A DNA stretch of 64,000 nt from Squalus acanthias (taxonomy: Eukaryota): contig CM059431.1 in NCBI GenBank assembly GCA_030390025.1, positions 99,512,001 through 99,576,000 on the forward strand, written 5' to 3'. Shown here in pieces: positions 1 through 64,000 of this stretch (position 1 is its first letter; every line of letters begins with the position of its first letter). The position numbers and the translations under genes are program-made. The notes beneath the pieces were generated by a model. It worked only from the letters and a program-made list of their open reading frames with translations. It made no database searches and was not told the DNA's origin.

Positions 1-149
1 AGGGGCCTTGGGGGATTTAAGCAATGCTTACTGGCCTTTAAGAAGAACGTGAAGAGTCTGAAGGTAGTCAGCGCGCCATCATGTAGAATGTAACCCATGT
101 TTCAGAAGGCATTCTTTAATTGGGGTGAAGAAGTGTACTGGCAATGAAA

Positions 150-1430
150 TACCTACTGTCCATTCGCAACTCCTCAGATAATGAAGCAGTCCATGCCCGC
201 ATGCAACAAGATCTGGACGACATTCAGGCTTGGGCTGATAAGTGGCAGGTAACATTCACGCCACACAAGTGCCAGGCAATGACTATCTCCAACAAGCGAG
301 AGTCTAACCACCACCCCTTGACATTCAACGGCATTACCATCGCCGAATCCCCCAGCATCAACATCCTGGAGGTCACCATTGACCAGAAACTTAACTGAAG
401 CAGCCACATAAATACTGTGGCAACAAGAGCAGGTCAGAGGCTGGGTATTCTGCGGAGAGTGTCTCACCTCCTGACTCCCCAAAGCCTTTCCACCATCTAC
501 AAGGCACAAGTCAGGAGTGTGATGGAATCCACTTGCTTGGATGAGTGCAGCTCCAACAACACTCAAGAAGCTCGACACCATCCAGGACAAAGCAGCCCGC
601 TTGATTGGCACCCCATCCACCACCTTAAACATTCACTCCCTCCACCACTGGCGCTCCGTGGCTACAGTGTGTACCATCTACAAGATGCACTGCATCAACT
701 CGCCAAGGCTTCTTCGGCAGCACCTCCCAAACCCGCAGCCTCTACCACCTAGAAGGACAAGGGCAGCAGGCGCATGGGAACACCACCACCTCCAAGTTCC
801 CCTCCGAGTCACACACCATCCTGACTTGGAAATATATCCTGCATCGTCGCTGGGTCAGAATCCTGGAACTTCCTACCTAACAGCACTCTTCTTCTTAGGC
901 AGTCCCTCGGAACCGAGGATAACTTGCTTCCACATTAAAAATGAGTTCTCAGGTGACTGATGAGTCCAATGCGGGACCTACAGTCTCTGTCACAGGTGGT
1001 TGAAGGGGCGGGTGGGCGGGGTGCTTGGGTTGACGTGCGCTCCTTGCGCTGCCTGCGCTTAGCTTCCGCTTGCTCCCGGCGAAGAGACTCGGGGTGTTCG
1101 GCGCCTTCCCAGATGCTCTCCTCCACTTCGTGCGGTCTTGGGCCATGGATTCCCAGGTGTCGGTGGGGATGTTGCACTTTTTTAAGGAGGCTTTGAGGGT
1201 GTCCTTGAAGCGTTTTCTCTGCCCACCTGGGGCTTTCTTGCCGTGTCGGAGCTCCGAGTAGAGCGCTTGTTGTGGGAGTCTCGTAACAGCACTGTGGGAG
1301 TACCTTCACCACACGGACTGCAGCGGTTCACGAAGGCGGCTCACCACCACCTTCTCAAGGGCAGATCGGGATGGGCAATAAATGCTGGCCTTGCCAGCAA
1401 CGCCCACATCCCAGGAATGACTAAAAAAAT
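150..1430 (+). mobile_element. 5'-truncated CR1/L2-group LINE ('family A'), RT C-terminus to 3' tail, interrupted by an RTE at 888-1283
   Basis: Frameshifted ORFs 144-398, 417-752 and 541-960 give DLDDIQAWADKWQVTF..KCQ, RAGQRLGILRR, IYKAQVRSVME and LDTIQDKAARLI, typical of the post-RT region of CR1/L2-group ORF2. The tail gggcaataaatgctggccttgccagc..cccacatccc is followed by an A-run. Exact clade uncertain. Confidence 0.85.
888..1283 (-). mobile_element. RTE-clade LINE 3' fragment with 10-bp TSD
   Basis: Minus strand encodes GQRKRFKDTLKASLKKCNIP..WES.AQDR.KWR and a C-terminal CDRDCRSRIGLISHLRTH, then an (AAG)n tail. TSD taacagcact at 878-887 and 1284-1293. Confidence 0.9.
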
Positions 1431-1644
1431 TCCACTGCTTCCTGACATGCTCATCTATGAGCAAAGGTGAGAAGGAAAGAAGTGTGATGATTAATGTGGT
1501 ACCTCCTGTGAACTGCGTACTAGTTGCAGGTGAGAGGTGGCCTCAAGTGGGAAAGAAGATTATTACATTCCGTTGTTATAGGAGAGACTATAAGAAAAAA
1601 ATTTTTTACACAGCGAGTTGTTGTGATCTGGAATGCACTGCCTG

Positions 1645-1803
1645 AAAGAAAGAATTTGCATTTCTATAGCGCCTTTCATGACCTCAGGACGTCCCAAAGC
1701 GCTTTACAGCCAATGAAGTACTTTTTGAAGTGTGGTCACTGTTGTAATGTAGGAAACGCGGCAGCTAATTTGCGCACAGCAAGCTCCCACAAACAGCAAT
1801 GTG
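1645..1803 (-). mobile_element. Deu-domain SINE 3' fragment inside a CR1 fragment (~1560-1870)
   Basis: Matches the 3' part of the full copy at 56832-57280; the CR1 sequence gaatgcactgcctgaaag|gtggtgga resumes on either side. Confidence 0.8.
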
Positions 1804-1947
1804 GTGGTGGAACCAGATTCAATAATAAATTTCAAAAGGGAATTGCATAAATATTTGAAGGGAAAAATGCCTTTTTAACAGCCTTATCGACTTGTCCTGC
1901 CACCTTCAAAAATTTGTGTGCGTGAACCCCCAGGTCTCTCTATATCT

Positions 1948-2292
1948 TCATAGAATCATCGAATAGTACAGCACAGAAGGAGGCCATTCGGCCCATTGAG
2001 TCTGCGCCGGCTCTTTCGAAGAGCAATCCAGTCAGTCCCACTCCCCCCGCTCTTTCCCCATATCCCTGCAATTTTTCTCCTTCAAGTATTTATCCAATTC
2101 CCTTTTGAAGGCTGTTATTGAATCTGTATCCACCGCCCTATCAGGCAGTGCATTCCAAATCCTAACCACTCGTTGCGTAAAAAAGTTTTCCCTCATGTCG
2201 CCTCTGGTTCTTTTGCCAATCACCTTAAATCTGTGTCCTCTGGTTATCGACCCTTCAGCCATTGGAAACAGTTTCTCTTCATTTACTCTATG
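1948..2292 (-). mobile_element. CR1/HER1-like LINE 3' fragment
   Basis: ORF 2032-2262 reads TRGHRFKV..FFTQRVVRIWNALP..FKRELDKYL, followed by the CR1 3' UTR. Confidence 0.9.
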
Positions 2293-2880
2293 GCAGAATA
2301 CATGTTCCTTATTGAACGGTTGCTCCTCTGATTTGAAGTGAGAAGCACCACAGGAGATGTGCTGGTACTTTAAAGATTTCCATAATAACGTGTGTCCTTC
2401 ATGTTGAAAAATTTGCAGGAAATCGTAAGAGCATCAACTATGAGAAAGGAAAAGAACATGGGGGGAGGTATTCCTGAACTGTAATATATCAGTGTTTATA
2501 TTGATATTGAATGATGCCTTGTAACTAATGTCTATCTGTGGTTTCTAATCTGCCAATGATTAGCAAACTCAGCCAACTGAGTCATTTGAATATAGTTTAT
2601 TCAGGGTTCATTACTGAATTTAAATACATAACCTGATTGGGGCAGGTTTAGTACATGATGTATTGCGATCACTGGGACAGTCTCGGTATGTAATAGATCA
2701 GACTGCGGGGGCAAGTTCAATAGCTCATCAATCAAACCAAAGGGACAGGTTCGCTACGTAATAGATGAGATCCTACAGGCAGGGTTGGTATGTAATCAAT
2801 CAAAATGCAGGTGCAGGATTGGTGTTCAATTGACAGATTTCAGGGAGAAGTTTGGTACATAATTGATCAGATTAAAGAGG

Positions 2881-3480
2881 CAGGATTGGGATCTGATCAA
2901 TCAGATTACACACACAGGATTGGGATCTGATCAGATTACACACACAGGATTGGGATCTGATCAATGAGATTACACACACAGGATTGGGATCTGATCAATC
3001 AGATTACACACACAGGATTGGGATCTGATCAATCAGATTACACACACAGGATTGGGATCTGATCAATCAGATTACACACACAGGATTGGGATCTGATCAA
3101 TCAGATTACACACACAGGATTGGGATCTGATCAATCAGATTACACACACGGGATTGGGATCTGATCAATCAGATTACACACACGGGATTGGGATCTGATC
3201 AATCAGATTACAAGGGCAGGATTGGGATCTGATCAATCAGATTACACACACAGGATTGGGATCTGATCAATCAGATTACACACACGGGATTGGGATCTGA
3301 TCAATCAGTTTATACACACGGGATTGGGATCTGATCAATCAGATTAAACACACAGGATTGGGATCTGATCAATCAGTTTATACACACGGGATTGGGATCT
3401 GATCAATCAAATTAAACACACAGGATTGGGATCTGATCAATCAGATTACAAGGGCAGGATTGCTATGTAATAGATGTGAT
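2881..3480. repeat. 34-bp minisatellite (~17 copies), preceded by diverged units from ~2630
   Basis: Unit caggattgggatctgatcaatcagattacacaca, with starts at 2881 and 2915. Confidence 0.95.
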
Positions 3481-3584
3481 TGTTGCATATCTTGTCATCT
3501 TATTTTTCAGTGAATTGATGATTTCCTGGATAATAATGAGAAGTCGCACAACACCAGGTTATAGTCCAACAGATTTATTTAATT

Positions 3585-3623
3585 TTACAAGCTTTCGGAG
3601 CAGTTCGCTCCTTCGTCAGGTAA
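3585..3623 (-). ncRNA. Minimal type-I hammerhead ribozyme motif (family B) in a Penelope-like repeat fragment ~3538-3630
   Basis: Minus strand reads ttac-CTGACGA-aggagc gaact gctcc-GAAA-gc-TT-gtaa; the flank is nearly identical to 49460-49545. Confidence 0.75.
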
Positions 3624-4504
3624 GTTAGCAGTGAGAGAATCTCCCAGAATTCACAATTTAAACACAGACAAAATCTATTCACATCTTTCCCTACATCAAA
3701 GAGCACAGCCAAGACAATGAGATGTGTCCCAGGGGGTCCAACGTGTCAAACCACCTGCTGGCTGCATATCCTGTCAATTTGTGTAGGTTCTTGTGTTAGT
3801 CTTTTTAAAAAAAAAAACACCTGGGAAGACCGGCCATGATGTCAAGTCACGTTCTGTATCGTGACATGAACCCGATATCGCGATTCCTGGATAATATAAG
3901 AGCTCTTTTCTCATCGCAGCTGGAAATAGTTGACAGATCAATATTGTCCACATAAATGAGCAAAGCACCCTAGCACTAATATACATAAATCATTTCCTAC
4001 ATTCTATTGTAAGCTAGCGACTGTGACTAACTCAATTGACTCACTCTGTTGCTCTTATTTTGCCCACTTGAAAAGAATTAACCGTAAACGACATTTAATG
4101 GAGGCTCATTTTTTTTTTAGTTTTTAGATTATTTTGTACCCTCATTACTCCCAAGAGAACTTGGGGTAGTGTTTCGTGAATTGGTGCTTGCTCTGCGACT
4201 GAGTAGCTTATCAGGAAATGTGCTTGATTAGGAGCTCTGCTTTGGGAGCATTACTCTGTAAAATCTATCATTTTGAAATAGTAGCGTTGAACACTCCTGG
4301 TGAGAGTGGATGGGGAGTGGGACTAGACGGACACCTTTCAGAGAGCTGGCACAGGCTCGATGGGCCAGGTGACCCCTGCCTCTACTGTAAAATCCCATGA
4401 TTCGAAGTAACTTTGGAGAATTACTTTAAACTAGATCACAAGAGTGGCGCAAACCAAACCACAAGAACCTTAAATGGGAATGAGATAAATATTTGCAAAA
4501 GAAA

Positions 4505-4665
4505 AATTTCCAAAGGGAATTGGATAAATACTTGAAGGGAAAAAATGTGCGAGGCTACGGGGAAAGAGCAGGGGGGAGTGGGACTAATTGGGTCGCTCTT
4601 TCAAAGAGCCGGCACAGGCACGATGGGCCGAATGGCCTCCTCCTGTGCTCTATCTTTCTGTGAAC
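4505..4665 (+). mobile_element. CR1 3' tail fragment
   Basis: agggaattggataaatacttgaag...gatgggccgaatggcctcc matches other CR1 tails in the window. Confidence 0.8.
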
Positions 4666-4833
4666 CCTGTCTTGATTCAAACCATAAAATCTCTCTGTCA
4701 CTGAGCCATAATTTGCTGCAGGGATCGCTAACTCCTTTTCCAAACACTCCAGCCCATACCACCAAGGAAAGAAGTAAAATAGAGAGTAAAAACAGTGGAG
4801 ATAAGCAGAAGGAAAAGTTAAAGGGGAAAAGCA

Positions 4834-4958
4834 CAATAGGAACATCGGAACAGGAGGAGGCCATTCAGCCCCTTGAGTCTGTTCCGCCATTCAATTAGAT
4901 CATGGCTGATCTGTATCTTAACTCCATTTACCGCTCTTGGTTCCGTAACCCTTAATAG
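4834..4958 (-). mobile_element. CR1 3' tail fragment
   Basis: ggaacaggaggaggccattcagccccttgag...gatcatggctgatc, as at 40830 and 53315. Confidence 0.8.
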
Positions 4959-5599
4959 AAGTAAAGCGAGAGAAGGGGAGAGATCTGAGAGAGAAACAGC
5001 AACACCAACAAGCGGCAGGAGCAGTTAAGAGGATGACAATATTCTCTGATTCACCATGTGGCATCTCATGGTAGATTGATTAGCTTATTATAAATTATCG
5101 CTTCGGCATATAATTAAAAGATTCGTGATTTAACTGCTCAAATGTCAAAACAAATATAAATTGGAGTTTACTAAGTATAAAATATATAAGAAAGTGAATG
5201 AATACCAATTGATCCTGATTATCATTAATTCTTTACAACACTGTAATCTCTTTGTGAGTTAGTTTAAATGCAAATCGTAGAGTTTTAACATTCTAACCAG
5301 CTTTACTTTATTTCCCTTTATCGTTTAATTTATCCCATTATCACATATCAACAACATTACTTTAATTTTGGACCTTATCTAGTTGAGATTAAATATTAGC
5401 AACATTGTACGAGAGGCTCCAAACTAATGTGTATGCAAGCAGAGTCTGGATACAGGTAAATTATTCACCCCTGTTTGTTATAAACCCTAATGTTGCAGTC
5501 CCCACTTTGACTTTTTTTAAATTGCTAAATTCACAAAACGATTTTCCACTACTCATTTCATTTCTCTATTATTTTTAGAAGCACTAAAAATTTAAAAGA

Positions 5600-5997
5600 A
5601 TTTAAAATCGAGGTGTTGCCGAACCGGAAGCCAGTGTAAGTCAGTGAGCACAGGGGGTGATGGACGAACGGGACTTGGTGCGAGTCAGGACACGGGCAGC
5701 AGAGTTGTGGATGAGCCCAGGTTTACGGAGGGTGCAAGGTGTGAGTCCGGCCAGGAGTGTGTTGGAATAGTCGAGTCTGGAGGTAACAAAGGCATGGATG
5801 AGGGTTTCAGCAGCAGATGAGCTGAGGCAGGGGCGGAGACGGGTAATGTTAGGGAGGTGGAAGTCGGCGGTCTGGCTGATGGAGAGGATGTGGGATCGGA
5901 GACTCAGCTCAGGGTCAGATAGGACGACGAAGTCGCGAACAGTCTGGTTCAACCTCAGACTCTGGCCAGAGAGAGGGATGGAGTCGGTGGCTAGGGA
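5600..5997 (-). mobile_element. L2 LINE fragment
   Basis: ORF 5641-5952 contains AETLIHAFVTSRLDYSN.LLAGL...NSAARVLTRT, a hallmark of L2 ORF2. Confidence 0.9.
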
Positions 5998-7314
5998 ATC
6001 AACGATTACATTATCGGCCCCATAGCTTCATTTGAAAAAAATCATAAATGAGAATCTTCCCTTCCAAGTGAGGGCTGAGAGGTCAAGGACAAGATGCACC
6101 TAAATCATTAATTACATGACAGGTTCGAGCAATTGGTGGGAATAAATCAATTGATTGGCCCTGAACCATTCTTAATTATCTGAACCTCCTCATCCGTGCC
6201 TCTGTTAACTCCAGACTCAACTATTCCAATAATTATCCAGTTAATAATTGATTGGGGATTTTATATCCGCTCACACCAATAATATTTAATTAAATTTATA
6301 AAGAGGGAAAGGTTTTACTCATTAAAAGCATGGAATTTATCTGAAGGAGAATCCAACATGGTCGGGTGAATTTCCATGCGGGTTACAGAGAATTACATAG
6401 AATGTACAGTACAGAAACTGACCACTTGGCCCAACTGGTCCGTGCCGGTGTTTATGCTCCACACCAGCCTCCTCCCACTTTCTAAGACCAAATTTCCAGC
6501 ATTTTCAGCTTTTATCCCACTTTCTAAGGTTCTTCCAATTACCCACCGTAACGAAAACCTCGGAAAAGGAGGCGTATGTAGGAGTGTCTCTGAATCTGAA
6601 ACATTCGCAGCATATCTAATAATACGAGGATTCGAGCTGAATGAAGACTAAACATAGTGGATTGATTTTAACCACGAGCCTCTCCTGCTGGAGATTCGGG
6701 TGCGTGTTGTGCAGGATTGTTCGTCCATTAATTTCAATGTGGAGCCTTTGAACAAAGTGAAGACGGTACATGCTTGTCTCTTAAAAGAAAAAAGAAAATG
6801 AAAAGCAGGCAGAATCCGTGTGCTTTTCCACCACAGCCTCTGACATCTTCGGGTCAACGACAATAGGAATTATTCTATTATCATCCATCACCAGCCCTTG
6901 ATGTGAAATTACTGAAGGAAATTAACCTCGTGCTGGAGGTTATTGCTTGAGATCACATAGAAATAGCAAGCCCCACAATCCTATTGATTATATTGAGGTG
7001 TTCAAGGTCTGCTCGGTCAGAGATTGGTGCCTTCCCAACATTCACCTCAATGTTTTCTTGACAGAACTGAAAAGAAACAGATTTATAAACTTCCCGACAG
7101 CTCGCGCGACCTTTGACTAAACCCTGCATGGTAAGATTATTCTGTGGCGCAAAATGAAAATGACTGTAAAATCATTATTTAATGAAGAACAAGATAACAA
7201 ATTAAAAAGTAGATCTGTTGTTTTTGAAAGCTCCTTCTTTGAAGTACTTCGGTCTCCTGTACAGAGATTAAATCCAGTGATGCTCTTACAAAAGGGTACA
7301 GAGAATTACATAGA

Positions 7315-7552
7315 GTTCCCCTCCCAGTCACACACATATCCTGACTTGGAAATATATCGGCCGATCCTTCATCGTCGCTGGGTCAAAATCCTGGAACTCC
7401 CTCCCTAACAGCACTGTGGGAGCACCTTCACCACACGGACTGCAGCGGTTCAAGAAGGTGATTCACCACCACCTTCTCAAGGGGCAACTAGGGATGGGCA
7501 ATAAATGCCGGCCTTGCCAGTGATGCCTGTATCCCATGAATGAATTAAAAAA
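7315..7552 (+). mobile_element. Family A LINE 3' fragment
   Basis: Homologous to 795-887 plus 1294-1430 without the RTE insert, which confirms the empty site. Confidence 0.85.
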
Positions 7553-7899
7553 ATACAATTTACAGCTCAGAAACAGGCCATTCAGCCCACCATGCTTGTG
7601 CCGGCACTTTGAAACAACTGTCCAATTTAGTCCCATACCTCCGCTTTCTCCCCAAGCCATGATCTCATTGAATGGAGGAACAGGCTCGAGGGGCTGAATG
7701 GCCTCCTTCTGTTCCTGTATGGGTTTAAAATGTGCCCAGCAGTCTTTGCTTCTCTCTAGGACAGGACAGTTGGAGTTTCAGGCTTGTAGTGTAGAGAGGG
7801 GTTCGCTGGACCGATCCTGCGTGTACGATGTTCTATCAGTTGCTTGCTCACCACCGATAGTCTCTTCATTAAAAAGAAAAAATGATCAATGATGTAATT

Positions 7900-8305
7900 A
7901 TTATTGTTTTATTTAAAAATTATCATTGTTGTTTTCAAATCCCTCCATGGCCTCGCCCCTCCCTATCTCTGTAACCTCATCCAGCCCTACAACCCTCCGA
8001 GATCTCTGCGCTCCTCCAATTCCGGCCTCTTGCGCATCCCCGATTTTAATCGCTCCGCCATTGGCGGCCGTGCCTTCAGCTGCCTGGGCCCTAAGCTCTG
8101 GAATTCCCTCCCTAAACCTCTCCACCTCTCTCTCCTCCTTTAAGACGCTCATTAAAACCTGCCTCTTTGACCAAGCTTTTGGTCACCTGCCCTAATATCT
8201 CCTTATATGGCTCGGTGTCAACTTATGTTTGATAATCGCTCCTGTGAAGCGCCTTGGGACGTTTTACTATGTTAAGGGTGCTACATAAATGCCAGTTGTT
8301 GTATT
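7900..8305 (+). mobile_element. L2 LINE 3' end
   Basis: FKSLHGLAPPYL..RSLRSS..GGRAFSCLGPKLWNSLP..FKTL.KT.LFDQAF; tail gtgaagcgccttggg...aaatgc followed by (ttg)n. Confidence 0.9.
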
Positions 8306-8552
8306 TAATCGACAGGTGGCTCCTTTTTAGTTCTACTTAAATTCTAAGAGTTACCAAGTAATCTGCATATTTTCTTGCAAAATGAAAATCTCAGAATGCC
8401 TTACACTCCTGAAATAAACATGTGCTTGAAATATTCGCCTGGTCGCTCGCAATGTTAAACACTATTTTGCTTTGAGGTACCATCTATGATGAATTATTCA
8501 GCTCTGACGTTCAATTGCAGAAGCAAGGATAATTATATTCTACTTAATAGTA

Positions 8553-8712
8553 AGTTTCAAAAGGGAATTGGATAAATACTTGAAAAGGAAAAATTTGTAG
8601 GGCTGTGGGGAAAGAGCAGGGGGGAGTGGGACTAATTGGAGAGCTTGTTCAAAGAGCCGGCACAGGCACGATGGGCCGAATGGCCTCCTTCTGTGCTGTA
8701 TCATTCTATGAA
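8553..8712 (+). mobile_element. CR1 3' tail fragment
   Basis: Same tail as 4505-4665. Confidence 0.8.
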
Positions 8713-8842
8713 TTATTATTATTTTGGATGTACTAAAATGTTGCTAACGTGTATCGAGAATGAAAGAAGTCTGTGTGCAGTCATAAATCCATGACACACC
8801 CTGACCGCTTCTTTCGTCCTTTAAAACTCGACAATTGTGTTA

Positions 8843-9150
8843 CAGGTTGAGCGTCCCAAATCCGGAATGTTCCGGAATCTGGACTCCGGGACGATTGGTG
8901 GCAGGGGTCCGGAATCCGTAAAATGTTCTGGAATCCGGACACCCTGAGGGAGGCTTACCAAAAACGCAACCTGGGCCCAGGCATTTCCGGACTCGGCACG
9001 TGTTTCTGATGTCCGAAGTCCGGAAATATCGCAACCTGGGCTCGGGCGTTTCCGGACTTCGGACATCAGAAACACGTTCCGAAGTCCGGAAAACCCGAAA
9101 ACCGGCTCGGCCTCGGTCCCGAAGTTGCCGGATTCGAGACGCTCAACCTG
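8843..9150. mobile_element. Tc1/mariner (Tigger/pogo-like) MITE
   Basis: TIRs CAGGTTGAGCGTC / GACGCTCAACCTG flanked by TA at 8841-8842 and 9151-9152; internal TCCGGA-rich palindromes. Confidence 0.9.
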
Positions 9151-9209
9151 TATTGCTTTAAAACACAGTCTCAATCTTCGAACTGCACCTTCAGCGGCTA
9201 GAATGCTCA

Positions 9210-9545
9210 GAGAATTACATCGAATTTACAGCACAGAAACAGGCCATTCGGCCCAACTGGTCCGTGCCGGTGTTTCTGCTCCACACGAGCCTCCTCCCGC
9301 CCCTCTTCATCTCACCCTATCAGCATATCCTTCTATTCCTTTCTCCCTCATGTATTCCATTCTCCCTCATGTGCTTGTCTAGCTTTTTTCCTAAATGCAT
9401 CTTTGCTATTCGCTTCAACCTGTGGCAGCGAGTTCCACATTCTCACCACTCTCTGGGTAAGGAAGTTTCTCCTGAATTCCCGATTGGATTTCTTGGTGAC
9501 TATCTTATATTGATGGTCCCTAGATTTAGACTTGCCACAAATGGC
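9210..9545 (-). mobile_element. CR1 3' fragment
   Basis: Homologous to the CR1 at 42855-42958 plus 49287-49456. Confidence 0.8.
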
Positions 9546-9669
9546 ATAAACCAGATGTTTATGTCATTTCTCCTGCTGAAGATACACTGGGAGATCAGGT
9601 GAGCTTGTGCTGAGTTTCCGGGCCATTGAGGAAGACCACCCATTGATAGCCAGCGTGTCTGATAAACAC

Positions 9670-9915
9670 ACCTGTGAAGCGCCTTGGGACCTTTTACTAT
9701 TGTTATAGGTGCTATACAACAACAACTTGCATTTATACAGCACCTTTAACGTAGTAAAACGTTCCCAAGGTGCTTCACAGGAGCGATTATCAATCAAACT
9801 TTGACACCGAGCCACATAAAGAGATATTAGGGCAGGTGACCTAAAGCTTGGTCAAAGAGGCAGGTTTTAAGAAGCGTCTCTTAAAGGAGAGGTGGAGCGG
9901 TTTGGGGGGAATTGC
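9670..9915. mobile_element. Two L2 3' ends tail-to-tail (+ 9670-9717, - 9718-9915)
   Basis: cctgtgaagcgccttgggac followed by its reverse-complement homolog ttcccaaggtgcttcacagg. Confidence 0.75.
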
Positions 9916-10575
9916 AAGCTGCTATTGAAGCACAGAGATCTCAGCATGAATCTTATGCTGTTGTATTCTTTGGTTTTGATAAAACGCATTTGCTTTTACC
10001 AGTAGTTTAACGACATATTATTACTGAGATAAATCTGTTTGAAGTGCCATGCAAGGTAACAATCTTTTAATCTAATATCACTGTGTTTATATCACACGGC
10101 ACGGAGAGTGTTTCGCAGTTCTTATAATGAGAAAAGTGGCCCCTTGCTGTAGCCTCTTACGAAAGGGAAAAGCCAATTGTACACAAATTCAATGCTCTGA
10201 TGCTATGCCATAATTATCTCGAATGCTCTCAAACTATTCCTGGTGGAAAATGCAGGTATCAGGGTTAGAAGACCAGGACAAAAGAATACTGTTTCCTTTG
10301 CATCCGTGAAACGCTGTCCAAGAATTTTGACTGTGATTAATTGTCATTACTTTTCCTTTACATGTGATTCCATGCGTACATCATATCAGCCTCAAATCTC
10401 TGCTCCTCCTAAAGACAGAAGTTAGGAACCCATCTCTGTCAGGTTTCCCCCCCTTGAAAGCATCCACAGCAAATTCTGATGGAGAGAGAGTGTGACTTCT
10501 TCTGTACGCCCCCATCCCTGCCCCCCAAAATCCCAACATCGGTTTGGGGATGGGGGGGGGCGGGGGCAGACCTGT

Positions 10576-10971
10576 CAGAGTTGCCAACCCTCCAGGATTA
10601 CCCTCAGGTCTCCAGGAACTGAAAGCTAATCTCCATGACCTTGCCGGGAGCAGAGACCCAGGGAGAAAGATCATCAGGGTATTAAAGATTGTAGTTTTTT
10701 TTTTAAAACACATTCTTTGAACGCTTTAGTTCTTAGTAATGAAAATATCTCAGATGGGGAGAAAAGGCTGCTTGGATGATTTTCTGACTGTCCTTCAATG
10801 GGGTAATGACAAGTCTATAGGCTTTCCGATTGGCCGAGGGGAAGGCGGGGCACCGCGAGGGTGGGCGTGTCGGGCGACCAATGGTGGGGGGGGGGGGGGG
10901 CGGGGCGTTTGGAAGCGAGAGGTCATGTGATGACAACTCCAGGAATCCGTCCAACCAGAGTTAGCCACTCC
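10576..10971. mobile_element. Possible degenerate hAT-like MITE
   Basis: Starts CAGAGTTGCCAAC and ends with the degenerate inverse GTTAGCCACTCC; no clean 8-bp TSD. Confidence 0.45.
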
Positions 10972-11099
10972 AGATGCTCCTTAAAACCTAGCTCTTTGAC
11001 CAAGGTTCCTGCCCTGATATCTCCTTATGTGTCTCAGTGTCAAATATTGTTTGATCATCACTCCTGTGAAGTGCCACGACTACATTAAAGGAGTTAGAG

Positions 11100-11500
11100 G
11101 GGGTGCGGTGACATAGTAGTAATGTCACTGGGCTAGTAATCCAGAGGCCTGGACTAATGATCCAGAGACGTGAGTTTAAATCCCACCACGGCAGCTGGGA
11201 AATTTAAATTCAGTTAATTAAATAAATCTGGAATAAAAAGCTAGTGTCAGTAATGGTGACCATGAAGCTACCGGATTGTTGTAAAAACCCATCTGGTTCA
11301 CTAATGTCCTTTAGGGAAAGAAATCTACCGTCCTTACCCGGTCTGGCCTATATGTGACTCAATGTGGTTGACTCTTAATAGCCCTCTGGGAAGCCCACTT
11401 GTATCAAAAAACTGCTACGATGCAGTGGTTCAACAAGGCAAATAAGGATGGGCAATAAATGCCAGTGACACCCACATCCCGTGAATGAATTAAAAAAAAA
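11100..11500 (+). mobile_element. tRNA-derived SINE sharing its 3' tail with the family A LINE
   Basis: A-box-like ggtgacatagtagtaa and B-box-like gagtttaaatccc; tail ggatgggcaataaatgcc..cccacatcccgtgaatgaatt followed by an A-run, as at 7493-7552. Confidence 0.8.
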
Positions 11501-11769
11501 CGTGAGTTGTTCACTCTGAGTGCAAATATGCAGGAATTTCAATGGCCATTGTTTTAGAGGTGAATAGAAAGAATGAAAGTCTTGCATTTCTATAGCGCCT
11601 TTCACGACCTCAGGACGTCCCAAGGCGAATGATGTACTTTTTGAAGTGTAGTCACTGTTGTAATGTAGGAAACGCGGCAGCCAATTTGCGCACAGCAAGA
11701 TCCCACAAACAGCAATGTGATAATGACCAATGATGTTGGTTGAGGGATAAATATTGGCCAGGACACCCG

Positions 11770-12095
11770 GGAGCATAGTGGCATAGTGGTTAGCACTGGT
11801 GCCTCACAGCGCCAGAGACCCGGGTTCGAATCTGGCCTCGGGTGACTGTCTGTGTGGAGTTTGCACATTCTCCCCGTGTCTGCGTGGGTTTCCTCCGGGT
11901 GCTCCGGTTTCCTCCCACAGTCCAAAAATGTGCGGGTTAGGTGATTTGGCTATGATAAATTGACCCTTAGTGTTAGGGGGGGATTAAATATGTGGGGTTA
12001 CAGGGATAGGATGGGATATGTTAGGGGGAATTAAATACGTGGGGTTACGGGGATAGGGTGGGATATGTGTCGGTGCAGGCTCGATGGGGATTCTG
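11770..12095 (+). mobile_element. HE1-like V-SINE
   Basis: tRNA head (tggcatagtggttagc; gggttcgaatct) and V-domain gtctgtgtggagtttgcacattctccccgtgtctgcgtgggtttcctccgggtgctccggtttcctcccaca; internal ~48-bp duplication at 11970-12070. Confidence 0.9.
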
Positions 12096-12316
12096 TGTGA
12101 GGGGGCAGGGACAGGGTACTGGATTTGGATGATCAGCCATGATCGTATTGAATGGTGGAGCAGGCTCGACGGGCCGAATGGCCTACTCCTGCTCCTAGTT
12201 TCTATGTTTCTATGTTTCTATGTAGAACTCCCCTGCTCTTCTTCGAAATAGTGCCATGGGATCTTTTGAGAGAGCAGACGGGGCCTCGGTTTAACGTCTC
12301 ATCTGAAAGATGGCAC

Positions 12317-12770
12317 CTCCGACAGTGCAGCACTCCCTCAGTACTCCCCCTCCGACAGTGCAGCACTCCCTCAGTACTGCCCCTCCGACAGTGCAGCGCT
12401 CCCTCAGTACTGCCCCACCGACAGTGCAGCGCTCCCTCAGTACTGCCCCTCCGACAGTGCAGTGCTACCTCAGTACTGCCCCTCCGACAGTGCAGCGCTC
12501 CCTCAGTACTGTCCCTCTGACAGTGCAGCGCTCCCTCAGTACTGACCCTCCGACAGTGCAGCGCTCCCTCAGTACTGCCCCTCCGACAGTGCGGCACTCC
12601 CTCAGTACTGCCCCTCCGACAGTGCAGCGCTCCCTCAGTACTGTCCCTCGGACAGTGCAGCGCTCCCTCAGTACTGCCCCTCCGACAGTGCTGCACTCCC
12701 TCAGTACTGCCCCTCCGACAGTGCGGCGCTCCCTCAGTACTGCCCCTCCGACAGTGCTGCACTCCCTCGG
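12317..12770. repeat. 33-bp SINE-derived minisatellite (~14 copies)
   Basis: Unit cagtactgcccctccgacagtgcagcgctccct. Confidence 0.95.
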
Positions 12771-13814
12771 TATTGCACTGGGAGTGTCAGCCTTGATTTT
12801 TGTGCTCAGGTCTCTGGAGTGAAGAATTGAGTCACTATAAATTGTGCTTGGTAGGACAGCCCCTTTAAGTATTTTCTGCTGACTCGCACACTCTTTACTC
12901 ACATCCACACAATGAAGTTCAGCTGCAGTTGAAATCCCACCGTGGCCCGTAATGTCCCAGGGTGAAACTGAGGAGAAGATCATGTAATGATAACCACTGA
13001 GCCAGTGCAGAGTCCCTGCAGACACAAGTCAGCATTGTGCCAATGAAGCCCGTTGAGGTCAGAAGTAATCATCAGATGGCAATTGTGGCATAACCGCCAG
13101 GAATACAAGACCATCGCAACCTTGTCCCCCTGGTCATTGCCAGAGTTTTCATCACACTGCTCGCGGAAGGAACTGACACGTTTCAAAAAAATACTCCTGA
13201 GGGTTGTAATAGGATTTTGACAAACACTCTGGTATCAAGTGTTTGTCTGGACACGTCATCACAATTATTCCCCATCCAATATCTGTAAAGTTGGAAATGT
13301 TCCATTTGTTGGCGTGGGATGTAGCTTTTCTTAAAAAAAATGATAAAATAAGCAGCTCCTGAATCAATTAAGAGTGTAAGATGAGTACACAGGAATGAAA
13401 GAATAGATATTGAGCATCCGAATTTCATCAAACCTTTCCCGTATGACTGCAGCATTGCTACAGTGCAGATCAAACAGAATAGCAGAAGCGCCGTCCGGGC
13501 TGACTGCAGCTTGTCCAGAGGCAATGCAATCTGCAAGACTAGCTCCCCCACAACAAGCTTCTGCCTCACACATACCTCGTACCAGAATAGCCTGAGTACA
13601 GAGCTTAAGGCGCTGGACTGCACACACACAGCGACCTCAGCAAACCGAAGTGTGTAATGGGATTGCACACTAAAGGTGGAGAGTTGCTGCAGAACAAATC
13701 ATGAGCAGCAACAGCAACAGCAAATCAGAATAAAGCAGGTGGTTTAGTGCAAACAGCTTAGAAAGAACAACGGGAAGGAGAGAGAAAGAATGAAAGATAG
13801 CTTTACAGGTAGAT

Positions 13815-14090
13815 AGATGGCATTTCTACAGCGCCTTTCATAACCTCAGGACGTCCCAAAGCGTTTTACAGCCAATGAAGTACTTTTTGAAGTGTAGTCA
13901 CTGTTGTAATGTAGGAAACGTGGCAGCCGATTTGCGCACAGCAAGCTCCCACAAACAGCAATGTGATAATGACCAGATAATCTGTTTTTGTTATGTTGAT
14001 TGAGGGATAAATATTGGCCCCAGGACACCGGGAAAAACTCCCCTGCTCTTCTTCGAAATAGTGCCATGGGATCTTTTACGTCCACCTGAG
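13815..14090 (-). mobile_element. Deu-domain SINE, 3' half
   Basis: Collinear with 56845-57092. Confidence 0.9.
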
Positions 14091-14134
14091 CATTTAAATG
14101 TCACACTATTTGTATATAGTGACGAATTCTAGAA

Positions 14135-14430
14135 CCACTGCAGTCCGTGTGGTGAAGGTGCTGACACCGACTGAGTGACTCGCTCGGCCACTTCAGAGGG
14201 CAGAAAAGAGTCAACCACATTAGTGTGGGACTGCAGTCAGGTGTAGGCCAGACTAGGAAAGGATATTTATGAAAGTCCAACAGCTTCAGAGTCACTTTTA
14301 CTGATGACAGTTTTTTATTACCAGATATTTTAAACTGAATTCAAATCACAAGCTACCATAGTGGGATTATGAACTCACCTTATACAGGATTATTCATCAT
14401 ACCAGTCCAGTAACATAACCACCTCAGTCA
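14135..14430 (-). mobile_element. Diverged copy of the 11100-type SINE
   Basis: aagagtcaaccacatt, gtaggccagact and aaactgaattcaaat are reverse-complement homologs of motifs in 11200-11380. Confidence 0.6.
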
Positions 14431-14574
14431 TACCTGGATTGCAAAGTGACCACTAGAAAGTGGGAATTCTCCTGTTCCTACTGACTGAACATTAACATTT
14501 CTGATTGTAGGGAGACAACTCTTGTATATGGGCATGCACAGAACTCTCCTAAGCAGAATGGTCAGGCAGGAGTC

Positions 14575-14925
14575 TGGCATGATGCTGAGAGGTTGTTTCC
14601 CCTGGCTGGAGACTCTAGAACTAGGGGGGTCACAGATAAGGGGTCGGCCATTTAAGACTGAGATGAGGAGGAATTTCTTCACTCAGAGGGTGGTGAATCT
14701 TTGGAATTCTCTACCCCAGAGGGCTGTGGATGCTCAGTCGTTGAGCATATTCAAGGCTGAGATCGATAGATTTTTGGACTCCAGGGGAATCAAGGGATAT
14801 GGAGATCGGGCGGGAAAGTGGAGATGAGGTCGATGATCAGCCATGATCTTATTGAATGGCGGAGCAGGCTCGAGGGGCCGAATGGCCGACTCCTGCTCCT
14901 GATTCTTATGTTCTTATGTTCTTAG
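14575..14925 (+). mobile_element. CR1/HER1-like 3' fragment
   Basis: EMRRNFFTQRVVNLWNSLPQRAV..FKAEIDRFL; (ttcttatg)n tail. Confidence 0.9.
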
Positions 14926-14931
14926 GCGTCA

Positions 14932-15380
14932 AGTGTCAGCTGTGGCTCAGTGGGCAGCACTCTACTCTCACCTCTGAGCCGGAAGGTCGTGTGTTCAAGC
15001 TCCAGTGCAGAGACTTGAGCACAAAATCCAGGCTGACACTCCAGTGCAGTGCCGAAGGAGCGCCGCACGGTTGGAGATGCCGTCTCTCAGATGAGATGTT
15101 AAACTGTCTGCCCTCTCAGGTTGGTGTAAAAGATCCCTTTGAAGAAGAGCAGGGGGAGTCCTCCCCAGTGTCCTGGGGCCAATATTTATCCCTCAACCAA
15201 CATCGCTAAAACAGATGATCTGGTCATTGTTTGTGGGAGCTTGCTGTGTGCAAATTGGCTGCTGCCTTTCCTACATTGCAACAGTGACCACACTTCAAAA
15301 GTACTTCACTGGCTGTAAAGCGCTTTGGGATGCCCTGAGGTTGTGAAAGGCGCTAGAGAAATGCAAGTTCTTTCTTTCTT
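14932..15380 (+). mobile_element. Near full-length Deu-domain SINE (SacSINE1-like) without array
   Basis: Head gtgtcagctgtggctcagtgggcagc...gttcaagctcc, Deu domain gtaaaagatccc..gaagaagagcagggg, L2-like tail and (tctt)n. Confidence 0.9.
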
Positions 15381-16374
15381 TAAGCAAGGTTCTGCCTCAG
15401 TGGAACCTGAGCCAGACTGATGACGCTAAATGTTATCCTTAATCGATTTATATCCACATATGAAGCAAATCCCCCGAGTTTAGATATCTTGCTGCACCAA
15501 CAGGAATCACATCTGTAATAAAACTGTCGGCAAATATCCAAATCCTGCCTCATAAGGTTAAAACTATTAGACAACTGAATTTTCATAATTCATTATTTCG
15601 GTGCATACGCACGGAAATGATTTCAGCATCTGGCAGAGGCCCAGATATGTGTTATAAACACGGTATGAATACAGTGCTGATGGTGAGAAGTGACCGAGCA
15701 ACCAGCAATCAATGTTTAGCAAGTCCAATAATGAATCATGCCACCAATGGGAAAGTCAAAGGCTTGACTTTAATTACCATCTGTGGTAACGTTGACTTAT
15801 AATTCACAGTATGTGTTCTCATCAACTCCCACACTAACCATCACAATATTTGTCGTGCTAATCAATGTAGAGTTCCTGTTTATCCAATCTAGTAAAGGTT
15901 AAACAATCCGCCCGGCCTTTAAAGCTAGCAGACATGATGTCAGGGAGGAAGTGAGATAATATCAAAATGTGCAGGCTTGAAACGAAGGATAATTAAATAT
16001 TCTGAACGATTACATCTTCAAAGTATTCACAAGGGAAGAGATGAACAACATGCCATCCGTAAAGAAAGAGCACAAAGCATAATTGAAGACTGATATAAAT
16101 GAATGCTCGCAAAGCTGATGGGACTGAACAAATAAATTGCCCAGGTTACAAGATATTTATCCCAGTGCATTGAGAGGAGATTTCCGAGCCACTGCTAACC
16201 ATTATGAGGGAGCCAATGGACAGTGGGGAGATATCAATAGATTGACTAGAGACTATTGTCGTCCCATATTCAAAAAGGGGGACAAACTAGCTGAAAGCAA
16301 CGACAGACCCATTCATTTTATTTCAATTCTATCTAACATAACAGAATTGGTTATCAGGAGTAAACTCAATGATC

Positions 16375-16655
16375 ATCCGCTGCCCCGTGTCCTGACTCGC
16401 ACCAAGTCCCCGTTCGCCCATCAGCCCCCCGTGCTCGCTGACCTACATTGGCTCCTGGTCTGGCAACGCCTCGATTTTAATATTCTCATCTTTCTTTTCA
16501 AATCCCTCCATGGCCTCGCCCCTCCCTCCCTCTCTCTGTAACCTCCTCCAACCCTCCGAGATCTCTGCGCTCCTCCATTTTTGCCCTCTTGCGCCCCCCC
16601 TGATTCTCATCCTCTCCGCCAACCATTGGCGGCCGCGCCTTCAGAGCTGCCTGGC
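16375..16655 (+). mobile_element. L2 fragment, preceded by an old CR1 fragment (~16130-16375)
   Basis: VLADLHWL...FKSLHGLAP; upstream PIFKKGDK..N.RPI resembles CR1 ORF2. Confidence 0.75.
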
Positions 16656-17342
16656 TCTGGAAGTCGTTGACTTCAATGGAGACTAGAATCGGGCGGGGGT
16701 ATAAAACCAGCTTGCACTCGATCCCGTCAGTTTCCCCAAGGTCGGGTTAGGTTAAAAATGCCCCCTCCCCCATTAAATCTAGTGCAGGCAGATTTTTGCT
16801 GTTGAAGGATTCAGTGCTCTACGCCCCAGATGGCATTCAAATGTATGAAAGGCTGCCTGTCGAAAATAACCTGGAATATCTTCACGAATTGTTTGAGGTC
16901 ACGGGTACTACAATGCAGACGCAGACTAAAAATAACTTAATAAGCAGAATGCAATTGCAATTTTATTAGTGAGTTTCAGCAGGTCAGTGTTGGAACCCTC
17001 ACAGTGAAGCTGATATTGATTCAGCCATGTCCGCTCACTCTGATTTATTTTTTGGAGCAGGTTCGAATTCTCAGGTTTGTCTGATGGCAGTAGAAAGAAA
17101 TTGCTGGTCTCTGTAAATCTTTAAAATAGCTTTCTCAAACTAGTCTTCAGTGTATGGTGGTGTGGTTTTTAACAACTTATTTTTATTCATTCATGGGATG
17201 TGGGCGTCGCTGACAAGGCCAGCATTTATTGCCCATCCCTAATTGCCCTTGAGAAGGTGGTGGTGAGCGGTTCAATTGTTGCGACTCCGGATTGTGCTGC
17301 TCTACAAGTAGATATAGGGCAGTGTGAGTCAACGCCCATGCA

Positions 17343-17690
17343 CAACATCAACAACACCTTGCATTTATATAGCGCCTTTAACGTCGTAAAACCTCCCAAG
17401 GTGCTTCACAGGAGCGTAAACCAGACAGAATTTGACACCGAGCCACATAAGGAGATATTAGGGACAGGTGACCAAAAGCTTGGTCAAAGAGGCAGGTTTT
17501 AAGGAGCGTCGTAAAGAAGGAGAGAGAGGTAGAGAGCCGGAGAGGTTTGGGGAGGGAATTCCAGAGCTCAGGGCCCAGGCAGCTGAAGGCACGGCCGCCA
17601 ATGGTGGGGTGATGGAAATCGGGGATGCGCAAGAGGCCAGAATTGGAGGAGCGCAGAGATCTCGGAGGGTTGTAGGGCTGGAGGGAGTGA
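17343..17690 (-). mobile_element. L2 3' end
   Basis: ORF 17378-17632 contains GGRAFSCLGPELWNSLP..LKTCLFDQAF. Confidence 0.9.
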
Positions 17691-17907
17691 CTGATGCCAC
17701 TGGAACCGAGACGGTGGTATGCTTGACATCTCGGAACTTGTAGTACTGGCCTTCCCTTCCATCAGCAGAGTCCTAAGCCCCAACCCCCTCACCACGATTC
17801 ACGTTCAGCAGGTGGGCAGTGCGTGTGACTACAAGCATCGGGAGTGCAGCAAAATCTCGGTGGCCAATTTCAGCAGGGGAAGTTCAACAAGAGGCCTCCC
17901 TCCCCAC

Positions 17908-18071
17908 AAACGTTCCGTACAAGCTGTGCGGCCGCGCCACGCCCTGCGGCTCCCGTGTAGCCGGCTCTCCGGCTTTTAAATAAGAAAAACCGCGCACGCT
18001 CGGGATTTTGAATGGGCCGCACAGCCCCTTAAAGGGGCCGCGCACCCAAACAAAAATTAAAGGGAACATTG
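17908..18071. mobile_element. hAT-like MITE with 8-bp TSD
   Basis: Perfect TSD ctccccac at 17900-17907 and 18072-18079; imperfect TIRs aaacgttccgtacaa / ttaaagggaacattg. Confidence 0.75.
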
Positions 18072-19122
18072 CTCCCCACCCCATTTCCTCAACTCAAATA
18101 GTGCATTGGGACCTTTTACGTCCGCCTGAGTGAGCAGACAGGGCTTCAATTTAACAGCTCAGTTACCGTTGGATCTTGTAGTTTGATAACCGCTCCTGTG
18201 CAGCGCCTTGGGACCTTTCACTATATTAAAGGCGCTATATAAATGCACCTTGTTGCTGTTGTTGTTTGATTTATGTCACCCTGGTATGCACTCTCCCCAT
18301 GGCAATCTAAAGATTGTATTTAATTATGCTTTCTATAATCCAGAAGGATTTAGCTCCCTTGCACCATGAATCAGGACCTGAGACAGAAAGAGAACACGGC
18401 ACCAGTGCAAATGGGTAATTTACCAGCCCTGGGCGAAAGCCTACTCGCAGAATCATTGGTTGCTTGAAACCTTTGGGGGAGGGTCGTTCAGCGGCATGTT
18501 GCCGTAATATTGTGAAACATGGTTGAGCTGGCGTGCACTGCACCAAACCCGGTCAGGGAGCTTAAACACACAGCAGCTGTTAGTATCTGTTCACTGCCGC
18601 GCCACAGTAACTCACCAGGCGCTGCCCCTTCCTCAGAGAGCTGCTTGACAGATGGGTCTTGGGAGGAAAGGCCGTTTACGTTGAATGAACTAGCTGTTTT
18701 ATTTTTGAGTGGAGTGCTCTGGAACTTTCGATTTCCTGTTACTACCATTAATTGTAGATTAACAACGAAAATAATCTATGATATCTGTTTACCATCGAAC
18801 CATACAGCACAGAAGGAGGCCATTTGGCCCATCGTGCCTGTGCCGGCTCTTTGAAAGAGCTCTCCAATTAGTCCCACTCTCTCCCCCTGATCTTTCCCCA
18901 GAGCCCTGCAAATTTACCCCATCAAGTATTTATCCAATTCGCTTTTGAAAGTTACTATTGAATCTGCTTCCACCGCCCTTTCAAGATCAGTTTCTGCTTA
19001 TTTACTCTATCGAAACCTTTCATGATTTTGAACCCCTCTATTAAATCTCCCCTTAACCTTCTCTGCTTTAAGGAGAAGAACCCCAGCTTCTCCAGTCTCT
19101 CCACATCACTGAAGTCCCTCAT

Positions 19123-19332
19123 ACAAAAGCAAAATACCGCGGATGCTGGAAATCTGAAAAAAACCCAGAAAATGCTGGAAACACTCAGCAGGTCAGGCAG
19201 CATCTGTGGAGAGAGAAACAGAGTTAACGTTTCGGGTCGATGACCCTTCGTCAGAACTGGGCAGTTTCTGTTTCTCTCTCCACAGATGCTGCCTGACCTG
19301 CTGAGTATTTCCAGCATTTTCTGTTTTTATTT
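19123..19332. mobile_element. Short non-autonomous Penelope pLTR-derived fold-back element with 14-bp TSD
   Basis: TSD ctgaagtccctcat at 19109-19122 and 19333-19346; inverted arms ~19166-19222 and ~19267-19325; homologous to the Penelope end at 45773-45873. Confidence 0.85.
19222..19258 (-). ncRNA. Minimal type-I hammerhead ribozyme motif (family A)
   Basis: Minus strand reads agtt-CTGACGA-agggtc atc gaccc-GAAA-cg-TT-aact. Confidence 0.8.
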
Positions 19333-19711
19333 CTGAAGTCCCTCATCCCTGGTGCCATCCCAGTAAATCCCCCCTTAACCTTCTCTGCTCCAAGGAGAAT
19401 GACTTTAGTTTATGCCTAGTAAGAGTGTGAGGTCATCAATTATGCAGCATTGGAAATCTTTATATAACGCCACAACTTGAATTTACCTTATATGAAATTT
19501 TAAAAAGTCTGCATCCCTTTTGCCAATTTGTTGTATTTCAAACTATTAAATATTAAAAATTGTAGGCTTGCCAAATGATGCACCAAGTAGCAAGTGCTGG
19601 CACTTGAGGCTTGTTGCCTCACCTAATGACGGTTTGATCAGCGTGCTTTTCACACACACACACAGAGTACAGGAGGTAAACAAATCAAATGGCAGTAGAC
19701 TATACAATTCA

Positions 19712-19828
19712 CCTGTGACAGAGACCGCAGGTCCCGCATTGGATGCATCAGTCACCTGAGAACCCATTTTTAGTGTGGAAGCAAGTCATCCTCGGTTCCC
19801 AGGGACTGCCTAAGAGAGAAGAAGAAAG
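19712..19828 (+). mobile_element. RTE 3' end
   Basis: Reverse-complement homolog of 888-996, with a gaagaagaa tail. Confidence 0.85.
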
Positions 19829-20059
19829 TCAGAGAGAGAAAGATGTGTAACCGAATCATTGCAAAATAAATTTCTGTGTAATTTTTCATATTGTGGCATG
19901 AATACAGAGTTTACAGAGCAGAAACAGGCCATTCACCCAACTGGCCTGTGCTGGTGTTTATGCTCCACACGAGCCTCCTCCCACCTCTACATGATCTCAC
20001 CTTCAACACCTCGAGGTGTGGTCAGTAAAAGGGGGAAGCGGGGGGAGAGAAACTGTCAA

Positions 20060-20645
20060 TGATATAGAGGCACTGGAGAAGGTGCAAAAAAAATTCATAA
20101 AGATGATGCTGAAGGTTAGAACTATCAGGAAAGACTGAACAGGCGGGGGCTCTTTCCTCTAAAAGAAAAGAGAAGGCTGAGGAGTGGCCTGATAGAGGTC
20201 TTAATGAGAGGGTTTGATAGGGTAGACGTAGAGAAGATGTTTCCTCTTGTGGGGGAATCTATGGAAGATTTTCGCCAGTCAGGGAGCAATTTTTACCAGT
20301 CATCGAATCATCGAATAGTGCAGCACAGAAGGAGGCCATTCGGCCCATCGAGTCTGCGCCGGCTCTTTCGAAGAGCGATCCAGTCAGTCCCACTCCCCCC
20401 GCTCTTTCCCCATATCCCTGCAATTTTTTCTCCTTCAAGTATTTATCCAATTCTCTTTTGAAGGCTACTATTGAATCTGTATCCACCACCCTATTCCCAA
20501 TCCTAACCACTCGCTGCGTAAAAAAGTTTTTCCTCTTGTCGCCTCTGGTTCTACTGCCAATCACCTTGAATCTGTGCCCTCTGGTTATCGACCCTTCAGC
20601 CATTGGAAACAGTTTCCTTTTATTTACTCTATCTAAACCCTCCAG
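20060..20645. mobile_element. Two CR1 fragments (+ ~20060-20260; - ~20300-20645)
   Basis: MRGFDRVDVEKMFPLVGE on +; TRGHRFKV..FFTQRVV..FKRELDKYL on -. Confidence 0.8.
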
Positions 20646-21449
20646 GACCAGTAGCTGAATCATTCTTTTCCACTTCCTACTACGCTGTTTTAATGAATCC
20701 CATTTGCAACCTAGCGCTGCCTCTGTTTTTCGGGTGCTTTTGGGGTGGGTAAGGGTGAGCACCTGTTGCTCGGGTCTATGCCCGTTTTTAGCCTCCGATG
20801 TATCATCAGCCAAATGTTTGGAGTACCTGTCCAAATACGGGCAGGTGTTTGTAAATGAAGTAGCAATGAAATGGTGACATCAAGCGTCCTATTTTCTGTC
20901 ATTACAGCCTATACAGCACTGAACGCAACTAAAGCCTGGATAAAACAAGCACCCAGCGTTGCTGGGCACAAGAAGTGGTGAAAGTAAATTTAAAGGGGTC
21001 ACAGCAAGTGCATTAAAAGTGCTGCAAAACCTTTCTTTGGGAATTCTTTCCTTGCTACAGCCCATGCTTCACTATTTACCTCCACGCCTTCTGCTATTAG
21101 AAACATAGAAACATAGAAAAATAGGAGCAGGAGTCGGCCATTCGGCCCTTCGAGCCTGCTCCGCCATTCAATATGATCATGGCTGATCCTCTATCTCAAT
21201 ACCATATTCCCGCTCTCTCCCCATACCCCTTGATGCCTCCATCCACATTCTAAAGAGGTCACCATGGATTTCATAAGAACGGATGTTCCACCCTCTGGTT
21301 GAGATAGGAGCACTGTTTGTGGTGCCTACACTTCACAAGGGAAGCCTGTCAATGAGTCAAACCACATCCTTGAACCTAATTTGAAGGTTACCTCAGTTGA
21401 CTATCAAAAGGCCAAAAACCAAAACTATGCAAAGTTTAAATAAAAAAAC

Positions 21450-22315
21450 TGTAGTCACTGTTGTAAGGTAGGAAATGCGACAGCCAATTGGCGCACAGCA
21501 AGCTCCCACAAACAGCAGTGAGATAAATGGCCAGAAGATGGTTGAGGCATAAATGTTGGGCCAGGACACTGGGAGGAACTCCACTGTTCTTCTTCAATTA
21601 GTGCCCGTGAGATCTTTTACATCCACCTGAGAGGGCAGGCGGGACCTTAGTTTAACGCCTCCTCTGAAAGACAGCCCCTCCAACAGTGCAGCACTCCCTC
21701 AGTACTGCCCCTCCGACAGTGCAGCGCTCCCTCAGTTCTGACCCTCCGACAGTGCGGCGCTCCCTCAGTACTGCCCCTCCAACAGTGCAGCACTCCCTCA
21801 GTACTGCCCCTCCGACAGTGCAGCGCTCCCTCAGTTCTGACCCTCCGACAGTGCGGCGCTCCCTCAGTACTGCCCCTCCAACAGTGCAGCACTCCCTCAG
21901 TACTGCCCCTCCGACAGTGCAGCACTCCCTCAGTACTGCCCCTCCGACAGTGCTGCGCTCCCTCAGTACTGCCCCTCCGACAGTGCAGCACTCCCTCAGT
22001 ACTGACCCTCCGACAGTGCGGCGCTCCCTCAGTACTGACCCTCCGACAGTGGAGCGTTCCCTCAGTACCGCCCCTCCGACAGTGCAGCGCTCCCTCAGTA
22101 CTGCCCCTCCGACAGTGCGGAGCTCCCTCAGTACTGCCCCTCCGAAAGTGTGGCACTCCCTCAGTACTGCCCCTCCAACAGTGCGGAGCTCCCTCAGCAC
22201 TGCAATGGGACAGTCAGCCTTAATTTTGTACTCAAGTCTCTGGAGTGGGACTTGAACCCACAACATTCTGACTTAGAAGCGAGAGAGAGTGCTGCCCACT
22301 GAGCCACGGCTGAAA
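21450..22315 (-). mobile_element. Deu-domain SINE with internal 33-bp array (21676-22200, ~16 copies)
   Basis: tRNA head at ~22240-22315 (gtgctgcccactgagccacggctg), then the array, then the Deu domain. Confidence 0.9.
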
Positions 22316-22825
22316 CCTTAGTGGGAGGGCAGCTTTGTTGGCATAAAATTAAATTTGAGACATTAAATCAGTAAGTTGTATTAAATTTTTAAGGGAACAC
22401 AGTTTAATTTAATATGGAGAGACAGCTGTAATCTGTCATGAGCAGAATCTGCACTATGTAGGAGACCTGGGATACGTTGTGTGTCTGGGATCAACGAGAG
22501 TGTAGCATCTCCTATTGCATGAGCTTCAACTCAAGGTTTTCAGATAGTTCCACTCCACCACCTCAAGGAGCCTGGAATGCTTGTCTCAGGAAACAGTCAC
22601 CCTGCAGGCAGAGCGAATTACTGATGAAGTGAAATGGGGAACCATCCACTGGGGTTAGAGGAGGAACAGGATTCCTTGAGTGTTTAATGATCCAAGGGAA
22701 GATACAAAAATAACGACCTCGCCACCCTGCCAGACTTAATCAGCCTGAAAATCCCTCCACTACTTCACACTATTCTCTCTAAGAGAACATAGGAATAGGA
22801 GACCATTCAGCCCCTCGAACCTGTT

Positions 22826-25192
22826 ACATAGAAACATAGAAACATAGAAAATTAGGAGCAGGAGTAGGCCATTCGGCCCTTCGAGCCTGTTCCGCTATTC
22901 AATATGATCATGGCTGATCCTCTATCTCAATACCATATTCCTGCTCTCTCCCATACTTGATGCCTTTTGTGTCTAAAAATCTATCTATCTCCTTCTTAAA
23001 TATATTCAGTGATTTGGCCTCCACAGCCTTCTGTGGTAGAGAATTCCACAGGTTCACCACCCTCTGAGTGAAGAAATTTCTCCTCATCTCAGTCCTAAAT
23101 GTCCTACCCCGTATCCTGAGACTGTGACCCCTCGTTCTAGACCCCCCGGCCAGGGGAAACATCCTCCCTGCATCCAGTCTGTCTAGCCCTGTCAGAATTT
23201 TATACGTTTCAATGAGATCCCCTCTCATTCTTCTAAACTCTAGTGAATACAGGCCTAGTCGACCCAATCTCTCCTCATATGACAGTCCTGCCATCCCAGG
23301 AATCAGTCTGGTGAACCTTTCTTAGGTAAGGAGACCAAAACTGCACACAGTACTCCAGGTGTGGTCTTACCAAGGCCCTGTACAACTGTAGTAAGACATC
23401 CTTGCTCCTGTACTCAAATCCTTTTGCAATGAAGGCCAACAAACCATTTGCCTTCCTAACTGCTTGCTGCACCTGCATATTTGCTTTCTGTGACTGGTGT
23501 ACAAGGACACCCAGATCCCTTTGTACATCAGCATTTCCCTATCTATCAACATTTAAATAATACTCTACCTTTCTGTTTTTCCGACCGAAGTGTATAACTT
23601 CACATTTATCCACGTTATACTGCATCTGCCATGTATTTGCCCACTCACTCAACTTGTCTAAATCTTTGCATTCTCCTCACAACTTACAATTCCACCTAGT
23701 TTTATGTCGTCAGCAAACTTGGAAATATTACATTTGGTTCCCTCATCCAAATCATTGATATATATTGTGAATAGCTGGGGCCCAAGCACTGATCCCTGCG
23801 GCACCCCACTAGTCACCGCCTGCCACCCCGAAAAACACCCATTTATTCCTACTCTCTGTTTCCTGTCTGTTAACCAATTTTCAATCCATGCCAGTATATT
23901 ACCCCCAATCCCATGTGCTTTAATTTTGCACACTAACCTCTTATGTGGGACTTTATCAAAGGCCTTCTGAAAATCCAAATACACCACATCCACTGGTTCT
24001 CCCTTATCTATTCTACCAGTTACATCCTCAAAAAACTCCAGTAGGTTTGTCAAACACGATTTCCCTTTCATAAATCCATGTTGACTTTGCCTAATCCCGT
24101 TGATATTTTCTAAGTGTCCTGTTATCACATCCTTTATAATAGACTCTAGCATTTTCCCTACTACTGATGTTAGGATAACTGTAGTTCCCTGTTTTCTCTC
24201 TCCCTCCTTTTTTAAATAGTGGGGTTACATTTGCCACCCTCCAATCTGCAGGAACTGTTCCATAATCTATAGAATTTTGGAAGATGACAACCAATGCATC
24301 CACTATTTCCATGGCTACCTCTTTTATTATTCTGGGATGCAGATTATCAGGCCCTGGGGATTTATCAGCTTTCAGTCCCAACAATTTCTCCAGCACTATT
24401 TTTTTACTAATACTGATTTCCTTGAATTCCTCCTTCTCACTAGACCCTTGGTTCCCTAGCATTTCTGGGAAGTTATTTTTGTCCTCTTCCGTGAAGACAG
24501 AACCAAAGTATTTGTTTAATTGCTTGCCATTTCCTTGTTCCCCATTATAAATTCTCCGTTTCTGACTAAGGGACCTACATTTGTCTTCACTAATCTTTTT
24601 CTTTTTACATCCTTGTAGAAGCTTTTACAGTCCACTTTTATGTTCCTTGCAAGTTTACTCTCATACTCTATTTTTCCCCTCTTAATCAATCTCTTGGTCC
24701 TTTTTTGCTGAACTCTAAACTGCTCCCAATCCTCAGGCTTGCTACTTTTTCTGGCAACTTTATATGACTCCTCTTTGGATCTAATACTATCCTTAATTTC
24801 TTTTGTTAGCCATGGTTGGGCCGCTTTTCCTTTTGTGTTTTTGCACCAGAAAGGAATGTATCACTGTTGCAATTCATGCATTTGTTCCTTAAATGTTAGC
24901 CATTGTCTATCCACTGTCATGCCTTTTAATGAAGCTCCCCAATCTATCATAGCCAACTCACTCCTCATACCATCGTAGTTTCCTTTGTTTAGATTTAGGA
25001 CCCTAGTTTCGGATTGGACTTCTTCACTTTCCATTTTAATGAAGAATTCTATTCTTCATTATGGTCACTCTTCCCTAAAGGACCCCTCACAACAAGATTA
25101 TTAATTAACCCCTTCTCATTGCACAATACCCAATATCCTGTTCCCTAGTTGGCTCCTCAACGTACTGGTCTAAAAAACTATCTCGTACACAT
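22826..25192 (-). mobile_element. Long 5'-truncated CR1/HER1-like LINE with disrupted ORF2, inserted in another CR1 tail
   Basis: ORFs 24091-24462, 23658-24152 ([41 protein letters not shown]), 23275-23478 and 22908-23294; (catagaaa)n tail. Confidence 0.95.
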
Positions 25193-25210
25193 TCTACCAT
25201 TCAATTAGAT

Positions 25211-25424
25211 AACTGGATAGAATTGTATTTCTACAGCACCTTTCCCGACCTCAGGACATCCCAAAGTGCTTTACAGCCAATGAAGTACTTTTTGAAGTGC
25301 AGTCACTGTTGTAATGTAGGAAACGCGGCAGCCAATTTGCGCTCAGCAAGATCCCACAAACAACAATGTGATAATGACCAGATAGTCTGCTTGTGATGTT
25401 GATTGAGGGATTAATATTGAGAGA
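25211..25424 (-). mobile_element. Deu-domain SINE 3' fragment with 10-bp TSD
   Basis: TSD tcaattagat at 25201-25210 and 25425-25434, within a CR1 tail. Confidence 0.85.
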
Positions 25425-26122
25425 TCAATTAGATCATGGCTGATCTGTGTCTTAACTCCATCTACCGCCTTGGTTCTGTAACCCTTAATACCCTTACCAA
25501 ACAAAAATCTATCAATCTTAGTTTTGAAATTTTCAATTGACCTCCACCCTCAACAGCTTTTTGGGGGAGAGAGTTCCAGATTTCCACTACCATTTGTGTG
25601 AAGAAGTGCTTCCTGACATCACCCCTGAATGGCCTGGCTCTAATTTTAAGGTGATGCCCCCTTGTTCTGGACTCACCCCACCAGAGGAAATAGTTTCTCT
25701 CTCTCTACACTATCAACTCCTTTAATCATCTTAAGCACCTCAATTAGATCACCCCTTAATCGTCTATAATCGAGGAAATATAAGCCTAGTCTATGTAACC
25801 TATCCTCATTATATACTCAACGACTGAGCCTCCACAGCCCTCTGGGGTAGAGAATTCCAAAGATTTACCACCCTCTGAGTGAAGAAATTTCTCCTCATCT
25901 CAGTCCGAAATGGCCGACCCCTTATTCTGAGACTGTGACCCCTGGTTCTAGACTCCCCAGCCAGGGGAAACATCCTCCCTGCATCTACCCTGTCAAGCCC
26001 TGTAAGAATTTTGTATGTTTCAATGAGATCACCTCTCATTCTTCTAAACTCTAGAGAATATAGGCCTAGTCTACTCAGTCTGTCCTCATAGGACAATCCC
26101 CCCATCCCAGGAACCAGTCTGG
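25425..26122 (-). mobile_element. Two adjacent CR1 3' fragments (~25425-25808 and 25809-26122)
   Basis: ORF 25809-26132 contains LGLYSLEFRRMRGDLIETYKIL; the first fragment is homologous to 53310-53770. Confidence 0.85.
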
Positions 26123-26434
26123 GGTTTAACATGTTGAAACAAGAAGCAGTCCTATGTTAGCTTTATGATTTGCTCTTTTACAGAATGCATTCCCTCGTTA
26201 TAATTCAGTCCAATTAAAATCCTCCGTAATTATCATCTTCCATGTCCCTATTGCACCTTTTATTTGTGAAAATAATTTCAAATCAATTTCCTGCTCTTGC
26301 CCCATTGGTATACAGCAATTCCCAGTTAGTCATGTATTTCCTTTCCACCACAAGTTTCCAACAACATTGACTTGAACCTCCTGTCCGCCAAAACTACAAA
26401 GCCACAATTCTTCAGCCCCAGTGGCATAGAAAAG

Positions 26435-27385
26435 AAAAAAAGAATGACTTGCATTTTTACAGCGCCTTTCACAACATCAGGTTGTCCCAAAGCGCTTTAC
26501 TGAAGTACTCTTTGAAGTGCAGTCACTGTTGTAATGCAGGAAACGCGGCAGCCAATTTGTGCACAGCAAGCTCCCACAAACCGCCAATGTGACAAAAACC
26601 AGATCATCTGTTTTGGTGATGGTGGTTGAGGAATGAATATTGACCAGGACACCGGGGAGAACTCCCCTGCTCTTCTTCAAAATAGTGCTGTGAGATTCTT
26701 TTACGTCCACCTGACAGACGGGGCCTCGGTTTAACATCTCATCCGAAAGTATGGTACCTCCGACAGTGCGGCGCTCCCTCAGTACTGCCTCTCCGACAGT
26801 GCAGCGCTCCCTCAGTACTGCCCCTCCGACAGTGCAGCGCTCCCTCAGTACTGCCCCTCCGAGAGTGCGGCACTCCCTCAGTACTGCCCCTCCGACAGTG
26901 CAGCCCTCCCTCAGTACTGCCCCTCCGACAGTGCGGCACTCCCTCAATACTGCCCCTCCGACAGTGCAGCGTTCCCTCAGTACTGCCCCTCCGACAGTGC
27001 GGCACTCCCTCAGTGCTGCCCCTCCGACAGTGCAGCGTTCCCTCAGTACTCCCCCTCCGACAGTGCGGCACTCCCTCAGTACTGACCCTCCGACAGTGCG
27101 GCGCTCCCTCAGTACTGCCCCTCCGATAGTGTGGCGCTCCCTCAGTACTCCCCCTCCGACAGTGCGGCACTCCCTCAGTACTGACCCTCCGACAGTGCGG
27201 CGCTCCCTCAGTACTGCCCCTCCGACAGTGCAGCATTCCCTCAGTACTGACCCTCCGACAGTGCGGCGCTCCCTCAGTACTGCCCCTCCGACAGTGCGGC
27301 GCTCCCTCAGTACTGCCCCTCCGACAGTGCGGCGCTCCCTCAGTACTGCCCCACCGACAGTGCGGCGCTTCCTCAGTACTGCCCA
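26435..27385 (-). mobile_element. Deu-domain SINE with 33-bp array (26757-27384, ~19 copies), abutting an L2 fragment at 27386-27512
   Basis: Deu domain at 26435-26756, then the array, then L2 FKSLHGLA on the minus strand. Confidence 0.9.
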
Positions 27386-27514
27386 TCCAAGGGTTGTGGG
27401 ACTGATGGAGGTTACAGAGATAGGGAGGGCAGCGAGGCCATGGAGGGATTTGAACACAAATATGAGAATTTTAAAATTGAGGTGTTGCTGAACCGGGAGT
27501 CAATTTAGGTCAAC

Positions 27515-27795
27515 TGGTGGGCGTAAAAGATCCCATGGCCACTATTTTGAAGAAGAGCAGGTGAGTTCTCCCCGACGTCCTGGCCAATATTTATCCCTCA
27601 ACCAACATCACTAAAACAGATTATCTGGACATTATCACATTGCTGTTTGTGGGATCTTGCTGTGCGCAAATTGGCTGCCACGTTTCCCACATTACAACAG
27701 TGATTACACAACAAAACGTACTTCATTGGCTGTAAAGCACTTTGAGGCGTCCTGAAGTCGTGAAAGGCGCTATTGAAATGCAAGTCTTTCTTTTA
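27515..27795 (+). mobile_element. Deu-domain SINE, 3' half
   Basis: gtaaaagatcccatggc...gaaaggcgctattgaaatgcaagtctttc. Confidence 0.9.
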
Positions 27796-28841
27796 TTTTT
27801 ATAAAGCTCTTCGAAGAACTCTACTGACTATTCAAATATCACATTGAAATTTGCGTTTTAATACTGCAACTGTGCCAAACAAAATAAGGCTGATTCTTCT
27901 CTCCCCAAGTGCATGCGAGCAGATTAGCAGCGTTTGGTTGCTGGTATCTTAATCAGTTTTTTCGGCCAGTTTAGATAAGCCTGTTTTTTGAAGAAAAAAA
28001 ATTAAATCAGCAAAACCTGTTGAAGTCACAAGATTCTACATTCAGTCCTAGATCATAGGACATTCGACTGTATCTCAAAGGTCCATCGCACAGAAATGAT
28101 GCATTCCATTAAGAAATATCGCTCTGCTGAAACTGCTCATTCGATTGATGAATAAGTGACTGTTATCAGGACTGGGGCTTTTAAAAAACAAAAAAATAAC
28201 ATACAGCGAAAATGTCATTTGCTATAATTGAGTCATTGGATTTCGATATAACTGTGGAATGTCTAAAAGATGCTTCTTTCATCTACGAACCAGACTCTCC
28301 TTGTTGGAGCTATTGGGATCGTACTATACCATTGCTCCTCAGGGAATAGTTAATACAATTGTTTAGTGTTGGGATAAAAGTGCACTTGGGAGCATGCAGA
28401 AAGATGCTGTCAATGAAAGTGAAATAGGACCTTCTGGGGTTTTGTTTTACTAACCTCTGCCTGCTCACCCCGAAACTTGTCTATTCCAAAGGTCATTAGT
28501 GTCTTGTTCTGACTTATTCCACTTGGACAAACAGAAGCACCAGGGTAAATGTATTTGAAAATCGTGATCAAAAAATGGTTTGTATTAATTTTGGCCTCTC
28601 TACCTCTCTTTCCTCCTTTAAAACGCTCCTTAAAACCGACCTCTTTGACCAAGCTTTTGCTCACCTGTCCCTAATATCTCCTTATGTGGCTCGGTGTCAA
28701 ATTTTGCCTGATAACGCTTCCATGCTTTTGTACTTTTTAGACCAGACTCCTCTTTGGTACTGTGGTGGGGGAGGTGAGGGAGGGCGTGAGAAGAAGGCAG
28801 AGCAACGGGCTCCACACACAACACTACGCTGGGTCCAAATC

Positions 28842-29185
28842 CTGGGACTCCCTCCCTAACAGCACTGTGGGAGCACCTTCACCACACCGACTGGGACTCC
28901 CTCCCTAACAGCACTGTGGGAGCACCTTCACCACACCGACTGGGACTCCCTCCCTAACAGCACTGTGGGAGCAACTTCACCACACCGACTGGGACTCCCT
29001 CCCTAACAGCACTGTGGGAGCACCTTCACCACACGGACTGGGACTCCCTCCCTAACAGCACTGTGGGAGCACCTTCACCACACCGACTGGGACTCCCTCC
29101 CTAACAGCACTGTGGGAGCAACTTCACCACACGGACTGGGACTCCCTCCCTAACAGCACTGTGGGAGCACCTTCACCACACCGAC
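28842..29185 (+). repeat. 49-bp tandem repeat x7 within a family A LINE 3' end (~28825-29272)
   Basis: Unit ctgggactccctccctaacagcactgtgggagcaccttcaccacaccga starts at 28842, 28891, 28940 ... 29136; single copy at ~7391-7440. Confidence 0.95.
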
Positions 29186-29275
29186 CGCAGCGGCTCAAGG
29201 AGAAGGCCCACCATCACCTTCTCAAGGGCAATTAGAGAAGGGTAATAAATGCTGGCCACACCAGTGACGCCCACT

Positions 29276-31318
29276 AATTTGATCACTAATGCCACACTTA
29301 TATTGATCACTAATGCCACACTTGCATTGATCACTAATGCCACACTTGTATTGATCACTAATGCCACACTTGTATTGATCACTAATGCCACACTTATATT
29401 GATCATTAATGCCACACTTGTATTGATCACTAATGCCACACTTGTATTGATCACTAATGCCACACTTATATTGATCATTAATGCCACACTTGTATTGATC
29501 ACTAATGCCACACTTATATTGATCACTAATGCCACAATTATATTGATCACTAATGCCACACTTGTATTGATCACTAATGCCACACTTGTATTGATCACTA
29601 ATGCCACACTTGTATTGATCACTAATGCCACACTTATATTGATCATTAATGCCACACTTGTATTGATCACTAATGCCACACTTATATTGATCACTAATGC
29701 CACAATTATATTGATCACTAATGCCACGCTTGTATTGATCACTAATGCCACACTTATATTGATCACTAATGCCACAATTATATTGATCACTAATGCCACA
29801 CTTATATTGATCACTAATGCCACACTTATATTGATCACTAATGTCACACTTATATTGATCACTAATGTCACACTTGTATTGATCACTAATAGAAACATAA
29901 ACATAGAAGATAGGAGCAGGAGTAGGCCATTCGGCCCCTCGAGCCTGCTCCGCCATTCAATGAGATCATGGCTGATCATCCAAATTCAGTACCCTGTCCC
30001 TGCTTTCTCCCCATATCCCTTGATCCCTTTAGCCTTAAGAAATATATCTAACTCCTTCTTGAATATATTTAATGAATTGGCCTCAACTGCTTTCTGTGGT
30101 AGAGAATTCCACAGGTTCACCACTCTCTGGGTGAAGAAATTCCTCCTCATCTCAGTCCTAAATGACTTACCCCTTATCTTTAGACTGTGACCTCTGGTTC
30201 TGGACTCCCCCGCCATCGGGAACATCCTTCCTGCATCTAGTCTGTCTAGTCCTGTTAGAATTTTATAAGTTTCAATGAGATTCCCCTCTCATTCTTCTAA
30301 ACTCTAGCGAATATAAGCCTAATCGACCCAATCTCTCCTCATACGTCATTCCTGCCATCCCAGGTATCAGTCTGGTAAATCTTCGCTGCACTCTCTCCAT
30401 GGCAAGAACATCCTTTCTCAGATAAGGCGACCAAAACTGCACACAATACTCAAGGTGTGGTCTCACCAAGGCCCTGTACAACTGCAGCAAGACATCCTTG
30501 CTCCTGTACTCGAATCCTCTCGCTATGAAGGCCAACATACCACTTGCCTTCTTAACCGCCTGCTGCACCTGCATGCTTACCTTCAGCGACTGGTGCACAA
30601 GGACACCCAGGTCTCATTACACTTCCCCTTTTCCCAATCTATTGCCGTTCAGATAATAATCTGCCTTCCTGTTTTTGCCACCAAAGTGGATAACCTCGCA
30701 TTTATCCACATTATACTGCATCTGCCATGCATCTGCCCAATCACCCAACCTGTCCAAATCATACTGGAGTTTCTCTGCATCCTCCTCACAACACACACGC
30801 CCACCCAGCTTTGTGTCGTCTGTAAACTTGGAGATATTACATCTAAATCCCTCGTCTAGATCATTAATATATATTGTGAATAACTGGGGTCCTAGTAATG
30901 TCACACTTGTATTGATCACTAATGCCACACTTATATTGATCACTAATGTCACACTTATAGTGATCACTAATGTCACACTTATATTGATCACTAATGCCAC
31001 ACTTGTAGTGATCACTAATGCCACACTTATATTGATCATTAATGTCACACTTGTATTGATCACTAATGTCACACTTATATTGATCACTAATGTCACACTT
31101 GTATTGATCACTAATGTCACACTTGTATTGATCACTAATGTCACACTTATATTGATCACTAATGTCACACTTATATTGATCACTAATGTCACACTTATAT
31201 TGATCACTAATGTCACACTTATAGTGATCACTAATGTCACACTTATATTGATCACTAATGTCACACTTATAGTGATCACTAATGTCACACTTATATTGAT
31301 CACTAATGCCGCATTTAT
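29276..31318. repeat. 24-bp minisatellite split by a CR1 insertion
   Basis: Unit gatcactaatg(c/t)cacactt(a/g)tatt at 29276-29890 and 30896-31318. Confidence 0.95.
29891..30895 (-). mobile_element. CR1/HER1-like LINE, 5'-truncated
   Basis: [39 protein letters not shown]; nearly identical to 54451-56195. Confidence 0.95.
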
Positions 31319-32499
31319 ATGGCACTAAGCAGTGCAAATTTCTGAAATGTGCAAGTCCTAGAAATCTGACAGCGACGAAAAAAAGCCGGTGCCATTGTGG
31401 GGCGAAGTTAACACCCTCCCGTAAAAAGAGTGCGGGCAGCACGGTTATTTTGGTGCTACCTGCTGTTTTAAATGAGCGCAGCGCAGAGCCTCCTGTGCAA
31501 TGCGCTGTTTCGGGCAGAGTGCTTAGCAGGAGGCCCAATGTAGCATGGCCGTAGCGTCGCTGGGGCGAGGCAGCATTCTCTTAAAGCTAGCCTGTCATTT
31601 TAGAAAGCAGTGTCGAGTCCTTAAAGGGGAACTGCCTTCTAAAATGAAAAAAAAAGTCATGTAATAGGCAGTTTTTAGCCCTTAGAGCTCAACTGCCTTC
31701 TGAAAAAAAACCATTAAAAATAATTCCCAAACGGCAGTCTTCAGCTCTTAAAGCTGAACTGCCTTCTGCACGTAAAAAAATGGTATAAGTGCTTCTGCAC
31801 TAACACAACTGGCTCAGCAAGCCAGGGAAGGGGCACCCAGGGTCTCGAACGTAGCACTCCAGCTTTGTGCAGGGGGTCAACACTGCAAGAGAGGTCCTCT
31901 ACCCACAGGGGCCAGGAAGCCCTCCAGAAAGAACGATGTTGGAGCAGATCACAGAGACCGTCACTGCCAACAGTGTCGCCCCCCCCCCCCCCACCCCCAC
32001 CCCCACCACCTGGCTCCAGTGCCCAAAGACATTTCATGACCTCAGACCACTGGTCAAGGTCAGTGACTGCATCTTCAAAACCTGTCTCCTACCAACTGCA
32101 CCACTAGCCTCACACACTGCTCAATGCACGACTTCCCCCCCCACCCCCCATTCACTCACCTACCAACAATCTCTACCAAACACAAGACACACCTCTCATT
32201 CCTAGCTTCACCTCACCCCCTTGGAGGAGACGGTGCTGGCCATTCTTGGCAGGGGCATGGCTGAGCCCTTGACCAGCGGCGGGGCTGAAAGGATACAAGA
32301 TGCTGGTTTCCTCATACGTTATCCTCCTTCTCACATCCCACTTCCCCCTCATCCCACAATATCTTTTGTTTTACAAGTTGCGCATGGAGTAAACATGCAG
32401 CTCATGCTTTCCCGCCCGCCCCTCACCACAACTCTACTCTTGTGCCTTCCTCATTTCAGACACCCAAGAAATGCAGCCAGTGGGTGACCAAGAGGGAGA

Positions 32500-32543
32500 G
32501 GAAGAAGAAGAAGAAGAAGAAGAAGAAGAAGAAGAAGAAGAAA
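32500..32543. repeat. (GAA)n microsatellite
   Basis: About 14 GAA units, probably an expanded acidic codon tract of the Harbinger remnant. Confidence 0.9.
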
Positions 32544-33099
32544 CACCATCACTCGATTTCACACTCCCAGCCACCAGCTCTTCAAGGTTGACCTGCAAGG
32601 CCATTTGCAGTGTCCCTCACTGAAAGTCAGCAGCCTTCCACCAGCCATGCTGCAGCCACTGGGGTAGCACTGTGTGATATCAGTAGGATAGGCAAAGGCA
32701 CACACAAGACACTCACTAAGGGAATGCATAAGGGTGTGAGTTGATTTCTTGATGTCATATTGGATGAATAGCTGTATAAAGTTGGATTGGAAAGTTTGCT
32801 TTGTGGTGGCTTTTATTTCAGCATCGTGGCCAAGAGGACACTGTGATGGTCAGTAACAGAGGGAAGGTAAGGTGTGGGACAAATGTTGAAAGGGGAATTG
32901 AGGTTGTGGTCTCTGGTACCACAGGTGAATGATTCCATCCTGGATATCCCAGCCAGAAAGGGGCTGTCTGGGTTGCATCCTTCCTTCCGCTTCCTTCTCT
33001 TCTGCTTCTTCCTCTTCCCTCTGTGAGCATCTTGTCCCCTTCGCTGCCTGTGCTTCATCTCCATGTGTCCCCTAGGATTGTGAGCAAAAGGTCTTCTCA

Positions 33100-33258
33100 G
33101 AAGCAAAATACTGCAGATGCTGGAAATCTGAAATAAAAGCAGAAAATGCTGAAAATACTCAGCAGGTCAGACGGCATCTCGACCCGAAACATGAACTCTG
33201 TTTCTCTCTCCACGGATGCTGCCTGGCCTGCTAGGTATTTCCAGCATTTTCTGTTTTA
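33100..33258. mobile_element. Penelope pLTR-derived fold-back fragment (family A) with incomplete hammerhead core
   Basis: Homologous to 19123-19332, with inverted arms; only gacccgaaac of the ribozyme remains. Confidence 0.75.
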
Positions 33259-34015
33259 AGAGGCTATCCTTTACCATCTGAAGCCTTGCAAGCATCAAGC
33301 AGCACTCCTTGCACCAAGCCACTACTTCAATAAAATATTTAAAAAAAGGTCCAAAAGCTGAAATCCAAACTGACCTGAAAGATGTGTGTGTCTTGTCCCT
33401 TTACGCAGTGCTGACAGTGTCTCTGCAGGGCCGCTTCATACACGTTTTTCTCTGCGTATTCAGGACACGGCGTAAAGGAAAGCGAGAACGTGCAACATAG
33501 CAGTCGTGGCGTCAAATGAAGCGTTGCACGTCACAATCTGCTTATTTAAATTTGAAAGGCCAGCGCTGTTAATGGCAGCGCTATGGCCCTCACCAAAATG
33601 GCGGCCGTCATGTCCCGCACCGGGAGCGGGCGGAAGCGAGACGGCTGCCATTTTTTTCAACAAAACTGACCTTAATGGTCGGCGCTACAACATCGAATTT
33701 TTAGGCCCCAGTCTTTTCTCCCCCCAAATATTTGGACGTTCTTTTGTCCCGTTTATATCGTGCATCAAATTGCTGATGGTCTTTTCAATCTTCCAACAAA
33801 TGTCTATTCATTAGTTTTCCGTTTAATCACCCCATTAATTCCCTTTTGATGATTTGTACATCTGTTGATTCGTGCCCCTCTCCCCTCCCTTTCTCTCTCT
33901 TTTTTCCAATCTATTAATAAAATGCCTGTTTACTTTTCCATTGTGTGGGTAATTATCCTTTCTGGTATCATGACTGCATGTAGTGTGTAATTTCCTTACA
34001 CAATAAGTACACAAT

Positions 34016-34758
34016 GGCCCAAAAATTAGTCTCACTACGCGAGAGTACGCACTGTGTACTCGCGTATTCTGTCTCCAATTGCCGGTTTTCTGCATGCACT
34101 GCGCATGCGCTGAAAACCGGCACTTGGTGATTTCAAAAGGGGGCGGTTCCTAAGTGAACTGCGTGCGCGCTACAGGCTGCGCGCACGCAGTGCACTTAGT
34201 GCTTTGAATGCGCAGGTAAGCATGGAAGATTTTACACATAAAGAAAGGAGGCGTAAGACCCTCTTTTAACAAGGTAAGTAGTTAATTAAGTATTATTTTG
34301 AATTTTTTTCAACAGGTATATCTTTTTTAGAGACTTTAAAGAAAGGTAAGTTTATTTTTATAACTTTTAAAAAGATTTTAAATTTTTTCAAAAATTTTAT
34401 TTTTTGTTTAAAGTGGTTAATTCATTTAACTATACTTATTTTATTAATGTGATGGTTTTTAAAAAAAATTTAATTGAGGTTTAGCTGTTCTTTTGGGGGT
34501 GTATAGTATTCATAGCTTTCACAGCCCTTGCTGTGAAAACTATGAATGAAAGATGGTGTGCTGCCATTGGCTCTAACTGAATCACGTGATCCCACAGCTC
34601 GCACGAATTAACTGCGTCTGTGGGATACGCACACACTGCACAGCTGCTGTCTAGAAACTCAAGTTCGTGCGAGCTTGGAAGGAAAAGGCAGGCGCGCAGT
34701 GAGATATCGCGGGGAAGCCTTACCCCCGCAGGAAGGCTCCGTCTTTAATTTCTGGGCC
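34016..34758. mobile_element. PIF/Harbinger-type MITE (family H1) with 3-bp TSD
   Basis: TIRs ggcccaaaaatta / taatttctgggcc; AAT at 34013-34015 and 34759-34761; collinear with 55266-56009. Confidence 0.9.
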
Positions 34759-34830
34759 AATGTCTGTCAGGAACAAGAAAAAACAGTCAGCCCAACAAGT
34801 CCAACTCCTCATCCAAGGAACTTTAGCTTC

Positions 34831-35296
34831 CTGGGCTGTGGGCGTCACTGGCAAGGCCGGCATTTATTGCCCATCCCTAATTGCCCTCGAGAAGGTGGTG
34901 GTGAGCCGCCTTCTTGAACCGCTGCAGTCCGTGTGGTGAAGGTGCTCCCACAGTGCTGTTAGAGAGGGAGTTCCAGGATCTTGACCCAGCGATGATGAAG
35001 GAACGGCCGATATATTTCCAAGTCAGGATGGTGTGTGACTTGGAGGGGAACTTGGAGGTGGTGGTGTTCCCATGCGCCTGCTGCCCTTGTCCTTCGAGGT
35101 GGAAGAGGTCGCAGATTTGGGAGGTGCTGCCGAAGAAGCCTTGGCGAGTTGCTGCAGTGCATCTTGTAGATGGTACACACTGCAGCCACGGTACGCCGGT
35201 GGTGGAGGGAGTGAATGTTTAAGGTGGTGGATGGGGTGCCAATCAAGCGGGCTGCTTTGTCCTGGATGGTGTCGATTTTGTTGGAGCTGCACTCCT
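34831..35296 (-). mobile_element. Family A LINE 3' fragment
   Basis: ORF 34959-35300 contains DTIQDKAARLIGTPSTTLNIHSLHHRR. Confidence 0.9.
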
Positions 35297-35689
35297 CCAT
35301 TTTTTGAAATAAAACCTTCTAAAACAAACTACAACAAATAGAAAGAACACAATTTTCATCAAAATGACAGCCTGCACTATTTTTAATTAGTGAAACCCAG
35401 TTGAAGAGGTCATTAACCTTAATGCAGATAACCACTAAGTTTAGAAGCAGCAGGAGAGAACAGCAATGAAATCAAGAAGCAATGATTAGGTGATCCCAGG
35501 CTCATGTTTTCAAAGGCATGACGTTGCAGCCCATGATGTTACAGTGGGCTGTTCTCCACAATAGGCAATGACGGAGAATCATTGGTGCTCTCCAAATGTA
35601 GTGTAGAAAATTAGATTTCTTCAGAGTACAGCGCAAGTTCAGAACACATAGGCTTTACTCTTGCTTTTTAAAAGCGCATGCGATTCAAC

Positions 35690-35828
35690 TATGAACCCTT
35701 TCCTTCAGGCCACCGGAAGTTCCGGTTTCCCGCGCATGCGCAGTGCATGCAGGAAACCGGCACTTCAGGACGCCTTACGGGTGAGTACACACTGCGTACT
35801 CACCCGGGAAGGGCCGAATTTTTGGCCC
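35690..35828. mobile_element. Terminal fragment of an H1-related Harbinger MITE (inverted)
   Basis: Reverse-complement homolog of 34016-34125, with the same hairpins and the TIR aatttttggccc. Confidence 0.7.
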
Positions 35829-36074
35829 TAATGTCATAAGATATAGGAGCAGCTAATAGCTCTTAGTTCTGATGGCCTAATATCTCCTCATGTGGCTCGG
35901 TGTTCGACGACGCTCCTGTGAAGCGCCTTCGGATGTCTTACTACGTTAAAGGAGTGATACAAATGCAAGATGTTGTTGATGACTCTCTTTGTGTTAAGTC
36001 TGAAACCTATATTTTACGTTGTACCGTTAAGAGTCCTGTGAGAAGTGCATCCTGTGAAGAGGGCTGTCCGATGA

Positions 36075-36515
36075 GCAGAGATTGTGTAGAATGGGTCTAT
36101 ACTCTCTGGAGTTCAGAAGAATGAGTGGTGATCTCATTCAGCCGTATAGAAATCTTTGAGAGCTTGACAGGGTCGAGGCTGAGAGGTTGTTTCCCCCTGG
36201 CTGGAGAGTCTAGAACCAGGGGTCACAGTCTCAGGACAAGGGGGCGGCCATTTAGGACTGAGATGAGGAGGAATTTCTTCACTCAGAGGGTGGTGAATCT
36301 TTGGAATTCTCTACCCCAGAGGGCTGTGGAGGCTCAGTCATTGAGTATATTCAAGGCTGAGATCGATCGATTTTTGGACTAGGGGAATCAAGGGATATGG
36401 GGATCGGGCAGGAAAGTGGAGTTGAGGTCGAAGATCAGCCATGATCTTATTGAATGGCGGAGCAGGCTCGAGGGGCCGAATGGCCGACTCCTGCTCCTAA
36501 TTCTTATGTTCTTAT
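36075..36515 (+). mobile_element. CR1 3' fragment
   Basis: ORF 36125-36382 contains SRTRGHSL..FFTQRVVNLWNSLP. Confidence 0.9.
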
Positions 36516-36978
36516 TATCAGTTTTCAATATAGCCAAAGTGCTTTAAGATGAGTCAAAACCGAGTTTTATCTTTAAAGAGATGGAGTACAAAATAAAACA
36601 GATTATTAACCTTTCAAACTAATAAGCCTGGATGAGTGCCAATCAGAGTTAACTTTTAGACTGTTGACAATTTAAAAATATATTGAGTAATAGACGAAAG
36701 ATATATGACTTGGAGTCTGAAAGCTAATATTGCCTCAGTGTATCAGATCTGCATCAGCAACAAAGAGGGTGGTATCACTGACTGTCCTGTGATTCTGTGC
36801 TTTCAAAGTCTTTTAAGCTAAATTCTAGCAAATAAAAGGAAAGTCTTGCCTTTTACAACCTCAGAACTTCTCAAAGCCCTTTACAGCCAATGCAGTACTG
36901 TTGTAATGTAGGAAACGCGGCGGCCAATTTGCGCACAGCAAGCTCCCACAAACAGTAATGAGATAATGACCGGATAAT

Positions 36979-38512
36979 GGGCCAGATTTTGCCGTCAGCG
37001 GTGAAGGAATGGCGCTCGCCATTCACCTCACTGACAGCTGCCCATTTAAGGGGCTGCACGGCCCGTTCAAACGTCCGTGTGCGCGTGGTTTGTCCATTGA
37101 GAAAGCGGCCCTGCCCGGGAGCGTCAAAGACGGCCGCGTCGACCGCGCTGCTAAACGGGAACATTGAAGGAGACTTGCTCTAATCCGGCGTCTGGTTAAG
37201 CCGGCACCCACTGCGGGGGATCTGTGCCATCTGTGAGCAGGGAAACCTTCAACCAATCAGATTGAAGAATCCTCACTGAGACTCGTCGGGGTGAGAATTG
37301 GGTTTATTTGCACCTCTTGTTAGCGCCCCCCGGGGGGGGCGCAATGGGGGCACAAATCCCCTAGCGCCCGGGTGCGGTGCCGCTAACGCCTCCCGCAAAA
37401 TTCAGTGGGAGGTTAGCGGCGGCGGCGGTAGCCGGTAGCATTCCGCAGCACTTCGCCGCCGGCAATGAGGTCATCACCGTGCGCAGCAACTCGCTCGCCT
37501 CCCGGCCGCAAACAATATGTCCGACAGGGTCAGGGGGCGATTTTGCAGCGGCGGCGGCATGAGTAAAAAGGGCCGGTGTCGGGCAGCCATTTTTCTGGGG
37601 CCGACTGCCAGCACCTGCCCCCTTTCCCCTTTTTTCCTTGGGGGTGTCGGCCGCGATCGCACAGCTCCTCTTGAGTGCCGAGCTGTTTTCATGGCACCCC
37701 GCTCCCCGGTGGTCCGGCAGGGCCCCGGCGCGCGCAGCGCTAGGCCCCTCCCCTTTAATTAGGGGAGGGAGGCCTGCAATGACGTGGCGCTATGTGCCGA
37801 TGTGCGTGGTGCAGTTCCACGTAGCGCCGCGATATTCAGTTGTAGCGCCCCAAGAAGGAGGTGGAGCGCTTCCAGTACCCTCCAGTTTGGGGCACTACTA
37901 CTGAATTTCCGGCGGAGGGGCGCTAAATTTTTCGGGACGCTAAAATTCGCGCCCCAAAAGGGGCGACACCCAATTTTCCCCCCCGCAGAGTCTAAACCAG
38001 GAAGTATAAACCAGTAATTATAAATTAGATTTAAATCATGTAGAGAAAACAAAATAAAGATTGGGAAAGAAAGATGGGATTAACAGAGAGAGATAAAAGA
38101 GAGAGAAAAACGAAAAAAAAATATTTAGAATTTTTTTTAAAATTTCCAACACTAATGAAATTCTGAAGGAATGAGACTCCACACTTATAAAATAAATTTC
38201 TCAGGGCCAGTGGAGGTTGTTATCAGACACTTACTCCCGAATGCACCAGCCCTAACTTTTTCAGCCGTCTTTAATGCGGAGCGAATGGGTAGGTTCCCCA
38301 GGTTCGCGCAATGGCAGTGATTTCAATGCCGAATATATCGGTGAGGATACAACAGCACATCCCATGGAGGAGCACGGTATCTCGGACAGCAACTTCCTGA
38401 TTTCCGCGTTTAACTGCGCACATGTGGACGCCAGAAGTTGCTGTCCGATTTGCTCCGTTATAACGGCGATCGCTGTTAGCCTCACACTTCTTCTCATTGC
38501 AAATTCTGTGCC
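36979..38512. mobile_element. Harbinger-type MITE containing a second MITE
   Basis: TIRs gggccagattttgc / gcaaattctgtgcc; imperfect 3-bp TSD aat/tat at the SINE breakpoint. Confidence 0.75.
37288..37983. mobile_element. GC/CpG-rich Harbinger-type MITE (family H2)
   Basis: TIRs ggggtgagaattggg / cccaattttcccccc; homologous to 50278-50776. Confidence 0.8.
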
Positions 38513-39159
38513 TATCTTTTTTTAGTGATGTTGGTTGAGGGATAAATATTGGCCCAGGAGACCGGGGAGAACTCCCCCCCTGCTCTTCTTCAAAAAATGC
38601 CACGGGATCTTTGACGCCCACCAGAGAGAGAGCAGACGAGGCCTCGGTTTAACGCCTCAACTGAAAGACGATTTGAGATTACAGACGGAGTTAAGTTGAG
38701 AGAGTAATGTGTGTTCTCAGATAAAGAGAGCTTTCTTGATTGCTTTCATAATCTGGGCCTGTGTGCCACACTTTTCAATCTTCTGAAGCAAAACGAAGCT
38801 GTATTTCACGGGAATAAAGTGGTCGTTAATCACCAATAAAATCTCATCTCACTAATATTGTATTCCATCAATTCATCTTTAACCAATAAGGCTCACTCGA
38901 GGTGTATTTTGTGAATAACCTACCATAACATCTTGTAATAGAGAAAATAGCCCCAATTTTAACTTGAGCCGTGAATCGGGCGGGAGGGCGAGGGCAGGTG
39001 ACAATCTGTTCTGACCTCGGTAGGGCGAAACGCGGGAGATTTTAAACTCCCGGGCCTCATCTGCACCCGCTGGTGTACGGGGGTGCAATATCGAGCAGCA
39101 AGAGAACACTGTCAGGGGCCAAAAGAACGGTCCCTAACAGTCGGTAAGTCGATGGGGGA

Positions 39160-39595
39160 AGTACTGAGGGAGCGCTGCACTGTCGGAGTGGCAGTACTGA
39201 GGGAGTGCCGCACTGTCGGAGGGGCAGTACTGAGGGAGTGCCGCACTGTCGGAGAGGCAGTACTGAGGGAGCGCCGCACTGTCGGAGGGGCAGTACTGAG
39301 GGAGTGCGACACTGTCGGAGGTGGAGTACTGAGGGAGCGCCACACTGTCGGAGGGGCAGTACTGAGTGAGCGCTGCACTGTCGGAGGGGCAGTACTGAGG
39401 GAGCGCTGCACTGTCAGAGGGGCAGTACTGAGGGAGCGCTGCACTGTCGGAGGGGCAGTACTGAGGGAGCGCTGCACTGTCGGAGGGGCAGTACTGAGGG
39501 AGCGCTGCACTGTCGGAGGGGCAGTACTGAGGGAGCGCTGCACTGTCGGAGGGGCAGCACTGAGGGAGCGCCGCACAGTCGGAGGGGCAGTACTG
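39160..39595. repeat. 33-bp SINE-derived minisatellite (~13 copies) with no recognisable SINE flanks
   Basis: Unit gtactgagggagcgctgcactgtcggaggggca. Confidence 0.95.
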
Positions 39596-40071
39596 GTTAA
39601 TTATTGGTTAATTCCTCAGAGCTGCGTTTCATTTGGAGCAGAATATACACACTGAAAAGGGTTAATCTTTGTGTTAATAAGTTGATTGGTTGCTGCTATT
39701 TCCTGTTATTGTGATGATGCACTGGTCGCATTCATTGAGAAGCTGCTTCATGAGACGGTCACACAAGTGAAGGCAGCAAAGTGTGACATCTCCATTCAAC
39801 TGTGGATTAAACAGATCTGATATGATGTGGCATATTATGAGCACATTCTTTGAAAAGGTGCCGGACTCCTTCTTTATATAGAATGGGCACATCTGGGAGT
39901 GGATTCATTTTCAGCAATCGTAATTGTATTGTAACTTGTTTACTTTGCTAATTTCAAGCATTACCTCAAGCACTTCCATGTCATGCTGCTTTCCCAAGAG
40001 AACAGGTTTAAGATCTACTTCCAGACCTCCAATTCTACTCTCTGACAAGCTAAGCATGCCCAAGATGTAAC

Positions 40072-40553
40072 GTCTCAGTCTCTGTCTCTCTCGCTCTCTC
40101 TGTCTCTGTCTCTTTGTCTCTGTCTCTCTATCTCTCTGTCTGTCTCTCTGTCTCTCTCTCTGTCTCTCTCTCTCTCTGTCTCTCTCTCAGTCTCTCTCTC
40201 TCAGTCTCTCTATCTCTCTGGCTCTCTCTCTCTCTCTCTCTCTGTCTCGCTCTCTGTCTGTCTCTCTGTCTTTCTCTCTGTCTGTCTCTCTGTCTCTCTC
40301 TCTGTCTGTCTCTCTGTCTGTCTCTCTGTCTCTCTCTCTATCTCTGTCTCTCTCTTTGTCTCTCTGTCTCTGTCTCTCTATCTCTCTGTCTCTCTCTCTA
40401 TCTCTGTCTCTCTCTTTGTCTCTCTGTCTCTCTCGCTGTCTCTCTCAGTCTCTCTCTCTCTGACTGTCTGTCTCTCTCTCTCTGACTGTCTGTCTCTCTC
40501 TCTCTGTCTCTCTCTGACTGTCTGTCTCTCTATCTCTCTGTCTCTCTCTCTCC
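40072..40553. repeat. Compound (CT)n/(CTGT)n microsatellite
   Basis: Directly visible pyrimidine-rich tract. Confidence 0.95.
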
Positions 40554-40821
40554 TTGTGGGGAGGGATCTGGCCTCCACTTGGTGACAATCGGTTGAGACT
40601 GACAACTGAGCATATTGGAAACCTTGTGTATGAAGCTACAGATTGCCATGTTATGGTACAGTGCAGTGGAACTCAACAAACTACACTACCATGCTGCCCC
40701 CAGCACACAGAATGTATCATAGCTGTTGGGATGTGATAGTGAATGACACCTCGAATGGCTACTGAAGCCATGCTGTGTCAGTTTCTAGTAATACATTACA
40801 ATAACAATAATGCTATAAAAG

Positions 40822-41165
40822 AATAAGTAGGAACAGGAGGAGGCCATTCAGCCCCCCGATCCTGTTCCGCCATTCAATTAGATCATGACTGTATCTTAAC
40901 TCCATCTACCCGCCTTGGTTCCGTAACCCTAACAAAAATCTATCAAACTCAGTTTTGACATTTACAATTGACCCCCAGCCTCAACAGCTTTTTAGGGGAG
41001 AGAGTTCCAGATTTCCACCACCCTTTGTGTGAAGAAGTGCTTCCTGACATCACCCCTGAACAGCCTGGCTCTAATTTTAAGGTTATGCCCCCTTGTTCTG
41101 GACTCCCCCCACCAGAGGAAATAGTTTCTCTCTCTCTACCCCATCAAACCTTAAACACCTCGATT
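40822..41165 (-). mobile_element. CR1 3' fragment
   Basis: Homologous to 53310-53680. Confidence 0.85.
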
Positions 41166-41184
41166 ACATTGTTGGACCAGTATC

Positions 41185-41912
41185 TGCCTTGCCAGGAGTC
41201 AGAAGGTTGTGGGTTCAGGTCCCACTCCAGAGACTTGAGCAGAGAATCTAGACTGACACTCCCAGAGCAGTGCTGAGGGAGCACTGTCAGGGGCAGTACT
41301 GAGGGAGCGCTGCACTGTCGGAGGGTCAGTACTGAGGGAGCGCTGCACTGTCGGAGGGGCAGTACTGAGGGAGCACCGCACTGTCAGGGGCAGTACTGAG
41401 GGAGCGCTGCACTGTCGGAGGGTCAGTACTGAGGGAGCGCTGCACTGTCAGAGGGGCAATACTGAGGGAGCACTGCACTGTGGAAGGGGCAGTACTGAGG
41501 GAGCGCCGCACTGTCGGAGGGGCAGTACTGAGGGAGCGCCGCACTGTCGGAGGGGCAGTACTGAGGGAGCGCCGCACTGTCGGAGGGGCAGTACTGAGGG
41601 AGCGCCGCACTGTCGGAGGGGCAGTACTGAGGGAGCGCCGCACTGTCGGAGGGACAGGACTGAGGGAGTGCTGCACTGTCGGAGGGGCAGTACTGAAGGA
41701 GTGCCGCACTGTCGGAGGGGCAGTACTGAGGGAGTGCTGCACTGTCGGAGGGACAGTACTGAAGGAGTGCCGCACTGTCGGAGGGGCAGTACTGAGGGAG
41801 TGCTGCACTGTCGGAGGGACAGGACTGAGGGAGTGCTGCACTGTCGGAGGGACAGGACTGAGGGAGCGCCGCACTGTCGGAGGTGCCGTCTTTCGGACGA
41901 GACATTAAACTG
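41185..41912 (+). mobile_element. Deu-SINE head plus 33-bp array (~41267-41885, ~19 copies)
   Basis: gagtcagaaggttgtgggttcaggtcccactccagagacttgagc, then the array, then ggtgccgtctttcgga. Confidence 0.9.
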
Positions 41913-42415
41913 AGCCCCTTAATCTTCTATACTAGAGGGGATACAAGCCTAGTCTATGCAGTCTGTCCTTATAATTTAACCCTTATTGGTTTCCTCTTGC
42001 TGTACTGCAAATCTGAAAATAACTTTTTTAGAACTAGGAAAAGGCCATTAACTGCAACAGCTTTGTTCATAGTTTTTAATGACACCAACCTGCTGTGAGT
42101 ATTCAGTAAGATTACACTCCTGGTGTGGCACCTGACTCGACAGGACTGGCCGTCGGTGTACCCGAAACATTAGTAAAGTCCAACTGTAGTTTAAAAGAAA
42201 TCTATCAGTGAATCAATGCATGGATATATTATGCCGATGATAAAATGCAGTGATATGCCTTCGCAGTGGACTGATTGCACTAAATGTGCTAGAATTTCCT
42301 TTTCAAGCCACCATTTTTTACAGTCGTATGAAGACAGCTGTAATAACTTGAAGCAATCTGATGTGGTTGGCTGACAGCTAATTTAAGGCCTTGCATATAA
42401 ATACAAACACAAATG

Positions 42416-42680
42416 AGTGATTTGCCCAGGATACTGTATATTTCAGTGATTTGCCCAGGATACTGTATATTTCAGTGATTTGCCCAGGATACTGTATATT
42501 TCAGTGATTTGCCCGGGATACTGTATATTTCAGTGATTGGCCCAGGATAGTGTATATTTCAGTGATTTGCCCAGGATACTGTATATTTCAGTGATTTGCC
42601 CAGGATACTGTATATTTCAGTGATTTGCCCAGGATACTGTATATTTCAGTGATTTGCCCAGGATACTGTATATTTCAGTG
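42416..42680. repeat. 29-bp minisatellite (~9 copies)
   Basis: Unit agtgatttgcccaggatactgtatatttc. Confidence 0.95.
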
Positions 42681-44009
42681 TCGTGCAATCTACCCTGCTG
42701 GTTTCACAAGCACCCACACAGCTGCTTGGGGCTTAAGGGAGAATTTCTATTATAAATAGTTTGTTGAAAAATAGCACATAGCAATCTTTTTCCACTAATG
42801 TAGTAGCTGGGATCAGGGAGTGAGTTATATTCTACCTTTGTTGATTTTTTTTTTACATAGAATTACATAGAATTTACAGCACAGAAACAAGCCATTCGGT
42901 CCAATTGGTCTACACCGGTGTTTATCCCCCCCCCCGCCCCTCCTTCATCTCACCCCATGATGATGGCAGCCTTCTCACGGCCCACCCTGCTACGTGATTT
43001 TAGATCACAACTAATGTCGTCTCACAGGACACCGAACTTGTCCTTAAATCGACCTCCCGGTGACGGTAGCAAACCAAGCAAATCAAACAGTCCTCTCCAG
43101 GACCAAAGAAAACCACATGTAGGTCCAGCTGTCCCAATATGTCAACTTAACATCGAAGGCATCTCTTGTTCAAAATGCGAATACCTCGAGAGGTTACTGA
43201 AGAAACACAGCCTCGATGTCCTGGTGCTTGAAGAAACACAGCGTCGATGTCCTGGTGCTTGAAGAAACACACATCGAACACATCCACCAGTTCGACACAA
43301 GAGGACGTATCACAGGTTTTGACCCAATCGCTTTCAATAACCATCCCAAATATGGCCTGGCGTGCTCTGTCAAACAAGGCATCGAAGGCTGCACCGAACT
43401 CGAGCATACCAGGACTGCTGGAGTTTTCACCACAGCAATACACGTGGGTGAGTGAACAATCTCCGATGTCTACAAACCACCACTCGTACAGTGGCCTGAC
43501 CCACCGCTCCCTCCTAGTCAACATCCATCATCCATCTCGGAGACTTTAATAGCCATCACACAATGTGGGGCTGCGCAGATGCCAACTATAATGGAGAAGC
43601 AATTGTACAGTGGGCTTCACTGGAGAATAAATTCCTCCTTTTTGACGCCAAAGGTCGAGGTACGTTTCATTCGTCAAGGTGGCGGAGAGAATATAACCCA
43701 GACTTATGTTTCCTCTCTGAAGACAGCAAAGGAAACCCAATCATCGCCTCCAGAACCGTTCTTGACGATTTCCCCAACAGTCAACACAGGCCCTCAATCA
43801 TCAACATTGGCATCGAAATTCCTGTCGTTACATCAACACCGGAACCACGATGGAACTTCAAAAAAGCAGACTGGGAAACCTTCCAAAGGTCAGTTGGCAC
43901 CAACATCAGGTGAATTCCACCAACCCACCGATGCCTTCAACAGATTAATCGGAATTATTAAAGCTGCCACAAACCGCAGCAGTATACCTCGGGGGTTTAG
44001 AAAGACATC

Positions 44010-44810
44010 GGGCTGGATTTTACCAATGGGGAGCTTTTGGAGGCGGGACTCCCACGTGCCGGGTTTTAGTCCCGCCTCCATCAACTTCTGGCCAACCCAC
44101 GCTATTTTCCCTTGATTGACCTTGTTAAGCCCCAGCGGTTACAGGTGACGTTTCATCTGTCAAGAGTTTTTGACAGATGAAATGTCAGCCTTTGACGGCT
44201 CTGTGAAGCTGTCAAACACTGACAATCTGTCCTCTAAGTTCAGTCCTGTCACTCAGGCTGAGTTAGAGAACCCTCCTGAGCAGAAAGCAGAAGGCTGCCG
44301 CTTTTGACAGTTCAGCGGCCATTCTACTTTCTGTGCCAGTGAGCTGAGGGACTCCCGAGATCTGAAGGGAGGAAGCCTGCAGGAAGAAGTAAAGGTAAAT
44401 AAAGCTTTTAAAACACTTTACACACACCAAACACACTTACCTCTGCACACTTGCACCCATCACTCACCTGCACACCAGACATCTCGGCCCCTCCGACCCC
44501 CGCAGACTCACGGCTCGCCTCGCTGACCCTGGCGAGGTTCGGAGCCGTCGGGAAGCCCACACTTTAGGTGGCAAAATAGGGATTCTCCAAAAAGCTGCAT
44601 GTTAACTACCTGTTAACAGGCAGTTAATTGGCACTAATCCCCTTCCCGCCTCGGGGAGGCGGCTCCCAGCGCGGGTCGACTACCCGCCTCCTGGGAAGAT
44701 GGCACGGAGGCGGGTTGGGGGTGGGATGGGTACCCGCCCCCAGATTCTGCCATTTTCCCGGCAGTCCCGCCTCCAAACCCGCCTCCCCAGGGCTGGCAAA
44801 ATTCCCCCCC
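44010..44810. mobile_element. Harbinger-type MITE inside Vingi
   Basis: Interrupts IPRGFRK|TYIPCW; TIRs gggctggattttacc / ggcaaaattccccccc; imperfect TSD atc/ata. Confidence 0.8.
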
Positions 44811-45834
44811 ATATATTCCTTGTTGGACGGAAGAAAGTGAGGTTCTCTACCAGGAATATTCGCTGAACAAGAACCAGCCACAGCCACCGCAATGCTGGAA
44901 TCCTTGAACTCGGCCAGACGTGAAAGGTGGAGGAGCCTTGTGGAGAAGACTAACTTCACTCACTCCAGCAGGAAAGCGCGGGCCCTGCTCCGTCAACCTG
45001 GCGGGGCAAACCCCGCCAATAAACACAGGACGACCATCAGAGCGGATGCCATTGCATCCCACTTGAGACAAACATCAAAGGCTCCGGTGGACAAAGAATT
45101 TCGACGCCAGGTGAAGCGGCAGCTTTCGACAAACTTGTTGGCGGCACCAAGATCATCAACGATGTCTGATCCATTCACCTTGGACGAACCAAACGCAGCG
45201 CTGTCGACAACCAAATCTGGAAAAGCTGCTGGTCCAGATGGTGTTTACCCCGAATTCCTAAAAGCACTGGGACCCAAAGCGAAGTGATGGTTGACCTCCT
45301 TCTCCGAGGTACTGGCAACCGGTAAAATTCCACCTATTTGGAGGGAGACCAAAATAATTGCCCTCCTGAAGCAGGGGAAGAATGCTTGTGAAGCCTCCAG
45401 CTACCGCCCGATCTCCTTACTTTGCACTTGTTATAAAGTGCTGGAGAGGCGACTACTCCACAGACTGGCCCCCATCATCGAGCGAACCATTCCTAAGGAG
45501 CAAGCAGGCTTCCAGAGCGGCCGTAACTGCTGCGACCAAGTGGGAGCTTTAACAACGCACATCGAAGCAGGCTTCCAGCGCCAGCTCAAGACCGCCGTCG
45601 CACTCGTGGACCTGTCAGCGGCGTATGACACAGTATGGAAGCATGGACTGCTTTTCAAGCTCTCCACCATTTTACCCTGCAGAACAACGATCAACCTTCT
45701 CAACTCCACGCTTAGCAACCGACGCTTCCGTGTGTATTCTGGCAACAAGAAGAGCAGATATAGGACATTAAACAAAAACAGAAAATTCTGGAGACACTCA
45801 GCAGGTCAGGCAGCATCTGTGAAGAGAGAAACAG

Positions 45835-45871
45835 AGTTCACGTTTCAGGTCGATGACCTTTCGTCAGAACT
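45835..45871 (-). ncRNA. Minimal hammerhead motif (family A) in the Penelope pLTR; cleavage site reads UG rather than UH
   Basis: Minus strand reads agtt-CTGACGA-aaggtc atc gacct-GAAA-cg-TG-aact. Confidence 0.7.
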
Positions 45872-46164
45872 GGAAAAAAGCAGGAAATGGAACAGATTTT
45901 TAAGTGTAGGAGCTGGAAAAGGGGGGAGGGGATGAAAGAACAAAAGGGAAGGTCTGTGATAGGATAGAAGGCAGGAGAGGTTAAGAGACATTAAGAGATA
46001 TTCAAGGCAAAAGGAGATGGTAATGGGACAGGTTAAGAAACAAAGGATGGCTCGATGAAGTGTAAATTGCACTGGCAGAATGGAAGACAGCTGCCATGTG
46101 GGAGAGAAGAAAAGACACAAACAAAAGGTGTGGATAAAAAATATATATACGATAGGGGCCGAGG

Positions 46165-48181
46165 TTATAATCTGAAATTGTTGAACTCTATATTGAGTCC
46201 AGAGGGCTGTAAAGTGCCTAATCGAAAGATGAGGTGCTGTTCCTCGAGCTTACACTGAGCTTCAGTGGAACAATGCAAGAGGCCGAGGACGGTGAGGTCA
46301 GAGTGGGAGTGGAGCGGAGAATTAAAGTGACAGGCGACCGGAAGCTCGGGGTCCCCCTTACGGACTGAACGGAGGTGTTCCGCAAAGCAGTCACCCAATC
46401 TGTGTTTGGTCTCCCCAGTGTAGAGGAGACCGCATCGTGAGCAGCGAATACAGTATACTAAATTGCAGGAAGTACAAGTAAATTGCTGTTTCACCTGGAA
46501 GGGGTGTTTGGGGCCCTGGACAGTGGGAAGGGCGGGGAGGTATAAGGGCATGTGTTGCATCTCCTGTGCTTGCACGGGAAGGTGCCGGGCGAAGGGGAAG
46601 GGGTGTTGGGGGTGATAGAGGAGTGTACTAGGGTGTCGCGGAGGGAGCGGTCCCTTCGGAATGCTGAAAGCGGAGGTGAGGGGAAGATGCGTTTGGTGGT
46701 GAGATCACGCTGGAGGTGGCGGAAATGGCGGAGGATGATCCGGTGAATGTGAAGGCTGGTGGGGTGAAAGGTGAGGACAAGGGGAACTCTATCGTGGTTC
46801 CGGGAGGGAGGGGCATGGGTGAGAACAGAAGTGCGGGAGATAGAACGGACACGGTCGAGGGCCGTGTCAACCACAGTAGTGGGGAATCCTCGGTTGAGAA
46901 AAAGGAAGACATGTCGGAAGCACTGGTATGGAAGGTGGGATCGTCAGAGCAGATGCGGCGGAGACGGAGAAACTGGGAGAATGGAATAGAGTCCTTACAA
47001 TAGGCGGGGTGGGAGGAAGTGTAGTCCAGGTAGCTGTGTGAGTCAGTGGGCTTGTAGTGAATGTTTGTCAATAACCTATCCCCAGAGATGGAGACGGAGA
47101 AGTCGAGGAAGGGAAGGGAAGAGTCGGAGATGGACCATGTGAAGGTGAGGGGAGGGTGGAAATTGGAAGCAAAGTGAATGAAATTATCTAGTTCAGGGCG
47201 AGAGCAGGAAACGACACCGATACAATCATCAATGTACCGGAAAAAGAGGTGAGGGAGGGGACCTGAGTAGGACTGGAACAAAGAATGTTCCACATATCCC
47301 ACGAAAAGGCAGGCATAGCTAGGAACCATGCGGGTACCCATAGCAACACCTTTAATTTGGAGGAAGTGAGTAGAGTCAAAGGAGAAGTTGTTCAATGTGA
47401 GAACAAGTTCAGCCAGGCGGAGGAGGGTGGTGGTGGATGGGGACTGGTTGGGCCTCTGTTCAAGGAAGAAGTGGAGCGCCCTCAGGCTATCCTGGTGGGG
47501 GATGGAGGTGTAGAGGGATTGGACATCCATAGTGAAAAGGAGGTGGTTGGGGCCAGGAAACTGGAAACTGTTAAAGTGGCGGAGGGCGTCGGAAGAGTCG
47601 CAGATGTAGGTGGGAAGAGACTGGACAAGGGTAGAAAAAATAGAATCGAGATAGGAAGAGATAAGTTCCGTGGGGCAAGAACAGGCTGAAACGATGGGTC
47701 TACCGGGGCAGTCCTGTTTGTGGATCTTGGGAAGGAGGTAGAAGCGGGCTGTGTGGGGTTGGGGAACTATGAGGTTGGCGGCTGTGGAGGGAAGATCTCC
47801 AGATGAGATGAGGTCAGTGACGGTCTTGGACACGGTGGCTTGATGTTCGGTAGTGGGGTCATGGTCCAGGCGGAGGTAGGAGGAGGTGTCGGAGAGTTGG
47901 CGTTCAGCTTCCGCTAGGTAGAGGTCGGTTCGCCAAACAACAACAGCACCACCCTTGTCAGCAGGTTTAATGACAATGTCGGGGTTGGATCTGAGAGAAT
48001 GGAGTGCTGCAAGTTCAGAGGGAGGTAGGTTGGAGTGAGTGAGGGGAGCAGAGAAATTGAGACGGCCGATGTCACGCCGGCAGTTTGCAATGAAAAGATC
48101 TAGAGAGGTTAAGAGGCCAGAGGGAGGGGTCCAGGTAGAACAAGAATTCTGAAAGCGGGAGAAAGGGTCAGCCGTGCGGGG
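46165..48181 (-). pseudogene. Penelope RT-GIY-YIG polyprotein, frameshifted and lacking its N-terminus
   Basis: IKPADKGG, FYLLPKIHK..GRPIVS, MDVQSLYTSIP, GVAMGT, RYIDD and PFLD in 46628-48205; linker in 46491-46874; VYCIRC..CGLLYTGET..EH...E..LI..L.T..P.GLN in 46165-46575. Confidence 0.95.
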
Positions 48182-49456
48182 GGACATTAAATAATGGACT
48201 CCCACAGGGTTCTGTCCTGGAACCCATGTTATTCAACGTTTACACCAGTGACCTGCCCGAAACAGAGTCCCACAAGTTCTTATACGCTGACGACATTGCC
48301 TTCGCCACGCAAAACATGAATTTGTCCATCACCGAGGAGACCCTAACCAGTGATTTACAGAGGATGGAGGCCGGCTTCCACCAATGGTGACTTCGGCCAA
48401 ACTCGCAAAAGACCGTCACCTCGACCTTCCACCTCAACACCCATCAAGCAAACCAAGCTTTGGAAGTCTCCTCCTGCGGTGCAGAGGTAAATCATGCCCA
48501 AAACCCTCCTATTTAGGAGTCCCGCTCGATTGCACCCTGTCGTATAGACAACATCTCCAGAACTTTGGGAAGAAACTAAAGAGTAGGGTCAACTTGATCC
48601 AGAAACTCACCGGATCCACATGGGGAGCAGATGCTCAAACCCTCTGTACAGCAGCACTCGCCCTGGTGTACTCTACAGCGGAGTACTGCTCTCCGGCATG
48701 GCTATCGAGTCCGCATTTCAAATCTGTTGATGTCCAGCTCAATTCTACTATGTGAATTATCACCAGTATGCTTTTATCGACACCGACACCTTGGCTGCCT
48801 GTGCAACCGCTACACCAGCAAAGACATGCCGATCCAGGCAGACTTGAACAACCTACCACCAACCCGTCTCAAATCTAGAAGGCCTCTTTGGACCGTCGCC
48901 GAAGCCCTTCAGCGATCCCCCTTCAGCCTTGATGACCGATGGCGAAATGCTTGGAGGAACTGCGACATATGGAATGGATTCCTTATAGAGGACCCCACAG
49001 TACAACCTGAAGGATCAAACCTTCCTCGCAAACCATGGACAACCGTCAACCACCTCAGAACCGGTCATGGTAGATGCTGCCACCTTCTCCATCGATGGAA
49101 GATTAAAGCATCCTCATCATGCGACTGTGAGCTCCTGATCAGACCCTGGAGCACATCATTGAGCACTGCCCTCAGAGGAAATTCACAGGCAGCCGACAAG
49201 ATGTTGCACCGGAAGCTTTGGCCTGGATATCTGACTTAGATATTGACATCTGATTGCTTTGCTACTACCATACAAAAGAAGAAGACCTCACCCCATCAGC
49301 ATATCCTTCTATTCCTTTCTCCCTCATGCACTTATCCAGCTTCCCCTTAAATACATCTCTGCTCTTCGCCTCGACCACTCCCTGTGGTAGTTAGTTCCAC
49401 ATTCTCACCACTCTCTGGGTAAAGAAGTTTCTCCTGAATTCCCTACTGGATTTATT

Positions 49457-49702
49457 TAGTGAGAAGTCGCACAACACCAGGTTATAGTCCAACAGCTTTA
49501 TTTGAAATCACAAGCTTTTGGAGCGCTGCTCCTTCGTCAGGTGAAGTGAAGAAATACATGAAGGTATTCCTTCACTTCCCCTGACGAAGGAGCAGCAGCT
49601 CCGAAAGCTTGTGATTTCAAATAAAGCTGTTGGACTATAACCTGGTGTTGTGCGACTTCTCACTTTTGTCCACCCCAGTCCAACACCGGCATCTCCGCAT
49701 CA
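49457..49702. mobile_element. Fold-back element with two hammerhead motifs on opposite strands (family B; Penelope origin inferred)
   Basis: Inverted arms 49458-49551 and 49570-49664; flanking duplication tggatttatt at 49447-49456 and 49703-49712. Confidence 0.85.
49577..49614 (+). ncRNA. Minimal hammerhead motif (family B); mirror copy on - at 49508-49544 has GAAA changed to AAAA
   Basis: tccc-CTGACGA-aggagc agca gctcc-GAAA-gc-TT-gtga. Confidence 0.7.
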
Positions 49703-50098
49703 TGGATTTATTGGTGACTATCGTATATTTATGGCCCCTAGTTTTGGTCTCCCCCACAAGTGGAAACATCCTCTCGATGGCCACCCTATCAAACCTTTCC
49801 ATAATTTTAAAGACCTCTATCAGGTCACCCCTCAGCCTTCTCTTTTCTAGAGAAAAGAGCCCCAGCCTGTTCAATCTTTCCTGATAGTTACAACCTCTCA
49901 GTTCTGGTGTCATCCTTTTAAATCTATTTGCCCTTTCTCCAGTGCCTCTACATCCTTTCTGTAATATGGAGACCAGACCAGGTGCTCCAAGTGTGGTCTA
50001 ACCGAGGTTCTATATAAGTTTAACATAACTTCTCTGCTTTTGAATTCTATTCCTCTAGAAATTCTATTCTTCTAGACTTGAGAAACAAAGTAACTCAC

Positions 50099-50214
50099 CG
50101 GTTTGCAAGTCGTAGCGGTGGATGAATTCTGTTCAAATATTTCTTAGCTCCGCAGGCCATGTACATTCTTGTGTAACACCGATCTGGAGGTATCACTTCC
50201 CACAACATATTCTT
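50099..50214 (-). other. Candidate spliced exon of an unidentified host gene
   Basis: Acceptor ttgttacctcccacag and donor CG|gtgagt; one open frame KNMLWEVIPPDRCYTRMYMACGAKKYLNRIHPPLRLAN. Protein not recognised. Confidence 0.3.
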
Positions 50215-50264
50215 CTGTGGGAGGTAACAACCATATCAATTTAGTGGCTGAGGAACTGGCACCA

Positions 50265-51220
50265 ACATAAGAACATAGGGGGCTAAATTCGGTTGATTTG
50301 CGCCTCCCGTTAGTGCCCTAAGAGGGTGCTAATGGGGCGCAAATCAACTAACGCCTGGGCGCGGCACCGCTAACGCCTCCCGCAAAATTCAGCGGGAGGT
50401 TAGTGGCGGCGCTGCGCCGCCAGTGATGATGTCATCGCTGTGCACAGCGCCCCGCTCACGCCCTGGATGTAATATTGGGTGGTGCCCCCGACTTACCGCC
50501 GGACGCTATGTCCGCCGGGGTCAGGGGAGCCTACCTGTGGCTAGTTAAAGGGGAGGTGGCAGGCCCTTTAATGAGGGGAGGAAAGCCTGCAGTACCGCGA
50601 CGCGACATGCCGCAGAGCGTGGCGCTGCGGCACGTAGCGCCGCGCTATTGGCTCGCAGCGCCCCAAGAGGGATGCTGGGCGCTTCCAGTAGCGCCCCTCC
50701 TCCCTCTCGGGGTGCTACCTGGGAAAATCGGCTACGGGGGTGCTAACTTTTTGGGGCGCTACCCAATTTTTACTCCATAAGAAATAGGAGCAGGAGTCAA
50801 CCATTTGGCCCCTCGAGTCTTCTCCGCTATTTGATAAGATCATGGCTGATCTTCAACCTCAACTCCACTTCCCGCCCGACCTCCATATCCCTTGATTCCC
50901 AAAAATCTATCGATCTCTGTCTTGAATATACTCAACGACTGAGCCTCCACAACACTCTGGGGTAGAGAATTTCAAAGGTTCACCACCCTCTGAGTGAAGA
51001 AATTCCTCCTCATCTCAGTCCTAAATGGCCGACCCGTTATTCTTCAGACTGTGACCCCTGGTTCTAGACTCCCCAGCCAGGGGAAATCTCCTCTCAGCAT
51101 CTACCCTGTCAAGCCCTCTATGTTTCAATGAGATCACCTCTCATTCTTTTAAACTCCCGTGAATATAGGCCTCATAGGACAATCCCCCATCCCAGGAATC
51201 AATCTAGTGAACCTAGTGAA
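50265..51220 (-). mobile_element. CR1 3' fragment with a MITE in its microsatellite tail
   Basis: (cataagaa)n tail at 50265-50277 resumes at 50777; the body is homologous to 25809-26122. Confidence 0.85.
50278..50776. mobile_element. GC-rich Harbinger-type MITE (family H2) with ATA TSD
   Basis: ATA at 50275-50277 and 50777-50779; TIRs gggggctaaattcgg / cccaatttttactcc. Confidence 0.85.
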
Positions 51221-51739
51221 CTATGTGTTTGTTAGGTGAGGCACGTTAATGCAACTTTGCTTTTACAAAATATGTGACTTCATGAAGATCTTCATTAAGC
51301 AGCCTCTTGTTCTCTTTGTACCCCAGGCAGGATGTGGCTCTGAGTTCGTGATGTAGAGTCTGAACCTGCAACATGGCAATGAAATTCTGTCTTGTTGATG
51401 TGAAAGTGCCAGTTGGAAACACATTTAAATTGCTTCATTAATATTTATTCATGAAATGCCACTTCATGATGCAGAATAAAATAGGTGCAAGTCCTAATGC
51501 GCTTCTCAAAAATAAACCACAGCCCAGTGTATTTATTCGCTTTCCCATTTCAAATGTTTTATGATTTGCTTTCTGCTGCACCTGATCCCTTATAGCCTGT
51601 TATTCCTCTTTACTGCCCTACTATTTCTTGTCTTTCTAAGAGTGCACTTTGTTGTTGTTAAGACTATTCTAAAGTACGTTGTGAAGGCCGTCCCTTCCCA
51701 TCATGACTTTCTTGTACCAACTGAGGACAGTTGATGTGC

Positions 51740-52956
51740 AAGTCCCGCTCACCCATCACCCTGTGTGCTCGCTGACCTACACTGGCTCCATCAACGTCTA
51801 GCACGCATCAGTTTTAAAATTCTCATCCTTATGTTCAAATCCCTCCATCGCCTCGCCCCCCTCCCTATCCCTGTCTTCTTCTTCTTAGGCAGTCCCTCGG
51901 AACTGAGGATGACTTGCTTCCACATTAAAAATGAGTTCTCAGGTGACTGATGAGTCCAATGCGGGACCTACAGTCTCTGTCACAGGTGGGGCAGACGGTG
52001 GTTGAAGGGGCGGGTGGGTGGGGTGCTTGGGTTGACGTGCGCTCCTTGCGATGCCTGCACTTGGCTTCCGCTTGCTCCCGGCGAAGAGACTCGAGGTGTT
52101 CGGCGCCTTCCCGGATGCTTCTCCTCCACTTTGTGCGGTCTTAGGCCAGGGATTCCCAGGTGTCGGTGGGGATGTTACACTTTTTCAAGGAAGCTTTGAG
52201 GGTGTCCTTGAGGCGTTTCCTCTGCCCACCTGGGGCTCTCTTGCCGTGCCGGAGCTCCGAGTAGCGCGCTTGTTTTGGGAGTCTCGTATCGGGCATGCGG
52301 ACAATGTGACCCGTCCATCGGAGCTGATCGAGCGTGGTCAAAGCTTTGATGCTGGGGACGTTGGCCTGAGCAAAAACACTGACGTTGGTTCGCCTATCCT
52401 GCCAATGGATTTGCAGGATCTTGCGGAGGCAGCATTGGTGGTACCTCTCCAATGCTTTGAGGTGCCTGCTGTACATGGTCCATGTCTCTGAGGCATACAG
52501 CAGGGTGGGTATCACTGCTGCTCTGTAGACCATGAGCTTAGTGCCGGGTTTGAGGTCCTGGTCTTCAAACACTCTCTTCCTCAGGCACCGAAGGCTGCAC
52601 TGGCACACTGAAGGCGGTGTTGGACTTCGTTGTCGACCTGTAACCTCCTCCAGTCCTACAACCCTCCGGGATCTCTGCGATCCCCCAATTCTAGCCTCTT
52701 GCACATCCCTGATTTTAATCGCTCCTTCAGCCGCCTGGGCCCCAAGCTCTGGAATTCCCTCCCTAAACCTCTCCGCCTCTCTCTCCTCCTTTAAGATGCC
52801 CCTTAAAAGCTACCTTTACGGCCAAGCTTTTGGTCACCTGTCCTAAGGTCTCCTTATGTGGCTCGGTGTCAAATTTTGTTTGATAATCGCTCCTGTGAAG
52901 CACCTTGGGACGTTTTACTACGTTAAAGGCGCTATATAAATGCGAGTTGTTGTTGT
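51740..52956 (+). mobile_element. L2 3' end split by an RTE
   Basis: VLADLHWL..FKSLH.LAP at 51765-51874 resumes at 52637 and ends in a (ttg)n tail. Confidence 0.9.
51875..52636 (-). mobile_element. RTE LINE 3' fragment
   Basis: TKLMVYRAAVIPTLLYASETWT..QLRWTGHIVRMPDTRLPKQ..GGQRKR; (AAG)n tail; short duplication cctgt at 51870-51874 and 52637-52641. Confidence 0.92.
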
Positions 52957-53309
52957 TTCCTTACATAGGACAAATGTGGGTGTAACATGTCGTCACCACC
53001 TCTGTGTGTGACTGTGATTGACAAAGCCACTATCATTTAGTTTAAGGTTAGCTGTTACTCTTTGTTGTGCATGTCTGTGATGCCTTATCCCTTACAATCT
53101 TTATTGCTTCACACTGCAGTCAATTTAGCTATTGACTCACACATCCCCCAGCTGTGCTAAAAGCCTCTCTACAACAGCTGTGTGTCTTTCTGAAGTGTGT
53201 TTTATCCAACAGCTCTCCAGCTCAATGTTGCATGATTCTACACGCGTCTATCCTTACACACACTCTTAACCGCACCCCCCCCCCCCCCCCCCGCCCATAA
53301 ATGTCCATT

Positions 53310-53770
53310 GAACTTAGGAACAGGAGGAGGCCACTCAGCTCCTCAAGCCTGTTCCACCATTCAATTAGATCATGGCTGATCTGTATCTTAATTCATTTAC
53401 CCACCTTGGTTCCGTAGCCCTTAATACCCTTACCCAACAAAAATCTATCGATCTCCGTTTTGAAATTTTCAATTGACCCCCAGCCTCAACAGCTATTTTG
53501 GGGGAGAGAGTTCCAGATTTCCACCACCCTTTGTGTGAAGAAGTGCTTCCTGACATCAGCCCTGAATGGACTGGCTCTAATTTTAAGGTTGTGCCCCCTT
53601 GTTCTGGACTCCCCCCACCAGAGGAAATAGTTTCTCTCTCTCTACCTCTTCGAATCCTTTAATCATCTTAAACACCTCAATTAGATCACCCCTTAATCTT
53701 CTAAACTCGAGGGAATGCAAACCTAGTCTATGCAACCTGTCCTCGTAATTTAATCCTTTTAGCCCTGGTA
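53310..53770 (-). mobile_element. CR1 3' fragment
   Basis: LNYEDRLHRLGLHSLEFRRLRGDLIEVFKMIKG. Confidence 0.9.
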
Positions 53771-53944
53771 TTTCTGGCCTCTTCACGAGGGTAAGCGCCT
53801 TAGTTGAACCCTGCCCACCCCACCTGCCATCGCGATGTAAAGTAGGAAACCTACTCCTGACTGAAACCATCTGCAGGAGTCTGCAGCACAGGTTCTTCGG
53901 GGGACACCTCAGAACTCAGGCTGGGATGTGTCATCTATTGGTTT

Positions 53945-54449
53945 TCAGTGCTGGGCGCCAGACTTTAGGAAGGATGTGAAGGTTGAGAGGGTGCAGAAAA
54001 GATTTACGCGAATGATTCCAGGGATGAGGGACTTCAGTTACGTGGATAGATTGGAGAAGCTGGGCTTGTTCTCCTTAGAGCAGAGAAGGTCGAGAGGTGA
54101 TTTGATAGAGGTGTTCAAAATCATGAGGGGTCTGGACAGAGTAGATAGAGAGAAACTGTTCCCATTGGCAGATGGGTCGAGAACCAGAGGGAACAGATTT
54201 AAGATGATTGGCAGAAGATCCAAAGGCGACATGAGGAAAAACTTTTTTACGCAGCGAGTGGTTATGATGTGGAATGCGCTGCCTGAAAGGGTGGTGGAGG
54301 CAGATTCAATTGTGGCTTTCAAAAGGGAATTGGATAAGTACCTGAAGGAAAAAAATTTGCAGGGCTACGGGGAAATGGCGAGGGGAGTGGGACTAGCTGA
54401 AGTGCTCTTGCAGAGAGCTGGCACGGGCTCAACGGGCCGAATGCCCTCC
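53945..54449 (+). mobile_element. CR1 3' fragment
   Basis: ORF 53928-54452 contains ERVQKRFTRMIPGM..RGDLIEVFKIMRGLD. Confidence 0.9.
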
Positions 54450-54450
54450 T

Positions 54451-56520
54451 AGAAACATAGAAGATAGGAGCAGGAGTAGGCCATTCGGCCCCTCGAGCCT
54501 GCTCCGCCATTTAATGAGATCATGGCTGATCATCCAAATTCAGTACCCTGTCCCTGTTTTCTTCCCATATCCCTTGATCCCTTTAGCCTTAAGAAATATA
54601 TCTAACTCCTTCTTGAATATATTTAATGAATTGGCCTCAACTGCCTTCTGTGGTAGAGAATTCCACAGGTTCACCACTCTCTGGGTGAAGAAATTCCTCC
54701 TCATCTCAGTCCTAAATGGCTTACCCCTTATCCTTAGACTGTGACCTCTGGTTCTGGACTCCCCCGCCATCGGGAACATCCTTCCTGCATCTAGTCTGTC
54801 TAGTCCTGTTAGAATTTTATAAGTTTCAATGAGATCCCCTCTCATTCTTCTAAACTCTAGCGAATATAAGCCCAATCGACCCAATCTCTCCTCATACGTC
54901 ATTCCTGCCATCCCAGGTATCAGTCTGGTGAATCTTTGCTGCACTCCCTCCATGGCAAGAACATCCTTCCTCAGATAAAGCGACCAAAACTGCACACAAT
55001 ACTCAAGATGTGGTCTCACCAAGGCCTTGTACAACTGCAGCAAGACATCCTTGCTCCTGTACTCGAATCCTCTCGCTATGAAGGCCAACATACCATTTGC
55101 CTTTTTAACCGCCTGCTGCACCTGCATGCTTACCTTCAGCGACTGGTGCACAAGGACTCCCAGATCTCGTTGCACTTCCCCTTTTCCCAATCTATTGCTG
55201 TTCAGATAATAATCTGCCTTCCTGTTTTAGCCACCAAAGTGGATAACCTCGCATTTATCCACATTGGGCCGAAAATTGATCCCGGGACGCGAGAGTACGC
55301 ACTGCATACTCTCGCGTATTCCCACTCCAATTGCCGGTTTTCTGCATGCCCTGCGCATGCGCTGAAAACCGGCAATTGCTCTTCCGAAAAGGGGGCGGGG
55401 CCGGAGTGCATCGCGTGCGCGCTACAGGCTGCGCGCACGCTGTGCACTTCATGCTTTGCACGCGCAGGTAAGTACTGAAGATTTTGGAAATGTAAAAAGG
55501 AGGAGTAAGACCCGCTTTTAAGAAGGTAAGTAGTGAATTAAGTATTTTTTTGAATTTTTTTTTACAGGTATATCTTTTTTATAGACTTTAAAGACAGGTA
55601 AGTTTATTTTTATAACTTTTTAAAAGATTTTAAATTTTTTCAAAAATTTAATTTTTTATTTAAAATGGTTAATTTAATTAACTATACTTATTTTATTAAT
55701 GTGATGGTTTTTTTTTTTAATTTAATTGAGGTTTAGCTGTTATTTTGGGGGGGTGTAAGATTCATAAGTCTCTCAGCCATGCTGTGAGACTTATGAATGG
55801 AAGATGGTGTGCTGCCATTGGCTCTAACTGAGTCACGTGATCCCACAGCTCGCACGAATTAACTACGCCGCTGGGATACGCAAGCCCAGCACAGCTGATG
55901 TCTGGAACATCAATTTCGTGCGAGCTGGATCAGAAAAAGCATAAGCGAGGTGAGACATCGCGGGAAAGGCTTACCCCCGCGGGAACAGAGCGAGATCAAT
56001 TTCTGGGCCATTATACTGCATCTGCCATGCATCTGCCCAATCACCCAACCTGTCCACATCACACTGGAGTTTCTCTGCATCCTCCTCACAGCACACACGC
56101 CCACCCAGCTTTGTGTCATCTGCAAACTTAGAGATATTACATCTAGTTCCCTCGTCTAGATCATTAATATATATTGTGAATAGCTGGGGTCCTAGCACCA
56201 ATCCCTGCAGTACCCCATTAGTCACTGCCTGCCACTCGGAAAAAGACCCATTTATTCCAACTCTTTGCTTCCTGTCTGCCAACCAGTTCTCTGTCCAAAT
56301 CAGTACCTTACCCCCAATCCCATGTGCTTTAACTTTGCACGCTAATCTCTTATGCGGGACCTTATCGAAATCCTTCTGAAAGTCCAAATAAACCACATCC
56401 ACTGGTTCTCCCTTATCTATTCTACCAGTTACATCCTCAAAAAATTCCAGTAGATTAGTCAAGCATGATTTACCTTTTGTAAATCCATGTTGACTTTGTC
56501 CGATCCTGTCACTGTTTTCC
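54451..56520 (-). mobile_element. CR1/HER1-like LINE (RT region) interrupted by MITE H1
   Basis: ORFs 55971-56537 (QHGF, YLDFQK, FADDTKLGG) and 54540-55190. Confidence 0.95.
55266..56009. mobile_element. PIF/Harbinger-type MITE (family H1) with ATT TSD
   Basis: Interrupts the CR1 sequence ttatccacATTatactgca (intact at 30701-30720); TIRs gggccgaaaattgat / atcaatttctgggcc. Confidence 0.92.
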
Positions 56521-56831
56521 TTCTGTGCTGTAACCATTCTATGATTCTATTCTATGAGTCTAGTGCCGATTATCAAACACGAATGAAGCCAGCAATGAGT
56601 CGACTTTAATATACAGGTGTATTGTGACCAGCCGTTCAGCCACCTGCATACTGTGCTCATCCCAGGTGTGAGAGATGGAATATATGCGTAATTTAGAAGC
56701 ATCTGTTTAGGCTGTCCCAGCAGCTTGCATTATTAAATATAATTTCACAATGTGTATTCCATGTCAAGCCTAACGAATATCGTTGCCTGGTCTTTGAGCT
56801 GTCATCCTTAATCAGTGTGAATGGCCATTAT

Positions 56832-57280
56832 AGAAAGAAAGACTTGCATTTATATAGCACCTTTCACGACCACCGGACATCCCAAAGTGCTTTACAGCCA
56901 ATGAAGTACTTTTGCAGGGTAGTTGTAATGTTGGAAACGCGGCAGCCAATTTGCGCACAGCAAGGTCCCACACACAGCAATGTGATAATGACCTAGATAA
57001 TCTATTTTTAGTGATGTTGGTCCCAGGACACCAGGGAGAACTCCCCTGCTTTTCTTCAAAATAGTGCCTTGGGATCTTTTACGACCACCTGAGAGAGCAG
57101 ACGGGGCCTCGGTTTAAGGTCTCATCTGAAAGACAGCACCTCCGACAGTGCAGCACTCCCTCAGTACTGCACTGGGAGTGTCAGCCTAGATTTTGTGCTC
57201 AAGTCTCTGGAGTGGGGCTCGAGCCCAAGACCGTCGGACTCAGAGGCGAGAGTGCTGCCCACTGAGCCACGGCTGACACT
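56832..57280 (-). mobile_element. Full-length Deu-domain SINE (SacSINE1-like) with a single copy of the 33-bp seed
   Basis: tRNA-like head at 57200-57280, seed cctccgacagtgcagcactccctcagtactgc at 57139-57170, Deu domain, L2-like tail and (tttc)n. Confidence 0.92.
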
Positions 57281-57789
57281 GTAGCCTTGCTTTGCTTTGT
57301 ATTATATAGCAGGACTATTGGAATGTTTTGTCATTATTATAGCAGACCAATTACTGATACCAGCGGACTAGTGCTTAGTGCCTTTGTGTGACAGTGTCCT
57401 CTGTCTGCTGTTTTAACACGGGTGTTAACTTGCTAACTTTAAATGAATTAATGCCTCCACTAAAATAGTGGACAAAGAAATATTCAAATATGTCAAATAT
57501 TCTAGTTCACCAGCATTGGCAGCGTAAGGAACAAACATGTTCACCCTGTAAAATGACCTGAGTAGATAACAGCCTTGATTTGTGTCTTTCAACAAGATGT
57601 TGTGGAGTTTCTCACCATGAATTTCCTCAGCGATTCTCCGTCTCCATCGCTGTAACATATAACAGCAGAGTGGGACAATCTCCGAGGAACGTCACCCTCT
57701 TTCTATATCAACTACAGTTCCTCTGTGAACTTCTCAAGGCCGTGTTAAACTGTACTAGTACAACTGTATTAAAAGCCACTAGTTTGAAT

Positions 57790-58405
57790 CATAAAATCAT
57801 AGAATCATACAGCACAGAAGGAGGCCTTTCGGCCCATTGTGCCTGTGCCGGCTCTTTGAAAGAGCTCTCCAATTAGTCCCACTCCCCCCTGCTCTTTCCC
57901 CAGAGTCCTGCAAATTTCTCCCCTTCAAGTATTTATCCAATTCCCTTTTGAAAGTTACTATTGAATCTGCTTCCACCGCCCTTTCAGGCAGCGCGTTCCA
58001 GATCACGACAACTCGCTGTGTAAAAATAATTCTCCTTATCTCCCCTCTGGTTCTTTTGCCAATTATCTTCAATCTGTGTCCTCTGGTTACCGACCCTCCT
58101 GCCACTGGAAACAGTTTCTCCTCATTGACTCTATCGAGACCAACCCCAGTTTCTCCAGTCTCTCCACAAAACTGAAGTCCCTCATCCCTGGTACCATTCT
58201 AGTCAATCTCCCCTTAACCTTCTCTGCTCCAAGGAGAATGACCTTAGTTTATTCCTAGTAAGAGTGTGAGGTCATCAATTATGCAGTAAATCTCCTTTGC
58301 ACCCTCTCCAAGGCCTTGACATCCTTCCTAAAGTGTGGTGTAGTGTAGAATTGGACACAATACTCCAGCTGAGGCTGAACCCAGTGATTTGTAAAAGTTT
58401 AGCTG
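57790..58405 (-). mobile_element. CR1 3' fragment carrying a ~75-bp insert
   Basis: ORF 57797-58105 contains TRGHRLKI..FTQRVVVIWNALP; insert at ~58212-58286. Confidence 0.88.
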
Positions 58406-58481
58406 CTAGTTGCCTGAGATAACTAACTGCACAGTGCATGCTGTGGGGTCAGGTCGGAACCAGTTCCACCAGAAGGCCTGA

Positions 58482-59913
58482 AATAACCCCACTATTTAAG
58501 AAAGGAGGGAGAGAGAAAACGGGGAACTACAGACCAGTTAGCCTGACATCAGTTGTAGGGAAAATGCTAGAATCTATTATTAAGGACGTGGTAACAGGGC
58601 ACTTAGAAAATAATAATAGGATTGGGCAGAGTCAACACGGATTTATGAAAGGGAAATCGTGTTTGACAAATCTGTTGGAGTTTTTTGAGGCTGTAACTAG
58701 CAGAATAGATAAGGGGGAACCAGTGGATGTGGTGTATTTGGATTTTCAGAAGGCATTCGATAAAGTGCCACACAAGAGGTTATTAAACAAAATTAGGGCT
58801 CATAGGATTGGGGGTAATATACTTGCATGGATTGAGGATTGGTTAATGGGCAGAAAACAGAGAGTAGGAATAAACGGGTTGGCAGGCTGTAACTAGTGGG
58901 GGACCGCAAGGATTAGTGCTTGGGCCTCAGCTATTCACAATCTACATCAATGATTTGGATGAGGGGAGCAAATGCAATATATCCAAATTTGCTGATGATA
59001 CAAAGCTGGGTGGGAATGTAAATTGTGAGGAGGATGCAAGGAGGCTTCAAGGGGATATAGACAGGCTAAGTGAGTGGGCAAGAACATGGCAAATGGATAT
59101 AATGTGGAGAAATGTGAAGTTATCCACTTTGGTAGGAAAAATAGAAAAGCAGAGTATTTTTTAAATGGTGAGAGATTGGGAAATGTTGGTGTTCACAGGG
59201 ACCTGGGTGTCCTTGTACATGAATCACTGAAAGTTAACATGCAGGTACAGCAAGCAATTAGGAAAGCAAATGGTATGTTGGCTTTTATTACAAGAGGATT
59301 TGAGTATAAGAGTAAAGATGTCTTACTGCAAGTATATAGGCTCCTGGTGAGACCACACCTGGAGTATTGTGTACAGTTGTGGTCTCCTTCCCTAAGGAAG
59401 GATATACTTGCCATAGAGGGAGTGCAACGAAGGTTCACCAGACTGGTTCCTGGGATGGGGGGATTGTCCTATGACGAGAGATTGAGTAGACTAGGCCTAT
59501 ATTCTCTAGAGTTTAGAAGAATGAGAGGTGATCTCATTGAATCATACAAATTTCTTACAGGGCTTGACAGGGTAGATGCAGGGAGGATGTTTCCCCTGGC
59601 TGGGGAGTCGAGAACCAGGGGTCACAGTCTCAGGATAAGGGGTCGGCCATTTAGGACTGGGATGAGGAGAAATTTCTTCACTCAGAGGGTGGTGAATCTT
59701 TGGAATTCTCTACCCCAGAGGGCTGTGGAGGCTCAGTCGTTGAGTATATTCAAGACACAGATCGATAGATTTTTGGATATTAAGGGAGTCAAGGGATATG
59801 GGGATAGTGCAGGAAAGTGGAGATGAGGTAGAAGCTCAGCCATGATCTTATTGAATGACGGAGCAGGCTCGAGGGGTCGAACGGCTCACTCCTGCTCCTA
59901 TTTCTTATGTTCT
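58482..59913 (+). mobile_element. CR1/HER1-like LINE, 5'-truncated, RT to 3' tail
   Basis: [31 protein letters not shown] and LVRPHLEYCVQ in ORFs 58438-58896, 58916-59164 and 59074-59826. Confidence 0.95.
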
Positions 59914-60254
59914 TTAAGGCAGTTAAGAGAGCTGGCAGACATCCAGAAGAGCAGACGATGAGACTTTGTAAAAGAGCGACTCAGCTATTTACTCTGTCAA
60001 GCACGTGTACAGCAGCAAGTCTCACTTTGATGGAGGAGCCGGTCGAGAGGCTACAGCGGGTGGGCTAATGACCTCCTGAGGAATCCGCTACGACTCCAGA
60101 CAATGTGTCTTGTGCGGGTGACAGTGGCACTTTGCCCGGAGTGACTCAGCACCAATCCATGCCTCATCAAAGCAGCCAGAAATGGATTGTGCCCTTTCAT
60201 TGAACCAAAACCTGCAGCCAAAGAGCAGCATCAAAGAGCTGTCAGCAATTGGTG

Positions 60255-60598
60255 AAAGGTGTGGATGCGGGGAGGATGTTTCCACTGATGGGTGAGACTA
60301 GAACTGGGGGGCATAATCTTAGAATAAGGGGCTGCCGTTTCAAAATTGAGATGAGGAGAAACTTCTTCACTCAGAGGGTAGTAAATCTATGGAATTTGCT
60401 ACCTCAGAGAGCTGTGGAAGCTGCGACATTAAATAAATTTAAAACGGAGATAGACAGTTTCCTAGCTGATAAGGGAATTAAGGGTTATGGGGAGCGGGCA
60501 GGGAAGTGGACGTGAGTCTAGGTTCGGATCAGCCATGTGGCGGAGCAGGCCCGAAGGGTCGTATGGCCTACTCCTGCTCCTACTTCTTATGTTCTTAT
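60255..60598 (+). mobile_element. CR1 3' fragment
   Basis: ORF 60249-60515 contains MFPLMGETRT.GHNLRI..FFTQRVVNLWN. Confidence 0.9.
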
Positions 60599-60879
60599 CA
60601 TCTTATGATTATGGTGGCAGCACCAAACTTTATTTTGGCAAAGCCGAGTAATCTCAGGAGCCAAGATCCGCAGTATGTTGCTGTCGATGCAGTCAGTGAA
60701 GACCTGCACCCTCGGAATCCTTCAAAACAAAAAGCTGGCAGTGTCTCCTACTAGCACTGTCGCAGCCCAGCCACTATGGTTGGCAGCTGTATGTGTTTAT
60801 GATTATAGTCAGTCTACAATCATTCTGACCATCACCGTTTCTAGATTATGCTTTACCGATGCTGCTGTACTAGTTTAAA

Positions 60880-62012
60880 AAAAAAGACTCCCATTTCTAC
60901 AGCGCCTTTCACAACCTCCGGACGTCCCAAAGTGCTTTACAGCCAATGAAGTATTTTTGAAGTGTAGTCACTGTTGTAATGTAGGAAACGCAGCAGCCAA
61001 TTTGCGCACAGCAAGCTCCCACAAACAGCAACGTGATAATGACCAGATAATCTGTTTTTTTTAAGTATTGTTGATTGAGGGATAAATGTTGGCCCCAGGA
61101 CACTCGGGAGAACTCCCCTGCTCCTCTTTGAAATAGTGCCATGGGGTCTTTTCCATCCACCTGAGAGGGCAGACGGGGACTTGGTTTACGAGGGGCTGTA
61201 CTGAGGGAACGCTGCACTCTCAGAGGGTCAGTACTGAGGGAACGCTGCACTGTCGGAGGGTCAGTACTGAGGGAACGCTGCACTCTCAGAGGGTCAGTAC
61301 TGAGGCAGTGCTGCACTGTCGGAGGGGCAGTACTGAGGGAGGGCTGCACTGTCGGAGGGGCAGTACTGAGGGAGCGCCGCTCTGTCGGAGGGGCAGTACT
61401 GAGGGAGCGCCGCACTGTCGGAGGGGCAGTACTGAGGGAGCGCTGCACTGTCGGAGGGGCAGTACTGAGGGAGCGCCGCACTGTCGGAGGGGCAGTACTG
61501 AGGGAGCGCTGCACTGTCGGAGGGGCAGTACTGAGGGAGCGCTGCACTGTCGGAGGGGCAGTACTGAGAGAGCGCTGCACTGTCAGAGGGGCAGTACTGA
61601 GTGAGGGCTGCACTGTCGGAGGGTCAGTACTGAGGGAGGGCCGCACTGTCGGAGGGGCAGTACTGAGGGAGCGCCGCATTGTCGGAGGGTCAGTACTGAG
61701 GGAGCACCGCACTGTCGGAGGGGCAGTACTGAGGGAGCGCCGCATTGTCGGAGGGGCAGTACTGAGGGAATGCTGCACTGTCGGAGGTGCCGTCTTTTGG
61801 ATGAGACACTAAACCGAGGCTCCATCTGCTCTCTCAGGTGGATGTAAAAGATCCCACGGCACTATTTTGAAGAAAGGCAGGGGAGTTATCCCCGGTGTCC
61901 TGCTCAATATTTATCCCTCAACCAACATCACTATAACACATTATCTGGTCATTATCTCTTTGCTGTTTGTGGGAGCTTGCTGTGTGCACAATGGGTGCCG
62001 CATTTCCTAGAC
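60880..62012. mobile_element. Two inverted Deu-SINE halves (- 60880-61188; + 61788-62012) flanking a 33-bp array (61192-61787, ~18 copies)
   Basis: The Deu domain is present in both orientations around the array. Confidence 0.9.
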
Positions 62013-62737
62013 TGCACTAGTCTTTCACTGTGTTGAGAAAACAACTGACAGTGTCGCCTTTTTAAGAGCTTAGTCATCATTCTACTCGGAAGCAGTATCT
62101 CATTCTTCCAGTAAATTGCTGATAAAACTGATTTATAATCTAAAGCCTCTGCTTTCCTCTTGTAGCCATGGTACTGGTACGACAGGTTTTGTGAATACAA
62201 AGACTGTATTATTTCTCTTCATGTTGAATATATTCCTTGTTTGTAATGGGTGTCTTTTGCAAAGTGACTGAATCTTGTTTTTTTTGTTGATGTGGGTTTT
62301 TGACAGGATTTTGATGATTGTGCTGCGATTAGTTGGGAGATCAATTCCCCCGCCCCCTCGCCCCACCCCTCGCCCCCGTATCACAACGTGAATCTATACA
62401 CCAGAGTGAAAGCATTGGCGGGTAATTAGCTGAGCTGTACACCGATCGCAGCTGAGGCGGAGCTCGGGAAACATGTGAAAGTGGGCTTTGCGCCAGGAGA
62501 CAAGAGGTATTTTTGTGAACGAGATTAACAGGATGTGCATGAGGTAAAGAACCAGGGAATGCGAATGAAGTTGGATTATTCACCGGGGAAATCAAGCATT
62601 CAGTAATAGCATTTTGCAGGGAGTTTTATTTGCCCCAAGAGAGCCATGGCAAATTAATAGACAACCCCTGCAAAAGGCCACACAAACAGGTAGAGTTCAA
62701 ATGTGTACCACAGGGACACTGAAAGCAACTAGTGAGA

Positions 62738-64000
62738 AAATATCCTTATACTGTCCCCAATATCCTTATACTGTCCCCCAATATCCTTATACTGTCCCCA
62801 ATATCCTTATACTGTCCCCATTATCCTTATTTTGTCTCCCAATATCCTTATACTGTCCCCAATATCCTTATACTGTCCCCAATATCCTAATACAGTCCCC
62901 AATATCCTTATACTGTCCCCTAATATCCTAATACTGTCCCCAATATCCTTATACTGTCCCCAATATCCTTATACTGTCCCCCAATATCCTTATACTGTCC
63001 CCAATATCCTTATACTGTTCCCAATATCCTTATACTGTACCCAATATCCTTATACTGTCCCCAATATGCTTATACTGTCACCTTTATCCTTATACTGGTC
63101 CCAATATCCTTATAATGTCCCCCAATATTCTTATACTGTCCCCCAATATCCTTCTACTCTCCCTCAATATCCTTATACTGTCCCTAATATCATTATATTG
63201 TCCCCAATATCCTTATACTGTCCCCAATATCCTTATACTGTCCCCCAATATCCTTATACTGTTCCCAATATCCTTATACTGTCCCCCAATATACTTATAC
63301 TGTCCCCAATATCCTTATACTGGTCCCAATATCCTTATAATGTCCCCCAATATTCTTATACTGTCCCCCAATATCCCTCTACTCTCCCTCAATATCCTTA
63401 TACTGTCCCTAATATCATTATATTGTCCCCAATATCCTTATACTGTCCCCAATATCCTTATACTGTCCCCCAATATCCTTATACTGTCCCCAATATCCTT
63501 ATACTGTCCCCAATATCCTTATACTGTCCCTAATATCATTATATTGTCCCCAATATCCTTATACTGTCCCCAATAGCCTTATACTGTCCCCCAATATCCT
63601 TATACTGTCCCCAATATCCTTATACTGTCCCCAATATCCTAATACTGTCCCCAATATCCTTATACTGTCCCCCAAAACCCTTATACTCTCCCCCAAAATC
63701 CTTATACTCTCCCCCAATATCCTTATACTGTTCCCAATATCCTTATACTGTTCCCAATATCCTTATACTGTCCCCCAATATACTTACACTGTTCCCAATA
63801 TCCTTATACTGTCCCCCAATATACTTATACTGTCCCCAATATCCTTATACTGTCCCCAATATCCTTATACTGTCCCCCAATATACTTATACTGTCCCCAA
63901 TATCCTTATACTGTCCCCAATATCCTTATACTGTACCCCAATAGACTTATACTGTCCCCAATATCCTTATACTGTCCCCAATATCCTTATACTGTACCCC
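62738..64000. repeat. 20/21-bp minisatellite running off the window end
   Basis: Unit aatatccttatactgtcccc(c). Confidence 0.97.

What the first reader, a model, noticed from the sequence alone, without database searches (positions are those of the whole stretch)
49457..49702. TSD-flanked fold-back element with two hammerhead ribozyme motifs on opposite strands
Seen: a ~245-bp insert in a CR1 forms an almost perfect ~100-bp hairpin (arms 49458-49551 and 49570-49664, with pairing continuing nearly to a 6-nt loop). Each arm holds a CUGACGA..GAAA-GC-UU core. The + copy has an intact core but a stem-I mismatch; the - copy has GAAA changed to AAAA. A third copy at 3585-3623 has stem I TTAC/GTAA instead of TCAC/GTGA, a compensatory change. 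Known: Penelope pLTRs carry minimal type-I hammerheads with a short palindromic helix III proposed to work as dimers, and PLE insertions often have inverted 5' ends. Inference: this is either an extreme inverted truncation of a second Penelope family or a dedicated non-autonomous 'ribozyme hairpin' element that presents a hammerhead whichever strand is transcribed.
Basis: partly seen in the sequence, partly recalled or inferred. Interest (0 to 1): 0.7.

Follow-up and report, generated by a model that had tools for sequence, protein, structure and literature searches.

The report
Fold-back Penelope retroelement stub with hammerheads
This hairpin-shaped insertion is real, but it looks like an ordinary dead stub of a Penelope-like jumping gene, laid down as two back-to-back copies of the element's ribozyme-bearing end, a pattern already described for this class.

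Summary
A 246-bp insert (49457-49702) sits in a CR1-type repeat between exact 10-bp target duplications. It folds into a 101-bp hairpin, and each arm carries a minimal type-I hammerhead motif, both damaged. The right arm runs 38 bp beyond the left. [quoted passage not shown] Opposite-strand hammerhead pairs were reported in 2014. Contigs of public runs show that the family runs on upstream of the breakpoint and has two preferred 3' ends about 40 nt apart. A second family in the window, tied to an RT plus GIY-YIG gene, has two such fold-backs with different breakpoints. The 'ribozyme whichever strand' idea fails on geometry: in either read-through RNA the antisense arm is made first and zips the motif shut. 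One point is unexplained: both arms start at the same family position. No whole genome was held, so the genome-wide breakpoint test was not run. Earlier scan notes report the same pattern in this genome and two others. Verdict: new member of a known kind, low interest.

The parts
49447..49456 (+). left target-site duplication (TGGATTTATT)
   Evidence: single copy in the empty paralog
49457..49557 (-). inverted, tail-less copy of the PLE end; covers C3-17 to C3+83 (C3 = first core base of the hammerhead)
49508..49544 (-). minimal type-I hammerhead motif, stem I intact, G12 changed to A (GAAA to AAAA)
   Evidence: G12 as general base from PMC6155905 passage
49558..49563 (.). 6-nt junction filler and hairpin loop; TGAAGG across it also occurs a few bases away in the antisense strand of the arm
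49564..49664 (+). direct 5'-truncated copy of the PLE end, C3-17 to C3+83
   Evidence: other copies run on upstream of 49564, table 7
49577..49614 (+). minimal type-I hammerhead motif: core 49581-87, extra A 49588, stem II 49589-93/49598-602, GAAA 49603-06, palindrome AAGCTT 49605-10, predicted cut after 49610; stem I has one mismatch
49665..49702 (+). 38-bp PLE tail, present on the direct copy only, 66% A+C
   Evidence: two 3'-end clusters; tail definition in PMC8557442 and PMC11167929
49703..49712 (+). right target-site duplication
49287..49997 (-). host repeat, CR1-type LINE fragment (family name recalled from its C-terminal protein motif, not tested)
   Evidence: many paralogs in the window; reading frame
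3527..3625 (-). solo tail-less copy of the same family (88% alike), hammerhead 3623-3585 with C-G to T-A change in stem I

Best explanation
The insert is one dead-on-arrival insertion of an abundant endonuclease-positive Penelope-like retroelement. Shown: a staggered cut in an AT-rich site gave an 8-10-bp duplication; both target ends are joined to 3' ends of the element, one at the outer end (with tail) and one at the inner end (38 bp shorter); the two copies meet at their truncated 5' ends through a 6-nt filler. Inferred: the element's GIY-YIG nuclease cut both strands, each freed 3' end primed reverse transcription at one of the two internal start sites of the RNA, both cDNAs stopped after about 100-140 nt, and their ends were joined by repair or template slippage. 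The hammerhead is a passenger: it lies 83-121 nt upstream of the start sites, so most stubs of 100 nt or more carry it. It works, if at all, in the master element's RNA (as a dimer through its palindrome, probably with protein help), not in this copy, where it is decaying and is locked in the hairpin. If the locus is read through it would give a 100-bp double-stranded RNA, not a ribozyme.
For: Tail asymmetry of 38 bp matches the 30-40-bp tail and adjacent inverted 5'-truncated copy described in PMC8557442. PMC11167929 shows cutting and extension of both target strands, two RT start sites that bound the tail, and a 5'-ATT-3' preference; the duplication here holds ATT twice. The outer end lies 119 nt from the start-codon-equivalent position of the core, against 111-118 in Anolis PAc. 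In public contigs: heterogeneous loose ends behind 49703-49704 (70, 83, 100 contigs in X1 and X4) and behind 49660 (255 contigs in X6); a shared upstream continuation before 49564 (20 and 32 contigs); two opposite-strand joints in X1 at other places (49574/49664, 49574/49666). A second family in the window has the same motif plan and is attached to a gene with RT (PF00078, E 5.8e-05, under the gathering score; atlas 0.97) and GIY-YIG (atlas 0.96). Its two fold-backs show the same tail asymmetry, with arms offset by 40 and 35 nt; in one, neither arm keeps a whole hammerhead and the tail-less arm reaches further 5' than the tailed arm. PMC4209133 reports pairs of minimal hammerheads 100-700 bp apart on opposite strands in Schistosoma, and links the mostly solitary motifs to truncated PLEs.
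Against: This family's own RT/endonuclease gene was not seen, so its PLE membership rests on anatomy and on the sister family. Both arms start at exactly C3-17, which two independent truncations would give only a few times in 100 by my rough estimate; this suits snap-back synthesis or a fixed RNA 5' end better. The genome-wide breakpoint survey was not possible. No listed contig spans this locus, so the insertion itself is known from the window only. Only the best-supported rows of the loose-end table are shown (24 shown, 857 not).
Confidence: 0.88

Rival explanations
1. Same element, different route (a variant of the best explanation, not exclusive of its main claim): one cDNA primed at the outer site stopped at C3-17, folded back on itself and primed its own second strand, which was then cut or resolved at the inner site by the element's nuclease.
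For: The symmetric breakpoint and 6-nt loop; 61 outer columns of the arms are identical. PMC8557442 suggests that tails come from nuclease resolution of the intermediate.
Against: Snap-back cannot give an inverted arm that reaches further 5' than the tailed arm, as at 33098-33257, unless the centre was later deleted. The left arm stops at the family-wide inner end, which independent priming explains directly.
Confidence: 0.3
2. A discrete non-autonomous hairpin element with a fixed inversion point that is itself copied by PLE proteins and offers a hammerhead on either strand.
For: Near-perfect symmetry; both arms keep most of the motif; non-autonomous PLE derivatives with hammerheads exist (tandem retrozymes).
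Against: The antisense arm is transcribed first in both directions and blocks the fold. Both motifs are damaged. The only other copy in the window is a solo arm. Other family members continue upstream of the breakpoint or invert elsewhere. The sister family makes fold-backs with no regard for motif integrity.
Confidence: 0.05
3. A DNA-transposon MITE with long terminal inverted repeats, or a microRNA-type hairpin gene.
For: Short, non-coding, inverted repeat with a target duplication; weak Rfam miRNA matches (35-37 bits).
Against: The repeat is not terminal on the right (38-bp tail); arms occur alone and with heterogeneous 3' flanks at two end points; Rfam scores are under half of the gathering scores (80-96 bits) and reflect the long hairpin.
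Confidence: 0.02
4. An assembly artefact (fold-back chimera of a read).
For: Fold-back chimeras are a known artefact (recalled); no laid contig spans the locus.
Against: The flanks are colinear with the empty site and carry an exact duplication; the arms differ at 4 positions; the asymmetry equals the biological tail.
Confidence: 0.02

Closest known systems
Complex insertions of canonical endonuclease-positive Penelope-like elements (Craig et al. 2021, PMC8557442; passages and Fig. 2 legend read)
   Same: 5'-truncated copy with an inverted 5'-truncated copy directly at its 5' end; 30-40-bp tail at one end only; hammerhead in the pseudo-LTR; variable-length target duplication.
   Different: Here both copies are cut to about 100-140 bp and start at the same position, so the whole insert is one hairpin; the coding part of this family was not seen.
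Minimal hammerheads of metazoan PLEs (Cervera and De la Pena 2014, PMC4209133; introduction, results and discussion read)
   Same: Type-I core, 4-bp helix I, unpaired base between positions 9 and 10.1, G10.1-C11.1 pair, palindromic 15.2-16.2; opposite-strand pairs a short distance apart are mentioned for Schistosoma.
   Different: Helix II is 5-6 bp, not the 7-8 bp of the Schistosoma motifs; the two cores here are only 41 bp apart; the text read names no cartilaginous fish.
PAc, Poseidon-type PLE of Anolis carolinensis (Frangieh et al. 2024, PMC11167929; parts 1-2 of 4 read)
   Same: Two RT start sites bounding the tail, ATT-containing target, both strands cut and extended, similar distance from hammerhead core to 3' end (119 against 111-118 nt).
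   Different: In PAc the ORF starts in the hammerhead; here the matching codon is ACG and the frame closes within 10-19 codons (read by eye). The paper does not treat fold-back products in the text read.
Non-LTR retrozymes (Cervera and De la Pena 2020, PMC7229834, passages; Li et al. 2026 bioRxiv 10.64898/2026.07.22.740005, part 1 of 5 and passages)
   Same: Short, non-coding, type-I hammerhead, related to PLE pseudo-LTRs.
   Different: Retrozymes are head-to-tail tandems with same-strand ribozymes that release circular RNA; this insert is head-to-head and cannot release a monomer.

Membership tests
Endonuclease-positive PLE insertion | Direct 5'-truncated copy with adjacent inverted 5'-truncated copy | tested here: met
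   upstream continuation in other copies
Endonuclease-positive PLE insertion | 30-40-bp tail at one end only | tested here: met
   38 bp; two 3'-end clusters
Endonuclease-positive PLE insertion | Target-site duplication at an AT-rich site | tested here: met
Endonuclease-positive PLE insertion | Minimal type-I hammerhead near the 3' end | tested here: met
   (motif scan; no Rfam model matched)
Endonuclease-positive PLE insertion | Linked gene for telomerase-like RT with C-terminal GIY-YIG nuclease | not testable with these tools
   No genome held; no long copy of this family in the window. Met only for the sister family at 45776-48171.
PLE minimal hammerhead | Conserved core C3-A9 and G12-A15 | tested here: met
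   Met for the plus arm and the third copy; the minus arm fails at G12
PLE minimal hammerhead | Extra base after A9, G10.1-C11.1, palindromic helix III | tested here: met
PLE minimal hammerhead | Self-cleavage as dimer or with protein | not testable with these tools
   bench test needed
Non-LTR retrozyme | Two or more head-to-tail units, each with a same-strand hammerhead | tested here: not met
   arms are head-to-head on opposite strands
Non-LTR retrozyme | Expressed as circular RNA | not testable with these tools
   no raw RNA reads were available for this stretch
Discrete hairpin family | Same inversion junction at many loci | tested here: inconclusive
   no genome; other copies run on or invert elsewhere, but contigs cannot show absence
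MITE | Inverted repeats reach both termini and copies share both ends | tested here: not met
   38-bp unpaired end; solo arm at 3527-3625

The most novel reading that the evidence does not exclude
The shared breakpoint at C3-17 is not chance: it marks a fixed 5' end of a short family RNA (a start site or strong stop just upstream of the hammerhead), so the element regularly lays down near-perfect hairpins of one size, by two-ended priming on a protein dimer or by snap-back. Such hairpins, read through by host transcription, would be a self-made source of double-stranded RNA against the family, and a few might be re-copied as a hairpin sub-family. A survey of arm offsets in this genome would then give an in vivo read-out of how PLEs finish integration, a step that the papers read call undefined.
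Probability: 0.12. Interest if true: 0.5.

Novelty: new member of a known kind. Interest (0 to 1): 0.15.

Why it matters
As a single locus it matters little: it is a clear, compact example of a known insertion pattern. Its use is as data. Short fold-backs with an intact target duplication record both priming sites and the junction of one event, so a large set of them could separate two-ended priming from snap-back, which is still open for PLEs. It also warns that such stubs can be mistaken for MITEs, microRNA hairpins or two-way ribozyme devices.

Tried and rejected
Whole-genome search: no genome held. Rfam: no hammerhead family up to E = 5; 13 weak matches, none at gathering score. Collection scans for other copies: metagenome contigs 0 and 0, viral contigs 0; genome contigs gave 22 loci for a 17-mer, none extending beyond 37 aligned bases, fewer than the 69 expected by chance, so rejected as chance. 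Cover over the hairpin centre: summed contig depth at 49540-49557 was 55 (X1), 80-85 (X4), 0 (X6) and 0 (X11), against 1e5-1e7 over most of the arm. This is what a single-copy junction would give, but I do not count it as evidence: contigs show presence and not absence, the runs are shallow, the stretch lies at the edge of the reference, and hairpins may be under-recovered. I laid 4 of the 20 runs that hold part of the stretch, on 251 bases (right arm, loop and 18 bases of the left arm). Expression: no RNA holder listed. Whether the two arms came from two different templates: the extra A at 49597 is left out in 36-53 contigs per run, but its share (5-11% in three runs, 87% in X11) cannot be read as an allele frequency, so this is unresolved. 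Linkage of the two stem I changes of the third copy: the 3' half (49613 G>A) is seen at about 13% of depth in X1 and X4, 1% in X6 and 0 in X11, but no row covers the 5' half, so the compensatory pair rests on one copy. Hammerhead-defined 5' ends: only one listed joint falls at the predicted cut (49611), not enough to judge. The upstream continuation was sought in the window: 1 match at 3 mismatches, chance level. No clear target duplication for the third copy or for the 33098-33257 fold-back. The third copy was parsed with a wrong loop length and redone. Literature: 7 searches found no paper on fold-back PLE stubs in cartilaginous fish or on small RNA from them; the library lacks most subscription journals and Repbase/Dfam. 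Supplements of PMC11167929 (3 text files) had none of my terms, and its Fig. S2 could not be seen; bioRxiv supplements are closed.

Full report
Observation. The insert spans 49457-49702 and is bounded by the exact 10-mer TGGATTTATT on both sides. Removing it and one duplicate restores a sequence that aligns without a break to a paralogous repeat at about 9440-9545, and contigs from 4 of 4 runs laid show that empty site (table 7). The host repeat has many copies in the window; I call it CR1-type from a recalled protein motif in the minus-strand frame. The insert folds into one hairpin from 49458 to 49664 with a 6-nt loop (z = -24.6). The arms differ at 4 of 101 columns. A strict descriptor finds 3 motifs in the window and 0.01 per random 64 kb. 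Rfam has no matching model at E up to 5; the identification rests on the features listed in PMC4209133: 4-bp helix I, an unpaired base after A9, G10.1-C11.1 and a palindrome in place of helix III.

What it is. PMC8557442 describes PLE insertions as 5'-truncated, often with an inverted 5'-truncated copy next to the 5' end and a 30-40-bp tail at one end. PMC11167929 shows in vitro that a lizard PLE cuts and extends both target strands, prefers ATT, and starts reverse transcription at two internal sites that bound the tail. PMC4209133 already notes pairs of minimal hammerheads 100-700 bp apart on opposite strands, and links the mostly solitary motifs to truncated PLEs. The insert fits this plan point by point.

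Other copies. No whole genome was held and the prokaryotic and viral collections gave nothing real. I therefore laid contigs of four public runs on 49540-49790. Between 9,934 and 25,510 records per run were laid on that stretch, arm and flank together, so both are abundant repeats. Heterogeneous loose ends cluster behind 49703-49704 (X1, X4) and behind 49660 (X6), which are the outer and inner 3' ends. In X1 and X4, 20 and 32 contigs continue before 49564 with a shared different sequence, so the arm is the cut end of a longer element. X1 has two opposite-strand joints at other places, each with a shorter side of 38-40 letters, the length of the tail. The runs may not be from the window's species, no listed piece spans the locus, and most rows of the loose-end table were not shown. 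The low cover at the hairpin centre is reported under Tried and rejected only.

An internal control. The window holds a second family with the same motif plan. [quoted passage not shown] This family has two fold-backs, at about 19123-19332 (14-bp exact duplication) and 33098-33257. Both have the tail on one arm only. Their arms start at C3-8 and C3+32, and at C3+49 and C3+14. So fold-backs arise repeatedly, at different points, with one whole hammerhead or none. The finding is the case in which both arms happen to be long enough to keep the motif.

How it works. Shown: both target ends are joined to element 3' ends, one outer and one inner, and the copies meet at their 5' ends. Inferred: a staggered double cut, priming from both target ends, early stop, and joining through a short filler that repeats a nearby 6-mer of the antisense strand. 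Snap-back of a single cDNA is the main rival for this copy, because both arms start at C3-17; it cannot by itself explain the 33098-33257 copy. I give the by-product reading 0.88 overall, and within it two-ended priming about two thirds. The ribozyme is unlikely to act here. In both read-through directions the antisense arm is made first; the closing pair of stem II has predicted probability 0.0000 at all 10 lengths tested, against 0.02-0.16 for the plus arm alone, which is itself low, and forcing the fold costs 61 kcal/mol. These are equilibrium predictions, not kinetics. The C-G to T-A change in stem I of the third copy, whose 3' half recurs at about 13% of depth in two runs, suggests selection on the motif in master elements, not in stubs.

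Against my reading. The family's own gene was not seen. The exact symmetry is unexplained: 1 of 3 fold-backs in the window is symmetric, and this one was picked for being so. All 4 arm differences fall in the inner 40 columns (p about 0.02, noticed after the fact). A rare discrete family cannot be excluded without the genome.

Novelty. New member of a known kind. Seven literature searches found no paper on this family or on such stubs in cartilaginous fish, but the library is incomplete and repeat databases were not available. That the genome is of a shark-like fish is my recall of its repeats and the wording of earlier scan notes, not a test. Earlier notes of this scan report the same pattern in this genome and in two others; they are unchecked and came after my reading was stated.

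Noticed in passing
window 45776-48171 (-): 5'-truncated, frameshifted PLE of a second family: RT with DKG motif, a C-x4-C-x2-C linker (Neptune-like by the description in PMC8557442), GIY-YIG region, tail-less 3' end, duplication GGACATTAAA. It splits the RT gene of another non-LTR element (about 44841-49270, +). Its hammerhead has G at position 17.
   Followed up: partly
window 19123-19332 and 33098-33257: Two fold-back insertions of the second family with tail on one arm and different inversion points; the first has a 14-bp exact duplication and one intact hammerhead.
   Followed up: yes
window 49655-49680 (+) and 19124-19200 (-): By eye, both families have a pyrimidine tract ending in CAG at the start of the tail, and the first has a branch-site-like CTCAC at the inner 3' end. 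PLEs carry introns, so the inner end may lie near a 3' splice site. Untested idea.
   Followed up: no
window 49713-49775, tables 5 and 5c: Several contigs join ends of this PLE family to the same host-repeat region at other points (for example 49663 to 49724, 49667 to 49725, 49661 to 49735), which hints at a local insertion hot spot in this repeat.
   Followed up: no
window 49574: Four listed joints end at 49574 (C3-7), a possible second preferred 5' breakpoint or a subfamily boundary.
   Followed up: no
window 8984-9092: 110-bp imperfect inverted repeat within a CCGGA-rich element (about 8850-9150); no hammerhead motif found by the scan.
   Followed up: no
window 26432-27800 and 60982-62009: Inverted pairs of an abundant short repeat flank arrays of a 33-bp minisatellite; further 33-bp arrays lie near 12200, 21600, 39100 and 41300.
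   Followed up: no
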